Shown: one piece after another, positions 1-64,000 of the stretch
Position numbering within the stretch: position 1 is the first letter of the stretch
Layout of the letters: each line of letters opens with the position of its first letter
Assembly: GCA_965217895.1 (NCBI GenBank)
Contig: CBDCJV010000002.1
Coordinates: 2,368,001-2,432,000, forward strand
From: Waterburya sp.
GTDB lineage: Bacteria; Cyanobacteriota; Cyanobacteriia; Cyanobacteriales; Xenococcaceae
Direction: 5' to 3'
DNA: 64,000 nt
The notes under the pieces: model-generated
What the model was told of the DNA's origin: nothing
The model's database searches: none
The model's input: only the letters and a program-made list of their open reading frames with translations
Program-made: the position numbers and the translations under genes

Positions 1-63
1 ATACTTTTCAATTTGAGCGATCGCCTCAAGAATATCTCTCAAACGTTCTTGGTCGTATCTCAT
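1..63 (-). CDS. N-terminus of HEPN/DUF86 (HepT-like) toxin, runs off the window
   Basis: Minus strand reads MRYDQERLRDILEAIAQIEKY; the ATG overlaps (ATGA) the stop of an upstream MNT-like frame. Confidence 0.7.
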   Translation of the reverse strand, partial: MRYDQERLRDILEAIAQIEKY

Positions 64-220
64 AGCGCGATCGCTTCACTCAATACTCTTTCTCTAATTC
101 TCTCTTTTAAAGCCTCTTCCGTTGCTACATCTACTTTCCGCCCCAGTAATTTTTCCAAATCCAGCATTAAACCCGCAGGAAACCAAGGACTAATATCATC
201 GATGGAGTAGTCCACTAAAT
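60..220 (-). pseudogene. 5'-truncated minimal nucleotidyltransferase (MNT) antitoxin
   Basis: Reads LVDYSIDDISPWFPAGLMLDLEKLLGRKVDVATEEALKERIRERVLSEAIAL*, a typical MNT C-half; no FGS catalytic motif upstream, and an in-frame stop lies just beyond HIP1 at ~244. Confidence 0.7.
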
Positions 221-307
221 AATGATTTTTGATATTTTTATAGGCGATCGCTTTATTTGTTCAATCTTACAAAGAGATTGGTGTCGATTATGGATCATTA
301 AAAGAAA

Positions 308-675
308 TTAATTGCTCATTAATCCAAAAAACTTAGCAGCACCCCCTAAGACAATCACAATGATGCCAATTAATATTCCGCGATTCGTAAATTCGGAATT
401 ACTGATTCGTTTATCTAATTGTTCTACCTTTGTATCTAGGGTATTGATCTGACCAGATAATTTTGTATCTAAAGTATTAATCTGACCAGATAGTTTTTCA
501 TCAATAGATCTAATTTCGCCTTTAACTTCGGCAATACCTACTCTAGTCTCAGTCTTTAGCTCATTAATCTCAGTTTTAACTCAATAGTAGTTTCTGAAAT
601 TTTTTCTAGCCGTCGATTGATTTGTCCTAATAATTCTGCTAAGTCGGTTTGAATTGTAGGATTATCCATTGTCAT
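308..675 (-). pseudogene. Frameshifted coiled-coil protein with C-terminal TM helix (similar architecture to 9488..9784)
   Basis: MTMDNPTIQTDLAELLGQINRRLEKISETTIELK, then a 1-nt loss in an A-run (~575), then TEINELK...KLSGQINTLDT x2...GILIGIIVIVLGGAAKFFGLMSN*. Confidence 0.65.
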
Positions 676-772
676 AGTCGGTCTAGAAAGTTTTAAAAGG
701 TATTCTTAGCTAGATGCTCTAATTGTAGCCGTTAAGCGATCGCAATATATTGCGATCGCTTTTTAAGCTTAG

Positions 773-1249
773 TTAACGAATTTGCGAAGAGGCAGCATCA
801 GAAAGAAGAGGAAGTTCGGGATATTGTCCTTGAATTGAACGAAAAATACAAAAGAAACAGGCAGCAACAGAACCCATAAAAATAGTGTTAGTTAAAGTTT
901 CACTAATCAGACTTTGCCCTCCAAAAGCAGGAACTAAAACTCCCATAATTAAGCTAAACAAAATCTGCAAAATATTGAGCATAATAGCCTGCATAGCGTT
1001 AAAGCGCAGAAAATTGCTCACATTTTCATTTCTAACTACGGCAAACCATAGACCAAAGAAAATAAGCAAACTGGCAAAAGGCAGACTGTTAGTAATGCCA
1101 TAAAGAGCCACTAAAGGAGCAAAAAACTGATACAGCCAGGGAAACTGAGATAATAAAAGTATGCCAAATGGCAAAGAATAAACCAGCGGGAATAAATAGA
1201 TTAAAGCTCCAAGGCTACGATCTTTGGTGTCTATTTCAGGAGTGTTCAT
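773..1249 (-). CDS. Tic20-family membrane protein
   Basis: Hydrophobic ORF with VVRNENVSNFLRFNAMQAI and GQYPELPLLSDAA motifs; likely start MNTPE at 1249. Confidence 0.85.
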   Translation of the reverse strand: MNTPEIDTKDRSLGALIYLFPLVYSLPFGILLLSQFPWLYQFFAPLVALYGITNSLPFASLLIFFGLWFAVVRNENVSNFLRFNAMQAIMLNILQILFSLIMGVLVPAFGGQSLISETLTNTIFMGSVAACFFCIFRSIQGQYPELPLLSDAASSQIR

Positions 1250-1344
1250 AAATAATATCGTTGAGTATTGTGCTTGATAAATGACAATTGCAGTTATACT
1301 CTTCATTCTAAATCTACATTCAGTATTTCTCTATATAAGCAAAT

Positions 1345-2334
1345 TTAGCCTTGCCGATGATGAGGCTTTTGTAAATCAGTAATATCTGGTCCAATGGGAA
1401 TAATACCGCCTGGATTTAAAGGAAACAAATTACCATAATAATCTCGTTTGACGCTTTCCAAATCGCAGGTTTTGGCAACTCCTGGCAACTGATAAATATC
1501 TCTTAGATAAGCTCCTAAATAGTCGTAGTCGCGGATACGACGAAGATTGCATTTAAACAGCCCATAATAAACGATATCAAAACGAAACAAAGTAGTAAAT
1601 AAGCGTATGTCTGCTAAAGTTAAGCGATCGCCACAAAGATAGCGATTAGTTTTCAAAACGGCATCTATCTCATCAAGAGTGGCAAATAATTCTTGACTTG
1701 CTTGTTCGTAAGCGGATTGAGTTTGGGCAAAACCGCAACGATAAACCCCATTATTGACAGTATGATAAATTTTCTCATTCCAGCTATCAATAGCAGTTTT
1801 TAGAGATTCTGGATAAAGTTCCAAGTCAGGACGATCGGCATATTGATTAAATTCTGAATTGAGTATGGCAATAATCTCAGCACTTTCATTATTAACAATG
1901 GTATTAGTTTGCTCATCCCATAAAATTGGCACGGTAGAACGTCCCTGATAGCCTGGGCGCGATCGCTGATAAAGTTCGGGTACGGTATTGCAGCCCAATT
2001 CTGGCTTGGACAAAACCCAAATTCCTGCATCAGGTGAAGGATAAACAATCGACACGGCGATCGCCTCTTCTAGCCCTTTTAAAGCCCTAGTAACTAAAGT
2101 ACGATGCGCCCAAGGGCAACCCATGCCAACATACAGACGGTAACGATTAGCTTCAGGCTGATAAATATTATCTGGCTTGGTATTAATAAAATTTCTTAAC
2201 TGGCTTTGGGGGCGAATATAAGCCCCAGTCTTATTGCCAGGAGCAAGTTGAGACATCATAATTTGCCACATTGTTGTCCAAACAAACTTGCCAGATTTAA
2301 CAATCAGTTTACCTGGAAGAGATTTATTTGCCAT
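1345..2334 (-). CDS. Glutathionyl-hydroquinone reductase (Xi-class GST, YqjG/ECM4-like)
   Basis: CPWAHR, TVPILWD, IVNNES, NNGVYRCGFA, NPGGIIP motifs. Confidence 0.92.
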   Translation of the reverse strand: MANKSLPGKLIVKSGKFVWTTMWQIMMSQLAPGNKTGAYIRPQSQLRNFINTKPDNIYQPEANRYRLYVGMGCPWAHRTLVTRALKGLEEAIAVSIVYPSPDAGIWVLSKPELGCNTVPELYQRSRPGYQGRSTVPILWDEQTNTIVNNESAEIIAILNSEFNQYADRPDLELYPESLKTAIDSWNEKIYHTVNNGVYRCGFAQTQSAYEQASQELFATLDEIDAVLKTNRYLCGDRLTLADIRLFTTLFRFDIVYYGLFKCNLRRIRDYDYLGAYLRDIYQLPGVAKTCDLESVKRDYYGNLFPLNPGGIIPIGPDITDLQKPHHRQG

Positions 2335-2738
2335 TAGCTTACTTTCTCTATATTAGATACATTTTCAGCTTACTACTCTCTACTTTTCTTATTCCGAACT
2401 CAGGTTAAATATTTAATTGATATTACGCAGCATGGGGTCATGGAGTAGTGAGTAAGGAGTATAGAAGATAGAGGAGTGATAGAGATAGAGGAGTAATTAC
2501 CTCAAACACCTCACCACCACAAATACCTCATTACCCCAAACACCCCACTACTCAGTCTTCACAGATCGATAAATGCGTAACATCAAATATTTAATTGTTT
2601 TCGTAATGACCATTACTACTATAGGCATCAATTACTATTATTCTATGAGCATGGCATTTTTAACTACGTTTGCTTTGGCTTATTTAACCAAAGGTTCACG
2701 CTCTAAATAGCTACTAAAACTTCCTACTTTAAAAAAAT

Positions 2739-3362
2739 ATGCTTTCTCAAATCGTCCGCCCGATGGTTAATACTCAAATACATTTATTGGCTAAAAGTAA
2801 AGCAACAAAAATAACCTTAATCAAAACGATCGCCAAATGGCTTGGTTTTCTGGGAGTAGAGGCTCAAGTTACCCAGCTTAAGACCACGGGAGACAAAATT
2901 CAGGTATCAATTACTGTTGGTCAGCCAGAAAATAGCGATCGCGCCGACTGGCAAAAAATTATCGATAATCTTAGTCAAGACACTTTAGAAATAAAAGAAT
3001 TAGATGCTAATCAATCTACTTCTATTCACTCTAGTTCTATTTCTGCCGAGCAAAAAATAAAATATTATCGTATTTTGGCATACGCTATTCAAATGAGCGA
3101 TCGCGCTCAAGCTATTGATTGGTCGAAAATACATCCTCAGTTACAAGCACTTGGACTCGAAGAATCAATGATGTTAGGAATTAAATCGGCTTTGAAAGTA
3201 CCCCAATCTATCGATCGCCTAGTTAAAGATTTAGATGCAGATGTAGCAGCAATAGCACTTTCTCAAGCAGCCAGTATTGCTTTACTCGATCGCCAAGTAA
3301 ACCCCGAAGAATATCAGGTAATGCAAACATTATTAAACGCGATGACGGATAACTGTCGTTAA
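2739..3362 (+). CDS. Conserved hypothetical protein (possible TerB-like C-terminus)
   Basis: 207 aa ORF; C-terminal IALLDRQVNPEE motif. Confidence 0.7.
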   Translation: MLSQIVRPMVNTQIHLLAKSKATKITLIKTIAKWLGFLGVEAQVTQLKTTGDKIQVSITVGQPENSDRADWQKIIDNLSQDTLEIKELDANQSTSIHSSSISAEQKIKYYRILAYAIQMSDRAQAIDWSKIHPQLQALGLEESMMLGIKSALKVPQSIDRLVKDLDADVAAIALSQAASIALLDRQVNPEEYQVMQTLLNAMTDNCR

Positions 3363-3364
3363 GT

Positions 3365-3622
3365 TAGGACTTACGCACTCGCCCCCTAAATCCCCCAAGG
3401 CGAGCGACCCCCGCGCATGGTTCAGCAGTTTGCTTATGCCAGGAAACCTGTCCACCGCAACTGCTTCACCGCGTCGCCGTCAGAGGTCAGACCCCGCGTC
3501 GTCCGAAGGCGCAAGGGAATGCTGACCTAGCAAGGGAATGCGCGAGAGGGGGACTTTTAATTCTTGTTCCCCCAGATTTGGGGGGCTAGGGGGGCAAAAC
3601 TCGTTAAACTGCGTAAGTCCTA
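3365..3622. mobile_element. MITE with 13-bp TIRs carrying nested hairpin inserts
   Basis: TAGGACTTACGCA at 3365 and TGCGTAAGTCCTA ending 3622; internal CCCCCTAAATCCCCCAA...TTGGGGGGCTAGGGGGG repeat; related copy at 9797, lone TIR at ~57981. Confidence 0.8.
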
Positions 3623-3897
3623 TAAGTAATGGTTGTTTAATTATTCCTTATTCTCTATCTCTTACTTATTCATGCCTATTTACTAGTTTAAAGTAAAGAA
3701 AAGCAAGATTAGACAAGTCTAAGCAACAAAAGAGAAGAATTGCTCGACGATATTTTGTAGGTTGTGATTATTGAGCAATCTTAATTATAGCGATCGCCTT
3801 ATCAAAGCGAAGTAATAAAAAGCTAAAAACTGAACCACTGCTTTTGGTGAGGGAAGATGCAGTTGACGATTGAGAGTAAGTTTAAACAAAAATAATT

Positions 3898-5436
3898 ATG
3901 ATTAGTACAGCACAAAAATGTCAGACTAAAATTGAGCAGCCTGAACCAGCAGAGCCTTGTGCGATCGCAATTTTCGGCGCAGCAGGAGATTTGACCAAAC
4001 GCCTACTGATGCCAGCGTTGTACAATTTGGCTAAATCTGGTTTATTGCCTAAAAAGTTCGCTATTATCGGCGTAGCACATACAGACTTGAGTAGCGACGA
4101 GTTTCGCAGTCAAATGAGCCAGGATATTAAGGAGTTTGCTACCCAAGAAGTTGATAGTAAAATCTGGGACTGGATTGAAGAGCGACTGGATTATCTTCAG
4201 GCTGATTTTGAAGACCCTGATACCTATAAACAATTACAAAAGCGGTTATCAGAGGCAGATGAGCGACAGGGAACGAACGGTAATTATTTATTCTACTTAG
4301 CAACCTCTCCTAGCTTTTTTCGACCAATTATTGAAGGACTGGGCAAAGCCAAACTAACAGCAGAATCAGATGAACAATGGCGCAGGGTGATTATTGAAAA
4401 GCCTTTCGGACAAGATTTAGATTCTGCTCGTAGTCTCAATCAAGATATTTTTAAGGTTCTAAATGAAAACCAAGTTTACCGCATCGACCATTATTTAGGT
4501 AAAGAAACCGTGCAAAATCTGCTGGTTTTCCGTTTTGCTAACGGACTGTTTGAACCGATCTGGAATCGCAACAATATTGACCACGTGCAAATTACGGTAT
4601 CCGAAACCGTGGGCGTAGAAAAGCGGGGTAACTATTACGACAAGGCTGGTGCATTGAGGGACATGATTCCCAATCACCTGTTTCAATTACTGGCATTAAC
4701 AGCGATGGAAGCACCTACCTGTTTTGCAGCCGATGCAGTACGGGACGAAAAAACCAAACTGTTTCATGCAGTACAGGCGATCGCAACCGAAGAGGCTGAT
4801 AACTATGCAGTACGAGGACAATACGACCAAGGACAGGTAGGGGATGGAGAAGCAAAAGCATATCGCGATGAACCCAGAGTCGATCCTGACTCCGATACCG
4901 AATCTTATGTAGCACTCAAGCTATTAATCGATAATTGGCGTTGGGCGGGAGTACCTTTCTATCTAAGAACGGGTAAATATATGCCCCAAAAGACCAGCGA
5001 GATTGCGATTCAGTTTAAGCAAGCACCTTTTGCCATGTTTCGCGACACCCCAGTTGAATGCCTAACTCCTAATTTTCTGGTAATTCAAATACAGCCAGTT
5101 GAAAGAATCTCTTTGCAAATTGGGGCGAAAGTTCCAGGAGCGAAGGTAAATATCGACGGTGTAGAAATGGACTTTTCTTACAAAGATTGTTTTGGTGCTG
5201 CTCCCCAAACTGGCTACGAAACCCTGATTTATGACTGCTTAATCGGCGATGCCACTCTGTTTCAAAGGGCGGACAACACCGAAGCAGCCTGGAAGATTGT
5301 CGATCCCATACTTGAAGCCTGGAAGCAAAGTAAAGCCGATTTTCCTAACTATACTGCGGGAACTTGGGGACCAAAATCGGCAGATGAGTTGCTAGAACGA
5401 GATGGTCGTCAGTGGCGAGTTATGTCTGTTGAGTAG
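3898..5436 (+). CDS. zwf: Glucose-6-phosphate 1-dehydrogenase
   Basis: [32 protein letters not shown] motifs. Confidence 0.96.
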
Positions 5437-5533
5437 GAGGTAGGGAGTCATGGAGAACTTTTCCCTAAATTTTACAGTTAAGTCCGATCAAAGATTGCAC
5501 TAATCAATTTAACAATTAAACAAGGAGAATACT

Positions 5534-5737
5534 ATGTCAGATCTAACAATTCAAGCTAAAGATAACGGTCCTTTTATCGTTAAAGGAGATGCTTCCATTA
5601 CCGACGGTAGTGGAGACGCTTTTGAAACCAAAGACCATATAGCTCTTTGCCGTTGCGGGGCTTCTACCGAGCGACCTTTCTGCGATGGTACTCATGGCAA
5701 AATCGGTTTTGAAGCAGCAGAAAAAGCCTCCGAATGA
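5534..5737 (+). CDS. CDGSH iron-sulfur domain protein
   Basis: LCRCGASTERPFCDGTH; AAGGAG RBS. Confidence 0.9.
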   Translation: MSDLTIQAKDNGPFIVKGDASITDGSGDAFETKDHIALCRCGASTERPFCDGTHGKIGFEAAEKASE

Positions 5738-5833
5738 CAAAGCATAGCTCAAGAAATATAGCGATCTCCCTTATCAAATCAACTTATACAGCGATCGCTA
5801 TCTAAAAAATTCGAGAAATTTGGAATAATCACA

Positions 5834-6649
5834 ATGAATAAATCTACCAAAGTTTCCTTAGTAGTCGCTGACGTAGACGGAACCCTAGTCAACCATGATA
5901 AAGTGTTAACCGATCGCGCCTGTGCTGCGGTCAAAAAACTACACGATGCCGACATTATATTTGCTATCACCAGCGGACGACCACCTTTGGGTATGAAAAT
6001 GCTGGTTGAACCGCTAAATCTCAAAGCACCGATAGGTGCATTTAATGGCGGAATATTTATCAATCCTGACTTTTCGGTTATCGAACAAAATAGTCTGCCC
6101 CAAGATGTTACCGAACAGGCAATTTCCATTATCAGAGAGCATAACTTAGATGTTTGGATTTATCTAGAAAAAGACTGGTACGTTCAGGACAAAAATGGTT
6201 CTCATGTAAACCGCGAGAGCAATACCGTGAAGTTTAAGCCTACTGTGGTTGATAACTACGACAACTTACTGAGTAATGTAGTCAAGATTGTGGGTGTCAG
6301 CGATGACCTGGATGCGGTCGCAGAATGCGAAGCTGCTACTCAAAAGACATTGGGAGATCGCGCCTCTGCTTCTCGTTCTCAGCCTTATTATCTTGATATT
6401 ACCCATCCTCAGGCGAATAAAGAAACCGTAATTAAGCGTCTCTCCCAAATGCTTGATATTTCTCTAGAAGAAATTGCTACCCTAGGCGATATGTCAAATG
6501 ACGTGCCGATGTTCAAGCTTAGCGGCATGAGTATTGCAATGGGCAACTCTAATGAAGATGTGCAAAACCAGGCAACATACACGACTGATTCTTATACAGA
6601 AGAAGGTTTCGCCAAGGCGAGCGACCCCCTAAAGGGTTCAACAGTTTGA
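5834..6649 (+). CDS. Cof-type HAD-IIB hydrolase; last residues supplied by an inserted repeat
   Basis: DVDGTL, TSGRP, GDMSND, AMGNS motifs; sequence after GFAKA matches the GGCGAGCGACCCCC repeat also at 3399, 9832 and 39512 (rc). Confidence 0.9.
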   Translation: MNKSTKVSLVVADVDGTLVNHDKVLTDRACAAVKKLHDADIIFAITSGRPPLGMKMLVEPLNLKAPIGAFNGGIFINPDFSVIEQNSLPQDVTEQAISIIREHNLDVWIYLEKDWYVQDKNGSHVNRESNTVKFKPTVVDNYDNLLSNVVKIVGVSDDLDAVAECEAATQKTLGDRASASRSQPYYLDITHPQANKETVIKRLSQMLDISLEEIATLGDMSNDVPMFKLSGMSIAMGNSNEDVQNQATYTTDSYTEEGFAKASDPLKGSTV

Positions 6650-7198
6650 CGGGCGGTATAAACGTCGCAGCAAAGCTACGACGACACGCCCCCCAAGTTT
6701 GGGTAGGGCTGTTTCATTCTAGAGCTAAAGTGCGGTAAATTGATATAAAACCTAATTTAACCGCTCAATGACTTTAAAAAACTTTGATAAAAGCTTAATT
6801 GACTATTTGAAACAAATACCTGATGAGCGAAAAGCAGGTGAATGAATGAGCATCTCAGTATACTCACAATAGTCAAGGTCAATGGATTGCAATTGATGGC
6901 AAAAGTTTGAAAAATACTGTCAACGACTGTTATGGACAACAGCAAAACTTCGTCATGATGGTTTCGGCTTTGACTCATGAAGGCGGGGAAATTTTAGGCA
7001 TAAAAGTTAGGGAAAATAAGAAACAAAGTGAGATTGTCGCCGTGCAAGACTTATTAGAATTGCTGCATTTAAAAGGAGTGGTGTTCACGATGGATGCTCT
7101 ACATTGTCAAAAAAAACAGTCTCAGCAATTATCGACAGTGGTAATAACTACCTAATTGTGGTCAAAAGAAATCAAAAAACATTACATCGACAAATTGA

Positions 7199-7246
7199 GC
7201 GGAGGAAATGCGTGGGTTTCCCGCGCTTATTCCACTCCGCTGTTGA
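7199..7246. mobile_element. 48-bp in-frame hairpin insert (TCAA-bounded micro-element)
   Basis: GCGGAG...CTCCGC stem flanked by TTGA repeats; removal gives HRQIE-FQATST. Confidence 0.7.
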
Positions 7247-7465
7247 ATTTCAAGCAACAAGTACAAAGGCGATTAGTTGCTTTGAGCAGATCGAGAAGAC
7301 GAGAAATCGACTAACTCATCGAACTGTAGAAGTATTGGCTCCTCCATCAAACATTGATTCTCAATGGGTTGGAGTTCATAGTATCATCAAAATTTTCCGT
7401 TCGCGAACAAGAGGTAATCACGATTACGAATCGGATTCGGCGACTTATTATATTAGTTCTTTACC

Positions 7466-7828
7466 CAACTCCTTCGGAGTTAAGTAGCAAGTAGCGCGTT
7501 CTGGAGAACGCCGACATCGCTTCGCGATGGCGACACGCTCCAGCGTGTGCAAATAGCAGATAGCAATTAAGAAAAACTCCGAAGTTGGATATGCAGTCTC
7601 TTCATTGATGAGGAAAAGATGAAAAAATAATTCAACTCTCGAATACATGCGGGCAAGCCCTTTGTCTGACACAGGAGCTATCGCTCCATGTCGTCGTCTT
7701 CGACGACTTTGCAAGCTTTGCTTGCTGTGGCAGAGGTTGAACTTGCAGACGCGAAGCGCGTCTGGCCGTTGCGGAGCAACGTCGGCAGCCTCCAGGCTGC
7801 GCTACTTGTTATCTTGCTACTTGTGAAC
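7466..7828. mobile_element. Non-coding hairpin-rich element (family Z), copy 1
   Basis: Exact removal restores YISSL-PATSWLIPQGIGRHWGIEN; both ends shared with 58521-58770 (rc). Confidence 0.85.
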
Positions 7829-7896
7829 AGCAACTTCTTGGCTTATTCCCCAAGGTATTGGCCGACATTGGGGTATCGAGAATCGTTGGCATTGGG

Positions 7897-7938
7897 GAGG
7901 CACGGACGGCGAACCTGCGTCGCCGTATTGAGTGCCGT
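7897..7938. mobile_element. 42-bp hairpin insert
   Basis: GGCAC..ACGGCGA/TCGCCGT..GTGCC stems; removal restores HW-V-KDVV of the ISAs1 transposase. Confidence 0.75.
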
Positions 7939-8194
7939 TTAAGGATGTCGTAACGAAAGAAGATAACAGCCCTCAACTTCACGGCAAAGCATCCACAAAC
8001 ATCTCTTTGATTAAAAGTTGGGTTATTAACCTACTGAGAGTTCATGGTTTTGATTCTATGACTGAGGCAATCAGTTATTTAAGCCATAATTTGCCATTAT
8101 TACTTTCTTTGTGTCACTGATAGGTGTAGTGAATAGATTTATTCGCGATCGCATCTTCTATTTTGAGAATGAAACAGCCCTACCAAACTTGAGG

Positions 8195-8522
8195 GAACAA
8201 GATCTAAAAGTCCCTCAGAATTGAGGGATTTAGGGGGCGGTATTCATTCCCAGTCAAACAGATAAGCGATCGCTTGAGTCTTAATCTACGCTGTATACTT
8301 TACCTAAATTTATGGTTTTGCCCCCCTAGCCCCCCAAGTTTGGGGGGAACAAGATCTAAAAGTCTCCCAGGATTGGGGGATTTAGGGGGCGGTATTCATT
8401 CCCAGTCAAACAGATAAGCGATCGCTTGAGTCTTAATCTACGCTGTATACTTTCATCCCAAGCCTAGGGGAAACAAAATCCAAAAGTCCCCCAGGATTGG
8501 GGGATTTAGGGGGCGGTATTTG
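8195..8522. repeat. Tandem REP-like palindromic repeats (2 full units plus 1 partial)
   Basis: AACAAGATCTAAAAGTC...GGGATTTAGGGGGCGGTATTCATTCCCAGTCAAACAGATAAGCGATCGC...GTATACTTT at ~8196 and ~8348; partial unit at ~8472. Confidence 0.85.
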
Positions 8523-8549
8523 TTTCCGAACTAAACTTAAAAGAACAAA

Positions 8550-8909
<360 letters not shown>

Positions 8910-8930
8910 TTATAAGAATTAGACTTTCAC

Positions 8931-9032
8931 TATTTTACGTATATTCATCCATAAAGCTAGCCCTTCAGTTTATACATTTTATTTGTTCGTTTTATGATAT
9001 AGGATTTGGGCTTTGAGGCTCAAGGCGATCGC
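8931..9032. repeat. 102-bp direct repeat, copy 1 (glnB upstream region), ending in HIP1
   Basis: Near-identical to 10287-10388. Confidence 0.9.
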
Positions 9033-9151
9033 ACGTGCGTAGTGCGATCGAAGCTTTGGGGTTTCCTCAGGCGTTCATGTCGGACGTGGCGGAGTAATCT
9101 GTGACTGTCGAGTTATAATTTTGATCGAAATCGACAAATTAGAAAATAGTT

Positions 9152-9334
9152 ATGTCAACCCTTGAGCAAATTGAAGCAGCTATCCTTACACTTTCGCCAA
9201 ATGAGTTTCAACAACTCAGAAAGTGGCTTTTTGACCTGGATTATGAGCGTTGGGACGAGCAGTTAGAGCAGAATGTCGCAGACGGTAAGTTAGAGGCTTT
9301 AGCTGAAGAAGCGATCTCTCAATTCAAATTATAG
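9152..9334 (+). CDS. Small putative antitoxin, orphan and probably C-terminally truncated
   Basis: MSTLEQIEAAILTLSPNEFQQLRKWL..WDEQLEQNVADGKLEALAEEAI resembles small proteins that precede RelE/ParE-like toxins; no toxin follows. Confidence 0.6.
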   Translation: MSTLEQIEAAILTLSPNEFQQLRKWLFDLDYERWDEQLEQNVADGKLEALAEEAISQFKL

Positions 9335-9487
9335 ATTGTAAAGCGATCGCCCTAAAGAATTCCGATCGCGGATATCGCTACCTGTAGCTTTAGGATCGCT
9401 GAAATAACGATGTTATAATTATTTTCATAATCGGCGCGGTAACTTTTGATAACGAACGCAAAGGCTTCAAAGTATAACAGTACAACA

Positions 9488-9784
9488 ATGAGTAACATAC
9501 AAATAGAGTCCGACCTCAAAGAAATTCTTAATAAGCTGGAGCAAAAACTAGATCGCATCGAGAATAAGTTCGATCAAAAACTAGATCATCTTCAGAAAGA
9601 CGTTACTGATATAAATCTGAGATTAACCAAGGTAGAAACCAAACTTGACAGCACCGTAGAAGATATCAAGGAAATTAAAGGTTCACAAAAAGCGCAGATC
9701 TGGACGCTGATTGGAGTCTTGATTACTGCTGTTGCTGGGTTTCTCATAGCAGTTGGCAGATCTGTTTTTTCATTTAATCCTTAA
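9488..9784 (+). CDS. Coiled-coil protein with C-terminal membrane anchor
   Basis: Heptad-rich MSNIQIESDLKEIL..., then QIWTLIGVLITAVAGFLIAV. Confidence 0.75.
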   Translation: MSNIQIESDLKEILNKLEQKLDRIENKFDQKLDHLQKDVTDINLRLTKVETKLDSTVEDIKEIKGSQKAQIWTLIGVLITAVAGFLIAVGRSVFSFNP

Positions 9785-9796
9785 GATCAAATAGTA

Positions 9797-9970
9797 TAGG
9801 ACTTCCTCACTCGCCCCCTAAATCCCCCAAGACGAGCGACCCCCGCGCATGGTTCGACATCGGAAAGCATTCCCTTGCGCCTGACGGCGGCGCGGGGTCT
9901 TTCCTCAGTTTGACGGGCGTCATAAACGCCTGGGAAACCACAGGCGCAAGGGGGGGAACTTTCAATTCTT
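9797..9970. mobile_element. Degenerate copy of the 3365-type MITE with nested hairpins
   Basis: TAGGACTTCCTCACTCGCCCCCTAAATCCCCCAAGACGAGCGACCCCCGCGCATGGTTC matches 3365-3423. Confidence 0.75.
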
Positions 9971-10238
9971 GCAGTATTTTGACTCATTCTTCTTAAAATA
10001 GCAGCGCGAAAAACCTTGGAAATTTTGGCTTTACTCAGCGATCGCCGTAATGGTATAATTTTTTTATAATGGGAGTGGTGACTTCGATACATAACTCTAA
10101 GCACTTCCATTATGAAAATCTTAATTTCAATTAAACCACGTTTGGCGATCGCCAGTCAAGATTTTAATTTTTCAGTACAAAATAACTAATCATTTGTTTT
10201 ATTTGAAATAACTATTTTGAAATAAAACAAATGATTAG

Positions 10239-10266
10239 GTAAGGGCGAACGGCGAAACGCCCCTAC
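10239..10266. repeat. GTAG-type REP-like palindrome
   Basis: GTAAGGGCG...CGCCCCTAC; similar to 57426-57454. Confidence 0.55.
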
Positions 10267-10286
10267 AATGAAAATTTTAGTTCTAA

Positions 10287-10388
10287 TATTTTACGTATAT
10301 TCATCCAGAAAGCTAGCCCTTCAGTTTATACATTTCATTTGTTCGTTTTATGATGTGGGATTTGGGCTTTTAGACTGAAGGCGATCGC
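10287..10388. repeat. 102-bp direct repeat, copy 2, ending in HIP1
   Basis: Near-identical to 8931-9032. Confidence 0.9.
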
Positions 10389-10727
10389 TTCACCGATGCA
10401 GTCGCTCTTTGTAGGAAACCAACAAGACCCCTAAAGGCGCGTACTGCATCGCCTTTTTTTTGCCAATTTTGAAACTAAATATTAGTAAAAATACAGATGT
10501 TTTTTATCAATTGATATTTGGTAATTATCTTCATCCTAAATTTATCAAATTCAAGTCAACAATATCATTTCTTATTATTGAAAGTTCAGTATTTTCAGGA
10601 GTTTACGTTGCCTATTCGTCACTGTTATTGTTGATTCACTGGCAAATTAAAGTCCAACAAAGACTAAAGACTCTCAAATTAACTAATACAAAAACTATTT
10701 ATTTAGAAACAAAGGAAATCAATTCAA

Positions 10728-12170
10728 ATGCTTAAATTTATTAATTCTATAAAATACAGTTCAACTATTCTTTTAGGTGTTTTGATAGCAAGCTCTATAG
10801 CTGCCAAACCTGCATCTGCTGATAATAATGCTTTGACAGTCACAATAGAAGCACCAACAATTCAAACTGCACTATCAAAAACAAATACTTATGTAGTTGA
10901 TTTTAATGATCAATCTGGAACAACAGGATTTATTAAAACCAATGGTACTGGTACTAATGCTACTACCTATACTTATGGTGGCAGTTTAACAATTCTAAAT
11001 GCAGATCAATGGGGCGGTGCAAACAAAACTAAATATATTACCCAATCTCAAAACATCAGCAGCTTCAACGTAAAAGTTAATAAAGACCAAAAATACTTTG
11101 GCTTTTGGTGGTCAGCAGGTGATAGTGCCAATAAGATAATTTTCAAAAATAAAGGTGCGGAGGTAGCTGTTTTTCAGACAAAAGATTTAGTAGGCTTTAT
11201 CAACAGCCGACCCGCTGCTGAAAAAACTTTATACTATGGAAATCCTAATTGTCTTATTGCTGGTGTTGCTCCTTGTGGTACTAATACAGGTCATAAAGCT
11301 GAACCATTTGCTTATGTCAACGTCTATTTTAATAACCAAGTATACGATGAAATCGTGATTGAAACTACATCATCTTCAAAATTTGAATCGGATAATCACA
11401 CTTTTTCAGCACAAAATCAAACTGTTACGGGTGTAAATGTACCACAACTAGCTAGTGCTGCGAATGACCTGCTTTCTACTAGTGAAGATGATAGTATTAC
11501 TGGCAATGTGATTACCAATGATTTAGGTGTAGGCTTGAGTGTCACGAAGGTCAATAATGTTACAGCTAATGTAGGTAAGCAAATTACTTTGTCTTCTGGT
11601 GCTTTAGTAAAACTCAATAACGATGGAACTTTTACTTATAATCCTAACAGCAAGTTTGAGCGTCTCAACCCTGGTGAGACTGATACTGATACTTTTTCCT
11701 ACACCATTAAAGATAATCAGAACAACGTTAGTACTGCCACTGTAACCATGACTATTAATGGTGCTGCGGATAACCCTGTAGCGGTAGATGATACGGCTAT
11801 TACAGATGAAGATACAGTTAAAGAGATTTCTGTTCTAGAGAATGATAGCGATCCTAATACTCCTAAAGAAAATCTAACTATCACTCAAATTGGTAGTTCC
11901 GCAATTAGTGTTGGAAGTCCAGTTACACTTCGTTCTGGTGCAAGAGTTGAGCTTATTCTAAACACAGATTCGTCAAAATATAGTACTGAAGGAAAGTATA
12001 TTTTGAAATACGATCCAAGCCCTAGTGCTTCTTTAAATCTTCTTAACAATGGACAACAGGCTACTCCTCCAGAAACCTTTACTTATACAGTGAGCGATCC
12101 TGAAGGTAATACTGGTCGAGGTAATGTAACTGTTACAGTTAACGGTATCACAGATACTTATTCTGACTAA
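10728..12170 (+). CDS. Secreted surface protein: N-terminal domain (Npun_F0296-like) plus two cadherin/Ig-like repeats
   Basis: Signal peptide ending ASA; YFGFWWSAGD and FESDNHTF; GNVITND..DGTFTYNPN..DTFSYTI and PVAVDD..VLEND..FTYTVSD repeats. Confidence 0.8.
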   Translation: MLKFINSIKYSSTILLGVLIASSIAAKPASADNNALTVTIEAPTIQTALSKTNTYVVDFNDQSGTTGFIKTNGTGTNATTYTYGGSLTILNADQWGGANKTKYITQSQNISSFNVKVNKDQKYFGFWWSAGDSANKIIFKNKGAEVAVFQTKDLVGFINSRPAAEKTLYYGNPNCLIAGVAPCGTNTGHKAEPFAYVNVYFNNQVYDEIVIETTSSSKFESDNHTFSAQNQTVTGVNVPQLASAANDLLSTSEDDSITGNVITNDLGVGLSVTKVNNVTANVGKQITLSSGALVKLNNDGTFTYNPNSKFERLNPGETDTDTFSYTIKDNQNNVSTATVTMTINGAADNPVAVDDTAITDEDTVKEISVLENDSDPNTPKENLTITQIGSSAISVGSPVTLRSGARVELILNTDSSKYSTEGKYILKYDPSPSASLNLLNNGQQATPPETFTYTVSDPEGNTGRGNVTVTVNGITDTYSD

Positions 12171-12204
12171 CATTAACTAGTTAAACTTTAAATAATTCTT
12201 CAAA

Positions 12205-12441
12205 GCGATCGCACGTGCATAGTGCGATCGCTTTTTTCTTTGATGTGGTAATAGTGCGATCAAATTTTAATTATTCCATCGCCAGGTAAGATAGATAGTT
12301 TAAAGAAACAAACCAAGTTATAGCGATCGCGTAGCTTTTAGATCGCTTGTTTATGAGGTGATAATGCGATCGCTTTTTTGTTTAAAATACTATTTGCTTG
12401 AATTCAGGCGATTACGAGATCGTGTAGCCGAAGGCGATCGC
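12205..12441 (+). repeat. HIP1-jointed composite spacer (modules A-B-C-B'-D)
   Basis: 12232-12373 recurs at 15113-15254; 12374-12441 recurs at 14359-14426; A module (HIP1-ACGTGCRTAGT-HIP1) recurs at 9025, 13117, 13694 and, as a variant, 15326. Confidence 0.9.
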
Positions 12442-12482
12442 TCTTTCTTGATTTTGTATATACAATTATGTATATTCTAATT

Positions 12483-12776
12483 ATGGAATTTGAGTGGGAC
12501 GAGGATAAAAATCAAAGTAATATCACCAAGCACGGTATTGACTTTCAGCAAGCGAAGCGAGTTTTTGAAGATCCTAATATATTAACTTATGAAGACACCC
12601 GCTTAAACTATAAAGAAATAAGAGAGATATCTGTCGGACAATTACTATTAACAACTCAGCAACAAATAATCATCGTGGTGGTTATTCATACCGATAGAGA
12701 TGGAAAAGTCAGGCTAATTTCAGCTAGAAGAGCGAGTAAACGAGAGAGAAAACTATATGAACAACAGTCAATTTAG
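12483..12776 (+). CDS. brnT: BrnT-family toxin
   Basis: MEFEWDEDKNQSNITKHGIDF...RLISARRA. Confidence 0.92.
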   Translation: MEFEWDEDKNQSNITKHGIDFQQAKRVFEDPNILTYEDTRLNYKEIREISVGQLLLTTQQQIIIVVVIHTDRDGKVRLISARRASKRERKLYEQQSI

Positions 12777-13080
12777 TCCTAATATGTCTCTTGAAGAAAG
12801 AGAAAAAAAACTGGTAGAAATGTCCGATCGCGATATTGACTTCTCCGATATTCCAGAGTTAGATGAAGCCTTTTTTAATAATGCCAAACTGGTGAAAAAG
12901 AAACCAGCGACAGAGGCAATATCCATAAGAGTTGATACTGATACCCTAGAGTGGCTTCGTAAGACAGCCAAAAACAATCCAGAAATCAAAGGATATCAGA
13001 CTTTAATCAACGATGTACTAAGAACTTATATGATTCATCAAATAAAGAATCGAGAATACCCTACGAAATCATCGACATAA
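12757..13080 (+). CDS. brnA: BrnA-family antitoxin
   Basis: IDFSDIPEL, ISIRVDTDTLEW, GYQTLINDVLR; overlaps brnT. Confidence 0.9.
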   Translation: MNNSQFSPNMSLEEREKKLVEMSDRDIDFSDIPELDEAFFNNAKLVKKKPATEAISIRVDTDTLEWLRKTAKNNPEIKGYQTLINDVLRTYMIHQIKNREYPTKSST

Positions 13081-13207
13081 GAAAAGTTATTTCATTCTCA
13101 AACTAAATATTTAAAAGCGATCGCACGTGCATAGTGCGATCGCTTTTTTGGTAGTTTATTGAGAATAATAATGCGATCGTCACACTAAATAAAATACATT
13201 GAGATTT

Positions 13208-13435
13208 TTATAGGCTATTAATAAACTCTTCTGGACTTACTCGTGCTTGTTTGAGAATACCGCTTAAAGTTCCTATTTTTAACTCTCGATGTATAGGTAC
13301 AACACAACCTATTTGTCCATCTGGCGTTATTTTTTTCATAATGACATGACTATCAGTTTGACGGGTTTTCTCAAAGCCCAAACTTTCTAATGCTTTAATT
13401 GCTTTCTTGCTAGAAATTCTAGGCAATCTAGGCAT
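13208..13435 (-). CDS. hicA: HicA-family toxin (QTDSH variant)
   Basis: MPRLPRISSKKAIKALESLGF..RQTDSH..VPIHRELKIGTLSGILKQA. Confidence 0.88.
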   Translation of the reverse strand: MPRLPRISSKKAIKALESLGFEKTRQTDSHVIMKKITPDGQIGCVVPIHRELKIGTLSGILKQARVSPEEFINSL

Positions 13436-13637
13436 AGCTAACATCCATAGTGGTGATGTATCTAGGAGAGGTTTCTGGTAAAGGAAATTATTCTAAATAC
13501 AATCTCGTAGCTTCTTTTAAACCTGAAACAGCTTGTTCGATTGTTTCTCCTTGATCTACCGTTCCAACTTCAGGACATTCGGCAATATACATATCGTCTT
13601 CTCTATAAACTAATACAGTAAAGCTACGGTTTTTCAT
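13428..13637 (-). pseudogene. hicB: HicB-family antitoxin with premature TAA
   Basis: MKNRSFTVLVYREDDMYIAECPEVGTVDQGETIEQAVSGLKEATRLYLE*FPLPETSPRYITTMDVSYA*; stop at 13488-13490. Confidence 0.85.
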
Positions 13638-13822
13638 ATTGATTTACTTGCAATTAATTTTTTTATAATTTTAGCTGGAAAAAACTGTTAAGGGCGATCG
13701 CACGTGCGTAGTGCGATCGCTTTTCTATTTGAATTGATAAATAAGGCGATCGCCAATTAAACTATCAGAAAAATTGCAAGTATTTTAGAATTGAGAGAAT
13801 CATATTTTAATAATTATCATTC

Positions 13823-14029
13823 ATGATAGAAATTGTTTTTTTGGTTGAAGACGATCTTGATGGAGGTTATACAGCAAAGGCATTAGGTGAATCTATATTT
13901 ACTCAAGCAGATGATTTGGACAGTCTTAAAAAAATGATACGTGATGCGGTTGACTGTCATTTTACAGAAGATCAAAAACCAAAAGTAATTCGATTGCATA
14001 TTGTTCGAGATGAGGTAATTGCATCGTGA
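13823..14029 (+). CDS. HicB-like antitoxin
   Basis: EIVFLVEDDLDGGYTAKALGESIFTQAD..IRDAVDCHF; overlaps the HicA start. Confidence 0.8.
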   Translation: MIEIVFLVEDDLDGGYTAKALGESIFTQADDLDSLKKMIRDAVDCHFTEDQKPKVIRLHIVRDEVIAS

Positions 14030-14268
14030 GATTACCGCGAGATATATCAGGAAAAGACTTAATTAAAGCTCTTTCTTGTCTTGATTATGAAGTTACTCGT
14101 CAGACTGGTAGTCATATTAGGTTGACCAGTAAACGTAAAGGGGAACACCATATTACAGTCCCAGCACACGATCCAATAAAAATAGGAACTCTCAACGCTA
14201 TTCTCAAAGAAATTGCTGAACATAACGGTCTAGATCGTGCTGAATTAATTAGAATGTTATTTGGCTGA
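14026..14268 (+). CDS. hicA: HicA-family toxin
   Basis: RQTGSHIRL..HHITVPAHDPIKIGTL. Confidence 0.9.
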   Translation: MRLPRDISGKDLIKALSCLDYEVTRQTGSHIRLTSKRKGEHHITVPAHDPIKIGTLNAILKEIAEHNGLDRAELIRMLFG

Positions 14269-14616
14269 AGCCTTTTTTTTACTCCTTTTTATGATTTTAG
14301 CTGGAAAAAACTGTTAAGGGAGATCGCTCTTCTATTTGATGTGGTAATAATGCGATGCTTTTTTGTTTAAAATACTATTTGCTTGAATTCAGGCGATTAC
14401 GAGATCGTGTAGCTGAAGGCGATCGCTTTCTATAAGAGAATAGTCATTTTTTATCAGGATTAGAATAGTGGATAAGGGCGTAAATAAAGTAGCCATTTGT
14501 TTAGCTTGAAACCTTGACGAGATCTAAACTCATTACTTGTTACTCATTATTCGTTACTTCCGCATAGCGGTAATAGTACTATTATTCCAACACTAAGAAA
14601 GAGGAACGTAAAGCGA

Positions 14617-14799
14617 TTGATAACCTCTAAGCAAGCATTAAGAGCTTGTATTCTCTGCGAATTTTTAACCTCAAAAGGTATGCCAATTAGGGTTTTTCAA
14701 TACCAAGACACAGAAAGATTGATTCGGATAGAAGCAGGTTTCAGAACACGACAAATTAGAATTGTAATTAACGAAGGAGGAAAATTTAAATATGTCTAA
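14617..14799 (+). CDS. Small protein, DUF6888-like (putative TA component)
   Basis: 60 aa; overlaps the next gene; pattern TxKQAxxxxxxCxxLT...I.I..GK resembles cyanobacterial DUF6888 from memory. Confidence 0.6.
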   Translation: MITSKQALRACILCEFLTSKGMPIRVFQYQDTERLIRIEAGFRTRQIRIVINEGGKFKYV

Positions 14800-14989
14800 A
14801 TCTCTTGAAACGATGGGCATCAAGGAGCTTCAGCAGTACATGAAAGACCATCAAGATAACCATGATGAATGGCAAAAAGCGTATAGCTTATTTGCTCAAA
14901 AGTCAGATTGGCAGGAAATACCAGAAGGAGCGACTTGGGATGAAGAAAAACAATTTATTGAAGATTTTGTTACTCAGGTAATAAATTGA
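14792..14989 (+). CDS. Small protein, DUF6887-like (putative TA component)
   Basis: MxxKELQQYMKDHQDNHDEW pattern; AGGAGG RBS. Confidence 0.6.
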   Translation: MSKSLETMGIKELQQYMKDHQDNHDEWQKAYSLFAQKSDWQEIPEGATWDEEKQFIEDFVTQVIN

Positions 14990-15421
14990 TCGCAAGTTTA
15001 TTTGTTCACTGCTGAGATGATAATAGCGATTATCATAGAGTTATACATAAGCGATTACGCGATCGTTTATCCTTTAGGGCTTTTTTTTTTGATGTGGTAA
15101 TAATGCGATCGCTTTTCTATTTGATATGGTAATAATGCGATGGGATTTTAGTTATTCTATTGTCAGGTAAGATAGACAGTCTAAACGAACAAACCAAGTC
15201 GTAGCGATCGCGTAGCTTTTTGATCGCTTTTTTATGAGGTGATAATGCGATCGCTAATCTCAAAACAAGATGATTACTAATTGGAGTTGTAGTAACGTTA
15301 ATTCCTCGTCGCTTTATATTCGTCTGCGATCGCCTTACATAGTGCGATCGCTTTTTTCTTTGATGTGGTAATAATGCGATCGCTTTTTAGATACTGTTTA
15401 AAATACTTGTTTTTTATCAAT

Positions 15422-15802
15422 TTATTCTTGAGAATTTCGCAACAAAGGTAAACGGCGCATTCTAATTTTTCTTGAATCAACAGTTACAGCAACACCCTTT
15501 TGTAACTCCTCATAACATTTATTTATTACATTTAGAAGCAATTTTGTTAGAGCTTCAGCACGTAATCCTTCTACGCGAATTCTAATCACAGAAGGAGAAG
15601 AGGCATTGCTTAAAGCAAGTAGAGAATGAAAGTCAGCATCTAAAGTAACTACAACACAATTGATTTCTCTGGCTTTTTGAATAATTTCAATATCTTCAGC
15701 AGCCCATAAACCAATTTCGCCAACATGGATGGTGTCAATTTTATGAGCTTTTAATAATTTTGCTGCTGAACAAGGTAATCCTTGATCAAGCAACAGTTTC
15801 AT
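15422..15802 (-). CDS. DUF5615 PIN-like protein (VapC45-like)
   Basis: MKLLLDQGLP..HVGEIGL..AEDIEI..VVTLDADF..PSVIRIR. Confidence 0.9.
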   Translation of the reverse strand: MKLLLDQGLPCSAAKLLKAHKIDTIHVGEIGLWAAEDIEIIQKAREINCVVVTLDADFHSLLALSNASSPSVIRIRVEGLRAEALTKLLLNVINKCYEELQKGVAVTVDSRKIRMRRLPLLRNSQE

Positions 15803-16028
15803 AGTTATTTGGCAGTTCAATAATTTGATCATCTAAAGACAAAGAGGCAAAAAGTAAAGCCTGTTGAATGTCTTCTTCTTCTAGTTCAGGAAACTCTTGA
15901 TATAATTCCTCTCGGTTGGGATAAGTAGCAATCAAATTGATTACTCGACGAACTGTCAAGCGAAGATTACGAATGCAGGGTTGCCCATTCATTTTGCTAG
16001 GATTGCTAGTAATGCGATCGAGTTTCAT
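15786..16028 (-). CDS. DUF433 antitoxin-like protein
   Basis: RITSNPSKMNGQPCIRNLRLTV..FPELEEEDIQQAL. Confidence 0.9.
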   Translation of the reverse strand: MKLDRITSNPSKMNGQPCIRNLRLTVRRVINLIATYPNREELYQEFPELEEEDIQQALLFASLSLDDQIIELPNNYETVA

Positions 16029-16226
16029 TTTGAGTAAGCTACTATACAAATTTTTAACTATCTATTTAATAAATTTACCAAAATAAAGCTGTAATGAATA
16101 AATTGTTGCCTACCACAAATAAGTAAGATGCGATATCGGTAATTTTTAAGATTTCCTTAGAAAAGAGATCGCTTTTCTATTTGATGCGGTGACAATGCGA
16201 TCGCAGATCTCAAAACAATATGATTA

Positions 16227-16574
16227 CTAAATAAATTCTACTTTTCCTTTAATATCCTCTAATTCTACCCATTCCTAAATTAAAGCTAAGGTATTAATAT
16301 ATTAATAATTTCGCCAATAGTTCTACTTCTTTGACGACAATATGTAAGTAATTCCACCATGATTAACACCAGCTTGATGAAGCCTTAAAAAATCATCATC
16401 TTGGGTAAAAATAACCCTTTTTTCCGTAATTGCAAATGCAACTTGCTCTTCATCAGATGCACTAATCAAGCTTATTTCTGGAGTTGCAGTAACGTCAATT
16501 CCTCGTCGTTTTAAACCGTCTGCGATCGCATTACTTACATTTTCATCCAGATGAAACTTAATCCTATTGAACAT
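16227..16574 (-). pseudogene. DUF5615 PIN-like protein with disrupted C-terminus
   Basis: FHLDENV..IFTQDDDFL; a 4-bp TTAC duplication near 16345 shifts the frame; remnants YCRQRSRTIGEII and EDIKGKVEFI* lie downstream with further lesions. Confidence 0.8.
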
Positions 16575-16881
16575 TTCCTTGTTTTAGTTTGCGCTGGAGA
16601 ATTGAAGGTGTTTTGCCAGCCAACTCTTGAGCAGAAGTTTCACTATCTCTAATATTTTGCCTAATTTCTGCTAGATGGTCATAATAATAAGACAATGCAG
16701 CGTACACATCAGCTAGGGTAATACTAGGGTAATGATAAATAATTTCGTCTGCCGAAAGCCCCATCATTTCGTACCAAACAACTATATCCTGTACTCTAAT
16801 ACGATGCCCAGCGATACGAGGTTTTCCACCGCATACTCCTGGGGTGATTTCAATGTGTTGGGTTATTGATGTTGAAGACAC
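16564..16881 (-). CDS. DUF433 antitoxin-like protein
   Basis: IEITPGVCGGKPRIAGHRIRVQDI..LADVYAALSYYYDH; probable GTG start at 16881. Confidence 0.9.
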   Translation of the reverse strand: MSSTSITQHIEITPGVCGGKPRIAGHRIRVQDIVVWYEMMGLSADEIIYHYPSITLADVYAALSYYYDHLAEIRQNIRDSETSAQELAGKTPSILQRKLKQGNVQ

Positions 16882-17115
16882 TATTTTTGTTTGCTGCTCA
16901 ATTATTGAAATATTTATAATTCTACAAACTATAGAATTAATTTGGTATAAGTCTGGCTTGGTAAACAACTACTGTGAAACTACTGGTTTTCATCTCGATC
17001 TAGCTTTAAGTTTTTTGGTAATTTCATCTGGTCAAGGTTGTTGAAAGCGATTGCACGGTCGCTTTTTTCGGGGATTATTTACAGCATTTATACGTAAACG
17101 ATTAACAATTAACAA

Positions 17116-17547
17116 TTAACCAAAATAATCATCTTTCATAATTTGCTCAACCTCAACAAAACCCGATTCAGGAATTTCAAAGTCAAACACCATAGTAGCG
17201 ATCGCATCCTGATAAAGATCGAGATATTCAGATTTGAGATAATTCTTCAGGCTGGGATTTTTCTTAAGGATTCGATTAATACGATTGCGGAAGTTAACAA
17301 CTTCTTGCTGCCATCCTTTGCGACATCTTTCTACTTCCGAATTCCAGTACTTTAGCTTGAGGATATGCTCAATCAATCGCTGCATATAACTGTCTAGCGA
17401 GCGCTTTTCTGACTTCCCCATGTCGTCGATTTCATCTAACAGATTATCCCAGTCCATATTTTCAAAATCTTTATTTTGAATAGCTTCTTTTATCTTTTCA
17501 ACCCAAAGGTTGAAGTCGCGATCGTGTAACTGTTTTAAATTAGTCAT
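17116..17547 (-). CDS. DUF29 family protein
   Basis: DFNLW..DWDNLLDEIDDMGKSEKR..LIEHILKL..W..NPSLKNY. Confidence 0.9.
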   Translation of the reverse strand: MTNLKQLHDRDFNLWVEKIKEAIQNKDFENMDWDNLLDEIDDMGKSEKRSLDSYMQRLIEHILKLKYWNSEVERCRKGWQQEVVNFRNRINRILKKNPSLKNYLKSEYLDLYQDAIATMVFDFEIPESGFVEVEQIMKDDYFG

Positions 17548-17678
17548 GAGCTTTAATTTTTTGGACAATTATTTTTTATTGCTTTTATTATTGATGTTAA
17601 TAAAAAGGGTACAAAGCGATTATGCGATCGCTTCTATATCTTTGATCGTTCTCTCAAGATAAAAAGTAAATATCTTAT

Positions 17679-17766
17679 AAAAGTAATTCGATTGCATATT
17701 GTTCGAGATGAGGTTATTGCCTCGTGAAATTACCGCCAGATATATCAGGAAAAGATCTAATTAAAA
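17679..17766 (+). pseudogene. Orphan fragment of the hicB-like/hicA junction
   Basis: Near-identical to 13981-14067. Confidence 0.85.
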
Positions 17767-17775
17767 ATATTGCTG

Positions 17776-18681
17776 TTACTTTAAAATTTCGTTCACCTGA
17801 ACAACCAAATTGATCGCAGCTTGTCGAATAGTATCTTTATTTGAATCTTCGCTACCATACAGATGAGGATACATAATTGCCCTAGAACTACTAACTACTG
17901 CACCCAAACCGTCGGCATTAAAACAGGCTTTGATTCCTTTGTTCCCCCCTCCCTGTGCGCCAACACCTGGGACAAGAAATAGACTATTAGGTAATTGTTG
18001 ACGTAGGCGAATAGCTGCTTCAGGATAGGTTGCGCCGACGACTGCGCCAATAGCACTATAGCCTGATTCGCCAATACTTTTATCAGAAGCAGGTTTAATT
18101 AAATCGGCAATAATTTCATAGAGATATTTGCCATCTATTTGCTGTTCCTGAATTATTGCAGCACCAGGATTAGAAGTTTTAACACAGACGAATATACCTT
18201 TACCCCATTTTGTTGCTTCTTCAAAAAATGGTTCGAGACAGTCTTTGCCAAGGTAAGGAACAATGGTAATGGCATCAGCTTCTAAAGGGCGTGCTGGTTC
18301 ACCTGATAAATAGCCTTGGGCGTAAGCTGTGGCTGTAGAGGCTATATCTCCCCGTTTTACATCTAAAACTATCAACAAATCGCGAGCGCGCGCTGCCATA
18401 ATTGTCTTTTCTAGTGCCACAATTCCTGCCGAACCAAACAACTCATAATAAGCACTTTGGGGTTTTACAGCAGGGACAAGATCGGCAACGGCATCTAACA
18501 CCATCAGGTTATATTGATAGATTGCCTCAGCGCAATCAGCTAAACTGCTTTTTTTAGTAATACCTTGTTTTTGCAACCAGCTTTCAGGCATTCTCGCTAA
18601 TGCAGGATCTAATCCGACAATGCAAGAAGTTTTTTTAATCTGGATCTTCTCGATTAGGCGATCAATAAATATTTTTTTCAT
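17776..18681 (-). CDS. pyrF: Orotidine-5'-phosphate decarboxylase (subfamily 2)
   Basis: VGLDP, KPQSAYYE, DVKRGDIASTA, KTSNP, VVGAT, LVPGVGAQGG, SSSRAI. Confidence 0.93.
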   Translation of the reverse strand: MKKIFIDRLIEKIQIKKTSCIVGLDPALARMPESWLQKQGITKKSSLADCAEAIYQYNLMVLDAVADLVPAVKPQSAYYELFGSAGIVALEKTIMAARARDLLIVLDVKRGDIASTATAYAQGYLSGEPARPLEADAITIVPYLGKDCLEPFFEEATKWGKGIFVCVKTSNPGAAIIQEQQIDGKYLYEIIADLIKPASDKSIGESGYSAIGAVVGATYPEAAIRLRQQLPNSLFLVPGVGAQGGGNKGIKACFNADGLGAVVSSSRAIMYPHLYGSEDSNKDTIRQAAINLVVQVNEILK

Positions 18682-18832
18682 CTATGACTGCTTTTAATAT
18701 TGCTCGATGTAAACATTAACTATTTGAGATCGAGAAAGTTTATTTAGAATATTCTCTTATATTAGTCATTCTATGTATTCTCAAAAAGTAGGCGATGTAC
18801 CTACCCGCTCCTTATTTTTACTCCTTAACGAC

Positions 18833-19462
18833 TCAGAGATTGACAATTCCCCGTTGGTAGGCAGCAACAACAGCTTGAGTGCGATCGCTCACCTCCAATT
18901 TGTGCAAAATGTTAGTAATGTGAAATTTAACCGTTCCTTCACTGACGTATAACGCTGCACTAATCGCTTTGGTGCTATTACCTTTGGCTAACAGCTTTAA
19001 TACCTCAATTTCGCGATCGCTTAGTTGCGCACTATTCATACGGCTGGCTAATTTGGCACCCACAGATGTTGAAATATAATTTTGCCCAGCAGATACTGTC
19101 CGAATTGCCTTTAATAGTTCAGCCCGCTCGGCAGTTTTAAGTAGATAACCTTTAGCTCCAGCCTGTAGCCCGCGATAGATGTTTTCGTCTCCATCATAGG
19201 AGGTGAGAATAATGATATGTGCGTTGGGAAAGTCTTGAATAATTGCTGAAATTGCCTCAACTCCAGTTAGTTCTGGCAAACTTAAATCCATCAGCGTCAC
19301 GTCGGGATGCAGCGTCTTGAACTGCGCGATTGCCTCGCTTCCAGTTTTCGCTTCACCGATAGGCTCTAGACCTGGCTCAGATTTCAGCATCGTTATTAAC
19401 CCACTTCGCACCATCGGATGGTCATCGACTACTAGAACGCGGATATTGGAAGATGAAGTCAT
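18833..19462 (-). CDS. NarL/LuxR-family response regulator
   Basis: VVDDHPMVR, LMDL, GAKGYLLK, LSDREIEVL..TVKFHITNILHKL; the ATG overlaps the kinase stop. Confidence 0.93.
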   Translation of the reverse strand: MTSSSNIRVLVVDDHPMVRSGLITMLKSEPGLEPIGEAKTGSEAIAQFKTLHPDVTLMDLSLPELTGVEAISAIIQDFPNAHIIILTSYDGDENIYRGLQAGAKGYLLKTAERAELLKAIRTVSAGQNYISTSVGAKLASRMNSAQLSDREIEVLKLLAKGNSTKAISAALYVSEGTVKFHITNILHKLEVSDRTQAVVAAYQRGIVNL

Positions 19463-21228
19463 GATGATGAAGACGTAAGTGGAATCTGAACCAGGATACA
19501 GGTTCCCTGTTCGGGTGAACTGCGGAGGGTAAACTGTCCCCCCAGACGATCGCAACGTTGTCGCATTGAGACTAAGCCAAAGCCGCTGCGATCGCTAGCC
19601 AGTTGCCGATTGAATCCTTTGCCGTCATCTTCAATGCGAAGCGTAATTAGATCTGTCGCCAGGCTAAGTTCTACCTCTAGAGTTCGTGCTTGAGCGTAAC
19701 GCAGGGAGTTAGTTATAGCTTCTTGTCCAATTCTTAATAGGTTCATGCCGATGTCGGGTGGCGCAGGCTGCACTGTTCCCACCAGCTTAAAGTTTACCTG
19801 TAGGTCGGCGTGAAGAGTAAGCAGATTCAGCGATCGCTGTAACGACCCTGCTAAATCTCGATATTCATCGGCATCGGGATGCAGTGACCACACCGAACGA
19901 CGAGCCTCGATTAGTCCAGAATGAGCTAAAGTTTTGACCTGTTTAATAATGTCCTGTGAAATTGCGGAATCTTGGGTGGCGTAATATTCGGCATTATTAA
20001 GTTGCAGCGAGATACTGTTTAGAGTTTGGGCGAGGGTATCGTGGATTTCTCGCGCCATACGGTTGTGTTCTTCAACCACCGCCACTTGTTTTGCATCTTC
20101 GGCTAAACGAGTTAGCTGAATGGCTAAAACGACCTGCTGTCCTAAAGCAGTGAGAAGACGTAAGTATTCGGGCGAACAAAAATGACTTTCAAGATAGCTA
20201 ATCATCAAAGAACCCAAAAAACCGTCACCAAATACAAGGGGAATCAGCACCATTGTTTGAACCCCGTCGCGCACGGCTGACCAAGAGAGATAAAGATCCA
20301 AGTCAGAATGGTTTGGTAAATCTGAATAGACAAATGGCTGCTGTTTACTCAAGAATTTCCAGGCTGAACTCTGTTTAAAGGCAGATAGAGGAATCGGATT
20401 TTGATTTAAAGCTTGGGGCGGATCGCCAATCAGCCGAGGATTCCAACGAGTTAAATGAAGTTTGTTCGTTGTTTGCCCAGCATCCCGCAACCAAATATCT
20501 ACAACCGGGGCATCAAACTGCTCGACGATGGTGGCAAGGACTTGCCCCAAAAAATCATCGAGTTCTGGCTTAGTAGCGAGATAAGAGAGGCTGCTTTGGA
20601 GTGCCGTCTGTTGCCCTTGGGCTAAAACTTCTGCTTCTTTACGCTGGCTAATATCCTGCATAATAGTGATGAAGCAGACAGGCTGACCAACAGCATCGCA
20701 GACGGCAGATACAGTTATGCTAGCCCAAAGCAAAGAACCATCTTTACAAATGTAGCGTTTTTCATTTTGGTAGCAAGGCAGTTCGCCACAAACTAAGCGG
20801 GGAATAAAGGCGAGATCGGTAGCCAGGTCATCGGGGTGAGTAATGTCAGCAAACGTAAGTGCCATTATTTCAGCTTCGCTATAGCCTACCATGTCACAAA
20901 ACCGCTGATTGACTTGCAGCCAGCGACCGTCTAAATCATCTATGGCCATGCCGACAGCAGCTTGCCCAAAGGTATAGCGGAAAAGCCGTTCACTCTCATG
21001 TAGGTCAACTTCAGCTTGTTGGCAGCGCAAAGCCTCAATTTGTAATGCTTGGTTAAGGGCTGCAACCTTGGCAGCGTATTCTTGAACAGTCTTTTCTTGA
21101 GCAGCTATTTCTGATTTTCTTTGCCGTAAGTCAGCAATCTCAGCCCGAAAAGCCTTATTTTCTGCTTCTAGTTGGGCAATGCGTTCTTGTGGCGATCGCT
21201 CAACTGGCTCATTATGCTGCTGTAGCAT
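19459..21228 (-). CDS. PAS-GAF sensor histidine kinase (HisKA_3)
   Basis: PAS (ITHPDD..EKRYICKDG), GAF, RMAREIHDTLAQ, QEAITNSLRYA, DDGKGF, GFGLVSMRQR. Confidence 0.92.
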   Translation of the reverse strand: MLQQHNEPVERSPQERIAQLEAENKAFRAEIADLRQRKSEIAAQEKTVQEYAAKVAALNQALQIEALRCQQAEVDLHESERLFRYTFGQAAVGMAIDDLDGRWLQVNQRFCDMVGYSEAEIMALTFADITHPDDLATDLAFIPRLVCGELPCYQNEKRYICKDGSLLWASITVSAVCDAVGQPVCFITIMQDISQRKEAEVLAQGQQTALQSSLSYLATKPELDDFLGQVLATIVEQFDAPVVDIWLRDAGQTTNKLHLTRWNPRLIGDPPQALNQNPIPLSAFKQSSAWKFLSKQQPFVYSDLPNHSDLDLYLSWSAVRDGVQTMVLIPLVFGDGFLGSLMISYLESHFCSPEYLRLLTALGQQVVLAIQLTRLAEDAKQVAVVEEHNRMAREIHDTLAQTLNSISLQLNNAEYYATQDSAISQDIIKQVKTLAHSGLIEARRSVWSLHPDADEYRDLAGSLQRSLNLLTLHADLQVNFKLVGTVQPAPPDIGMNLLRIGQEAITNSLRYAQARTLEVELSLATDLITLRIEDDGKGFNRQLASDRSGFGLVSMRQRCDRLGGQFTLRSSPEQGTCILVQIPLTSSSS

Positions 21229-21372
21229 TTTTACGAGTTCTCCTAGGATAACCTAATAGAATAGAGATTAGCTTCCTAATTAAATTTTGCCAAAGGTAAT
21301 CTTAAATCTAGAAATGAAACTGACTAAATAGCTGTCTAGCATAATTTTTGCGCGTTAATAAATTATTTGTAT

Positions 21373-21553
21373 CTAACTAAAGTTAGAGATTATAAGTTTT
21401 AGATAAATACTAGTCGAAAGTCAAGGTGACAACCTACTTTTTGCTTAGGGCGGAAAAAAAGTATTTTCAATAGGATGAAATCGAGTAATAGATAGAGCAG
21501 ACAATAAGTTTCGCCTAGTTCTTTCTAGATTTTCAGCAATATTAAAACAGATT
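21373..21553 (+). promoter_or_regulatory. Duplicated leader, copy 1 (upstream of SOD-like gene)
   Basis: Aligns with 25578-25759; begins with palindrome CTAACT-AA-AGTTAG. Confidence 0.75.
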
Positions 21554-21557
21554 TATC

Positions 21558-22172
21558 ATGGCTTTTGAACTTTTACCCCTACCTTATGCTTATGATGCCC
21601 TAGAACCTTATATGTCTCAAAAAACATTAGAGTTTCATCATGACGAGTATCACGCAACCTGTGTGTCTGTTCTTAATGTCTTGGTTAAAGAAACTGAATT
21701 TGCTGATAAATCTTTAGAAGACATCATTTTTAAAACTTACGGCGATACCAGTAAAGCAAAGATTTTTAACAACGCCGCCCAGATATGGAATCACAATTTC
21801 TTCTGGAAATGTATGAAACCAAACGGAGGCGGTCAGCCGAATCAATGGCTGGCGGAGAGACTGATTGCTAATTTTGACAGTTTAGATCGCTTTGCTGCTG
21901 AGTTTAAGAATGCAGGAATAGCTCAGTTTAGCAATGGCTATGTTTGGTTGGTACTCGATCGCGATCAACTCAAAGTTGTTAGAACTGAAAATGCGCTGAA
22001 TCCGATGGTAAAAAAGCAAATTCCTTTATTGACTTGCGATGTTTGGGAACACGCTTACTATCTCGACTATCAAAATCGTCGTTCTAGTTTCCTGCAAACA
22101 TTTTTAGAGCATTTGATTAATTGGGAGTTCGTGAGTCAGCAATTGCAGAAGCATCAATTGATATCTGCGTAA
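21558..22172 (+). CDS. Fe/Mn superoxide dismutase paralogue (atypical)
   Basis: LPYAYDALEP, FNNAAQIWNH, DVWEHAYY; gateway motif altered to HHDEYHATC. Confidence 0.88.
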   Translation: MAFELLPLPYAYDALEPYMSQKTLEFHHDEYHATCVSVLNVLVKETEFADKSLEDIIFKTYGDTSKAKIFNNAAQIWNHNFFWKCMKPNGGGQPNQWLAERLIANFDSLDRFAAEFKNAGIAQFSNGYVWLVLDRDQLKVVRTENALNPMVKKQIPLLTCDVWEHAYYLDYQNRRSSFLQTFLEHLINWEFVSQQLQKHQLISA

Positions 22173-22286
22173 GCCTATTTTTAGCTGAATAGACCACGTT
22201 GTCAATCGACTGGTTTTTAGCTTTTAGCTTTCAGCTTTTTAGAAATATAATCACTTATTTTATATCTACAAACAAAGGAGTTACCA

Positions 22287-23054
22287 ATGAAAAAGTTAGA
22301 AGAAAAAGTCGCCATCGTCACTGGATCGAGTCGTGGAATCGGTAAAGAGATTGTGATGAGATTGGCTCAGGAAGGAGCTAAAGTAGTTTTCAACTACAGA
22401 AGTAGCCCTAACGAAGCTGAAAAAGTTGTCAGCAAAATTGAGCAGCAGGGTGGCGAAGCCATGGCAATACAGACTGATGTCAGTCAGGTTGACCAAAGTA
22501 AACAGCTAGTCGAACAAACAGTTGAGAAGTACGGCAAGCTAAATATTTTAGTCAGCAATGCAGGTATCGAACATTTCGGAAAACTAGAAGAAATTACCCT
22601 GGAAGATTTTAATCGGGTGTTTTCAGCCAATGTTGCAGGTCAACTATTTGCAGCGCAAGCAGTTGCTCCCTACCTTCCCTCTGGTGGACGTATTGTAATG
22701 ACTTCCTCTGTCAGTGCCAAAATTGCCGTTTTTTATCACACGCTCTATGCTGCCAGCAAAGCTGCGGTTTCAACGATGGTGCGTAATCTGGCTCCCGAAC
22801 TGGGAGAGCGAGGAATTACGATTAATGCAATCGCACCTGGCGGTACAGCAACAGACATGGCAGCAAAAAATGCCAAGAAATACACTCACCCTGCCCTCAA
22901 AGATGTACCGCCCGAAGTTCTATTCAAAACCATAGGTGCATTGCAACGTTTGGCTCAACCAGAAGAAATTGCAGCAGCAGTAGCATTTTTAGTCTCTGAA
23001 GACGCTTCCTATGTCACTGGCAGCACTCTCGCTGTTGACGGCGGAGAGTTTTAA
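22287..23054 (+). CDS. SDR-family oxidoreductase
   Basis: TGSSRGIG, SNAG, YAASK, VDGG. Confidence 0.92.
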   Translation: MKKLEEKVAIVTGSSRGIGKEIVMRLAQEGAKVVFNYRSSPNEAEKVVSKIEQQGGEAMAIQTDVSQVDQSKQLVEQTVEKYGKLNILVSNAGIEHFGKLEEITLEDFNRVFSANVAGQLFAAQAVAPYLPSGGRIVMTSSVSAKIAVFYHTLYAASKAAVSTMVRNLAPELGERGITINAIAPGGTATDMAAKNAKKYTHPALKDVPPEVLFKTIGALQRLAQPEEIAAAVAFLVSEDASYVTGSTLAVDGGEF

Positions 23055-23208
23055 GCGAAGGCACAAAGGGGTACTAGATGCGGATAAATCCTTTCTCGCA
23101 TATAGGCAGCCCTAAAGGATTAGCTAGCGCGTCAGGGCAGAAGGTTGATTGTTCAGATGGAGATTTAACAATTAAACGACCCTAAAGATAATGGAGCAAG
23201 AAGAGAAA

Positions 23209-24063
23209 ATGAAAGTGTTAATGGTAGGAGCAACTGGCACATATGCCAGCCTAATCGTACCTGAGTTAATAAAGCGCGGTGTGACGGTACGGGCGTTGGT
23301 GAGAGACGAAAGTAAATTGGACGTAGCCAAACAACAAGGAGCAAAGGAAATAGCGATCGCCGACCTTCGTGACCCAGATAGTCTCCGTGCAGCAGCTAAA
23401 GGCGTAGATGGCGTTTTTCATATCAATCCAGCCTTTGCAGCCGATGAAGCCGACCTCGGTGTGGCAATGGTCGAAGCTGCTAAAGCAGTTGGTGTTAATA
23501 AGTTTGTCTTCTCTGGTGCTATCCATCCAACCATCTCTAAGATGACTAACCATGCCTCTAAGCAGCCAGTCGAAGAGGCGATGTATGAATCGGGTATGAC
23601 ATTCACCGTATTGCAGCCCACTATGTTTATGCAGACTCTGGGCAGCGGTTGGTCTACCGTACTCGAACAGGGTCGCTTTGTCTTACCCTACTCTAAACAG
23701 GCAAAGGTTTGCTATGTAGACTACCGCGACGTAGCAGAGGCAGCAGCGATCGCACTGAGCGAAGACAAGCTGGACTACGGTACGTTCGAGCTATGCGCCC
23801 CTGGTATGGTCAATCGTCTCGAAATTACCTCAATGATGAGTGAAGCCCTCGGTCGTACCATTGAAGCGGGTGAGATGCCACCAGATAAATGGGCGCAGGT
23901 AGCCCATATTCCAGACGGGTCAATGAAAGAAGGCATGATGCGTATGTTTGCCAACTACGATCGCTACGGCTTTCCTGGTGGTAACGCTTTGGTGCTGCGA
24001 GCCATTCTGGGACGAGAACCCCGCACGCTACGACAGTACATCCAGGAGCTTGCAGCTTCATAA
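23209..24063 (+). CDS. NmrA/NAD(P)-binding protein
   Basis: MKVLMVGATG..VRALVR..GVDGVF..LQPTMFMQ..VDYRDVAE. Confidence 0.88.
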   Translation: MKVLMVGATGTYASLIVPELIKRGVTVRALVRDESKLDVAKQQGAKEIAIADLRDPDSLRAAAKGVDGVFHINPAFAADEADLGVAMVEAAKAVGVNKFVFSGAIHPTISKMTNHASKQPVEEAMYESGMTFTVLQPTMFMQTLGSGWSTVLEQGRFVLPYSKQAKVCYVDYRDVAEAAAIALSEDKLDYGTFELCAPGMVNRLEITSMMSEALGRTIEAGEMPPDKWAQVAHIPDGSMKEGMMRMFANYDRYGFPGGNALVLRAILGREPRTLRQYIQELAAS

Positions 24064-24157
24064 GCTTTGGCAGACAGCACGCGATCGACAATCCTACTGT
24101 AATACAGTGCCGTGCTATTGCACATTTTTTAACAAACCAATTTATTAGAGATCGACA

Positions 24158-25057
24158 ATGCTATCACTAAAATATTGTTCTACTACAAATCCTCAGCAAG
24201 TTCCACCACAAGTTCAACCACGATGGAATTGTCAGCCTCTTTTGTCTAGCACAGGTTTAAATTGGCAGAACATTCAGTTCGATTATTATCGGCATTGTCA
24301 ATATGTTTTGCCTCAAAATCACAACTCACAGCATTTGTTAAAGATTTTTCTCTCTGAAGGTGAAATTAAAGGAAGTTTAAACGGTCGAGAATGGACTGAA
24401 AATGTTTCTGCTGGTGATATAGCTATTATTCCTGCTAACACTGATTATTGTGCTGATTTTGAAAGCGAAATTGAATTTATCTTACTTTCACTTCAACCAA
24501 ATCTATTGAGAGATCTAGCGATAAATAAAGCTAATACCACAGTACAAATCCTGCCCCAGTTTACAGTAAAAGATCCTTTGATTTCTGGTATTGCTACAAC
24601 GCTTAAAACCCAATTAGAAAACAACCGCGACTCATGTTCTGACTATGCACGGATTTTAGCTAATGCGATCGCCATTCACCTATTCAAAAAATACTCCAAA
24701 CCATCATTTGCTGTAAATAATACTTGCAAAAGCGTAACTGAAAAAAAAATACAGGTCGTACTGGATTACATTGACCAGAATATAGACGAAAAACTGACTC
24801 TAAGCTCAATTGCCAAGCAGGTGAACCTTAGTAAATATTATCTGTGTCGCTTATTTTCCAGACATCTAGATATATCACCGCACCAGTACATCATCCAAAA
24901 GCGAATTATTCAATCGAAGCAGTTACTCAAACAAGAATTATCCATGCAGATCGTTGATATTGCTTTCGACTGCGGTTTTGCCAGTCATAGTCACTTCAAT
25001 CGGCAGTTTAACAAAAATGTTGGCATGAGTCCCAAAGCCTATCGTCATGCTGTATAG
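24158..25057 (+). CDS. AraC-family transcriptional regulator
   Basis: C-terminal IAFDCGFASHSHFNRQFNKNVGMSPKAYR. Confidence 0.92.
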   Translation: MLSLKYCSTTNPQQVPPQVQPRWNCQPLLSSTGLNWQNIQFDYYRHCQYVLPQNHNSQHLLKIFLSEGEIKGSLNGREWTENVSAGDIAIIPANTDYCADFESEIEFILLSLQPNLLRDLAINKANTTVQILPQFTVKDPLISGIATTLKTQLENNRDSCSDYARILANAIAIHLFKKYSKPSFAVNNTCKSVTEKKIQVVLDYIDQNIDEKLTLSSIAKQVNLSKYYLCRLFSRHLDISPHQYIIQKRIIQSKQLLKQELSMQIVDIAFDCGFASHSHFNRQFNKNVGMSPKAYRHAV

Positions 25058-25216
25058 GTGCAATAAATGCAACTTTTGAAAGACAATTCATCTAGATAAT
25101 ATTAGAGTTTTTGGAGAGAAAATATATCAATAACATTGTAGCTAGATTACAGGGCACACTTTTCCTGCTAGTGGTGGGTATGTGTAAATTAGCTTTTAGC
25201 TTCTAGCCTTTAGCTT

Positions 25217-25535
25217 TTTGTGCTGCAATATGTTCAGCCAAGACTTGAGAATTAATGGATGGTTCAGTCTCGTCTTTAGCACCCTTGTTTGCTGCTGCTT
25301 ACGCCACGCACAACGCTCACACTGCTTTTATTGTTTGGCTTGCCACAGCGGTTGGAGCAGGGATCAGTATGGCTTTTGCTGAAGCATTGTCAGACGACGG
25401 AAAAGTTAGCGGTCGCGGTAAACCTTGGATACGAGGACTTGTGTGTGGAGGAATAATGCTGATTGGGGGAATAGGACATACACTGCCGTTTTTACTCAAA
25501 AACTTCTGGGTCGCAGTTTGGATTGCCTTTGCACC
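25217..25535 (+). pseudogene. Internal fragment of a VIT1/CCC1 (MbfA-like) iron transporter
   Basis: FVLQYVQP..LMDGSVSSLAPLFAAA..GAGISMAFAEALSDDG..GGIGHTLPFL; both ends missing. Confidence 0.75.
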
Positions 25536-25577
25536 CTCTGCCCTCTGCCTTCAAAGGCGAAGCCCGATAATTTGCAT

Positions 25578-25759
25578 ATAACTAAAGTCAGAGATTTATT
25601 TATCTCAGTTAAAGACTAGTCGAAAGTCAAGGTGATAACCTATTTTTTGCCTAGGGCGAGTCAGAAGTATTTTTAATAGGATGAAATCAAGTATTAGACT
25701 GAGCTAACGATAAGTTTGGCACAGTTCTTTTTAGATTTTTAGCAATATTAAACCAGATT
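25578..25759 (+). promoter_or_regulatory. Duplicated leader, copy 2 (upstream of monooxygenase)
   Basis: Aligns with 21373-21553. Confidence 0.75.
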
Positions 25760-25780
25760 AGTGAGGTAGAAGCTCATATT

Positions 25781-27454
25781 ATGACTACTTTAAAAATAAA
25801 ACCCGTTTTAATTGTGGGCGCAGGACCCACAGGCATGACGGCAGCAATAGAACTAAGCCGCTTTGGTATTCCCGTGCGGCTGGTGGAAAAAAGGGATGAG
25901 CCAGCGACCACTTCACGCGCCGTAGGGGTACAGGCACGTACCCTAGAACTCTTTGAACAGCGGGGAATGGCTGAAAAGATGCTGGAGGTTGGTAATAAAG
26001 CCCCAGGTGCCAGCATTCACGGCGGTGGCAAACGAATCGCTCGGCTCGAATACTCCCATATTGACAGCAATTACGGCTACACTCTCTTTATCTCACAAGC
26101 GGAAACAGAGCGTATTTTGAGAGAGCAGCTTGCTGAACAGAACGTCCCGATTGAATGGAGCGTAGAGATGATCGCCTTTGCACAGGCAGAATCGCACTCG
26201 TCTGGTCTTCCTGGTAGCGTGTCGGCTACCCTTCGCCATGGAGATGGTTCGCTAGAAGAAGTGGAAGCCTCCTATATGATTAGTGCCGAGGGAGCGCACA
26301 GCAAGGCTCGTAAAACCCTTGGACTGGATTTTCACGGCAAAGCTCTCCCAGAAAGTTACGCCCTAGGTGATTTCTACCTTGATGGCGACCTGACCGAAAG
26401 CGATATGCATATCTTCTCCTCCGAGTACGGCTTTATGGGAATGTTCCCCATGGGCGATCGCCGCTGGCGCGTAATTGCCAGCAACCCTCTTAGTGAGCCG
26501 AGTAAAGATACTAAGCCCGAACTTGACGAGCTGCAAAAGATCTATGATATGCGAGCGGAGATTCCGGCCAAGTTCCGAGATTTGCAATGGAGTTCGTGGT
26601 TTCATATCAACAGTCGCATGACAGACTGTCTCCAAGACGAGCAAATCTTCCTGGGGGGCGATTCGGCGCATATCCACAGTCCAGCAGGAGCGCAAGGGAT
26701 GAACACGGGCATTCAAGACGCGATCGATTTGGGTTGGAAACTGGCGATGGTGCTGCAAGGTAAAGCGGCAAACCATCTTCTCGATACCTACGGCGAAGAC
26801 CGCCTTCCAGTTATCCACAGCGTACTAGAAGGAACAGAAGGACTGACTAGACTCATTGGTTCCCAAAATCCCGCTGTACGAACCGCCGTCTCTCACATCG
26901 CGCCGATGCTTATGGGTACTGAGTTTGTCCAGACTAAAAGCACCACGACGCTGAGCCAGATTGGGTTGAACTATCGTGAAAGTTCGCTCTCACAAACTCA
27001 CGAGCATCACGGGTCTGTGCGAGCGGGCGATCGCCTTCGGGATCTTGATGTTACCGTGTTGAACAAGCCTCATGATGAAAAACAGAATATCGCCGAACAG
27101 AACCCAACCCCAGCCAAGCTTTTTAGCCTGATCGACCCCTCTATGTTGACGCTGCTGTACGTAAATATCGCCGATCCACAGTCTCTACACGATCGAGTGC
27201 AGAAACAGCTAGAGCCTTGGCAAGACATAATTAACGGCTATCAGATTGCCCCCCCAGCACCCGACTCTGGACAGCAAAAACACTTTACCGACAACTTTGG
27301 TAGTGCGCCGATCCTAGTTTTGGTTCGCCCCGATTCTTACATCGGCTTTACTGCTGGTGCAAACTCTCTGCCAAAACTCGTCACCTACTTACAAAAATGG
27401 TTCATGCCTAACAATAAGCAAACTACCCAAAAAACCCATGCAAAGTCCCACTAA
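25781..27454 (+). CDS. FAD-dependent monooxygenase (PheA/TfdB-like)
   Basis: GAGPTG, AEGAHS, GDSAHIHSPAGAQGMNTGIQDA, LVRPD. Confidence 0.92.
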   Translation: MTTLKIKPVLIVGAGPTGMTAAIELSRFGIPVRLVEKRDEPATTSRAVGVQARTLELFEQRGMAEKMLEVGNKAPGASIHGGGKRIARLEYSHIDSNYGYTLFISQAETERILREQLAEQNVPIEWSVEMIAFAQAESHSSGLPGSVSATLRHGDGSLEEVEASYMISAEGAHSKARKTLGLDFHGKALPESYALGDFYLDGDLTESDMHIFSSEYGFMGMFPMGDRRWRVIASNPLSEPSKDTKPELDELQKIYDMRAEIPAKFRDLQWSSWFHINSRMTDCLQDEQIFLGGDSAHIHSPAGAQGMNTGIQDAIDLGWKLAMVLQGKAANHLLDTYGEDRLPVIHSVLEGTEGLTRLIGSQNPAVRTAVSHIAPMLMGTEFVQTKSTTTLSQIGLNYRESSLSQTHEHHGSVRAGDRLRDLDVTVLNKPHDEKQNIAEQNPTPAKLFSLIDPSMLTLLYVNIADPQSLHDRVQKQLEPWQDIINGYQIAPPAPDSGQQKHFTDNFGSAPILVLVRPDSYIGFTAGANSLPKLVTYLQKWFMPNNKQTTQKTHAKSH

Positions 27455-28022
27455 AATATCAGCCCAAGATGTGCAGTTGCTCTTTATCGATCTACAACCC
27501 CAAATCGTTCAGCGGAGTAAAACCACCGACCCCAAAGCGATCGCCCAGTCGGCAGCCGTGCTAGCACAATTAGCAAAAGTATTTTCACTGCCGCTCACCA
27601 TTACCATCGTCCCAGAGGCAGAAGAGGGGAAAGACCCAGGAAGTATTCCAGAACTTGTCAAAGAAGCTGCTGAAGCATCCCAAATTCTGCGTGCGAGTCC
27701 CGACCCTTTCCTAGATGAGAAAGTAAAGCAGACCCTAGCCGATAACGATCGCAAAACGCTAGTCATTTCTGGCTTCGCCACCGAAGCTGCCGTTATTCAC
27801 GCCGTCGTCGGAGCTATTGAAGCGGGCTATCGGGCGATCGTTCCTATAGATGCCTGTGGCGGTATGTCGGAGCGAACAGAATCAGCGGCACTACGCCAGA
27901 TCGAAGCGGTGGGTGGAGAGGTAACTTCTACCGTTACCATCGCGACTTCACTAGAACCCGACCTTAAAACAGATTTAGGTCAGAAAATGTTCGGCGTGCT
28001 TCAGCAACTTCGGTTGGCATAA
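27438..28022 (+). CDS. Isochorismatase/YcaC-like protein
   Basis: LLFIDLQ, GFATEAAV, IDACGG; start MQSPTK overlaps the monooxygenase end. Confidence 0.8.
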   Translation: MQSPTKISAQDVQLLFIDLQPQIVQRSKTTDPKAIAQSAAVLAQLAKVFSLPLTITIVPEAEEGKDPGSIPELVKEAAEASQILRASPDPFLDEKVKQTLADNDRKTLVISGFATEAAVIHAVVGAIEAGYRAIVPIDACGGMSERTESAALRQIEAVGGEVTSTVTIATSLEPDLKTDLGQKMFGVLQQLRLA

Positions 28023-28121
28023 GGGGCTTCGCCCCAGCTATAAGCCATAAGCTATAAGCTTCAATCATTTTGTTAGCGAACAAGACAATCACAAATCAAA
28101 AGTTAAGAACAAGGGTTCATT

Positions 28122-28366
28122 ATGTCACCATTCACACTGGCTACACTTTCTTACCGAAATGAACCCCGCGCAGCAATCGGTGTTGAGGGCAGCTACTATC
28201 TCATTCACGAGCTTCAGCCAGAGCAGCATTCTACAGTGCGATCGCTTCTTAATAATTGGTCAACCTCATTTCCCATACTTGAAGAGCTGGTAGGTTGCAT
28301 TATCTCAGGCAAAGTAAGCACCGTTGCTCCCATTAAACAGAGCGAGGTGAAATTCAAGACGCCAGT
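28122..28366 (+). pseudogene. N-terminal remnant of a probable fumarylacetoacetate-hydrolase-family gene
   Basis: FTLATL..AAIGV..TVRSLLNNW..VKFKTPV, ending where the FAH core would start. Confidence 0.5.
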
Positions 28367-28508
28367 GAAGAAGCCCAGAAGCAAAAAGGCTTCGATCCCA
28401 TAACCATTGCCGTAGATGACCGCACCGCTCTTGAAGCCTGGGGCAAGTACCTGGATGAACTCAACATCGAGCATTCACCTGTCACTACTGCGATTCAAGC
28501 ATGGTTAA
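28367..28508 (+). pseudogene. Internal remnant of a VOC/glyoxalase-family gene
   Basis: Another frame reads EEAQKQKGFDPITIAVDDRTALEAWGKYLDELNIEHSPVTTAIQAWL. Confidence 0.6.
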
Positions 28509-28989
28509 TTGTATAAAACTAATATAACTAGGTTAAAGCTTTGCACGAAAAGAGTTTTAGGGTTTTAGGTATCTGTGTAAGCGATCGCAAAAGAAATTGA
28601 AGGCTCAACTTCTCACTTTGCAAGGGTTGTGCTGAAATATTACACGGTTGAATAATTAACTTAATTTAAATTAAAGCGTCTTGGAAAGAGACAGCCAGCC
28701 AAAGGCAATACCCTATATTATTTAACCTATCTGATATCAGCTCCTCACACTTTCAATGATAGAGAATTTGCCCTAAACTGGCTCTTTTGGAGATGTTTGC
28801 TAGCTTGTTTCTGGTATAGGTATTAAATTTTAAGATCAACTATTTATACGCTGGCGTAATTCTTGATTGATAACTAGATTTCTGACTAGAAGCAATAAAT
28901 GTGCGCCTATATGGCGAACATGGTCATAACAGGATCTATGCTGGAAACAACAATGACTTTTTGTTCTCCAGGGTGTTTGATCGCGATCG

Positions 28990-29400
28990 CTAGTCGTAGA
29001 CATCGCTTTTGGCATCCGATCTTGTATACCAATATGCCCAAGCAATGAGTACAAATTGAAACGGCAGCCTAATTGCTTGAAACCAGTCACCATCAGGAAC
29101 ATTATCAAGATGGATATTATTGACCGCCATATTTATATTAGCTGGATAGACAGCAATCAGCAGCAATACTAAACCCCAAGCAGCAGCTTGACTAACCAAA
29201 GGAATTAATAAACCAATGCCGCCTAAGATTTCAAAAAAACCGCTGATATAGACAATAGCTTCGGGATAGGGTAGCTGTGGTGGCACAATCTTGACGTAAG
29301 TGTCGGGGGCGATAAAATGAGTAATTCCTGCCACAATCATACAAACGGCAAACACGCCTTTCAATGTTTGTTTTTTTTCCAAGATTAAATCTGTCATCAT
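28990..29400 (-). CDS. DoxX-like membrane protein
   Basis: AGITHF..IVPP..SGFFEILGG..AVYPANI..RLPFQ. Confidence 0.85.
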   Translation of the reverse strand: MMTDLILEKKQTLKGVFAVCMIVAGITHFIAPDTYVKIVPPQLPYPEAIVYISGFFEILGGIGLLIPLVSQAAAWGLVLLLIAVYPANINMAVNNIHLDNVPDGDWFQAIRLPFQFVLIAWAYWYTRSDAKSDVYD

Positions 29401-29451
29401 TTAAATACTAATTATTAAGGCGGACAATTGCCCGCCTGTAATACAAAGGTT

Positions 29452-30318
29452 TTAAGCGTTAACTACCGCACCACCATTAGGATGTAATACTTGTCCTGCA
29501 AAGTAAGAAGAATCTTCTGAAGCCAAGAAAACAAAACTAGTTGCAACCTCTACAGGTTGTCCTGGACGTTTCATTGGTACCTGTTTGCCAAATCCTTCTA
29601 CTTGTTCGGCAGGGAAGGCATCAGGAATAAAAGGAGTCCAAATTGGACCAGGAGCAACACCATTGACGCGAATGCCTTTTTTAAGGAGAGATTGGGACAA
29701 AGAGCGAGTAAAGGCTAAAATTGCACCTTTGGTAGTGGAATAGCTAAGTAAAGGTGCATTGCCTTTATAAGCATTAATTGAGGTGGTGTTAATAATTGCA
29801 CTACCTTCTTTTAGGTGAGGGATGGCTGCTTTGCAAAAATAGAACATGGCAAAGATATTAGTACTGAAGATACTGCCCAAACGCGCCGAGTCGATATCTT
29901 CGAGTGTTTCAGGATTTTCCATGTACTGTTCGGCAGCATTGTTAACCAAGATATCTAGCTTGCCTAGTTCGTCTACAGTTTTTTGTACTGCTTCAGCGCA
30001 AAATTGTTCGCCACTAATATCACCAGGAATTAGTAAGCATTTTTGACCTTCGGCTTCTACTAGTTCTTTAGTTTTTTTGGCATCTTCATGCTCGTCGAGG
30101 TAAACAATAGCAACATCAGCACCTTCTTTAGCATAGAGTACGGCTACTGAACGACCGATACCACTATCGCCACCAGTAATCAGGGCAACTTTTCCCTTTA
30201 GTTTATCGCTACCTTTGTAGCTATCGCGATCGTATATCGGTTTAGGAGTCATTTCTGACTCGTGGGCTGGTTGCTTATCTTGAGCTTGAGCGGGAATTTG
30301 ATCGGCAGAAATAGTCAT
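29452..30318 (-). CDS. General-stress SDR oxidoreductase (YdaD/YhdF-like)
   Basis: YKGSDKLKGKVALITGGDSGIG, YSTTKGA, VAPGPIWTP, GQVLHPNGG. Confidence 0.92.
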   Translation of the reverse strand: MTISADQIPAQAQDKQPAHESEMTPKPIYDRDSYKGSDKLKGKVALITGGDSGIGRSVAVLYAKEGADVAIVYLDEHEDAKKTKELVEAEGQKCLLIPGDISGEQFCAEAVQKTVDELGKLDILVNNAAEQYMENPETLEDIDSARLGSIFSTNIFAMFYFCKAAIPHLKEGSAIINTTSINAYKGNAPLLSYSTTKGAILAFTRSLSQSLLKKGIRVNGVAPGPIWTPFIPDAFPAEQVEGFGKQVPMKRPGQPVEVATSFVFLASEDSSYFAGQVLHPNGGAVVNA

Positions 30319-30501
30319 AATTTTATATTTTTCAACATTCTCTAAAAACGTTAATGAAAAATAATCTTAAATAGTATGAGTCTAAAGTAATATTTTTTTT
30401 AATTTAGCCATCTTCAAAAACTATGGCTTTTGATGGAGTGTTTACCAGGAAATTTTTGGCTTAATAAAAAGTAATACCGAAATTTACAGAAATAAGAATT
30501 T

Positions 30502-30900
30502 ATGTCAGAACAAAAAGCAGAAGCAAAAGTAATTTCCGATGCCAAGGAAAAGCTAGGCGAAGTAATTCCAACACCCCCTGAAGCTACTCCCAAAGCCAGC
30601 GCACAGTCGCTAAAAGAACGGCTGCAATGGGGTGAACCAGGCTTGACTATTATAGATGCGCGCGATCGCGAATCTTACCTTGATGAACGCATAACAGGTT
30701 CGATGCTGGTTGAAGAAGTGGATAGTCTTTCTAAAAATCGCGAAATTTACATTTACAGCAACACAGATCGAGAAGCAGCAGAAGCAGCAGACAATCTACG
30801 TCAAGCTGGTTTTGAAAGCGTATCTCAATTGCAGGGTGGCTTGGCAGGTTGGAAGGCAATTCTAGGTGCGACAGAAGGCAGATCCGCCACAGCGCAGTAG
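30502..30900 (+). CDS. Rhodanese-like domain protein
   Basis: LKERLQWGEPGLTIIDAR..LQGGLAGW. Confidence 0.85.
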   Translation: MSEQKAEAKVISDAKEKLGEVIPTPPEATPKASAQSLKERLQWGEPGLTIIDARDRESYLDERITGSMLVEEVDSLSKNREIYIYSNTDREAAEAADNLRQAGFESVSQLQGGLAGWKAILGATEGRSATAQ

Positions 30901-31127
30901 TTTCTATTCCAATTATTCTCAGGTGAATAGTGGTCTTAGATCAGCAACTATAAACTATATGTAGTTGCTATTTACTATTTATTTGGAGTATATCTGGGGA
31001 AAAAATAACTTAGCAGCTTGACAATTCATCATAGCTGTGAATATCTTAACAATTATCCATCAAAACTCTTTACATTTTTATTGAGTTTGCCAAAAATAAC
31101 ATAGACAAATTAAGGACATTCTTGACA

Positions 31128-31787
31128 ATGAACAAATTAACTATTAGTAGCTTATTATTATTATTCTCTACTGCATTTGCCGTTCCCAAAGCGATCGCCC
31201 AAACACCAGATCAGCCAAATGATACTAGAGTTGAGAAATATGAAGATCTAACCCAACCTGAAGTTTCTCAATCTGAGATGGAAACAACTGAAATGGAACA
31301 AGGGGAAATGAAACATGGCGAAGGTATGGGGACAGAAGGCGCTCAACCACCAACTACCCGTACAGAAGAAAAGCAAGACGAGGCTCAATCTGGAGATATG
31401 CAGTCTGGAGATATGCAGTCTGGAGGTATGCAGTCTGGGGAAGATATGGGAACAGAAGGCGCTCAACCACCAACTACCCGTACAGAAGAAAAGCAAGACG
31501 AGGCTCAATCTGGAGATATGCAGTCTGGAGGTATGCAGTCTGGAGGTATGGATGTACGTCGTACTGAGGCATTTAATTTAGTAAGTTCGGCATACAGAGG
31601 TGACTTTGAGAAGCAAGGTATTAATGGCTATCAAGTATTAATTAGTAATTATGAGCAAGGTCAATTAACTGCTGAGGACTTAATTAAAGCAGGCATTGAT
31701 TCTGGAGAGGTATCTCCTAGCGCAATGAAAGATGATTCTTATATTGAAGCCGTAGATTCCCAATTAATGTCATTAACTAATCGATAA
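31128..31787 (+). CDS. Secreted acidic repeat protein
   Basis: Signal peptide; duplicated MGTEGAQPPTTRTEEKQDEAQ block with (MQSG[D/G])n; C-terminal AFNLVSSAYRG domain. Confidence 0.85.
   Translation: MNKLTISSLLLLFSTAFAVPKAIAQTPDQPNDTRVEKYEDLTQPEVSQSEMETTEMEQGEMKHGEGMGTEGAQPPTTRTEEKQDEAQSGDMQSGDMQSGGMQSGEDMGTEGAQPPTTRTEEKQDEAQSGDMQSGGMQSGGMDVRRTEAFNLVSSAYRGDFEKQGINGYQVLISNYEQGQLTAEDLIKAGIDSGEVSPSAMKDDSYIEAVDSQLMSLTNR
31324..31550 (+). repeat. Intragenic nested tandem repeat (120-bp period with 15-bp subunits)
   Basis: ATGGG.ACAGAAGGCGCTCAACCACC... at 31326 and 31446; ATGCAGTCTGGAG(A/G) units. Confidence 0.9.
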
Positions 31788-31909
31788 CATAATCAACAAC
31801 ATAGGTTTTTTACCAAGCCCTTTTGGTTGAAGTCAAATATCGTAATAAATTGCTAGACATTTAGTCCTAGCGTAGTGTCTAGCCAATATATTCTCACAAA
31901 AAGGAAAAT

Positions 31910-32119
31910 ATGAATACTGGTGAAGAGAAGTTTGCTCAGACAGACCCCATTACAGAGATTAACAAAGCCGATGATGAGATGAATGATGTTGACAAGCTAG
32001 GCGAGCAAGCTGGCTTAGAAATGGACGATCGCGAAACCCTTGGTCTAAAGAAAAAGTTGGAAGAGCGCGACGACAGCCGTTTAGATATAGATAATGCTAA
32101 TCAAAATCTAGCTGATTAA
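31910..32119 (+). CDS. Small acidic protein (DUF6335-like)
   Basis: NDVDKLGEQAGLEM..KKLEERDDSR; AAGGA RBS. Confidence 0.65.
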   Translation: MNTGEEKFAQTDPITEINKADDEMNDVDKLGEQAGLEMDDRETLGLKKKLEERDDSRLDIDNANQNLAD

Positions 32120-32202
32120 GAATTCATCGGCTATTCGATAGTGTTATTGTTGTTAACAAATAACATCATATTGACTAAATCTGGTTACTATCAGGCTTAT
32201 CA

Positions 32203-32248
32203 AGGCAATCTACTTAAGAAATACTTTTTTAAGTAGATTGCTTTTTTA
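32203..32248 (+). terminator. Probable intrinsic terminator
   Basis: GCAATCTACTTAA/TTAAGTAGATTGC stem followed by a T-run. Confidence 0.6.
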
Positions 32249-32546
32249 TTTTTGATTTGACTATTGATATATTGTTATTGGCAGTATGGACTTTGCGTTT
32301 CTGTAGAAGTTGACCTATAACTGTAACAAATAGTTGGGATTGAAAAAACAGACTGTGATTGTACTACATTTTGTTCAAAAATAAGAACGATAATAATAAT
32401 TATATTGATTATTATTGTGTACAAAAATTAAATAATATTTTTAGAATCAAAAGAAATTTAAAGTAAATTTTAAAAGTCGGGTTAAAGACATAAGTTAGAT
32501 AAAGCTATATTCTATCCATTATGCGATCGTGTGAGGAAGCAAAAAG

Positions 32547-33734
32547 ATGAAGATTTTAGTGCTAGCTTGGGAATTCCCTCCTCGTATAGTCGGGGGAATA
32601 GCTCGTCATGTAGCAGAACTATATCCAGAATTAATTAAGTTAGGACACGAAATTCACCTCATCACTGTTGAATTTGGTTCTACTCCAAGATACGAAATAG
32701 TTGAAGGTATTCATCTGTATCGTTGTCATGTTGCCCACGGCAATGATTTTTTTCATTGGGTTGTCAACATGAACGACAGCATGGGTTGTATAGGGGGAGA
32801 GTTATTAACCAAACATGGCGATTTTGATCTAATCCATGCTCACGATTGGTTAGTAGGAGATGCTGCGATCGCTCTTAAAAATAATTTTAAACTGCCGATT
32901 GTGGCAACGATCCATGCCACGGAATATGGACGCTATAACGGTATCCATACAGTAAAGCAACATTATATCAACGGCAAAGAAAAACTATTGGCACACGAAG
33001 CTTGGCGAATCATTGTCTGTAGTCAGTATATGCGTCAGGAAATTCAGCGTGTATTCCAATCTCCTGAAGATAAACTTGATGTAGTTTACAATGGCATTCG
33101 TCCTGAAAAAAAGCATCATAATTACGAATTTGATCGAGTAAAGTTTCGTCGTCGTTTTGCCAACGATCAAGAAAAAATTATCTATTACGTAGGACGTATG
33201 ACCTATGAAAAAGGCATTTCCGTCTTGCTTAACGCTGCACCTAAAATACTTTCAGAACTAGGCAACAAGGTAAAATTTGTAATTATTGGTGGCGGAAATA
33301 CAAGTCATCTTAAGTATCAAGCTAGCTATTTAAATATTTGGGAACAATGTTACTTTACAGGGTTTATGTCTGATACTGATTTAGATAAGTTTCAAACAAT
33401 TGCTGATTGTGCAGTTTTCCCTAGTTTGTACGAACCTTTTGGAATTGTGGCATTAGAAAGCTTTGCTGCTCGTGTGCCTGTAGTAGTTTCTAATACTGGT
33501 GGTTTACCAGAAGTAGTACAGCACAACTATACGGGTATTGTTACTCAAGCTAACGATGTTAACTCTCTAACCTGGGGCATTTTAGAAGTGCTAAACAATC
33601 CCGCTCATTCTCAGTATTTAGTCAAAAATGCCTACAAATCTATAGCAAAGCGTTTTAGCTGGGATGATTTAGCCAAACAAACAGTTGAAGTCTATCATCA
33701 AGTTGCCAAAGAGCGATCGCAAGTTAAATGGTAA
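32547..33734 (+). CDS. GT4-family glycosyltransferase
   Basis: WEFPPRIVGG, HAHDW, GRMTYEKG, PSLYEPFGIVALE. Confidence 0.93.
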   Translation: MKILVLAWEFPPRIVGGIARHVAELYPELIKLGHEIHLITVEFGSTPRYEIVEGIHLYRCHVAHGNDFFHWVVNMNDSMGCIGGELLTKHGDFDLIHAHDWLVGDAAIALKNNFKLPIVATIHATEYGRYNGIHTVKQHYINGKEKLLAHEAWRIIVCSQYMRQEIQRVFQSPEDKLDVVYNGIRPEKKHHNYEFDRVKFRRRFANDQEKIIYYVGRMTYEKGISVLLNAAPKILSELGNKVKFVIIGGGNTSHLKYQASYLNIWEQCYFTGFMSDTDLDKFQTIADCAVFPSLYEPFGIVALESFAARVPVVVSNTGGLPEVVQHNYTGIVTQANDVNSLTWGILEVLNNPAHSQYLVKNAYKSIAKRFSWDDLAKQTVEVYHQVAKERSQVKW

Positions 33735-33890
33735 TGTTGTTAATTTATTATTATATTATTATCTTTATACGTATAGATGGGAAAAGCGAGTGCCTTCTCT
33801 TAATTGCTTAAAGATAGCAAAATTTTGGCTCTTGATTTAGTAGGTTGCCTATTCGTTGCATGATTTTATTTTGATTTCTGTAAGTAGCAG

Positions 33891-34409
33891 CTATTCTCTG
33901 TATTTTCTGTGCTCTTGTAACTTCAAAATAGTAAAAGATATAATTATCATACGTTTGGCTTGCAAAAGTAGTTTATCAATATAAAAATCAACCGTTTGAT
34001 TAAAAACTAGTACAAGAATTGATAATAAGACTAATAATAAAAAAACAAAGTGATTGGTATCGTAAAAAATATATTGGGTAAATGCGAATAGACTTAAGGC
34101 AGTCGCTATAAGAGCAGAAATATAAGGTTTTTTGCTTTTCTTGCCTTCTATTCTCAGTTTATTACAAAAACCAACGAGCATTGTATAAATAATTGTACTA
34201 GTAATTTCTTCGGGATTTTCTGGGAATAAAATAACTGTTAAGAAAGATATTATTACTTTAATAATAAAAAACAGTAGTTTGTTACCTGTATTAAATATAA
34301 TAAAGAAATAAACTAAAGTTGTAAATCTAACAAAAGCCAAATTGGCAATTAAAGGAAATAAAGTATCCATATCATTGTGTATTCTATAATTTAAGTGCCA
34401 ATATAACAA
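33891..34409 (-). CDS. AT-rich hypothetical membrane protein
   Basis: 172-codon ORF in very AT-rich DNA with several hydrophobic segments; start uncertain. Confidence 0.5.
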   Translation of the reverse strand: MLYWHLNYRIHNDMDTLFPLIANLAFVRFTTLVYFFIIFNTGNKLLFFIIKVIISFLTVILFPENPEEITSTIIYTMLVGFCNKLRIEGKKSKKPYISALIATALSLFAFTQYIFYDTNHFVFLLLVLLSILVLVFNQTVDFYIDKLLLQAKRMIIISFTILKLQEHRKYRE

Positions 34410-34448
34410 GTACTAATACAATAGTTTCATTAATTTAATATTAAAATT

Positions 34449-34673
34449 ATGCAGTTTCAGTTAACTAAAGTTTTTCAAAAAGTACCTGAAGGATATATTG
34501 GCTTTGTCGAAGAATTGCCAGGAGCTAATACTCAGGGAGATAGTTTAGAAGAAACTAGGACAAATCTAGAAGAAGCTATTGAATTAGTCTTAGAAGCCAA
34601 TCGTCTGCTATCGCAAGAGCAATTTCAGGGACAAGAAGTAATTCGAGAATCAGTAACTTTCTCTGCTGCATGA
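34449..34673 (+). CDS. hicB: HicB-family antitoxin
   Basis: GYIGFVEELPGANTQGDSLEETRTNLEEAI. Confidence 0.9.
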   Translation: MQFQLTKVFQKVPEGYIGFVEELPGANTQGDSLEETRTNLEEAIELVLEANRLLSQEQFQGQEVIRESVTFSAA

Positions 34674-34855
34674 AACGCCAAGATTTAATTCGCTACCTGG
34701 AAAAAAATGGCTGTGAGTTTTTAAGAGAGGGTGGAAGACATACAATCTATGTGAATCGTGCTGTGCAAAAATCTTCAGCAATTCCTCGACACCGTGAGAT
34801 CAACAACTTTCTGGCACGCAAAATTTGTCGTGATTTACAAATATCAGAACCCTAG
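34670..34855 (+). CDS. hicA: HicA-family toxin
   Basis: MKRQDLIRYL..REGGRHTIY..IPRHREI; ATGA overlap. Confidence 0.9.
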   Translation: MKRQDLIRYLEKNGCEFLREGGRHTIYVNRAVQKSSAIPRHREINNFLARKICRDLQISEP

Positions 34856-34940
34856 ACTGAAATATAGCAATGCCAAGTTTTTCTACAGGCTAGATCAAGC
34901 GAAAATTTTCTATCATTATCATAGGGAGTAATTTAAACCT

Positions 34941-36830
34941 ATGACTGCATTGATTGAAAATATACCATTATTAAAACAAAGCGATCGCCTTGAAGCTCGT
35001 CTTAAAGAAATACCCCCCGAACCTGGAGTATATTTGATGCGTAGCCAGAATGGGGATATTTTATATATTGGCAAGTCTAAGAAATTGAGATCGCGAGTTC
35101 GTTCTTATTTCCGTAACTCCCAAAAGTTGAGTGACAGGATTGCTATGATGGTGCGACAGGTAACAGAAATTGAGTTTATTGTTACCGACACCGAAGCAGA
35201 AGCTTTGGCACTAGAAGCTAACTTAGTAAAAAAACATCAGCCTTACTATAATGTCTTGCTTAAGGATGATAAAAAATATCCTTATGTGTGCATTACTTGG
35301 TCAGAAGATTATCCGCGCATCTTTATTACCCGTAAACGTCGAGCAACCAAACAGCGCGATCGCTATTATGGTCCTTATGTAGATACTCGTCTATTGCGCT
35401 ATACTCTGCATATCATTAAGCGCGTCTTTCCGCTGCGTCAGCGTCGCCAGCCTTTATTTAAAGATCGTCCCTGTCTTAATTACGATATGGGAAGATGTCC
35501 TGGTGTATGTCAGTCTTTAGTTACTCCTGAAGACTATAAAAAGATCGTTCAAAAAGTAGCCATGGTCTTCCAGGGAAGGAGTGATGAATTAGTTGATACC
35601 ATTTCGTCGCAAATGGAAAAGGCAGTAGAAAGACTAGATTTTGAAAAGGCTGCTCAATTACGAGATCAAATTAAGGCTTTACAAAATCTCACTGCCGATC
35701 AGAAAGTATCCTTACCCGACGATACCATTTCCCGTGATGCGATCGCCTTAGCTACCGATGATAAGCACTGCTGTATTCAATTATTTCAAATTCGTGCAGG
35801 TAAATTGGTCGGACGCTTAGGCTTCTTTGCCGATGCGAGATCGGGTACGCCTGGGGCAATTTTACAGAGAGTTTTAGAAGAACATTATTCTACCGTCGAA
35901 GCAGTAGAAATTCCTACTGAAATCCTTGTACAGCATGAATTACCTGAAGGAGAAATGCTGACAGAATGGCTGACTAAGCAAAAGGCGAAAAAAGTTAGCT
36001 TGATTAATCCTCAAAGACAGGTCAAAGCCGAACTAATTGAAATGGTCGAACGCAATGCCAACTATGAATTAGAACGAACTCAAAGAGTAAGCGATCGCAA
36101 TAATCAAGCCTTACAAGATTTGGCAACTGTTCTCGATTTACCCGAATTACCTAAACGGATTGAGGGTTATGATATTTCTCACATTCAGGGATCGAATGCC
36201 GTAGCTTCTCAAGTTGTTTTTGTGGATGGTGTACCCGCCAAACAACATTATCGTCATTACAAAATTAAAAATCCCGATGTGAGAATTGGACGTTCGGACG
36301 ATTTTGCCAGCATGGCAGAAGTGATTGGTCGTCGCTTTCGCAAGTATGCAAATACTTCTCCTTTATCAAAGGGAACTGGGGGAGATGATTTTCCTGATGT
36401 GGTGATGATTGATGGCGGTAAAGGACAATTATCTTCGGTGGTTAAAGTGCTGCAAGAGATGAATCTTTTAGAAGCTGTAAAAGTAGTTAGTTTAGCCAAA
36501 AAAAGAGAAGAAATCTTTTTACCAGGAGAAACAAAGCCTTTAAATACCGATGCCGAACAATCTGGAGTACAGTTACTTAGAAGGGTGCGGGATGAGTCCC
36601 ATCGTTTTGCTGTTAGCTTCCATCGTCAACAACGACTTAAAAGCAGCAGGCGATCGCGCTTAGAAGAGATTCCAGGCTTGGGTTTTCAGCGTCAAAAGCA
36701 ATTGCTGGCTCATTTTCACTCAATTGATTATATCCGTGAAGCTTCCGTGGATAAGTTAACTGAAGTTTCAGGGATCGGTCGAAATTTAGCACAGGAAATT
36801 TATAATTATTTTCATCCAAATCAAAATTAA
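34941..36830 (+). CDS. uvrC: Excinuclease ABC subunit C
   Basis: GIY-YIG (PGVYLM..YIGKS), [24 protein letters not shown], HhH tail. Confidence 0.97.
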
Positions 36831-36860
36831 GCAATATGTGTAGCAACATGGATCTATAGT

Positions 36861-37090
36861 CCGCCTAATGTGAATTAAAAAATGCTTATTCTCGCTTCTA
36901 AATGAAATTGGTCTATGAAAACCAGGATTTATTCCTGGGGGAACTTTCCCCCAGATCCCAATCTCGCGCGTTCCCAAGTCCGCGTGGCTTCCCGTTTAGG
37001 GATGCCCTCGTGTCGGACGCTTGCGCTAAGCCCTGGAGTTCGCGCGACGCGGTGAGACAGTTGCGGTGGCAAATGTATTTCGCGATCGCT
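36861..37090. mobile_element. Composite MITE-like element, truncated at HIP1
   Basis: Shares its left end and a ~90-bp near-identical core with 39260-39600. Confidence 0.75.
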
Positions 37091-37337
37091 TAACCTTTGA
37101 AGATATATTTATCCTTAATAATCTCTATACAACCTTCAATAAAAAGATTACTCTTAAAAATGATACACCAGCCGAATTAGCGATGAACTATCTTAGAGAT
37201 TGGGACTGTTAATCTATTGCAAAAGTTAAAAGTCAAAACTAAAATGCTTAATCCTTGAGGCTTTGGGTATTTCAAAGTATCCTAACCTTATATGTCCACA
37301 GCTATAGTTTTGGCAATCTTTGTTACAGTAATTTTCT

Positions 37338-37829
37338 ATGAGCAAAATTTTTCTCGCCTTAGCTTTGAGCATCATTTTAGGTGGATGTTCCAGCGTCAGT
37401 GAATTAAAAATCTCATCAACACAACCTATAGCCATGACTGAAGATAGTCAACCCGCCAAAGTAACCCAAGTGCAAGCAACTGGAGAAAGTCAAAACTATA
37501 CTTTTGCTGTTACCGTTAACAGTCCTGATACTGGTTGCGATCGCTATGCTAACTGGTGGGAAGTAATTACCCCCGAAGGAGAGTTGCTATATCGCCGAGT
37601 TCTGTTACACAGCCACGTAGATGAACAACCTTTTGAGCGCACAGGAGGAATAATACCAGTCGATCCCGATCAAGAAGTAATTGTTAGAGTGCATATGTCT
37701 ACTGGTGGTTATAGTCCTATGGCACAACGAGGATCGGTAAAATTTGGTTTTTCTGAAGTTACTTTACCTCCAGAATTTGCTTCTAGGTTAGAGTCTGTCG
37801 AACCTCTACCTAGTGACTGTGCATTTTAA
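37338..37829 (+). CDS. Putative lipoprotein
   Basis: Lipobox LGGC; SPDTGCDRYANWWEV..RVLLHSHVDEQPF. Confidence 0.8.
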   Translation: MSKIFLALALSIILGGCSSVSELKISSTQPIAMTEDSQPAKVTQVQATGESQNYTFAVTVNSPDTGCDRYANWWEVITPEGELLYRRVLLHSHVDEQPFERTGGIIPVDPDQEVIVRVHMSTGGYSPMAQRGSVKFGFSEVTLPPEFASRLESVEPLPSDCAF

Positions 37830-37878
37830 TCTGGATCTTCTTTTTACCCTTTGCCCAATCACTGAAAGTCGCAAATAT

Positions 37879-38649
37879 TTAGATACTTGGTGCAGATAAC
37901 ATCATAAGCCACTGAAACAATTGCGGAAAGATACGTTGACACCAGGTTGCAAGATAGCTTTGCCATCCTACTAGGATCTCACCTGAATTATGATACAGTC
38001 CTGAAACCAAAGCTTGAGCTACCTTTTCGGGTGTCATGGGCATGACCCAACGAAATAGCTTAAGACCTCGCGCCATATCAGTATCAGTTAGGGTTGGCAA
38101 AAGGGCGACAACCTGGATATTATGACCAGCCAATTCACTTCGCAAAGCTTGAGTAAAACCAACAATTGCAAACTTAGTTGCTGAATAAGTTGACATAGTG
38201 GGGGCTGCTACTTTTCCCATCAGGCTTGAGACATTAACGATCGTGCCTTCTTTTTGTCTTGCCATACGCTTTGCTAACAGGCGAGTGATGGTCATCATCC
38301 CCAGCAAATTAGTAGTAATCTCTTCTTCAACTTCAGGTAATTTTGTTTCCAAAAAAGGTGCTTGATGAGCTACTCCTGCACAGTTAACTAGTAAATGAAT
38401 CGGTCTATGGGTGCGCCATGCTTGAGCGATCGCAATATTAATGGCAGATGACTGAGATAAATCTACAGATAAGGTAGTAACTTTTACGCCCTTTGCTTCT
38501 ATTTCTTGAGCAACATCTGCTAGTTTTTGGCGATCCCTGGCTACTAATAGTAAATGCTTAATTCCTTGGTGAGCAAATTCCAAGGCGATCGCTCTACCAA
38601 TGCCACGAGAAGCACCTGTAATCAAAGCTGTTTTTCCTTTGATATTCAT
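37879..38649 (-). CDS. SDR-family oxidoreductase
   Basis: TGASRGIG, NCAG, YSATK. Confidence 0.92.
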   Translation of the reverse strand: MNIKGKTALITGASRGIGRAIALEFAHQGIKHLLLVARDRQKLADVAQEIEAKGVKVTTLSVDLSQSSAINIAIAQAWRTHRPIHLLVNCAGVAHQAPFLETKLPEVEEEITTNLLGMMTITRLLAKRMARQKEGTIVNVSSLMGKVAAPTMSTYSATKFAIVGFTQALRSELAGHNIQVVALLPTLTDTDMARGLKLFRWVMPMTPEKVAQALVSGLYHNSGEILVGWQSYLATWCQRIFPQLFQWLMMLSAPSI

Positions 38650-39259
38650 TATTTAAATCCTCTCTATATACTTTGAGCAATATTAACTAACTTGGCAAGT
38701 TAGATATCTATATTTCAGTAAGTTAATTCATTATTAAGTAGGTAAACACCAAAGCTTTTTTTTGAATCGGGCTTTAGTTTTTAGTTAGTCATAGAATCAA
38801 TTTGCATCTATGTTTAAAGCTTTAATTCAAGTTTTTTGTCGTTATTAAGTGTTTGTATGTACAAAAAAGCTTTTTGAATTAAGTACTAATATTTGTTGAT
38901 TCTAGGTTCAATTTATGATCAGTTTAGTGGCTTGAAATAAGTTGGCAGTAGCATATGAGTTTTTTCTCCAATTGCTTGATTATTCTGAGGCTTTGAAAAG
39001 TAATTTTTAGGTAATCTAACCACTTCACATACCTTAACAAATAAAAATCTAAATTGACGATTTTTTCGTATCAAAAAATGCAGTTAGTCAATTTTACTTT
39101 TGGGGATCATTCACAAGTTAAGTAATTATTGACTTTTGGCTTTTACTACAGATAAATTTATATCAAGCATAAGTTTTTTTTATAGCTTGTCCAGCATTTG
39201 GACTGGGATCATGAGGGGATATAGATAATTAACAATTGAAATAATTAAAGGTTATAAAA

Positions 39260-39600
39260 TACGTCTGATGTGAATTAAAAAAAGCTGATTCTTCCATTCC
39301 CATCCAAAATTTGTCTGTAAAAACCGAAATATAATACTGGGGGAACTTTCCCCCAGACCCCAATCTCGCGCGTTCCCAAGTCCGCGTGGCTTCCCGTTTA
39401 GGGATGCCCTCGTGTCGGACGCTTGCGCCTGACGGCGACGCGGTGAAGCAGTTGCGGTGGACAGGTTCCCTGGCATAAGCAAACTGCTGAACCCTTTAGG
39501 GGGTCGCTCGCCTGCTGGGGACGTGACGACCCTCCCCAGACCCCTTCCGTAAACATTAACCCTGATGAGTGAAATCAGCTAATTTCTAATTATCTAGATG
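39260..39600. mobile_element. Composite MITE-like element with nested hairpins
   Basis: Core shared with 36936-37027; 39429-39512 is the reverse complement of 3399-3483; left end TACGTCTGATGTGAAT also at ~58047. Confidence 0.75.
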
Positions 39601-39767
39601 AAGAATTGAATTTGCTTGAGTCAGGTTCAGGTTCTCAAAAAACCTTTATTCCTCTAGAAATATTGGACTTTTTATAAGCTGATAGTGAAAAAGTCAATTC
39701 ACATTAGGCGTAAAATATGAAAAAATAGCTCGCTCAAAACTTCTAGATAAGTACAAACAAGACACCA

Positions 39768-40379
39768 ATGACTCATTCTCAAGATGTAACCACTCTTGCC
39801 CGCTGGATGGCATCAGACTTTAGTAATCAAGCACAAGCCTATGCCAATCCACCATTTTTTGCTCATATCCGCGTCTGTATGCGTCCTTTGCCAGACGATT
39901 TACTCGATGGTACTAGCTTATTTCTAGAACAGGCCTACGATTTTATGCTCAATCAACCCTATCGTTTACGAGTAATTAAATTGAAGGTAGTAGGCGATCG
40001 CCTTGAACTAGAAAACTATAAGGTAAAAGAACAAGAGAAATTTTTTGGTGCGTCACGCAATCTAGATTTATTAAATACATTAACTGCCAATCTGATTGAG
40101 AAAATGGAAGGGTGTGATATGGACGTGACCTGGACTGGCAGCAGTTTCCAAGGTGAAATAAAGCCAGGCAAAGCCTGTATTGTTGAACGTGAGGGCAAAA
40201 TAACTTATTTAGATAACAGCTTTGAGATTACTAATAATAAACTTATCAGCTATGACAGAGGACGAGATCCTGAAACCGATCGGCTAATTTGGGGATCGGT
40301 GGCAGGCCCATTTGAATTTACTCCTTTGCAAAGTTTTGCTGAAGAAGTAACCTCCCTCCAGAACAAAAGCGCGATTTAA
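39768..40379 (+). CDS. cpcT: Phycobiliprotein lyase CpcT/CpeT
   Basis: FSNQAQAYANPPFFAHI, PYRLRV, SYDRGRDPET..WGS. Confidence 0.9.
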   Translation: MTHSQDVTTLARWMASDFSNQAQAYANPPFFAHIRVCMRPLPDDLLDGTSLFLEQAYDFMLNQPYRLRVIKLKVVGDRLELENYKVKEQEKFFGASRNLDLLNTLTANLIEKMEGCDMDVTWTGSSFQGEIKPGKACIVEREGKITYLDNSFEITNNKLISYDRGRDPETDRLIWGSVAGPFEFTPLQSFAEEVTSLQNKSAI

Positions 40380-40444
40380 GCTCAATATTCCTCAGACTGA
40401 TAAACTATTCTTGAATACATTTTTATTAAGGAACAGCTTGCACT

Positions 40445-41293
40445 TTGCCAGAACTGCCAGAAGTAGAAACCGTTCGCCGAGGCTTAAACAAATTAACTGT
40501 TAAACAGCCGGTTCAAGAAGTCGAAGTTCTATTACCCAGAACTTTGGCTTATCCTGCTGAGATCGAAGAATTTGGGCAGGGAATTACAGGAATGGCGATC
40601 GCAAGCTGGCAAAGAAGGGGCAAGTACCTTTTGGCACAGCTAGAAAACAACTCTGCCCAACCTGCTGGATGGCTTGGGGTACATCTGCGTATGACAGGAC
40701 AGCTATTATGGGTGCAGCAAGACTCAGCCTTACAAAAGCATACTCGTATTCGCCTGTTGTTTGCTCAAAATAAAGAGCTACGTTTTGTTGACACTCGCAC
40801 CTTTGGTAAAGTTTGGTATGTGCCACCTCATCTAGAAATTGCATCAGTTATTACAGGATTGCAGAAGTTGGGTCCCGAACCTTTTTCTGACGACTTTTCT
40901 CTGGAGTACTTTACCGAGAAATTAAACAATCGTCGCCGTCTAATTAAAACTTTTCTTTTGGATCAAAGTATAGTTGCGGGTATCGGTAATATCTATGCAG
41001 ATGAAGCTTTATTCAAAAGCGGAATTCGACCTGACACAGTGGCAGCCGACTTAACGACCAAACAAATAAAACGTCTTCACTACTCAATCACCGAGGTTTT
41101 ACAAACTTCTATCGACCGAGGCGGTACTACCTTTAGCGATTTTCTCAACTTATTGGGAGTCAGTGGTAACTATGGTGATGCAGCTTTAGTTTATGGCAGA
41201 AAAGCTGAACCCTGTCGCGTTTGTGGCACTTCTATTAAGAAGACGAGGCTGGGAGGGAGATCTGCTCATTTTTGCCCCAGTTGCCAGAATTAA
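40445..41293 (+). CDS. mutM: Formamidopyrimidine-DNA glycosylase
   Basis: PELPEVE, HLRMTG, GIGNIYADE, C-terminal zinc finger. Confidence 0.97.
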   Translation: MPELPEVETVRRGLNKLTVKQPVQEVEVLLPRTLAYPAEIEEFGQGITGMAIASWQRRGKYLLAQLENNSAQPAGWLGVHLRMTGQLLWVQQDSALQKHTRIRLLFAQNKELRFVDTRTFGKVWYVPPHLEIASVITGLQKLGPEPFSDDFSLEYFTEKLNNRRRLIKTFLLDQSIVAGIGNIYADEALFKSGIRPDTVAADLTTKQIKRLHYSITEVLQTSIDRGGTTFSDFLNLLGVSGNYGDAALVYGRKAEPCRVCGTSIKKTRLGGRSAHFCPSCQN

Positions 41294-41492
41294 TCTTCAA
41301 ATTTTAAAATAAAGAAGAGAAGTCGTCATTTGACGGAGATCTTAATTACTCGACTAAAGCCGAGGAAACCTCGATTTATTTCACTCGCTTCCAATGTGAA
41401 AACTGCAAAAAGTCTACTTCCATTTTGCCTTACAACTTTTATTAAGTAACGTTAAGATACCTGTAGCTGATTCTTTTCAGCAATCTTTATCT

Positions 41493-42770
41493 TTGAGAAA
41501 ATTTGTGAAAGCTTGGAAAGTTCTCGAAAAAACCACAAAACAAAAGCTGATTAACCTATTTACAGCAGGATTGCTATTCTGGATCGGCATTACCTTATTG
41601 TTGCCGACTTTACCAACTTATATTCAAGTAATGGGCGGTACTACTCAACAGGTAGGAATAGTAATGAGTTGTTTTGCGATTGGGCTTTTGAGTTCTCGCA
41701 CTTGGTTAGGAAAAGTAGCAGATCGCCGTAGCCGAAAACTAGTGATTTTAATCGGTGCGCTAGTAGCAGCCATAGCCCCGATAGGTTATTTACTGGTTAA
41801 TTCTATAGTTGGTTTAGCAGAAGTTAGGGCTTTTCACGGCATCAGTATCGCCGCTTTTACCATTGGCTATAGTGCTTTGGTAGTAGATTTAGCACCGCTG
41901 CAATATCGAGGAACGTTGATTGGCTATATGAATTTGGTTGTGCCGATTGGAATGTCTGTCGGACCAGCTATGGGGGGATTTTTACAGGCTAGTGGCAAAC
42001 TATTTGTTCGAGATGGTACGGGCTACGAAGTTGTATTTGTAAGCTCAATAATCTGCGGTATTTTAGCTTTTTTATTGGCTAGTCAAATTAAAGAATCAGC
42101 ACTACCAGAAGCAGAATCTCTACAAAAGTTGAGTAACAGTAGGCGAAGTTTTTGGCAGTTAACCAAAGATCCTGGTTTAATTGTGCCAACTATTATTTTA
42201 CTGCTGGTAGGTTTAGTTTTTGGGAGTTTAGTTGCTTTTTTGCCTTTGTATATCAAGGAGCTACAGCTAGATTTTAACGTAGGATTATTCTATACAGCAA
42301 CTGCGATCGCCTCATTTTCAGTCCGACTATTTATTGGTCAAGCAAGCGATCGCTATGGTCGAGGCTTATTTATCAGTGGCGCGCTTGTTTGCTATATTGT
42401 TTCGATGGTGTTGTTGACCCTAGCACGGACTCCCGTCATGTTTCTATTTGCGGCGATCGCCGAAGGAGCAGGAGCAGGAATACTGATTCCTTTGGTTTTA
42501 GCTTTAATTGCCGATCGCTCCTATGCCCAAGAAAGAGGACAGGTTTTTGCCTTGTGTATGGGGGGATTTGACTTAGGAATTGCTCTAGGTGGCTTTACTC
42601 TTGGTTCCTTATCTTTTATCTTGGGAGGTTATCAAGGCATCTTTGCCCTAGCTGCTGTTCTTGCCTTAGTTGCCTTGGTCGTTTTTGTGACCCAAGCAGG
42701 TAAAAACCTCCGTCATTCTCTTTACTTTGCTCTGGGAAAAGCTCAGGATGTTTATGCCCTAAATAAATAG
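41493..42770 (+). CDS. MFS transporter
   Basis: About 12 hydrophobic segments; GKVADRRSRK and GQASDRYGR motifs. Confidence 0.9.
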   Translation: MRKFVKAWKVLEKTTKQKLINLFTAGLLFWIGITLLLPTLPTYIQVMGGTTQQVGIVMSCFAIGLLSSRTWLGKVADRRSRKLVILIGALVAAIAPIGYLLVNSIVGLAEVRAFHGISIAAFTIGYSALVVDLAPLQYRGTLIGYMNLVVPIGMSVGPAMGGFLQASGKLFVRDGTGYEVVFVSSIICGILAFLLASQIKESALPEAESLQKLSNSRRSFWQLTKDPGLIVPTIILLLVGLVFGSLVAFLPLYIKELQLDFNVGLFYTATAIASFSVRLFIGQASDRYGRGLFISGALVCYIVSMVLLTLARTPVMFLFAAIAEGAGAGILIPLVLALIADRSYAQERGQVFALCMGGFDLGIALGGFTLGSLSFILGGYQGIFALAAVLALVALVVFVTQAGKNLRHSLYFALGKAQDVYALNK

Positions 42771-42866
42771 TTGAACAAAATTGAATTTAACGTTGATGCT
42801 CAAAGTCAGAGGTCAGAGGTCAGAGGTCAGTAATAATTAGCTGTAGTTGCTTCTGTCCATGTACTT
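42764..42866. mobile_element. ~100-bp MITE (empty copy of the 45466-45643 family)
   Basis: Reverse complement aligns with 45466-45643; internal (GTCAGAG)n heptamers; overlaps the MFS stop codon. Confidence 0.75.
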
Positions 42867-42873
42867 CAGCCCG

Positions 42874-43170
42874 TTATTCTTGTTCTAAAGAATTAGACTG
42901 TACTGACCCCAACTGTTGTCTAACATCATCAATTGCCAAATTCAATTGAGCAATTTTGTCTTCTAAACCATGACGAGCTAGTTCAATACTCTCTTCACTA
43001 TCAAAAGATGTTGCTTTACCACTGCGTAAAATTGTCTTATCTTGTTCTACAATTTGTTTCTCGCTGCGATTTGCCAGTGCTGTCCCCAGCAGTCCGCCAA
43101 CAACACCGCCAATAATTGAACCGAAAATAAATCCACTGCCAAAACCATTCTGCTGACTCATAGTAATCAA
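42874..43170 (-). CDS. Conserved cyanobacterial small membrane-anchored protein
   Basis: GFGSGFIFGSIIGGVVGG..IELARHGLEDKIAQLNLAIDDVR; downstream of upp. Confidence 0.85.
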   Translation of the reverse strand: MITMSQQNGFGSGFIFGSIIGGVVGGLLGTALANRSEKQIVEQDKTILRSGKATSFDSEESIELARHGLEDKIAQLNLAIDDVRQQLGSVQSNSLEQE

Positions 43171-43204
43171 ACTACTTAATACTGTTTATTTGAAGTTTGG
43201 TAAT

Positions 43205-43855
43205 TTAAGTGCCAAAAGCGCGATCGCCTGCATCCCCTAGACCAGGAACTATATATCCTTTGCTGTTTAATCCTTCATCGATAGTAGCCGTGTAAATTTC
43301 TAGTCCAGGATAATTTTCGCTCAACTGTCTAAGAGCAGGAGGAGCAGCAACCACGGAGACAATCCGAATAAACTCAGGTTCGACACCTCGACTAACAATC
43401 TCCTTCATTGCCATCATAATCGATCCTCCCGTGGCTAGCATCGGTTCAAGAATGACGATTCTTGCTTGGGGGTTAAAGCGATCGGGTAATTTGTTTAAAT
43501 AACACTCAGGTTCGAGAGTTGATTCATTGCGCACCAAACCTAAATGATAAATCCCTGCCAAAGGCAGAATTTGTTGCACTCCATCTAACAATACCAAACC
43601 TGCTCGTAGAATTGGTACTATTCCCACGGGCATCTCAGGGTTAATAAATGTGGCAGAGCATTCTTTTAAGGGGGTTTGGACTACTGTATCTAAAGTAGGC
43701 AGCCAATTCCTAGTCGCTTCATAGGTCAACCATCGTCCTAATTCCGTCATTGCACTTTTGAACAGCACAGAAGGCGTATTAGCGTCTCGTGCAACCGCCA
43801 GCCAATGTTTAATCAAAGGGTGTTCTGGAACATAAACTCGCAGTTGTAAAGTCAT
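43205..43855 (-). CDS. upp: Uracil phosphoribosyltransferase
   Basis: VPILRAG, PMLATGGS, GYIVPGLGDAGDRAFGT. Confidence 0.97.
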   Translation of the reverse strand: MTLQLRVYVPEHPLIKHWLAVARDANTPSVLFKSAMTELGRWLTYEATRNWLPTLDTVVQTPLKECSATFINPEMPVGIVPILRAGLVLLDGVQQILPLAGIYHLGLVRNESTLEPECYLNKLPDRFNPQARIVILEPMLATGGSIMMAMKEIVSRGVEPEFIRIVSVVAAPPALRQLSENYPGLEIYTATIDEGLNSKGYIVPGLGDAGDRAFGT

Positions 43856-43983
43856 ATTGGCAAAATATTCTGTGCTGAGAAACGTTGAACTTACAGCCAG
43901 ATTAGCATTTCATAGCCATTCTACAAACCTGCGTCAGCTTTTAAATTTAATTCTGCCTAATATTTTACTGGTAAAAATACCAA

Positions 43984-44196
43984 TTAAATCGATCTACATC
44001 TTTGATCGATCCAAAGTTTAGCTTTACGAATAGCATCTATGCTGCTCATAGCAAAAGGTACAGCTACAGCACAGCCTTGTTCATGATTGACCCATGCTGC
44101 ATAGATACAGTGTCCATCTAATTCGTCACGGTCTATTTCTACTTTGCAGCCACGATAAGCAAAAGAGAGAATAATATGAGGATAATTAGGCTTCAT
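43984..44196 (-). CDS. Small conserved hypothetical protein
   Basis: 70-aa ORF with YRGCKVEI..IYAAWV..GCAVAVP. Confidence 0.65.
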   Translation of the reverse strand: MKPNYPHIILSFAYRGCKVEIDRDELDGHCIYAAWVNHEQGCAVAVPFAMSSIDAIRKAKLWIDQRCRSI

Positions 44197-44448
44197 TATG
44201 GTTGTTCAAAAAACAAAATTGACAGTATCGAATCAAATGATTGTTGATAGGTAAACTATTTACACGCTCGAATTAGCGACTCGTCTAAGTTTTACTGGTT
44301 TTGTTTCTCGCTTCAACAATTTCCCAAACTTCGTGCCATCTATTAATAATTATGCGCTTCATTTTGTTTGATTGCCATTGAGGAATACCACGGGTTTGAG
44401 AGTTTTTGAATTTAGTCATGATACTTATTTGTTAAATATGAATCAAAT

Positions 44449-44485
44449 GAGCGGATATAGAGTTAAATGTCTGAAATATCCGCTC
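44449..44485 (-). terminator. Hairpin downstream of sodB
   Basis: GAGCGGATAT/ATATCCGCTC stem. Confidence 0.5.
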
Positions 44486-44501
44486 TTGTTTTAATTTCTA
44501 C

Positions 44502-45101
44502 TTAAACAGCAGCCAAATTTTGAGCCACAAAATCCCAATTGACTAATTTTCCGAGAAAATCATCGATATAAGCAGGACGTTTATTTTGATAATCGAGATA
44601 GTAGGCGTGTTCCCAAACATCCATAGTTAGTAGAGGAACTTGTTCGCTGGTTAAGGGATTATCAGCATTCAGAGTTTTAGTAACTTTGAGTGTATCGCCG
44701 TCTAAAACTAGCCACGCCCAACCACTGCCAAACTGAGTTGCACCTGCGTTTTTAAAAGCTTCGACAAATTTGTCAAAACTACCAAAGTCAGCCTCAATTT
44801 TCTGAGCTAATTCTCCTGTAGGAGTACCACCGCCATCGGGTTTCATACATTGCCAATAAAAAGTATGATTCCAAGCTTGGGCAGCATTATTAAATAGTCC
44901 AGCTTTGTTAGCATCTTGGGCGATCGCTTTGATGACCTCTTCAATAGATTGGCTATCTAATTCTGTTCCTTTTACTGCGTCATTATATTTACTAACGTAG
45001 GCAGCGTGATGCTTGTCGTGATGGAATTCTAAGGTGTCTTGAGAAATAGATGGTTCTAAAGCCTTGTAATCGTAAGGAAGAGATGGTAATTCGTAAGCCA
45101 T
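44502..45101 (-). CDS. sodB: Fe superoxide dismutase
   Basis: HHDKHHAAY, FNNAAQAWNH, FGSGW, DVWEHAYY. Confidence 0.95.
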   Translation of the reverse strand: MAYELPSLPYDYKALEPSISQDTLEFHHDKHHAAYVSKYNDAVKGTELDSQSIEEVIKAIAQDANKAGLFNNAAQAWNHTFYWQCMKPDGGGTPTGELAQKIEADFGSFDKFVEAFKNAGATQFGSGWAWLVLDGDTLKVTKTLNADNPLTSEQVPLLTMDVWEHAYYLDYQNKRPAYIDDFLGKLVNWDFVAQNLAAV

Positions 45102-45333
45102 TTTTGTTTGTTCTCCTCTCGCTATAAAAAATTGCGTTAGTCAAATATCTGGAACATTGCTTTTGTTATTAGCGTAATTTTGGCAGCAAATAACAGGTGT
45201 TAAGCCTATTTCCAGTCCTTTTGCTGATATTACCGTAGTTTTGATTAATAAAAAATGCTCATCCCCAGGAGGGGGAATCAAATGTTTTGAGGCAAGACCA
45301 ACTGAGATTAACCCTGCTGCTAAATCTTGCTGA

Positions 45334-45467
45334 TACCAAGTCGCTTTCAAAGAGACAAGATTATCTCGCGCAAAGACGCAATTCGAGCATTCCCTTGCGC
45401 CTGACGGCGACGCGGGGTCTCGAAAAAGACGCAAAGAAAAAATTACAGGTTTGAATGCAACTCGGTA
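45334..45467. mobile_element. MITE with nested hairpin insert
   Basis: Imperfect TIRs TACCAAGTCGCTTTCAAA / TTTGAATGCAACTCGGTA; hairpin at 45382-45424. Confidence 0.7.
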
Positions 45468-45643
45468 AGTACATGGACAGAAATAACTACAGCTAATTGT
45501 TAATGAAGTAAGAAGTAAGAAGTAAAAAGTAACTGACCTCTGACCTGAAGCAAGCGATCATCAACAGCGAGACTTGCCCTTGCGCCTGAAGGCGACGCGG
45601 GCTTCCTCGCTCAACGTTGAATTTAATTTTGTCCAACTACTTA
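45466..45643. mobile_element. MITE with heptamer repeats and a nested 50-bp insert
   Basis: TIRs TAAGTACATGGACA / TGTCCAACTACTTA; insert 45565-45614 absent from the copy at 42764. Confidence 0.8.
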
Positions 45644-45789
45644 TGAACACTTTACTGAAGGCGATCGCTCGGCTACGCTTTTTTTGATCTATTTTTGATC
45701 TATATAGAATGAAAATGTTTTTTAAATGTATTGTAATTCATTTAAAATTCAACTAAAATTAAAACTCAAATAAATCAAGTCGTAAATTT

Positions 45790-46848
45790 ATGATTAAAAG
45801 CAAGCGATTTATCGGTTGGATGTTAGCAGAGCTGATCGCTAGCGGTGCGATCGCTAGTTGTTCTTCTTCCCGTGAAGCTAGTAATGGTAGCCAAGCTCAA
45901 GCACAAGAGCCAGAAGAAGCTAAGCTGACTTTAGTTTCCTACGCAGTTACTCAAAGTGCTTATGAAAAAATAATTCCTAAATTTACCCAACAGTGGAAAG
46001 CCAAAACTGGTCAAGATGTAGTGTTCGAGCAAAGTTATGGCGGTTCTGGTTCGCAAACTCGCGCTGTAATTGATGGTTTGGAAGCAGATGTTGTAGCCTT
46101 GGCATTAGCTTTAGATACCAAAAAGATTGAAGAAGCAGGATTAATCAAACCAAACTGGGAACAAGAACTACCTAATGAATCGATCGCCCATAAATCCGTA
46201 GTAGCAATAGTCAAGCGAGATGATAGCGTCAAGGTATCTAAATGGTCTGATTTAGCAAATAAAGGGATTGAAGTAATTACCGCTAATCCAAAAACCTCTG
46301 GTGGTGCGAGATGGAATTATCTGGCTCTCTGGGGTTCTATAACCCAGGCTGGGGGAAGCCAGCAAAAAGCAGAAGCCTTTACCGAAAAAATATTTGCCAA
46401 CGCTCCTGTATTACCTGAAGATGCCCGCGAATCGAGTGATGTTTTCTATCAACAGGGACAGGGTAATGTCTTAATTAATTACGAAAACGAAGTCTTACTA
46501 GCTAAACAAAAAGGCGAAACATTGCCTTACATTATTCCTACCGATTACAACATTTCAATTGATAGTCCAGTAGCGGTAGTCGATGCCAATGTGGATAAGC
46601 ACGGTACAAGAGAAGTTGCTGAGGCTTTTACTGAATTTCTTTTTACTCCTGAAGCACAACAAGAATTCGCTCAAGCTGGCTTTCGTCCGATCGAAACAAC
46701 TGTCAACAAAGAATTTACCAAACAATATCCCGCAATCAACAAACTATTTACCGTCAAGGATTTAGGTGGTTGGGACAAAATCCAGGGGCAATTTTTTGAT
46801 GATGGTGCAGAGTTCGACAAAATGATGACCAAAATCAATCAAAAATAG
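45790..46848 (+). CDS. sbp: Sulfate ABC transporter substrate-binding protein
   Basis: LVSYAV, QSYGGSGSQ, NPKTSGGARWN, YENE. Confidence 0.95.
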   Translation: MIKSKRFIGWMLAELIASGAIASCSSSREASNGSQAQAQEPEEAKLTLVSYAVTQSAYEKIIPKFTQQWKAKTGQDVVFEQSYGGSGSQTRAVIDGLEADVVALALALDTKKIEEAGLIKPNWEQELPNESIAHKSVVAIVKRDDSVKVSKWSDLANKGIEVITANPKTSGGARWNYLALWGSITQAGGSQQKAEAFTEKIFANAPVLPEDARESSDVFYQQGQGNVLINYENEVLLAKQKGETLPYIIPTDYNISIDSPVAVVDANVDKHGTREVAEAFTEFLFTPEAQQEFAQAGFRPIETTVNKEFTKQYPAINKLFTVKDLGGWDKIQGQFFDDGAEFDKMMTKINQK

Positions 46849-46896
46849 TTTTAAGCATCAATTAATTCTACTTAGCAAAAATATTCAGGTGCAATT

Positions 46897-47184
46897 ATGA
46901 AAAACCAAAAATCGAATCTACAACAATACTGTGAAAATCTTGACTCTTTGAGGGTCAAATTGGCTCTTAAAATTCCCAAGCATAATTTTTCTGAGTTGAT
47001 GCTATGGAATATAGCTCAGGTCACAATGGTAGATTTACAAATTATTTCCAAGTTACCAGGAATCAATAGCGATCGCTTTGACTGGTATTTGGTAGAAGTT
47101 TTAGGAACATTTGACGATTTGTTTTTGACAATTAATTGCTGGGAGGAACTGGGAGTCGAAAAATGTTTGCCAATTTTATCTTGA
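46897..47184 (+). CDS. Small protein in the sulfate operon (NIL-domain-like)
   Basis: Position between sbp and cysT; LKIPK..WYLVEVLGT..ELGVE pattern. Confidence 0.55.
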   Translation: MKNQKSNLQQYCENLDSLRVKLALKIPKHNFSELMLWNIAQVTMVDLQIISKLPGINSDRFDWYLVEVLGTFDDLFLTINCWEELGVEKCLPILS

Positions 47185-47205
47185 TAGTTGCGTAGGTACA
47201 TAATT

Positions 47206-48060
47206 ATGAATAGTCTTCAATTCAACCAGTTATTAACGCGCCACCATAAGCAAATCAACTCCAAGAAAATCTCGCTTCCTTGGGTAATGACCGTCGGCTA
47301 TTTGAGCTTAATTCTAATCTTGCCCTTAGCAGCTTTAATTACCAAGTCTCTAAGTATTGGCACGGTTGAATTTTGGCAAACTGCCACCGATCCTGTCGCC
47401 CTGTCTGCTTATGAAGTAACCTTTGTCACGGCATTAGCTGCGGGGATAATTAACGGCATTATGGGAACTCTGGTTGCTTGGATTTTAGTCCGCTATCAAT
47501 TTCCTGGCAAAAAAATTGTCGATGGCGCGATCGATATTCCCTTTGCCTTACCTACTTCTGTAGCTGGTTTAGTTCTAGCGACTATCTATAGCAATCATGG
47601 CTGGATTGGACAATTCTTTGCACCCTTCGGCATCAAAATTGCTTTCACTAGACTGGGGGTGTTTGTGGCAATGCTGTTTATTTCTTTACCTTTTATTGTC
47701 CGCACTTTACAGCCAGTCTTACTCGAACTCGAACCAGAAATCGAACAGGCAGCTTGGTCTTTAGGTGCGTCGGACTCTCAAACCTTTTGGCGAGTTATAT
47801 TACCGCCATTAATTCCCCCAATTTTAACAGGGGTGGCTTTAGGTTTTTCGCGGGCGGTAGGAGAATACGGTTCGGTAGTTATGGTGGCATCGAGCATTCC
47901 TTTTAAAGATTTAATTGCGCCTGTTCTAGTGTTCCAAAAATTAGAACAGTATGATTACGTTGGGGCTACGGTAATTGGTACAGTGCTGCTGTTGGTTTCT
48001 TTAATACTCTTGTTGCTCATCAATCTTTTACAGCAGTGGAGTCGTCGCTATGCTCGCTAA
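47206..48060 (+). CDS. cysT: Sulfate ABC permease CysT
   Basis: LVRYQFPGK, DIPFALPTSVAG, FSRAVGEYGS. Confidence 0.95.
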   Translation: MNSLQFNQLLTRHHKQINSKKISLPWVMTVGYLSLILILPLAALITKSLSIGTVEFWQTATDPVALSAYEVTFVTALAAGIINGIMGTLVAWILVRYQFPGKKIVDGAIDIPFALPTSVAGLVLATIYSNHGWIGQFFAPFGIKIAFTRLGVFVAMLFISLPFIVRTLQPVLLELEPEIEQAAWSLGASDSQTFWRVILPPLIPPILTGVALGFSRAVGEYGSVVMVASSIPFKDLIAPVLVFQKLEQYDYVGATVIGTVLLLVSLILLLLINLLQQWSRRYAR

Positions 48061-48853
48061 ACCTAAATTATCAGCAGTACTTTTACCGATCGCCTTAATC
48101 TATCTATCGCTATTGTTACTAATACCAGCGATCGCCATCTTCTATGAAGCTTTTCATCAGGGCATCAATGTCTTTTTAACCTCGGTCAATCAACGAGACT
48201 TTTGGCAAGCTACGATTTTAACTTTAATTGTTACCGCGATCGCCGTTCCCATTAATACGCTCTTTGGTCTTTGTGCTGCTTGGGTAATCGGTCGCAATCA
48301 GTTTCGCGGTCGTACTTTATTACTCAGTATTATCGACCTTCCCTTCTCAATTTCTCCCGTTGTCGCAGGCTTAACTATCGTTCTGCTTTATGGCAAAAAT
48401 GGCTGGCTGGGCAATTTACTGGAAAGCTCAAACATTAAGATTTTGTTTGCTATCCCAGGAATTGTTTTGGCGACTGCCTTTGTTACTTTACCTTTTGTTG
48501 CCCGCGAAGTCATTCCTATTTTAGAAGAAATCGGCGAAGAACAAGAAACTGCTGCCCGTACTTTGGGTGCGAGTGATTGGCAGGTTTTTTCCCGCGTTAC
48601 TCTACCTAATATTCGCTGGGGCTTGCTTTATGGTATTTTACTGACCAACGCTAGAGCCATGGGTGAATTTGGGGCGGTATCGGTAGTATCTGGCAGTATT
48701 TTGGGTAAAACAGCTACTTTATCGATTTTTGTCGAACAGGCTTATAAAAACTATCAGGCAGAATCTGCTTTTGGTGCAGCAGCTATTTTGGCTTCACTCG
48801 GCGTATTAACTTTGATTTTCAAAGAAATACTCGAAACAAAAACCCATCATTAA
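48050..48853 (+). CDS. cysW: Sulfate ABC permease CysW
   Basis: DLPFSISPVVAG, TNARAMGEFGAVSVVSG. Confidence 0.95.
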   Translation: MLAKPKLSAVLLPIALIYLSLLLLIPAIAIFYEAFHQGINVFLTSVNQRDFWQATILTLIVTAIAVPINTLFGLCAAWVIGRNQFRGRTLLLSIIDLPFSISPVVAGLTIVLLYGKNGWLGNLLESSNIKILFAIPGIVLATAFVTLPFVAREVIPILEEIGEEQETAARTLGASDWQVFSRVTLPNIRWGLLYGILLTNARAMGEFGAVSVVSGSILGKTATLSIFVEQAYKNYQAESAFGAAAILASLGVLTLIFKEILETKTHH

Positions 48854-48926
48854 AAAGCTAATAGCTAATAGCTAACAGCTACGAATAATCTAACTATCAA
48901 TTTAGACCTTAAATCAACAACGTCTC

Positions 48927-49973
48927 ATGAGCATTACAATCTCTCAGGTATCCAAGAAATTTGGTAACTTTCAAGCTTTAAATAACATCGATTTAAACGT
49001 TGAACCTGGAATCTTAGTCGCTTTACTCGGTCCTTCAGGTTCGGGCAAATCTACTTTACTCCGAACGATCGCTGGTTTGGAAACTCCCGATCGCGGTAAG
49101 GTTCAGATTGGCGATCGCGATACCACTCATCTTGATATTAGAAAGCGCAATATCGGTTTTGTCTTTCAACACTATGCTTTATTTAAACATCTAACAGTCA
49201 GACAAAATATTTCTTTTGGGCTAGATATCCGTAAAAAACCTCGTAAAGTTATTAAACAGAGAGTCAACGAACTATTAGAACTAATCCAGCTTCAAGGTTT
49301 TGGCGATCGCTATCCCAGTCAGCTTTCTGGTGGGCAAAGACAGCGTGTGGCACTTGCCCGTGCTTTAGCAGTCCAGCCAGAAGTGTTACTCCTCGACGAA
49401 CCTTTTGGGGCATTAGATGCCAAAGTTAGACAAGAATTACGTAACTGGTTGCGCCGTCTCCATGATGAGGTACATCTTACCAGTATTTTTGTCACTCACG
49501 ATCGCGAAGAAGCAATGGCTGTAGCCGACAAAATTGTGGTTATGAACCAAGGTAGAATCGAACAAATTGGCACCCCAGCAGAAGTATACGAGCATCCAAT
49601 CAATCCTTTTGTGATGGGCTTTGTGGGTGAAGTTAACGTTTTGACTCCCACTAGTCCGATTTTAAGTAATACTTATCAGTCTGGCTCTAACTCACGCTTT
49701 TTCATTCGCCCTCATGATTTTGAAGTCTGGTCAACGCCTCAAAAAAATACTGTTCCTGCAAAAGTTCAACGAATTGTTCATTTGGGCTGGGAAATCCAAT
49801 TAGAGTTAATTCTACTTGATAATTCTTTAGTTACCGTTCATTTGAATCGAGAAAAATTTGCTCGGCTTAACTTACAAGCAGAACAAAAAGTTTATCTTCA
49901 ATCGCTTCAGGTCAAATCTTTTGAGCAATATGAACCAAACTTTCACTCTCCCCAACCAGCAACCGTCAGTTAG
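48927..49973 (+). CDS. cysA: Sulfate ABC ATPase CysA
   Basis: [36 protein letters not shown] tail. Confidence 0.95.
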
Positions 49974-50020
49974 TGGTTTAACTTGGCTTTTGGATGTCAA
50001 AGGTGAAATGTAGCAAACCT

Positions 50021-50443
50021 ATGAATATCAAAACAGAAAAAAACCCAGAAAATTTAGCTCAATTGAAACGGAGAAATTCTTCCCGTATTAGAGATCATTT
50101 AGCAAACGAGCGACTTATCTAGCATGGATGCGGACAGCAATCTCTTTGATGGGTTTTGGTGTCGTCATCGTACGTTTGCGCTTTTTTAGACCACCGATAA
50201 CTACTACTCCTGGTAATGGCTGGAAGTTAGGATTAATCTTTTCTTTGGTAGGACTCTCAACAGTACTGCTCTCAACTTATCATTATTTTGCTGTACGTCA
50301 TGATATAGATGAAGATACATACGAACCCGCCCGATCGCTGGGTATTAGTTTTTAGCTTGACCATAGCACTTCTGGGCGCAGGCATTATTTATTATGTTTT
50401 TACTCTGCCTCTCAATCCAATTAATACTCTTATTTTTGAATAA
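50021..50443 (+). pseudogene. DUF202/YidH membrane protein with two frameshifts
   Basis: RDHLANER/TYLAWMRT broken by a 1-nt loss (~50113); EPA/DRWV broken by a 1-nt gain (~50330). Confidence 0.8.
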
Positions 50444-50499
50444 AAGCTGAAATAAATTACCCAAAAAAACATGATTAATAAAAAAGTAGGGGAACTAAG

Positions 50500-50661
50500 A
50501 TGAATCAATGTTTGTGCTGCCGAGATCGCTTGATTAAACATTTAAATCAGACAAGAATGTATTGGTTTTGTCCTTCCTGTTATCAAGAAATGCCAAATGT
50601 CGACGTAATTGCAACAGAATATCCGCAAAAAGTCAGGAAGCAATTGATAGCTCAAAAATAA
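50500..50661 (+). CDS. 53-aa Cys-rich zinc-ribbon-like protein (below ORF-track cutoff)
   Basis: MNQCLCCRDRLIKHLNQTRMYWFCPSCYQEMP...; AGGGGA RBS. Confidence 0.75.
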   Translation: MNQCLCCRDRLIKHLNQTRMYWFCPSCYQEMPNVDVIATEYPQKVRKQLIAQK

Positions 50662-50809
50662 TGCGTTCAAATTGGCTAATTAGCGTAAGAATTTACGCAC
50701 TCCTAGAGTAGAGATAATATAAAAGTAAAGCCAAGGCAAAAAATTGTGCTTTAACAACACAATTTTTTGTCTTGGCAACTTATACAGATCATCATAAAAA
50801 CCTAGTAGA

Positions 50810-53095
50810 TTAAATTTTGGTTTTGCTGACCCTACCTTTGTGGGAATTATTGTTTTCAGAAATGTCAGATACTTTTGCTTTTGGACCGCTGTATTTAGGA
50901 ATCTGATTGCCCAAAGTTCCTTTATCGTAGTAACTTTTAGCATAACGACCATGATAAGAATAGCGATCAAAGTCGTTTGGCTTGACTCCATTAACGACCA
51001 TTCCCAATACCTTTTGTCCTGTAGTAGCCAAAGCCTCTTGAGCAAGCTCCGCGCTTTCTTGTTCAACAATTCCTGGTCTAGTTACAAAAACGATTCCATC
51101 TACTAGCTTACTAAGGGTAAGTACATCTGCCGTAACAGGCAAAGGAGGTGCATCGATGAGAATCAGGTCATATTCTCGGCGGGAGCGACCCACAAAGTCA
51201 CTTAAGGCAGGAGAGTCAAGTATAGCCAAAGGATTAGAGTTAACCATACCACTGGTTAACAAGCTTAGATTTGGCATTGGCTTTTTAAGAATCGATATAG
51301 GAGTGACATTGTTGGTCACAATGTCTTTCAAGCCTTGGTTATTGTCTACATCCCATAAATAATGTTGAGAAGAACGGCGCAGATCTCCGTCTACTAATAA
51401 GACATTACGACCCAGTTGGGCGATCGCTGCTCCTAAGTTAGCTGTTACTGTTGATTTTCCTTCTTCAGGAACAGAGCTGGTAATCAAGATTACTTTGGGA
51501 GGCTTATCGCTAGTCAAGAATTTAAGATTTGCCTGAATCATGCGATAAATTTCGCTGGTAAAAGAATCTGGTTCTTCCCTGGTAATAATTCTACCCTGAT
51601 AGCTAGGTGGCTCTAAGGGAGTAATACCAATAACGTTATAGGCAAATCTCTTTTTAACTTCTGCTAGAGTCTGAAGGGAACGATCCTGCATTTCCAGCAA
51701 AATAACCGATAAATTCGCCAAAAACGCGCCCAAAACTATCCCTAGCCCCATCAACACTACCCTGCCAGAGCTACCTTTATCTGGAACAGAGGCATATTCT
51801 ACAATATCAGTATTACCACTTTGTTGATTTCCTGCTATTTGCGCTTGCTGTAGGCTATCTAATAGGGTCTTATATGTTTTGCCCGCAGCTTCTGAATTAC
51901 GAACTAATTCTTGCTCTTGCTTTTCTAGTCGCGGTAGTTCTTTAGCTCGCTGCAAATATTTCTGCTGGGATTCATACAGAGAAGAAACCTGTCTTTGCAA
52001 GCTTAATTCGTCAATTTTTAAGCTAATAAATCTCTCTAGCTGGTTCTCTTTAGTTCCGTCTTTACTGTTTAATAAACCTTCAGATACATTGACTCCCTGT
52101 CCGACAGAACTAGCAATTAATCCTTTTAGCTGCTGTGTTAAGTCATTTTTCTTTTCTAGAAGACTGACTATAGTAGGATGGTCATCCTTAAATCTTTGAC
52201 GCTGTTTAGATAGCTCTGATTCGGTTGCACCTAACTGCTCTATAATACTTTGAACTTCAGGAGAAGCTCCTAATTGATTAGCAGCAATAGCCTGATTCAT
52301 ATCTAAGCCGATCTGACTTTGTAGCGCAGAAGTTTGAGCCTGAGTACCTTGTAGTTCAGAGCCAGTGGTTGTTATTTGCTGGTTCAATGCTCCCAGGTTA
52401 GCAACTAAATCTTTCTTTTCTTCACCAATGTCAACAATACTATTTTCTGTTCTAAATTTAGAGATATTAGACTCCGCTTGCTCTACCTTGGTTTCGATAC
52501 TTGGTAGCTCTTTTTCGATAAAGCCTTTGGCTGCTTCAGGCTGAGACTGATTGCTTCTAATCTGCTCCTGAACATAGACATCCATTAAGGAATTTACTAC
52601 TTCAGAAGCTACTTTTGGATTGGGACTCTTGTATTTTATTTGAACTACATCAGTCCCGCCAACTAATTCTGTAGCCAGTTTTTTTCTAAAATCCTCAGGT
52701 TTTAAAGGTTCTCCTTTGTCATCGGTTAGCTTTTGCCGATCAATTACCTGTTGAATTACTGGTTCAGAAGTTAAAACCTCAATTTGGGTACTTAAAGGAC
52801 TTTGGCTATTTAATAGAGGTTGTAGTTCGTCTGCCTGTTGCCCAATTCCTACATACTTGGCTGCGGTTTTTTGTTTGAACAGCAATTTGCCTTCTGCTTG
52901 ATATGTTCTCTGCTGTAATAAGCTCAGACCTCCCGTGACTCCTAAAGTTAAGAGAAATATCGCCAAGGCAGGTTTCCAACGTCTTTTAACTTTAAGTAGA
53001 TACTCGCTAAAATTTACGTCTAGGGAGTCTCTCGAAGAACCTGCTGATGCAGGAGAATTATTGATATTTTGGTCTTTAGAGTTATTACTCAACAT
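50810..53095 (-). CDS. Wzc/GumC-like polysaccharide chain-length regulator with BY-kinase
   Basis: N-terminal TM, coiled coil, second TM, SSVPEEGKST, VDGDLR, IDAPP, Tyr-rich tail. Confidence 0.92.
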   Translation of the reverse strand: MLSNNSKDQNINNSPASAGSSRDSLDVNFSEYLLKVKRRWKPALAIFLLTLGVTGGLSLLQQRTYQAEGKLLFKQKTAAKYVGIGQQADELQPLLNSQSPLSTQIEVLTSEPVIQQVIDRQKLTDDKGEPLKPEDFRKKLATELVGGTDVVQIKYKSPNPKVASEVVNSLMDVYVQEQIRSNQSQPEAAKGFIEKELPSIETKVEQAESNISKFRTENSIVDIGEEKKDLVANLGALNQQITTTGSELQGTQAQTSALQSQIGLDMNQAIAANQLGASPEVQSIIEQLGATESELSKQRQRFKDDHPTIVSLLEKKNDLTQQLKGLIASSVGQGVNVSEGLLNSKDGTKENQLERFISLKIDELSLQRQVSSLYESQQKYLQRAKELPRLEKQEQELVRNSEAAGKTYKTLLDSLQQAQIAGNQQSGNTDIVEYASVPDKGSSGRVVLMGLGIVLGAFLANLSVILLEMQDRSLQTLAEVKKRFAYNVIGITPLEPPSYQGRIITREEPDSFTSEIYRMIQANLKFLTSDKPPKVILITSSVPEEGKSTVTANLGAAIAQLGRNVLLVDGDLRRSSQHYLWDVDNNQGLKDIVTNNVTPISILKKPMPNLSLLTSGMVNSNPLAILDSPALSDFVGRSRREYDLILIDAPPLPVTADVLTLSKLVDGIVFVTRPGIVEQESAELAQEALATTGQKVLGMVVNGVKPNDFDRYSYHGRYAKSYYDKGTLGNQIPKYSGPKAKVSDISENNNSHKGRVSKTKI

Positions 53096-53293
53096 ATTAA
53101 GTCAGGAAATTTTATGGTTATGGTGATACTCTGATTTTTTTTAGTTGTGTTAGACAGTACTTCTAGTGTTTATATTAATACTTCATCTAAGATATATCAT
53201 GGGCTACAGAATAAACTGTCTCAATCGCTATAATCTTGCAGATAATCTTATGTATGTTTTACAACTAACTTATCCACGCTTTCGGAAATTTCT

Positions 53294-54091
53294 TTGATTT
53301 TATCCTTTGCTTATCTATTAGTTTTTCATGGTAGTCGAAGTCGCAGAACTCAATCTGCTGCATCAGATTTATGTAGGCTGTTAACTATAAAATTTAGATC
53401 TAGAAATATATTAACTCAGCAAAATTACTTAAAAACCAATTTAACTTGTTCTGAGCCAGAAATAACCACAATTAAAAATTTACCGATCAATCCTTTGGTT
53501 GAAGTTGCTGCTTTGGAATTAGCACCGCTTTCTTTAAATGAAAGTTTAGTTAATTTTGCTCAGGCAGCCACTCAAAAAGGTTACAGGAAAATTAAGATAT
53601 TGCCTCTATTTCTTGCTCCTGGTATCCATGTAACCAAAGATATCCCTGATGAGATTGCTTTAGCCGCAGAACAAATTAATAATCATTTAACTATAGAATT
53701 ATTGCCATATTTAGGTAAATATTCGGGAATGATACCCCTAATATCTCGTAAATTTTCTCAACTTTCAGGAGAAACAGGCATTTTGGTGGCACATGGAAGT
53801 TCTTTATCTACAGCAACTAGATACTTTCAAAATTTAAGCGTCAAGGTAAATGCAGCAATCGCCTATTGGTCAATTAGCCCTAGTCTTAGGGAACAGGTAA
53901 CGACGCAAATTGCTGCTGGCTATCAAAAAATTGCCATCCTGCCTTATTTTCTTTTTCCAGGCAAAATCTCGGAGGCGATCGCCCTGGAGGTTGAGGCATT
54001 ACAAGCAGAAAATCCTCAAGTTGAGTTGATTTTGGGACAGCCTTTGGGAGCTTGTGAGGCTTTGGCGCAATTGATTTTTGAGGAGATGTAA
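53294..54091 (+). CDS. Sirohydrochlorin chelatase (CbiX/SirB-like)
   Basis: HGSR, PLFLAPGIHV..DIP, AHGS, PYFLFPG; upstream of cobA. Confidence 0.85.
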   Translation: MILSFAYLLVFHGSRSRRTQSAASDLCRLLTIKFRSRNILTQQNYLKTNLTCSEPEITTIKNLPINPLVEVAALELAPLSLNESLVNFAQAATQKGYRKIKILPLFLAPGIHVTKDIPDEIALAAEQINNHLTIELLPYLGKYSGMIPLISRKFSQLSGETGILVAHGSSLSTATRYFQNLSVKVNAAIAYWSISPSLREQVTTQIAAGYQKIAILPYFLFPGKISEAIALEVEALQAENPQVELILGQPLGACEALAQLIFEEM

Positions 54092-54096
54092 ATAGA

Positions 54097-54855
54097 ATGA
54101 AACAAGCTAAATATGTCGGCAAAGTTTATTTAGTTGGTGCAGGTCCAGGCGATCCTGGCTTATTGACGGTTAAAGGTAAAACCCTGTTAGAACACGCTGA
54201 TGTGGTAATTTATGATGCTTTGGTAAGCCCAGAAATATTGGCTATTATTAATCCCCAAGCAGAAAAGATCGATGCAGGAAAACGCCGAGGTCGTCACTCT
54301 TTGCCCCAGGCTCAAACTACAGAATTATTAAAGCTCAAGGCTGAAAAAAGTGCTGTAGTAGTACGTTTAAAAGGAGGAGATCCTTTTGTTTTTGGCAGGG
54401 GTGGAGAAGAAATGGCAGATTTAATCAAAGCAGGAATAAAAGTCGAAGTTGTTCCAGGAATCACTTCAGGTATTGCTGCACCTGCCTATGCAGGGATTCC
54501 CGTTACCCATCGTCAATATAATTCTGCGGTCACTTTTGTGACTGGACATGAGACAACCGAGAAATATCGCCCTGGAGTAAACTGGCAAGCGATCGCCCAA
54601 GGCTCGGAAACTATAGTAATTTATATGGGCGTGCATAATCTACCGCAGATTATTCCTCAACTGCTAGCAGGAGGAATGACTTTGGATACTTCTATTGCCC
54701 TCATTCGTTGGGGAACAAGACCAGACCAAACTCAGCTTATAGGTACTCTTAAAACAATTGTCGAGCAAATTGCAGCAGCAGATTTTCAAGCTCCCGCGAT
54801 CGCTGTTATTGGTCAAGTGGTGGATTTGCGCTCTCTACTATCTATCCAGCCATAA
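54097..54855 (+). CDS. cobA: Uroporphyrinogen-III C-methyltransferase
   Basis: VYLVGAGPGDPGL, RLKGGDPFVFGRGGEE, VPGITS. Confidence 0.95.
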   Translation: MKQAKYVGKVYLVGAGPGDPGLLTVKGKTLLEHADVVIYDALVSPEILAIINPQAEKIDAGKRRGRHSLPQAQTTELLKLKAEKSAVVVRLKGGDPFVFGRGGEEMADLIKAGIKVEVVPGITSGIAAPAYAGIPVTHRQYNSAVTFVTGHETTEKYRPGVNWQAIAQGSETIVIYMGVHNLPQIIPQLLAGGMTLDTSIALIRWGTRPDQTQLIGTLKTIVEQIAAADFQAPAIAVIGQVVDLRSLLSIQP

Positions 54856-54923
54856 AACCTACACCCTACACTTAGCCACAAATTTTTGCAGCAATTAGGT
54901 CTATTAAATGGGATGATATTTAG

Positions 54924-55041
54924 TGGGCAGATGTGCTGCTGCATAAGCAGTATATTTCACGTCCAATGATTTATCATCATCACTCTAGGAATCAAGATTT
55001 GCTAAGTATTTCTACTTAGTCTGTCTTGACAGAAATCCTAG
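54924..55041 (+). ncRNA. Candidate structured RNA / leader (two long hairpins)
   Basis: ATGTGCTGCT/AGCAGTATAT closed by TGGGC/GTCCA; CTAGGA..TCAAGA..CTAAGTA/TACTTAG..TCTTGA..TCCTAG. Confidence 0.4.
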
Positions 55042-55119
55042 TATAATACATAACTACTGAATCCTGACAATTTATTAATCATTTCGTCTTTGTTGACGAG
55101 ATTTATATAGACCGTGCTT

Positions 55120-55308
55120 ATGGGCTTTGCAGAACTGTCAATTGCTGATATTGCAGCAGAATACCAAATAAAAGAACAAAAAGTGTTTGAGCTTTGCGAT
55201 CGCTTTAAAATCAATTATAAAAACGAACGCACCTGTCTAGCACTAGAAGATGCTAAGACAATTATCATGGAAATTCTGGCTGCTAAAACTAACTCAGAAG
55301 CTAAATAA
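55120..55308 (+). CDS. Small conserved protein upstream of psbV (resembles the IF-2 N-terminal subdomain)
   Basis: MGFAELSIADIAAEY..LCDR..LALEDAK. Confidence 0.75.
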   Translation: MGFAELSIADIAAEYQIKEQKVFELCDRFKINYKNERTCLALEDAKTIIMEILAAKTNSEAK

Positions 55309-55476
55309 AAATAACTAAACTTAGCTTTGATAGGTTCTATCTGCACTTATAGCGATAAGATTGTTTACTGTTTTTATTAAAAACCAGGTATTCTGTCAAG
55401 ATAAATAACTGAAGATTATGTATATTGGTGCATTACAAATAGCATCACTATCAAATTAAAACTTTTGAGGAAAACA

Positions 55477-55968
55477 ATGTTGAAGCGATTATTATTTGCT
55501 GCTGTAGCTGCCTTATTTTTGGCAATTCAATTTAATATCGGTAGCGTAAACGCGCTCGAATTAGATGAAAATATTCGTACTGTTCCCCTAAACGATCAGG
55601 GTGAGAAAACTGTTCTAAGTCTAAAGCAAGTAAAACAAGGGCAGAAAGTGTTTGTCGATACTTGTTCTTATTGCCATAAAAATGGTGTAACTAAAACTAA
55701 TCCTAACGTTAACTTAGGTTTGACTGCGTTGGCTGGTGCTTATCCTGCTAGAGACAACTTAGAAGGAATTGTGGATTACCTTAAAAACCCCACTACTTAT
55801 GACGGGGAAAAAGAAATCTATGAATTTCATCCTAACACTACCCGCTCGGATCTTTATCCTTTGATGCGTAATTTGACTGATGAAGATTTAGAGGCTGTTG
55901 CAGGACACATTTTAATCCAGCCTGAAGTTCGTGGCATCCTTTGGGGTGGAGGAAAAGTTTACAACTAA
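55477..55968 (+). CDS. psbV: Photosystem II cytochrome c-550
   Basis: Signal peptide, CSYCH, TKTNPNV, PTTYDG, WGGGKVY. Confidence 0.95.
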   Translation: MLKRLLFAAVAALFLAIQFNIGSVNALELDENIRTVPLNDQGEKTVLSLKQVKQGQKVFVDTCSYCHKNGVTKTNPNVNLGLTALAGAYPARDNLEGIVDYLKNPTTYDGEKEIYEFHPNTTRSDLYPLMRNLTDEDLEAVAGHILIQPEVRGILWGGGKVYN

Positions 55969-56456
55969 ATTGTGAAGCAAATAGCTGTCGGCTTTTAGCC
56001 ATCAACTACTAACTTAATTATTTGTATATAGACAGGATAAGAGATTGAAGATAAATTCTTCTGGTTTCTTGTCCTTTTTGTTGGCTGAATATTAAAAGGT
56101 GATACAAATTATATTTGCATTTCCACTAATATTGATAACATTACCAATGTTGCCAGAATTAATATAGATTCCACAATAATTAAGTAATAATTGTTTTTTT
56201 GTTAGCGATCGCCGCATTTAAGCCAATAGTAGTAATATTAGAACGGACACTTTTAAAGAATTAAGTATACATACGGTTTAAATAACCGCTAATAACAAGA
56301 TTACCTGTTGATGCCTTTCCTATGTTTTAAATTGAATTGACTTTATCCAATCTTTAAGGAAACAAAAAGATTTCATGAACTAAAAGAAACTGTGATGAAA
56401 AAAACCCTGAACTCTCAAATAAAACTTTAAAGTTGGCGATCGCTAATTATGATTAA

Positions 56457-57080
56457 ATGTTAAACGTCAAATGTTTACGTTCAGAACCCTTTGTCTGGAT
56501 TCATCTATCGGGAATTGTTCTTTTTCCTGTTTTATTAGAAGTAGCTTGGATTGGCTTGTCGCTGGGCAATCGTTTTAATTACATATTGGAACTAGCATTG
56601 TTGATTGGCAGCAGCGTTTTTCCTGTGCTGTTGATGCAGCTAACTCGCCCGTTTAACATTTTTAGCATTTTATTTGTATCTTTAAAATCTGAATGCTTAA
56701 GTGAGAAGCAAAGGCAAATACTGACCTTGTTTAGAACCGCCAAGCAAAAAATTTTTAGCATGGTGGCAGCAGGAATTATGATCGTAACATTGTTGCTGCT
56801 CTATCGCTTATCTCCATTAGCTGTTGGTGTTGTTAACTTTTTACCCCAATGGCATATATTAGGCTTGGCGATCGCCATTGTCGCTTTTTTGGCGAGTAAC
56901 TTGTTTTTACAAGTACCTTTAAGCGTCTTGCTGGTTTTACTTACCAAAGAATCAAAACTAGCTGAGATTGAACCATATCCTCTAGAAAAAATAAATGAAA
57001 GCTTTACCACACCTGGAATTAAGGTAAATAAAATACTTTGGTTTTTAGAACCTGCACTCGAAACTACAGATAATGCCTGA
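56457..57080 (+). CDS. Conserved cyanobacterial membrane protein
   Basis: RSEPFVWIHLSG, PVLLMQLTRPF, SNLFLQVP. Confidence 0.8.
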   Translation: MLNVKCLRSEPFVWIHLSGIVLFPVLLEVAWIGLSLGNRFNYILELALLIGSSVFPVLLMQLTRPFNIFSILFVSLKSECLSEKQRQILTLFRTAKQKIFSMVAAGIMIVTLLLLYRLSPLAVGVVNFLPQWHILGLAIAIVAFLASNLFLQVPLSVLLVLLTKESKLAEIEPYPLEKINESFTTPGIKVNKILWFLEPALETTDNA

Positions 57081-57194
57081 GTGTTCTTTGAAGGTGTTTT
57101 TTAAAATTTTCAATTATGTATTTCCAACTACAAACTCTTTTTACGGTTGAGGTACGCTTATAATTATAGAGTAAGAAATATAATATCTTTCCCC

Positions 57195-57389
57195 ATGGTA
57201 GATTCAAATATAGCAGTACAAAACGGCAGCAATCAAGATCGAGAAATCTGGAACAATCTTCAACGGGCGATCGCCGAAAGCTCTGGTTTTCAAAGCTGGA
57301 AGCAAGAAAGAAATGTGAGCATCGAAGAGAACTTGGATATTCAAGTACGACGCTATCTAGAAGAAACTCTAGAAACTCTTGCTTACTAA
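57195..57389 (+). CDS. Small conserved hypothetical protein
   Basis: WNNLQRAIAESSGFQSW..VRRYLEETLETLAY. Confidence 0.8.
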   Translation: MVDSNIAVQNGSNQDREIWNNLQRAIAESSGFQSWKQERNVSIEENLDIQVRRYLEETLETLAY

Positions 57390-57425
57390 ATAATAAGGCT
57401 TTAATTAATTTTTTGCTTAATCTTC

Positions 57426-57454
57426 GTAGGGACGTATAATAAATGCGTCCCTAC
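57426..57454. repeat. GTAG-type REP-like palindrome
   Basis: GTAGGGACGTA...TGCGTCCCTAC between convergent genes. Confidence 0.6.
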
Positions 57455-57479
57455 TGTAGTTTTTAGATAATAAATATCG

Positions 57480-57923
57480 CTATTCATATCTTTTACCATT
57501 GTATTTAATCCATCCCCCAGGATGATTTCCCGCAGGATCGTGATGTGTCCAATGTATTACACCACCCTGAGCATTCCATTCATATTCACCCTTAAATATA
57601 ACCAAATCACCTTTTTGAAGTGAATTAATTCTTGGAGCAATGTCGATGTTGTGAGCAATTAATAAAGTTTTACCAGAACTTAGCTTAATAATAAATCTTT
57701 GGTGTCTACTACCATCTAGATCATCTGCAAGAATCTTAATTACAGTCCCTTGACCTTCTACTTGAGCATTACTGTTTTGAGTTTTAAAAGCATTTTCTGA
57801 TAGTTGCTTATTGTTTTTAATTAATGGCGAAAGTTCTGCATTAGAAACTGGTGTCATTTTAGTAGATCCACAAGCCAACTCAATCAAAGTAATTAAAATC
57901 AGCAGTTTGCGTAAGAACTTCAT
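57480..57923 (-). CDS. DUF3465 lipoprotein
   Basis: LACG lipobox; DDLDGSRHQRF, AHNIDIAPR, GEYEWN..IHWTHHDP. Confidence 0.88.
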   Translation of the reverse strand: MKFLRKLLILITLIELACGSTKMTPVSNAELSPLIKNNKQLSENAFKTQNSNAQVEGQGTVIKILADDLDGSRHQRFIIKLSSGKTLLIAHNIDIAPRINSLQKGDLVIFKGEYEWNAQGGVIHWTHHDPAGNHPGGWIKYNGKRYE

Positions 57924-58158
57924 TTTCGTTCTGAAAAATACTATCTTAACTCTGTATTATTTGAAATACAAAATCGACGATAGGACTTACGCATTAGTTA
58001 ATCTATGAAGCTTAAGTAGTAGGTAGTAATTTATCTGTTTATATCGTACGTCTGATGTGAATCAGGCTTACTCATGTTTACTAATATTAATCAGTGAAAA
58101 GCTTTGAATTTAGGGCAATAAATTAGTTAGTAAAACAAATATTGTAGCTATACTCTTA

Positions 58159-59313
58159 TAGAAGCCATTTGGGATCTTGGTAAAAGAGGTATAATCAGGT
58201 CAAAATGCCTTATTCAAGCAGTTTGACCGATAAAGAGGGGGAAATTGTTGAACCCCTATTGCCTAAGAAGAAAAGAACCAAGCCTCCAACATGGAGCAAA
58301 AGAGAAATCTTGGATGGGGTTTTGTATCAACTCAAGAACGGCTGTAACTGGTGTGATTTACCGAAAGATTTACCACCTTACTCAACAGTATTTTGGCATT
58401 ACAAACAGTGGCGAGGACAAGGAGTAATCGAAGATATCAGGGATGTATTACATGGTCAAGTCCGTCAACAAATAAAAAAAAACCAAATGGACAACCTTAA
58501 TCATAATCGATTCACAAGCGTTCACAAGTAGCAAGTAGCAAGTAGCAAGTAGCAATTTTACCTCTCGTTAAAACAAGAGGATTGAAACAAAGAAATGTGT
58601 TTTATTTTTTTTCGTCTTTAAAGAGCGCAACGCGCAAGCGTTGCCAGTCGTCTTCAACGACGATCTGAGCCTTTCAGGCTCTGCGCTTTAGACCAACTTC
58701 GGAGTTACTTAATTGCTATCTGTTATCTGCGCGAACTCCACGCGGCTGCTACTTAACTCCGAAGGAGTTGGTAAAAAATACTTGTAACGCCAGTGTAGAG
58801 TCTAAGGGGTTTTGTTTTTACAAATCTACGAACGGAATTAAGAGGCATTTAGCGGTAGATACTTGGGGTTTTCCTTTCTTGACTCACTGCACCAAAGCTT
58901 CAGTGTCAGATGATCTGGGTTTAATTGAAATGTTGTCAGATAACATTGATTACTTCAAATCGAAGCCTGTCAACATTCCTAGGATAACCATTCTACTTGA
59001 CAATGGATACCACCCAGAAAAATTAATCCAGGAGTTGACCAAAATTTAGCCTCAGATCATGACCAAGAGCAAATTTTTGCTCTCGCCCAAACCGTCGAAA
59101 GCACAAAAGAAAAAGGAAGGAAAAACAGGATTTGTACCAGTTAAAGCTAGGTGGGTTATAGAAAGAACCAATTCCTGGATGCAAAGGTGCAAAAGTTTAG
59201 TCAAGAATTTTGAAAGAACTCTTGAGAATGCCACCACCGAGATTAACCTTTGTTTTGTCAGACTGATGCTCAAAAGATTAGCTGCTGGTTAGATAGATCC
59301 CAAATAGGTTCTA
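58159..59313 (+). mobile_element. Inactivated IS5-family insertion sequence
   Basis: Imperfect TIRs TAGAAGCCATTTGGGATCT / AGATCCCAAATAGGTTCTA; YSSSLTD, DLPPYSTV, IIDSQAVK, GIKRHLAVD, RWVIERT; A-run frameshift ~58475, insert at 58521, stop at 59047. Confidence 0.92.
58521..58770. mobile_element. Non-coding hairpin-rich element (family Z), copy 2
   Basis: Removal restores IIDSQA-VKNTCNA; (GTAGCAA)n heptamers; ends match 7466-7828 (rc). Confidence 0.88.
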
Positions 59314-59595
59314 TACGGAAGGGGTCTGGGTACATTGCTGACTCAGGCTGGTTTTGAACGGGTAGATAATCAACCATTTACTGTCCATCATGTTTATAGT
59401 TTAGATAGCCAAGAACTACGGGGCTTTATTGAATATGTGGACTCTTGGCTAGCACCTACCGTTGAACAGGCTGCTACTAAGTTAGGCAAAGATGTTCAAA
59501 GACTCAAGGCTGGATTAAATTGGTTTGTAAGTATTCCTAAGCGTGATAACGGTGCAGTTTCCGCTACCATCTATCGTGCGATCGCAATTTGTTAG
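59314..59595 (+). pseudogene. C-terminal remnant of a probable SAM methyltransferase
   Basis: GRGLGTLLTQAGFERV.. directly abuts the IS end; no N-terminus on the other side. Confidence 0.45.
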
Positions 59596-59617
59596 AGTTT
59601 TTACTCTTATCTCTGAT

Positions 59618-61537
59618 TTATTCTAAGATTGTCGCAATCTCTTTTAAATAGACCTGCTCTAGTAATTCTCCTGATTCTAATTCATACTGTTCTAATAAAC
59701 CTCGATGTTTGATACTAATTTGTTGGTCTTGTTTAATAATTACCGTCGAGTCAGTAAAGACATCTCGTGCCAACATGGTTTCTACTTCGTCAGGATCGTC
59801 TAAAACTACCATATTGCTACCATAGTAAAACATTCCTTCTCTATCCAACACTTCTCGATCGTATTCGGCAATTAGCAAATCTAACCGAGGATTGCGTAAC
59901 AGATTGCGCACGTTGGTATTGTAGTTAGAGTTAAGCTGCTTTTCTGAACGGTTAACAATTATTCCTTCACGACACACTGCACCAATTGTCCAATCAGGAT
60001 GAAAAGTTAAAATGCGATCGCTCAATTTCTGTAGCTGTCGTAGGGTAATGCGGTTAAAACTGATAATCGGAATTCGAGCATCTTTCCCCGAATCAAAGAA
60101 GGTTTCCAGGATACGGGAGGTAACGTCTACTGGTTCACCAATGGCGGGGTTGAGGTGCATATAAACCCCTGGTGCAGCATTGATTTCAATGATGCCAAAA
60201 CTGCTTTGTTTCCACGATTGAGCAACATCGGCAGTAATAATATCAATTCCCATACAGGTAAGGCGGAAATGTTGGGCAATATCCTGAGCCAAGATAATAT
60301 TATCAGGATGTACTCTATTAGTGGCATCGATACTAAAGCCACCAGAAGAAAGATTAGCAACCTTGCGTAAATAGACAGTGCGATCGCTTTCAATTACGCT
60401 ATCTAAATTTAGTCCCTGTTCTGCTAAATACAGGTGCATTGACTCATCCATTTGAATTTTACCCATAGGGGAAGTAGGAGTGTCGCTACGTTGGGGAGAA
60501 CGATTCTCTCGTTCGATTAGTTCTCTTACCGAAGATCGACCATTACCAACTACTGAGGCTGGTTGACGTTCAATCGCTGCTACAAAACGACCATTAACAC
60601 ACAGTAAACGATAATCATGACCGGCAATGCTATTTTCGACAATAATTGCTGCTTTTTCCCCTTCAGGTACGGCATCTACCGCTCTTTGGTAGGCAGATTC
60701 CAATTCTACTTCTTCCTGAATATCGGCAGTTACGCCAATGCCTTTGTGTCCCGATACAGGCTTGACAGCTACGGGATAACCTAATTTTTCGGCTGCGTCA
60801 CAGGCTGCTGCTAAAAAGTAAACTATATCTCCTTGGGGTACGGGAAAACCCAACTCAGCCAAAAATCTTTTGCAGTCGTCTTTTTGGGTGGTAAAGTCCG
60901 AATCTAAATGACTATCGGTATCAAAAGTTGTAGCGACTCCTCTAATCTGTTTTTTGCCATAACCATACTGCATCAATCTTTCATCCCAAAGATAAAAACT
61001 GGGAATTTCTTTGGCATTTGCCGATCGCAACAAGGCATATACGGTTGGACCACCATATACTGAATTACGAAATACTTGCTGCAAGCTATCAATTTGGGAG
61101 GCAATTTCAAAGTCTTCGCCTCTAGCGATCGCTTCAAACCAATCCCAGACCGTATAAATTACTTCTCTAGTAGTTCGCAGATGTAGTGATTCTATAGCAA
61201 TTTTTGCCGATCCAGATTCCTGCTGCTGCACATTCCAACCCTGAAGGTGTAAATCCATGTCTAGCTTATTTACCACCGAAGCTGTGTTGGCAAATAACTC
61301 TGCGTGAGAAGCATATTCTCTTTCGGTTAATCGAGGATAGCGATCGCCTAATACAGCTAAATAGTCGGAAATAGGTAAAGGGCGATCGTATTCTGTTAAA
61401 GCTAATTCAAATACTAATGAGGCTCTATTTAAATATTGATTTGGTCCTAAATATTCTTGAACGTTGAATAAATCAAAAACATCGCTATCTCTAGCATTAA
61501 CGCGAACTGGTTGTTCTACTTGGTCAATTAACATCAA
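59618..61537 (-). CDS. cphA2: Cyanophycin synthetase 2
   Basis: N-domain YLGPN, ATP-grasp (YPVAVKPVSGHKGIGV, VANLSSGG, IEINAAPG), truncated Mur-like domain, 639 aa. Confidence 0.88.
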   Translation of the reverse strand: MMLIDQVEQPVRVNARDSDVFDLFNVQEYLGPNQYLNRASLVFELALTEYDRPLPISDYLAVLGDRYPRLTEREYASHAELFANTASVVNKLDMDLHLQGWNVQQQESGSAKIAIESLHLRTTREVIYTVWDWFEAIARGEDFEIASQIDSLQQVFRNSVYGGPTVYALLRSANAKEIPSFYLWDERLMQYGYGKKQIRGVATTFDTDSHLDSDFTTQKDDCKRFLAELGFPVPQGDIVYFLAAACDAAEKLGYPVAVKPVSGHKGIGVTADIQEEVELESAYQRAVDAVPEGEKAAIIVENSIAGHDYRLLCVNGRFVAAIERQPASVVGNGRSSVRELIERENRSPQRSDTPTSPMGKIQMDESMHLYLAEQGLNLDSVIESDRTVYLRKVANLSSGGFSIDATNRVHPDNIILAQDIAQHFRLTCMGIDIITADVAQSWKQSSFGIIEINAAPGVYMHLNPAIGEPVDVTSRILETFFDSGKDARIPIISFNRITLRQLQKLSDRILTFHPDWTIGAVCREGIIVNRSEKQLNSNYNTNVRNLLRNPRLDLLIAEYDREVLDREGMFYYGSNMVVLDDPDEVETMLARDVFTDSTVIIKQDQQISIKHRGLLEQYELESGELLEQVYLKEIATILE

Positions 61538-61832
61538 ACTTCTTTTACGGCAACACCAACCATGATAGTAAAAAATTGGGTTTTCAACGTCTATCTAGAG
61601 ATTTATTTTGTTGATCGCCTATAGCTGACTATCATGGTATTTTTCACTTTAAAATATAGACTAATTAAGTTGAGATTTGGATTAAAAACCATAGGGATCG
61701 AGCCTTATTTGCAAATTATTGCTGCTTATTTATACTGTAAAATATAAAAATCTATCTTTGGCAATAGTATAAGTATTGAGTAAATATGTTTTATTAAAAA
61801 TAATTAATAGTAGATAAGTATTTAATACAGCT

Positions 61833-62681
61833 ATGGTGGCACTCAAATCAAGAAGCAGCGATGACAGCAGTATGGACGCTGTTAAAAAATCTCAAACTGG
61901 ACAGCTAATAATCATTGGTGGCGGGGAAGACAAAGAAGGTGAATGTAAAATATTAAGAGAATTTATCCGCCGTGCAGGAGGCAGAGATGCTCGAATCGCG
62001 GTGATGACTGTAGCGACATCTTTACCTGGGGAAGTAGGCTTAGAATATCGCGATCTATTTGAAAAGTTGGGTGCAGACATAGTAGATATTGTTGATACCG
62101 AACGAAGAGAAGATGCTAGCTATTCGCGAAATTTAGAAATTATTGAAAGTGCTACTGGAGTGTTCTTTACAGGTGGCGATCAGGCTCGGATTACCGAAGT
62201 ACTTAAAGACAGTGAACTTGACGATTTGCTTCATCAAAAGTTTGAGCGCGGTTTAGTTATTGCAGGTACAAGTGCTGGAGCTGCTATGATGCCTGATATT
62301 ATGATCGTCGAAGGCGATGGTGAAACTAATCCCCGTCTTGATAGTGTTACTTTAGAGCCAGGTATGGGCTTTTTACCCCAAGTTGCGATCGATCAGCATT
62401 TTTCCCAAAGAGGTAGACTGGGTAGATTTATTTCTGCTTTGATTCAACAGCCAGCGGTATTGGGTTTTGGTATTGACGAAGATACGGCGATCGCTGTAGA
62501 TGGAGATGAAATCGAAGTTATTGGTGAAGGCGCAGTAACTATAGTTGATGTTGCTAATCTTAGTCATACCAACCTCAAAGAATCTCTAAACGACGAAGCT
62601 TTAGCAATTTGTGGTGCCAAGCTGCATATTTTACCTAATGGTTATCGCTTTAGTCTTAAGCAAAGAGATTGTCTTTGTTAA
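61833..62681 (+). CDS. cphB: Cyanophycinase (peptidase S51)
   Basis: IIGGGEDK, FFTGGDQ, GTSAG, IDQHFSQRGR, GIDEDT. Confidence 0.92.
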   Translation: MVALKSRSSDDSSMDAVKKSQTGQLIIIGGGEDKEGECKILREFIRRAGGRDARIAVMTVATSLPGEVGLEYRDLFEKLGADIVDIVDTERREDASYSRNLEIIESATGVFFTGGDQARITEVLKDSELDDLLHQKFERGLVIAGTSAGAAMMPDIMIVEGDGETNPRLDSVTLEPGMGFLPQVAIDQHFSQRGRLGRFISALIQQPAVLGFGIDEDTAIAVDGDEIEVIGEGAVTIVDVANLSHTNLKESLNDEALAICGAKLHILPNGYRFSLKQRDCLC

Positions 62682-62881
62682 TAAGCAATAGTTAGGACAG
62701 TTAAAGCAGTAAAGATGTTCAAAAACTTAAGGCTGGGTTAGATTGGTCTGGAGGTATTTCTAAGCGCGATCCGATCGTGGTGCAGTTTCGGCTACAATCT
62801 AGCGAGCGATAAGCCTACGGCATGGCTTCGCTACGCATTTTGCTAACGTGTGGTTGCTCCTTATTTTTCATCCCTTAAATC

Positions 62882-64000
62882 ATGATTCCATCAAGACGAT
62901 GTTATGTACTGCTATCAATAGGTGGTGCGAGTGCTGCGCTACTGGATGTTTTAATCAATCGTCAGGTGAGTTTAAATTTTCTGGGGATTTATGATTTTGC
63001 TTTACTAGTGGCAACCATTGCCGATGCATCTGGAGTTAAGTCTAATGCAGTTGAGGTAGTACGGCAGCCAATAGATCGCCTCTCAGTCGGCAGAGATAAC
63101 CCAATTGAGTTACAGATCCAAGCTAATAAAAATAAAGCTACTGTCCTTATCCGCGATGCTTTCCCTCAAGAGTTTACGGTTGACAAAGACATTCTAAAAG
63201 TCAACATACCTGCCAATAGCATTAGTGAACAAACTTATATTATTCATCCTGATAGTCGTGGAGAATACGAGTGGGGCGATATTCATATTCGTCAGTTGGG
63301 CAAGCTTAGTTTAGCTTGGCGAGATTGGAAAATACCAGCCAAACAGAAAGTAACGATTTATCCAGATTTAATTGGCTTAAAGCAGCTTTCAATTCGCTTG
63401 ACCATTGAAAATAGTGGCGCAATGCGTCAGGCGAGAAGACTGGGTAACGGTACAGAATTTGCTGAGTTAAGGGAATATAGTTCGGGGGAAGATATTCGCC
63501 TGATTGACTGGAAAGCTACTGCCCGTCGCGATCGCCCTGTAGTTAGAGTTTTAGAACCAGAACAAGAACAAACCATCTTTACCTTACTAGATCGGGGGCG
63601 TTTGATGACTGCTAGGGTGGAGGGTCTAAAACGATTTGATTGGGGCTTAAATGCCACCTTGTCTCTAGCTTTGGCAGGGTTAAGCCGTGGAGATAAAGTC
63701 GGGGTGGCAGCATTCGATCGCGATATCACAACCTGGATACCACCAGAACGGGGTAATCATCATTTATCAAAACTAGTTGATCGCCTGACACCAATTCAGC
63801 CTGTATTATTAGAACCAGATTATCTTGGTGCAGTAACTAAAGTTATCACCCAACAAACTCGCCGTGCTTTGGTAGTAGTCATCACAGATATAGTTGATGA
63901 GACAGCATCGAGTGAATTACTCAGTGCCATGATGCGACTGTCTCCCCGTTATCTGCCTTTCTGTGTCACTCTCCGCGATCCTGTAATTGATCGGCTTGCT
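62882..64000 (+). CDS. DUF58 (vWA-like, MoxR-associated) protein, runs off the window
   Basis: MIPSRRCY.. two TM; later GTEFAELREY..GEDIRLIDWKATARR..LDRGRLM; absent from the ORF track because it has no stop in the window. Confidence 0.88.
   Translation, partial: MIPSRRCYVLLSIGGASAALLDVLINRQVSLNFLGIYDFALLVATIADASGVKSNAVEVVRQPIDRLSVGRDNPIELQIQANKNKATVLIRDAFPQEFTVDKDILKVNIPANSISEQTYIIHPDSRGEYEWGDIHIRQLGKLSLAWRDWKIPAKQKVTIYPDLIGLKQLSIRLTIENSGAMRQARRLGNGTEFAELREYSSGEDIRLIDWKATARRDRPVVRVLEPEQEQTIFTLLDRGRLMTARVEGLKRFDWGLNATLSLALAGLSRGDKVGVAAFDRDITTWIPPERGNHHLSKLVDRLTPIQPVLLEPDYLGAVTKVITQQTRRALVVVITDIVDETASSELLSAMMRLSPRYLPFCVTLRDPVIDRLA

What the first reader, a model, noticed from the sequence alone, without database searches (positions are those of the whole stretch)
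8931..17770. Integron-like array of toxin-antitoxin cassettes joined at HIP1 sites, with no integrase
Seen: between glnB and pyrF lie six TA or putative TA pairs (BrnTA, two HicAB, a DUF6888/6887-like pair, two DUF433/DUF5615), plus DUF29, an orphan antitoxin, a coiled-coil gene and a surface protein, in mixed orientation. The spacers are assembled from a few reused modules, all on the same strand whatever the gene orientation, and most module borders are HIP1 or one-off HIP1. A = HIP1-ACGTGCRTAGT-HIP1 (9025, 12205, 13117, 13694, variant 15326). B = HIP1-T-rich-TGATGTGGTAATAAT-HIP1 and variants (12224, 12341, 13136, 13713, 14320, 15081, 15105, 15222, 15344, 16165). C = 12262-12346 and 15143-15227. 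D = 12374-12441 and 14359-14426. E = 13668-13701 and 14294-14327. Module order differs between spacers. Known: HIP1 has long been proposed as a recombination or methylation-linked site with unresolved function, and TA-rich cassette arrays are typical of chromosomal integrons. Inference: this is a cassette capture/shuffling platform in which HIP1-bounded units act like attC sites, driven in trans or by microhomology recombination during transformation.
Basis: partly seen in the sequence, partly recalled or inferred. Interest (0 to 1): 0.88.

Follow-up and report, generated by a model that had tools for sequence, protein, structure and literature searches.

The report
HIP1-jointed shuffling toxin-antitoxin arrays
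A cyanobacterium and its relatives keep rows of toxin-antitoxin gene pairs that are swapped and reordered, but never flipped, often at copies of the abundant eight-letter repeat HIP1, with no integron enzyme in sight, which offers a concrete place to test what this long-unexplained repeat does.

Summary
The 8.8-kb stretch is the most HIP1-dense in its genome, and modules A-E occur nowhere else in it. Other species of the genus carry different cassettes at the same site, upstream of glnB; pyrF is not a shared flank. Shared cassettes keep one orientation (40 of 40), but their order is random (32 concordant, 33 discordant pairs). Some are 98-100% identical between species whose pyrF is 85% identical. 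HIP1 is a preferred joint, not the only one: 25 of 142 sharp homology ends (16 expected), against 4 of 114 outside arrays. It is not an integron: no IntI and no attC-like site were found. Module A is a HIP1-pair terminator, and C and E are left-over cassette ends. A second array upstream of pilA has its own cassettes and its own 34-37-bp HIP1 linkers. Similar linker chains lie beside TA genes in two other families. Best explanation: an integrase-free exchange hotspot, where anchored recombination between strains resolves at HIP1 linkers. A dedicated HIP1 recombinase is not excluded. The scan earlier noted a like design (PeSL cassettes) in cyanophages, but not this system.

The parts
8550..8888 (-). 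glnB (PII), the conserved anchor; the array lies upstream of it
   Evidence: Pfam P-II; its first ~80 upstream bases are conserved in 24 of 25 loci shown, then the sequence varies
8912..9032 (+). 121-bp glnB-proximal piece ending in HIP1, duplicated at 10268-10388 around the inserted genes
   Evidence: G019 has a shorter, HIP1-free duplication around the same orphan cassette
9025..9050 (+). module A (HIP1-pair hairpin), proximal copy
9152..9334 (+). orphan putative antitoxin; in G019 it is followed by a ParE-like toxin fragment
   Evidence: no Pfam hit; 95% to G019; ParE_like
9491..9784 (+). coiled-coil protein with Pfam XhlA domain
   Evidence: 57.9 bits, cut-off 34.7
10038..10165 (+). HIP1-flanked ~130-bp element with a -10-like box; 3 more copies in the genome, 75% copies in relatives' pilA arrays
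   Evidence: function not tested
10728..12170 (+). variable secreted surface protein (Npun_F0296 domain + Big_9/cadherin repeats); relatives have other N-terminal domains
   Evidence: family in 19 of 27 glnB loci
12205..12441 (+). spacer A-B-C-B'-D; A is terminator-like, C is the promoter end of a cassette intact in G019
12434..13124 (+). BrnT/BrnA cassette, HIP1 to HIP1
   Evidence: same borders in G017 and G020 with different neighbours
13208..13701 (-). HicA1 / broken HicB1 cassette; module E (13668-13701) is its promoter end
13694..13753 (+). module A plus B variant between divergent genes
13823..14268 (+). putative HicB2 / HicA2 cassette, 98% identical in G020
14286..14426 (+). spacer E-B-D (E is a remnant copy)
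14617..14989 (+). DUF6888/DUF6887 cassette, 98-100% identical in G017
15075..15383 (+). spacer B-B-C-B'-[remnant]-A-B; 15247-15333 is an internally deleted copy of the DUF5615b gene joined to A at the gene's internal HIP1
15422..16028 (-). DUF433a/DUF5615a cassette; its 3' end meets HIP1 at 15376 as in G020
16165..16900 (-). B variant and DUF433b / broken DUF5615b cassette
17116..17547 (-). DUF29 gene
17679..17774 (+). remnant of the HicB2/HicA2 junction with no HIP1 at either end
   Evidence: D10
17776..18681 (-). pyrF, distal flank in this genome only

Best explanation
An integrase-free exchange hotspot whose joints are mostly supplied by HIP1. SHOWN: the site upstream of glnB holds a different row of surface-protein and TA genes in each species; each cassette keeps its orientation while order is random; cassettes move between species; HIP1 is over-used at junctions. 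INFERRED: DNA from another strain's array (natural transformation, or exchange between chromosome copies) pairs at a shared anchor: the glnB promoter, the surface gene's conserved end, a shared cassette or a linker. The other end resolves at the best short homology available. In ~30-40% GC spacers that is HIP1 with its polar flanks (TARK-HIP1-TTTT), or a whole A/B linker. Donor and recipient arrays point the same way, so orientation is kept while repeated gains and losses randomise order. Deletions between HIP1 sites or other microhomologies leave the cassette-end remnants (C, E, 15247-15333) and chains of gene-less linkers. Module A began as the terminator of the surface-protein genes and was copied along. 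TA pairs persist because they resist loss.
For: Orientation 40 of 40 same, order 32 concordant and 33 discordant. Cassettes 98-100% identical across species with pyrF 85-86% and glnB 95%. HIP1-to-HIP1 borders with swapped neighbours. Enrichment of ends at HIP1 in arrays but not outside (4 of 114, 3.9 expected). Polar flanks: right TTTT 64 against left AAAA 25; TARK-HIP1-TTT 30 forward against 11 reverse. Intragenic HIP1 used as a joint (also G019/G020 AbrB-PIN). Many non-HIP1 truncations and duplications of the anchor. The glnB and pilA arrays have separate linker families and share no TA cassette, as anchored same-locus exchange predicts. A HIP1-pair hairpin follows most surface genes. ComEC is present. 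Literature passages: HIP1 raises integration efficiency in a homology- and methylation-dependent way (10.1101/2024.09.10.611283); a 352-bp deletion between HIP1 sites is on record (cited in PMC13756078); one-sided anchored illegitimate recombination is known in transformable bacteria (PMC6382021).
Against: No event was observed, only end products between species. The breakpoint excess is modest once local HIP1 density is allowed for (p 0.011 to 0.16). dprA is split over two frames in this genome, which weakens current transformation in this strain. The narrow linker lengths (17-19, 30-35, 34-37 bp) are not explained by microhomology alone. Random order with 40 of 40 fixed orientation is also what a polar site-specific system gives.
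Confidence: 0.5

Rival explanations
1. A dedicated trans-acting enzyme (a host tyrosine recombinase, or a nuclease guided by methylated HIP1) excises and re-inserts HIP1-bounded cassettes. The linkers give polarity and array specificity, much as matching spacers do for pdif sites.
For: Fixed orientation with random order; exact HIP1-to-HIP1 cassettes; narrow linker periods in two independent arrays against a flat background; gene-less linker chains of 2-6 in other families; 10 tyrosine recombinases in the genome; site-specific recombination at HIP1 in PCC 7002 and precise SDR5 insertion into HIP1, as cited in PMC4390886.
Against: No IntI over cut-off; no conserved enzyme gene beside the glnB array in 27 loci; hairpin loops of 7-12 nt with free sequence; 117 of 142 sharp ends off HIP1; pools not shared between arrays.
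Confidence: 0.25
2. An ordinary variable island. TA genes pile up next to a fast-evolving surface gene by generic recombination; HIP1 is dense there because terminators and tandem slippage products contain it, and junctions hit HIP1 mostly because it is everywhere in the spacers.
For: At lower identity thresholds the excess is not significant (8 of 29, p 0.16; 12 of 41, p 0.09). HIP1-pair hairpins with A/T flanks also occur singly elsewhere, in 41 of 61 genomes of the family. A third TA cluster at the minor pilin locus is built mostly from partial YoeB duplicates, with one repeated HIP1 joint. Integrase-free hotspots are common (PMC5635113).
Against: Eightfold HIP1 excess in spacers; 42 non-array hits to the same TA families are not flanked this way (by inspection); intragenic HIP1 joints; whole-block replacement at two flanking core genes would not randomise single-cassette order, and the distal flank differs between species.
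Confidence: 0.17
3. The linkers are BIME-like mosaics built by a REP-associated tyrosine transposase (RAYT) acting on single-stranded hairpins, and cassettes move with them.
For: RAYT-like ORFs and GTAG-type palindromes flank the pilA array; NCBIfam REP_Tyr_transpos 65.5 bits.
Against: The score is under the cut-off of 80; no match to the REP probe within 4 mismatches lies in the window; linkers show no structure beyond the HIP1 pair; RAYT cleavage at HIP1 is not known to me.
Confidence: 0.08

Closest known systems
Chromosomal integrons / CALINs (PMC4889954, passages)
   Same: Row of TA-rich cassettes, fixed orientation, variable order, repeated array-specific joints, divergent gene at the proximal end
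   Different: No IntI in the genome, no attC boxes or extended hairpin, many chimeric remnants, the proximal gene is glnB or pilA
PeSL cassettes of T4-type phages (PMC2839356, abstract and outline)
   Same: Promoter and terminator-hairpin units as joints; shuffling by recombination between them without an integrase
   Different: Chromosomal, TA cargo, joints built on an 8-bp genome-wide palindrome, much shorter homology
Integrase-free HGT hotspots (PMC5635113, passages) and homology-facilitated illegitimate recombination (PMC6382021, passages)
   Same: Variable locus beside a core gene, no mobility gene, transformable host type
   Different: Only one flank is conserved across species; single cassettes are reordered; a defined motif is over-used at joints
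pdif modules of Acinetobacter plasmids (PMC13141974, passages)
   Same: TA-bearing modules shuffled by host enzymes in trans; matching spacers decide partners
   Different: No Xer arms found; no fixed 6-bp spacer; modules here are not inverted
SDR5 of Nostocaceae (not read; as cited in PMC4390886, PMC5861425, PMC13756078)
   Same: A ~20-30-nt unit sitting precisely within or between HIP1
   Different: Outside Nostocaceae, confined to cassette arrays rather than dispersed; sequence not compared

Membership tests
Integron | Integron integrase (IntI) | tested here: not met
   TIGR02249: 7 matches, best 54.7 bits, cut-off 265; catalytic parts of 10 recombinases score best to Xer or phage types
Integron / CALIN | attC sites (R''/R' boxes, long imperfect hairpin) | tested here: not met
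   0 box pairs in 11 spacers on both strands, by a pattern recalled from memory; no extra folding of linkers; IntegronFinder's covariance model was not available
Integron | Cassettes in fixed orientation and variable order | tested here: met
   40 of 40 and 32/33; 13 of 13 and 9/3 at pilA
Integron | attI site with new cassettes added proximally | tested here: inconclusive
   A HIP1 lies ~135 bp upstream of glnB in several species and the sequence behind it varies; order of events not shown
pdif modules | XerC/XerD arms around a 6-bp spacer | tested here: not met
   Recalled 11-nt XerD arm, up to 2 mismatches: 44 matches in the window, 57 expected, none at a junction; cyanobacterial dif may differ
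PeSL | Joints carry a terminator hairpin | tested here: met
   A folds at -22 to -23 kcal/mol, z -3.8 to -5.7, followed by T runs; prediction only
PeSL | Joints carry a strong promoter; mini-circles form | not testable with these tools
   Promoter scan at chance level, 29 against 33.6; contigs cannot show circles
Integrase-free hotspot | Two conserved flanking core genes with raised recombination | tested here: inconclusive
   Only glnB is shared between species; no same-species panel was available
SDR5 | 21-nt consensus with conserved secondary structure inside HIP1 | not testable with these tools
   Source paper not held; linkers here are unstructured
REP/BIME with RAYT | REP palindromes and a RAYT gene at the locus | tested here: inconclusive
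   Present at pilA (65.5 bits, cut-off 80), not at glnB
Rfam families | Match at gathering score | tested here: not met
   3 weak matches, all far below gathering

The most novel reading that the evidence does not exclude
Cyanobacteria run an integron analogue built on HIP1. A host enzyme guided by (methylated) HIP1, with short locus-specific linkers setting polarity and partner choice, captures and reorders TA cassettes at several chromosomal sites per genome across the order. This would be a first natural, gene-level function for HIP1.
Probability: 0.25. Interest if true: 0.92.

Novelty: new variant of a known kind. Interest (0 to 1): 0.74.

Why it matters
The papers read here describe HIP1's function as unresolved after about 30 years; the evidence for recombination at it that I saw comes from plasmid constructs and one deletion. 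These arrays are natural records of repeated gain, loss and reordering with junctions on HIP1, at defined loci, replicated at two sites in one genus and apparently in other families. That makes the question directly testable (mutate the HIP1 sites, remove methylation, remove RecA). It also suggests how cyanobacteria collect their many TA pairs next to variable surface genes without integrons. I found no description of such arrays in five searches; subscription journals and bioRxiv supplements were not searchable.

Tried and rejected
(1) Classical integron: no IntI, no attC. (2) pdif: XerD arm at chance level. (3) glnB-pyrF as a conserved interval: rejected. (4) Cassette inversion at HIP1: the 'INVERTED' rows came from my orienting L074 by module A; by module B and by cassette direction it is colinear, and it was left out of the orientation count. 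(5) HIP1 as a genome-wide breakpoint: 4 of 114 ends, 3.9 expected. (6) Folded linkers as attC-like substrates: mean z 0.3 to -0.5. (7) Promoter scan: chance level. (8) Module A in metagenome contigs: 0 matches. The narrow hairpin consensus was found in 3 of 201 genomes of the order, all in this genus. (9) glnB arrays in other genera of the family: none in 3 of 3. (10) Sequencing runs: no RNA holder listed. Contigs of 4 runs show alternative joints, 7 of the 15 shown having an end at or within about 10 bases of an array HIP1. These come from related organisms at 85% likeness, and the module-B ends are ambiguous, so they are not evidence of excision in this strain; X1/X2 may be the source sample and X4 repeats G017's junctions. 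(11) ESM Atlas on the surface protein's N-terminus: nothing at 0.9 or above. (12) The idea that 10113 starts a truncated ASCH gene was dropped; the piece is a dispersed small element. (13) Earlier scan notes by place and by a second word set: nothing.
Full report
1. Observation. The window is G000:C2:2368001-2432000; record titles of close relatives give the genus Waterburya. The stretch has 26 HIP1, more than any of 588 equal bins, and 24 of them lie in 3152 bp of spacers where 3.1 are expected. A and B patterns match only here; C, D and E have two copies each, both here. Two antitoxin or toxin genes are broken (HicB1, DUF5615b).

2. What the modules are. A is a hairpin of two HIP1 with A and T runs outside (z -3.8 to -5.7). 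The same kind of hairpin, with loops of 7-12 freely varying bases, follows most surface-protein genes at this locus across the genus. It also occurs singly elsewhere, in 41 of 61 genomes of the family. It is best read as a terminator (inference). B is a gene-less 30-35-bp unit between two HIP1 that does not fold further. C is the promoter end of a cassette intact in G019. E is the promoter end of HicB1. The piece 15247-15333 is an internally deleted copy of the DUF5615b gene, joined to an A variant at the gene's own internal HIP1. The spacers are thus mosaics of cassette ends and linkers.

3. Relatives. pyrF was not linked to glnB in 20 of 20 loci, several of them short. glnB was found in 35 of 39 genus genomes. 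I fetched 29 upstream regions, dropped 4 because they were short and one more (L108) for the same reason, and compared 27 loci including the window, G019 and G020. Of the 27, 19 carry the variable surface-protein family, with PA14, DUF1194, DUF4114 or Npun_F0296 domains. Of 18 glnB-anchored arrays tested with 16 cassette probes, 11 hold two or more of the probed cassettes, 1 holds one and 6 hold none. All 40 cross-genome hits have the probe's orientation; pair order is concordant 32 times and discordant 33 times, over 21 different cassette pairs. Kin are not independent, so these are counts, not tests. DUF6888/87 is 98-100% identical to G017 and HicB2/A2 98% to G020, while pyrF is 85-86% and glnB 95% identical, which points to recent transfer. 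G020 also has two pieces 40 and 80 kb away among IS remnants; whether these are a broken array or separate insertions is open. Three genomes of other genera in the family have no array at glnB.

4. Breakpoints. BrnTA runs from HIP1 12434 to HIP1 13117 in three species, with three different left and two different right neighbours. The DUF2283, DUF6887-type and DUF433a cassettes also end on HIP1 with different neighbours. Counted without choosing, de-duplicated ends within 7 bases of HIP1 in both genomes were 5 of 11 at 92% identity or more (1.6 expected from local density, p 0.011), 6 of 16 at 90% (p 0.026), 8 of 29 at 88% (p 0.16) and 12 of 41 at 85% (p 0.09). A second method, added afterwards, gave 25 of 142 within 4 bases (16.2 expected, p 0.015); its ends include IS insertions, gene edges and surface-gene interiors. 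Outside arrays the count was 4 of 114, 3.9 expected. HIP1 is therefore preferred, array-specifically, but most ends are elsewhere. Its flanks are polar.

5. Replicates. Upstream of the major pilin gene, G000, G017, G019 and G023 hold a second array of TA pairs. Its 13 of 13 shared blocks keep orientation, order is 9 concordant and 3 discordant, and many blocks end at or near HIP1. Its linkers form a different family of 34-37 bp, while HIP1 spacing in the rest of the chromosome is flat. The two pools share no TA cassette, only a 75%-identical 176-bp non-gene piece. A third TA cluster at the minor pilins is made largely of partial duplicates. Chains of three HIP1 at linker spacing occur in 98 of 151 genomes of the order (the reversed-pattern control says nothing about HIP1-rich backgrounds). 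I picked 14 such loci from 8 genomes of two other families, favouring places with several chains, and scanned 100 ORFs (a subset of the 110 small ORFs listed, plus flanking large ones). Of the 14, 8 have clear TA families beside the chains, 1 a putative pair, 3 other accessory families (DUF2887, DUF4365, Uma2) and 2 none. Shuffling was not tested there.

6. Enzymes. There is no IntI, and the 10 tyrosine recombinases are all distant. No enzyme gene is conserved beside the glnB array. ComEC is present and dprA is split over two frames. A RAYT-like ORF lies beside pilA, under the family cut-off.

7. Mechanism. Fixed orientation excludes rejoining at the bare palindrome, which would flip cassettes (inference). 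Random order excludes simple loss from one ancestral array. Separate pools in one genome argue that longer, locus-specific homology chooses the partner. Remnants, anchor duplications and intragenic joints fit anchored, microhomology-resolved exchange better than a precise enzyme. I put this at 0.5, a dedicated HIP1-guided enzyme at 0.25, an ordinary island with HIP1 as bystander at 0.17, and RAYT at 0.08.

8. Literature seen. Passages only: PMC4390886, 10.1101/2024.09.10.611283, PMC13756078, PMC5635113, PMC4889954, PMC13141974, PMC6382021, PMC4963859, PMC5861425. Abstract and outline: PMC2839356. Not read, known only as cited in those: Elhai 2008, Akiyama 1998, Robinson 1997, Gupta 1993. PMC5861425 states that no SDR-like repeat was found outside Nostocaceae. 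Searches for HIP1 with TA genes, cassettes or linkers gave no description of such arrays. The attC boxes, the XerD arm and the REP/RAYT background are recalled. Supplements were not read; those of the HIP1 papers could list such repeats.

9. Verdict. The feature is real and larger than first seen. It works like an integron array or PeSL row, but it is a member of neither. It is a new variant of integrase-free cassette hotspots, with HIP1 as the favoured joint. Interest 0.74.

Noticed in passing
L125 (G000:C2:3517000-3530000); L126, L129, L130: Second TA array upstream of the major pilin genes, with its own 34-37-bp HIP1 linkers, REP-like palindromes and RAYT-like ORFs; orientation fixed, order shuffled
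   Followed up: yes
L119:5897-11913 (G000:C2 ~4227.9-4233.9 kb): TA cluster at the minor type IV pilin locus with three or four partial YoeB/YefM copies and a repeated 68-bp HIP1-led joint
   Followed up: partly
window 10728-12170 and homologues in 19 loci: Secreted proteins with unrelated middle domains mostly end in a short motif such as YSD, YAD or FAD right before the stop; possibly an undescribed sorting signal
   Followed up: no
window 10038-10165: HIP1-flanked ~130-bp element with a -10-like box and a conserved short reading frame; 3 more copies in the genome and copies in relatives' pilA arrays; could be a small RNA or small-peptide unit
   Followed up: partly
G000:C2:1742166-1742796: dprA is split over two reading frames (real or assembly error)
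   Followed up: partly
G000:C2:5148403-5151826 (L077, L081, L082): Three adjacent tyrosine recombinase genes, a triple-integrase element
   Followed up: no
L161, L162 (G147, G069): Three tandem DUF2887 genes behind a phycobiliprotein gene, each separated by chains of 2-6 HIP1 linkers
   Followed up: partly
L165, L166, L169 (G096, G069): Long arrays of TA pairs and XisH/XisI separated by HIP1 linker chains in another family
   Followed up: partly
window 6907-8120 and 8200-8520: Broken IS (DDE) remnant and tandem copies of a palindromic dispersed repeat downstream of glnB
   Followed up: no
L095:1623-6194: In another clade glnB is flanked by an SNF2 helicase carrying an intein with a LAGLIDADG domain
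   Followed up: no
L120 (G000:C2 ~4484.9-4487.7 kb): YoeB/YefM and DUF6888/87 pairs next to what looks like a CRISPR array
   Followed up: no
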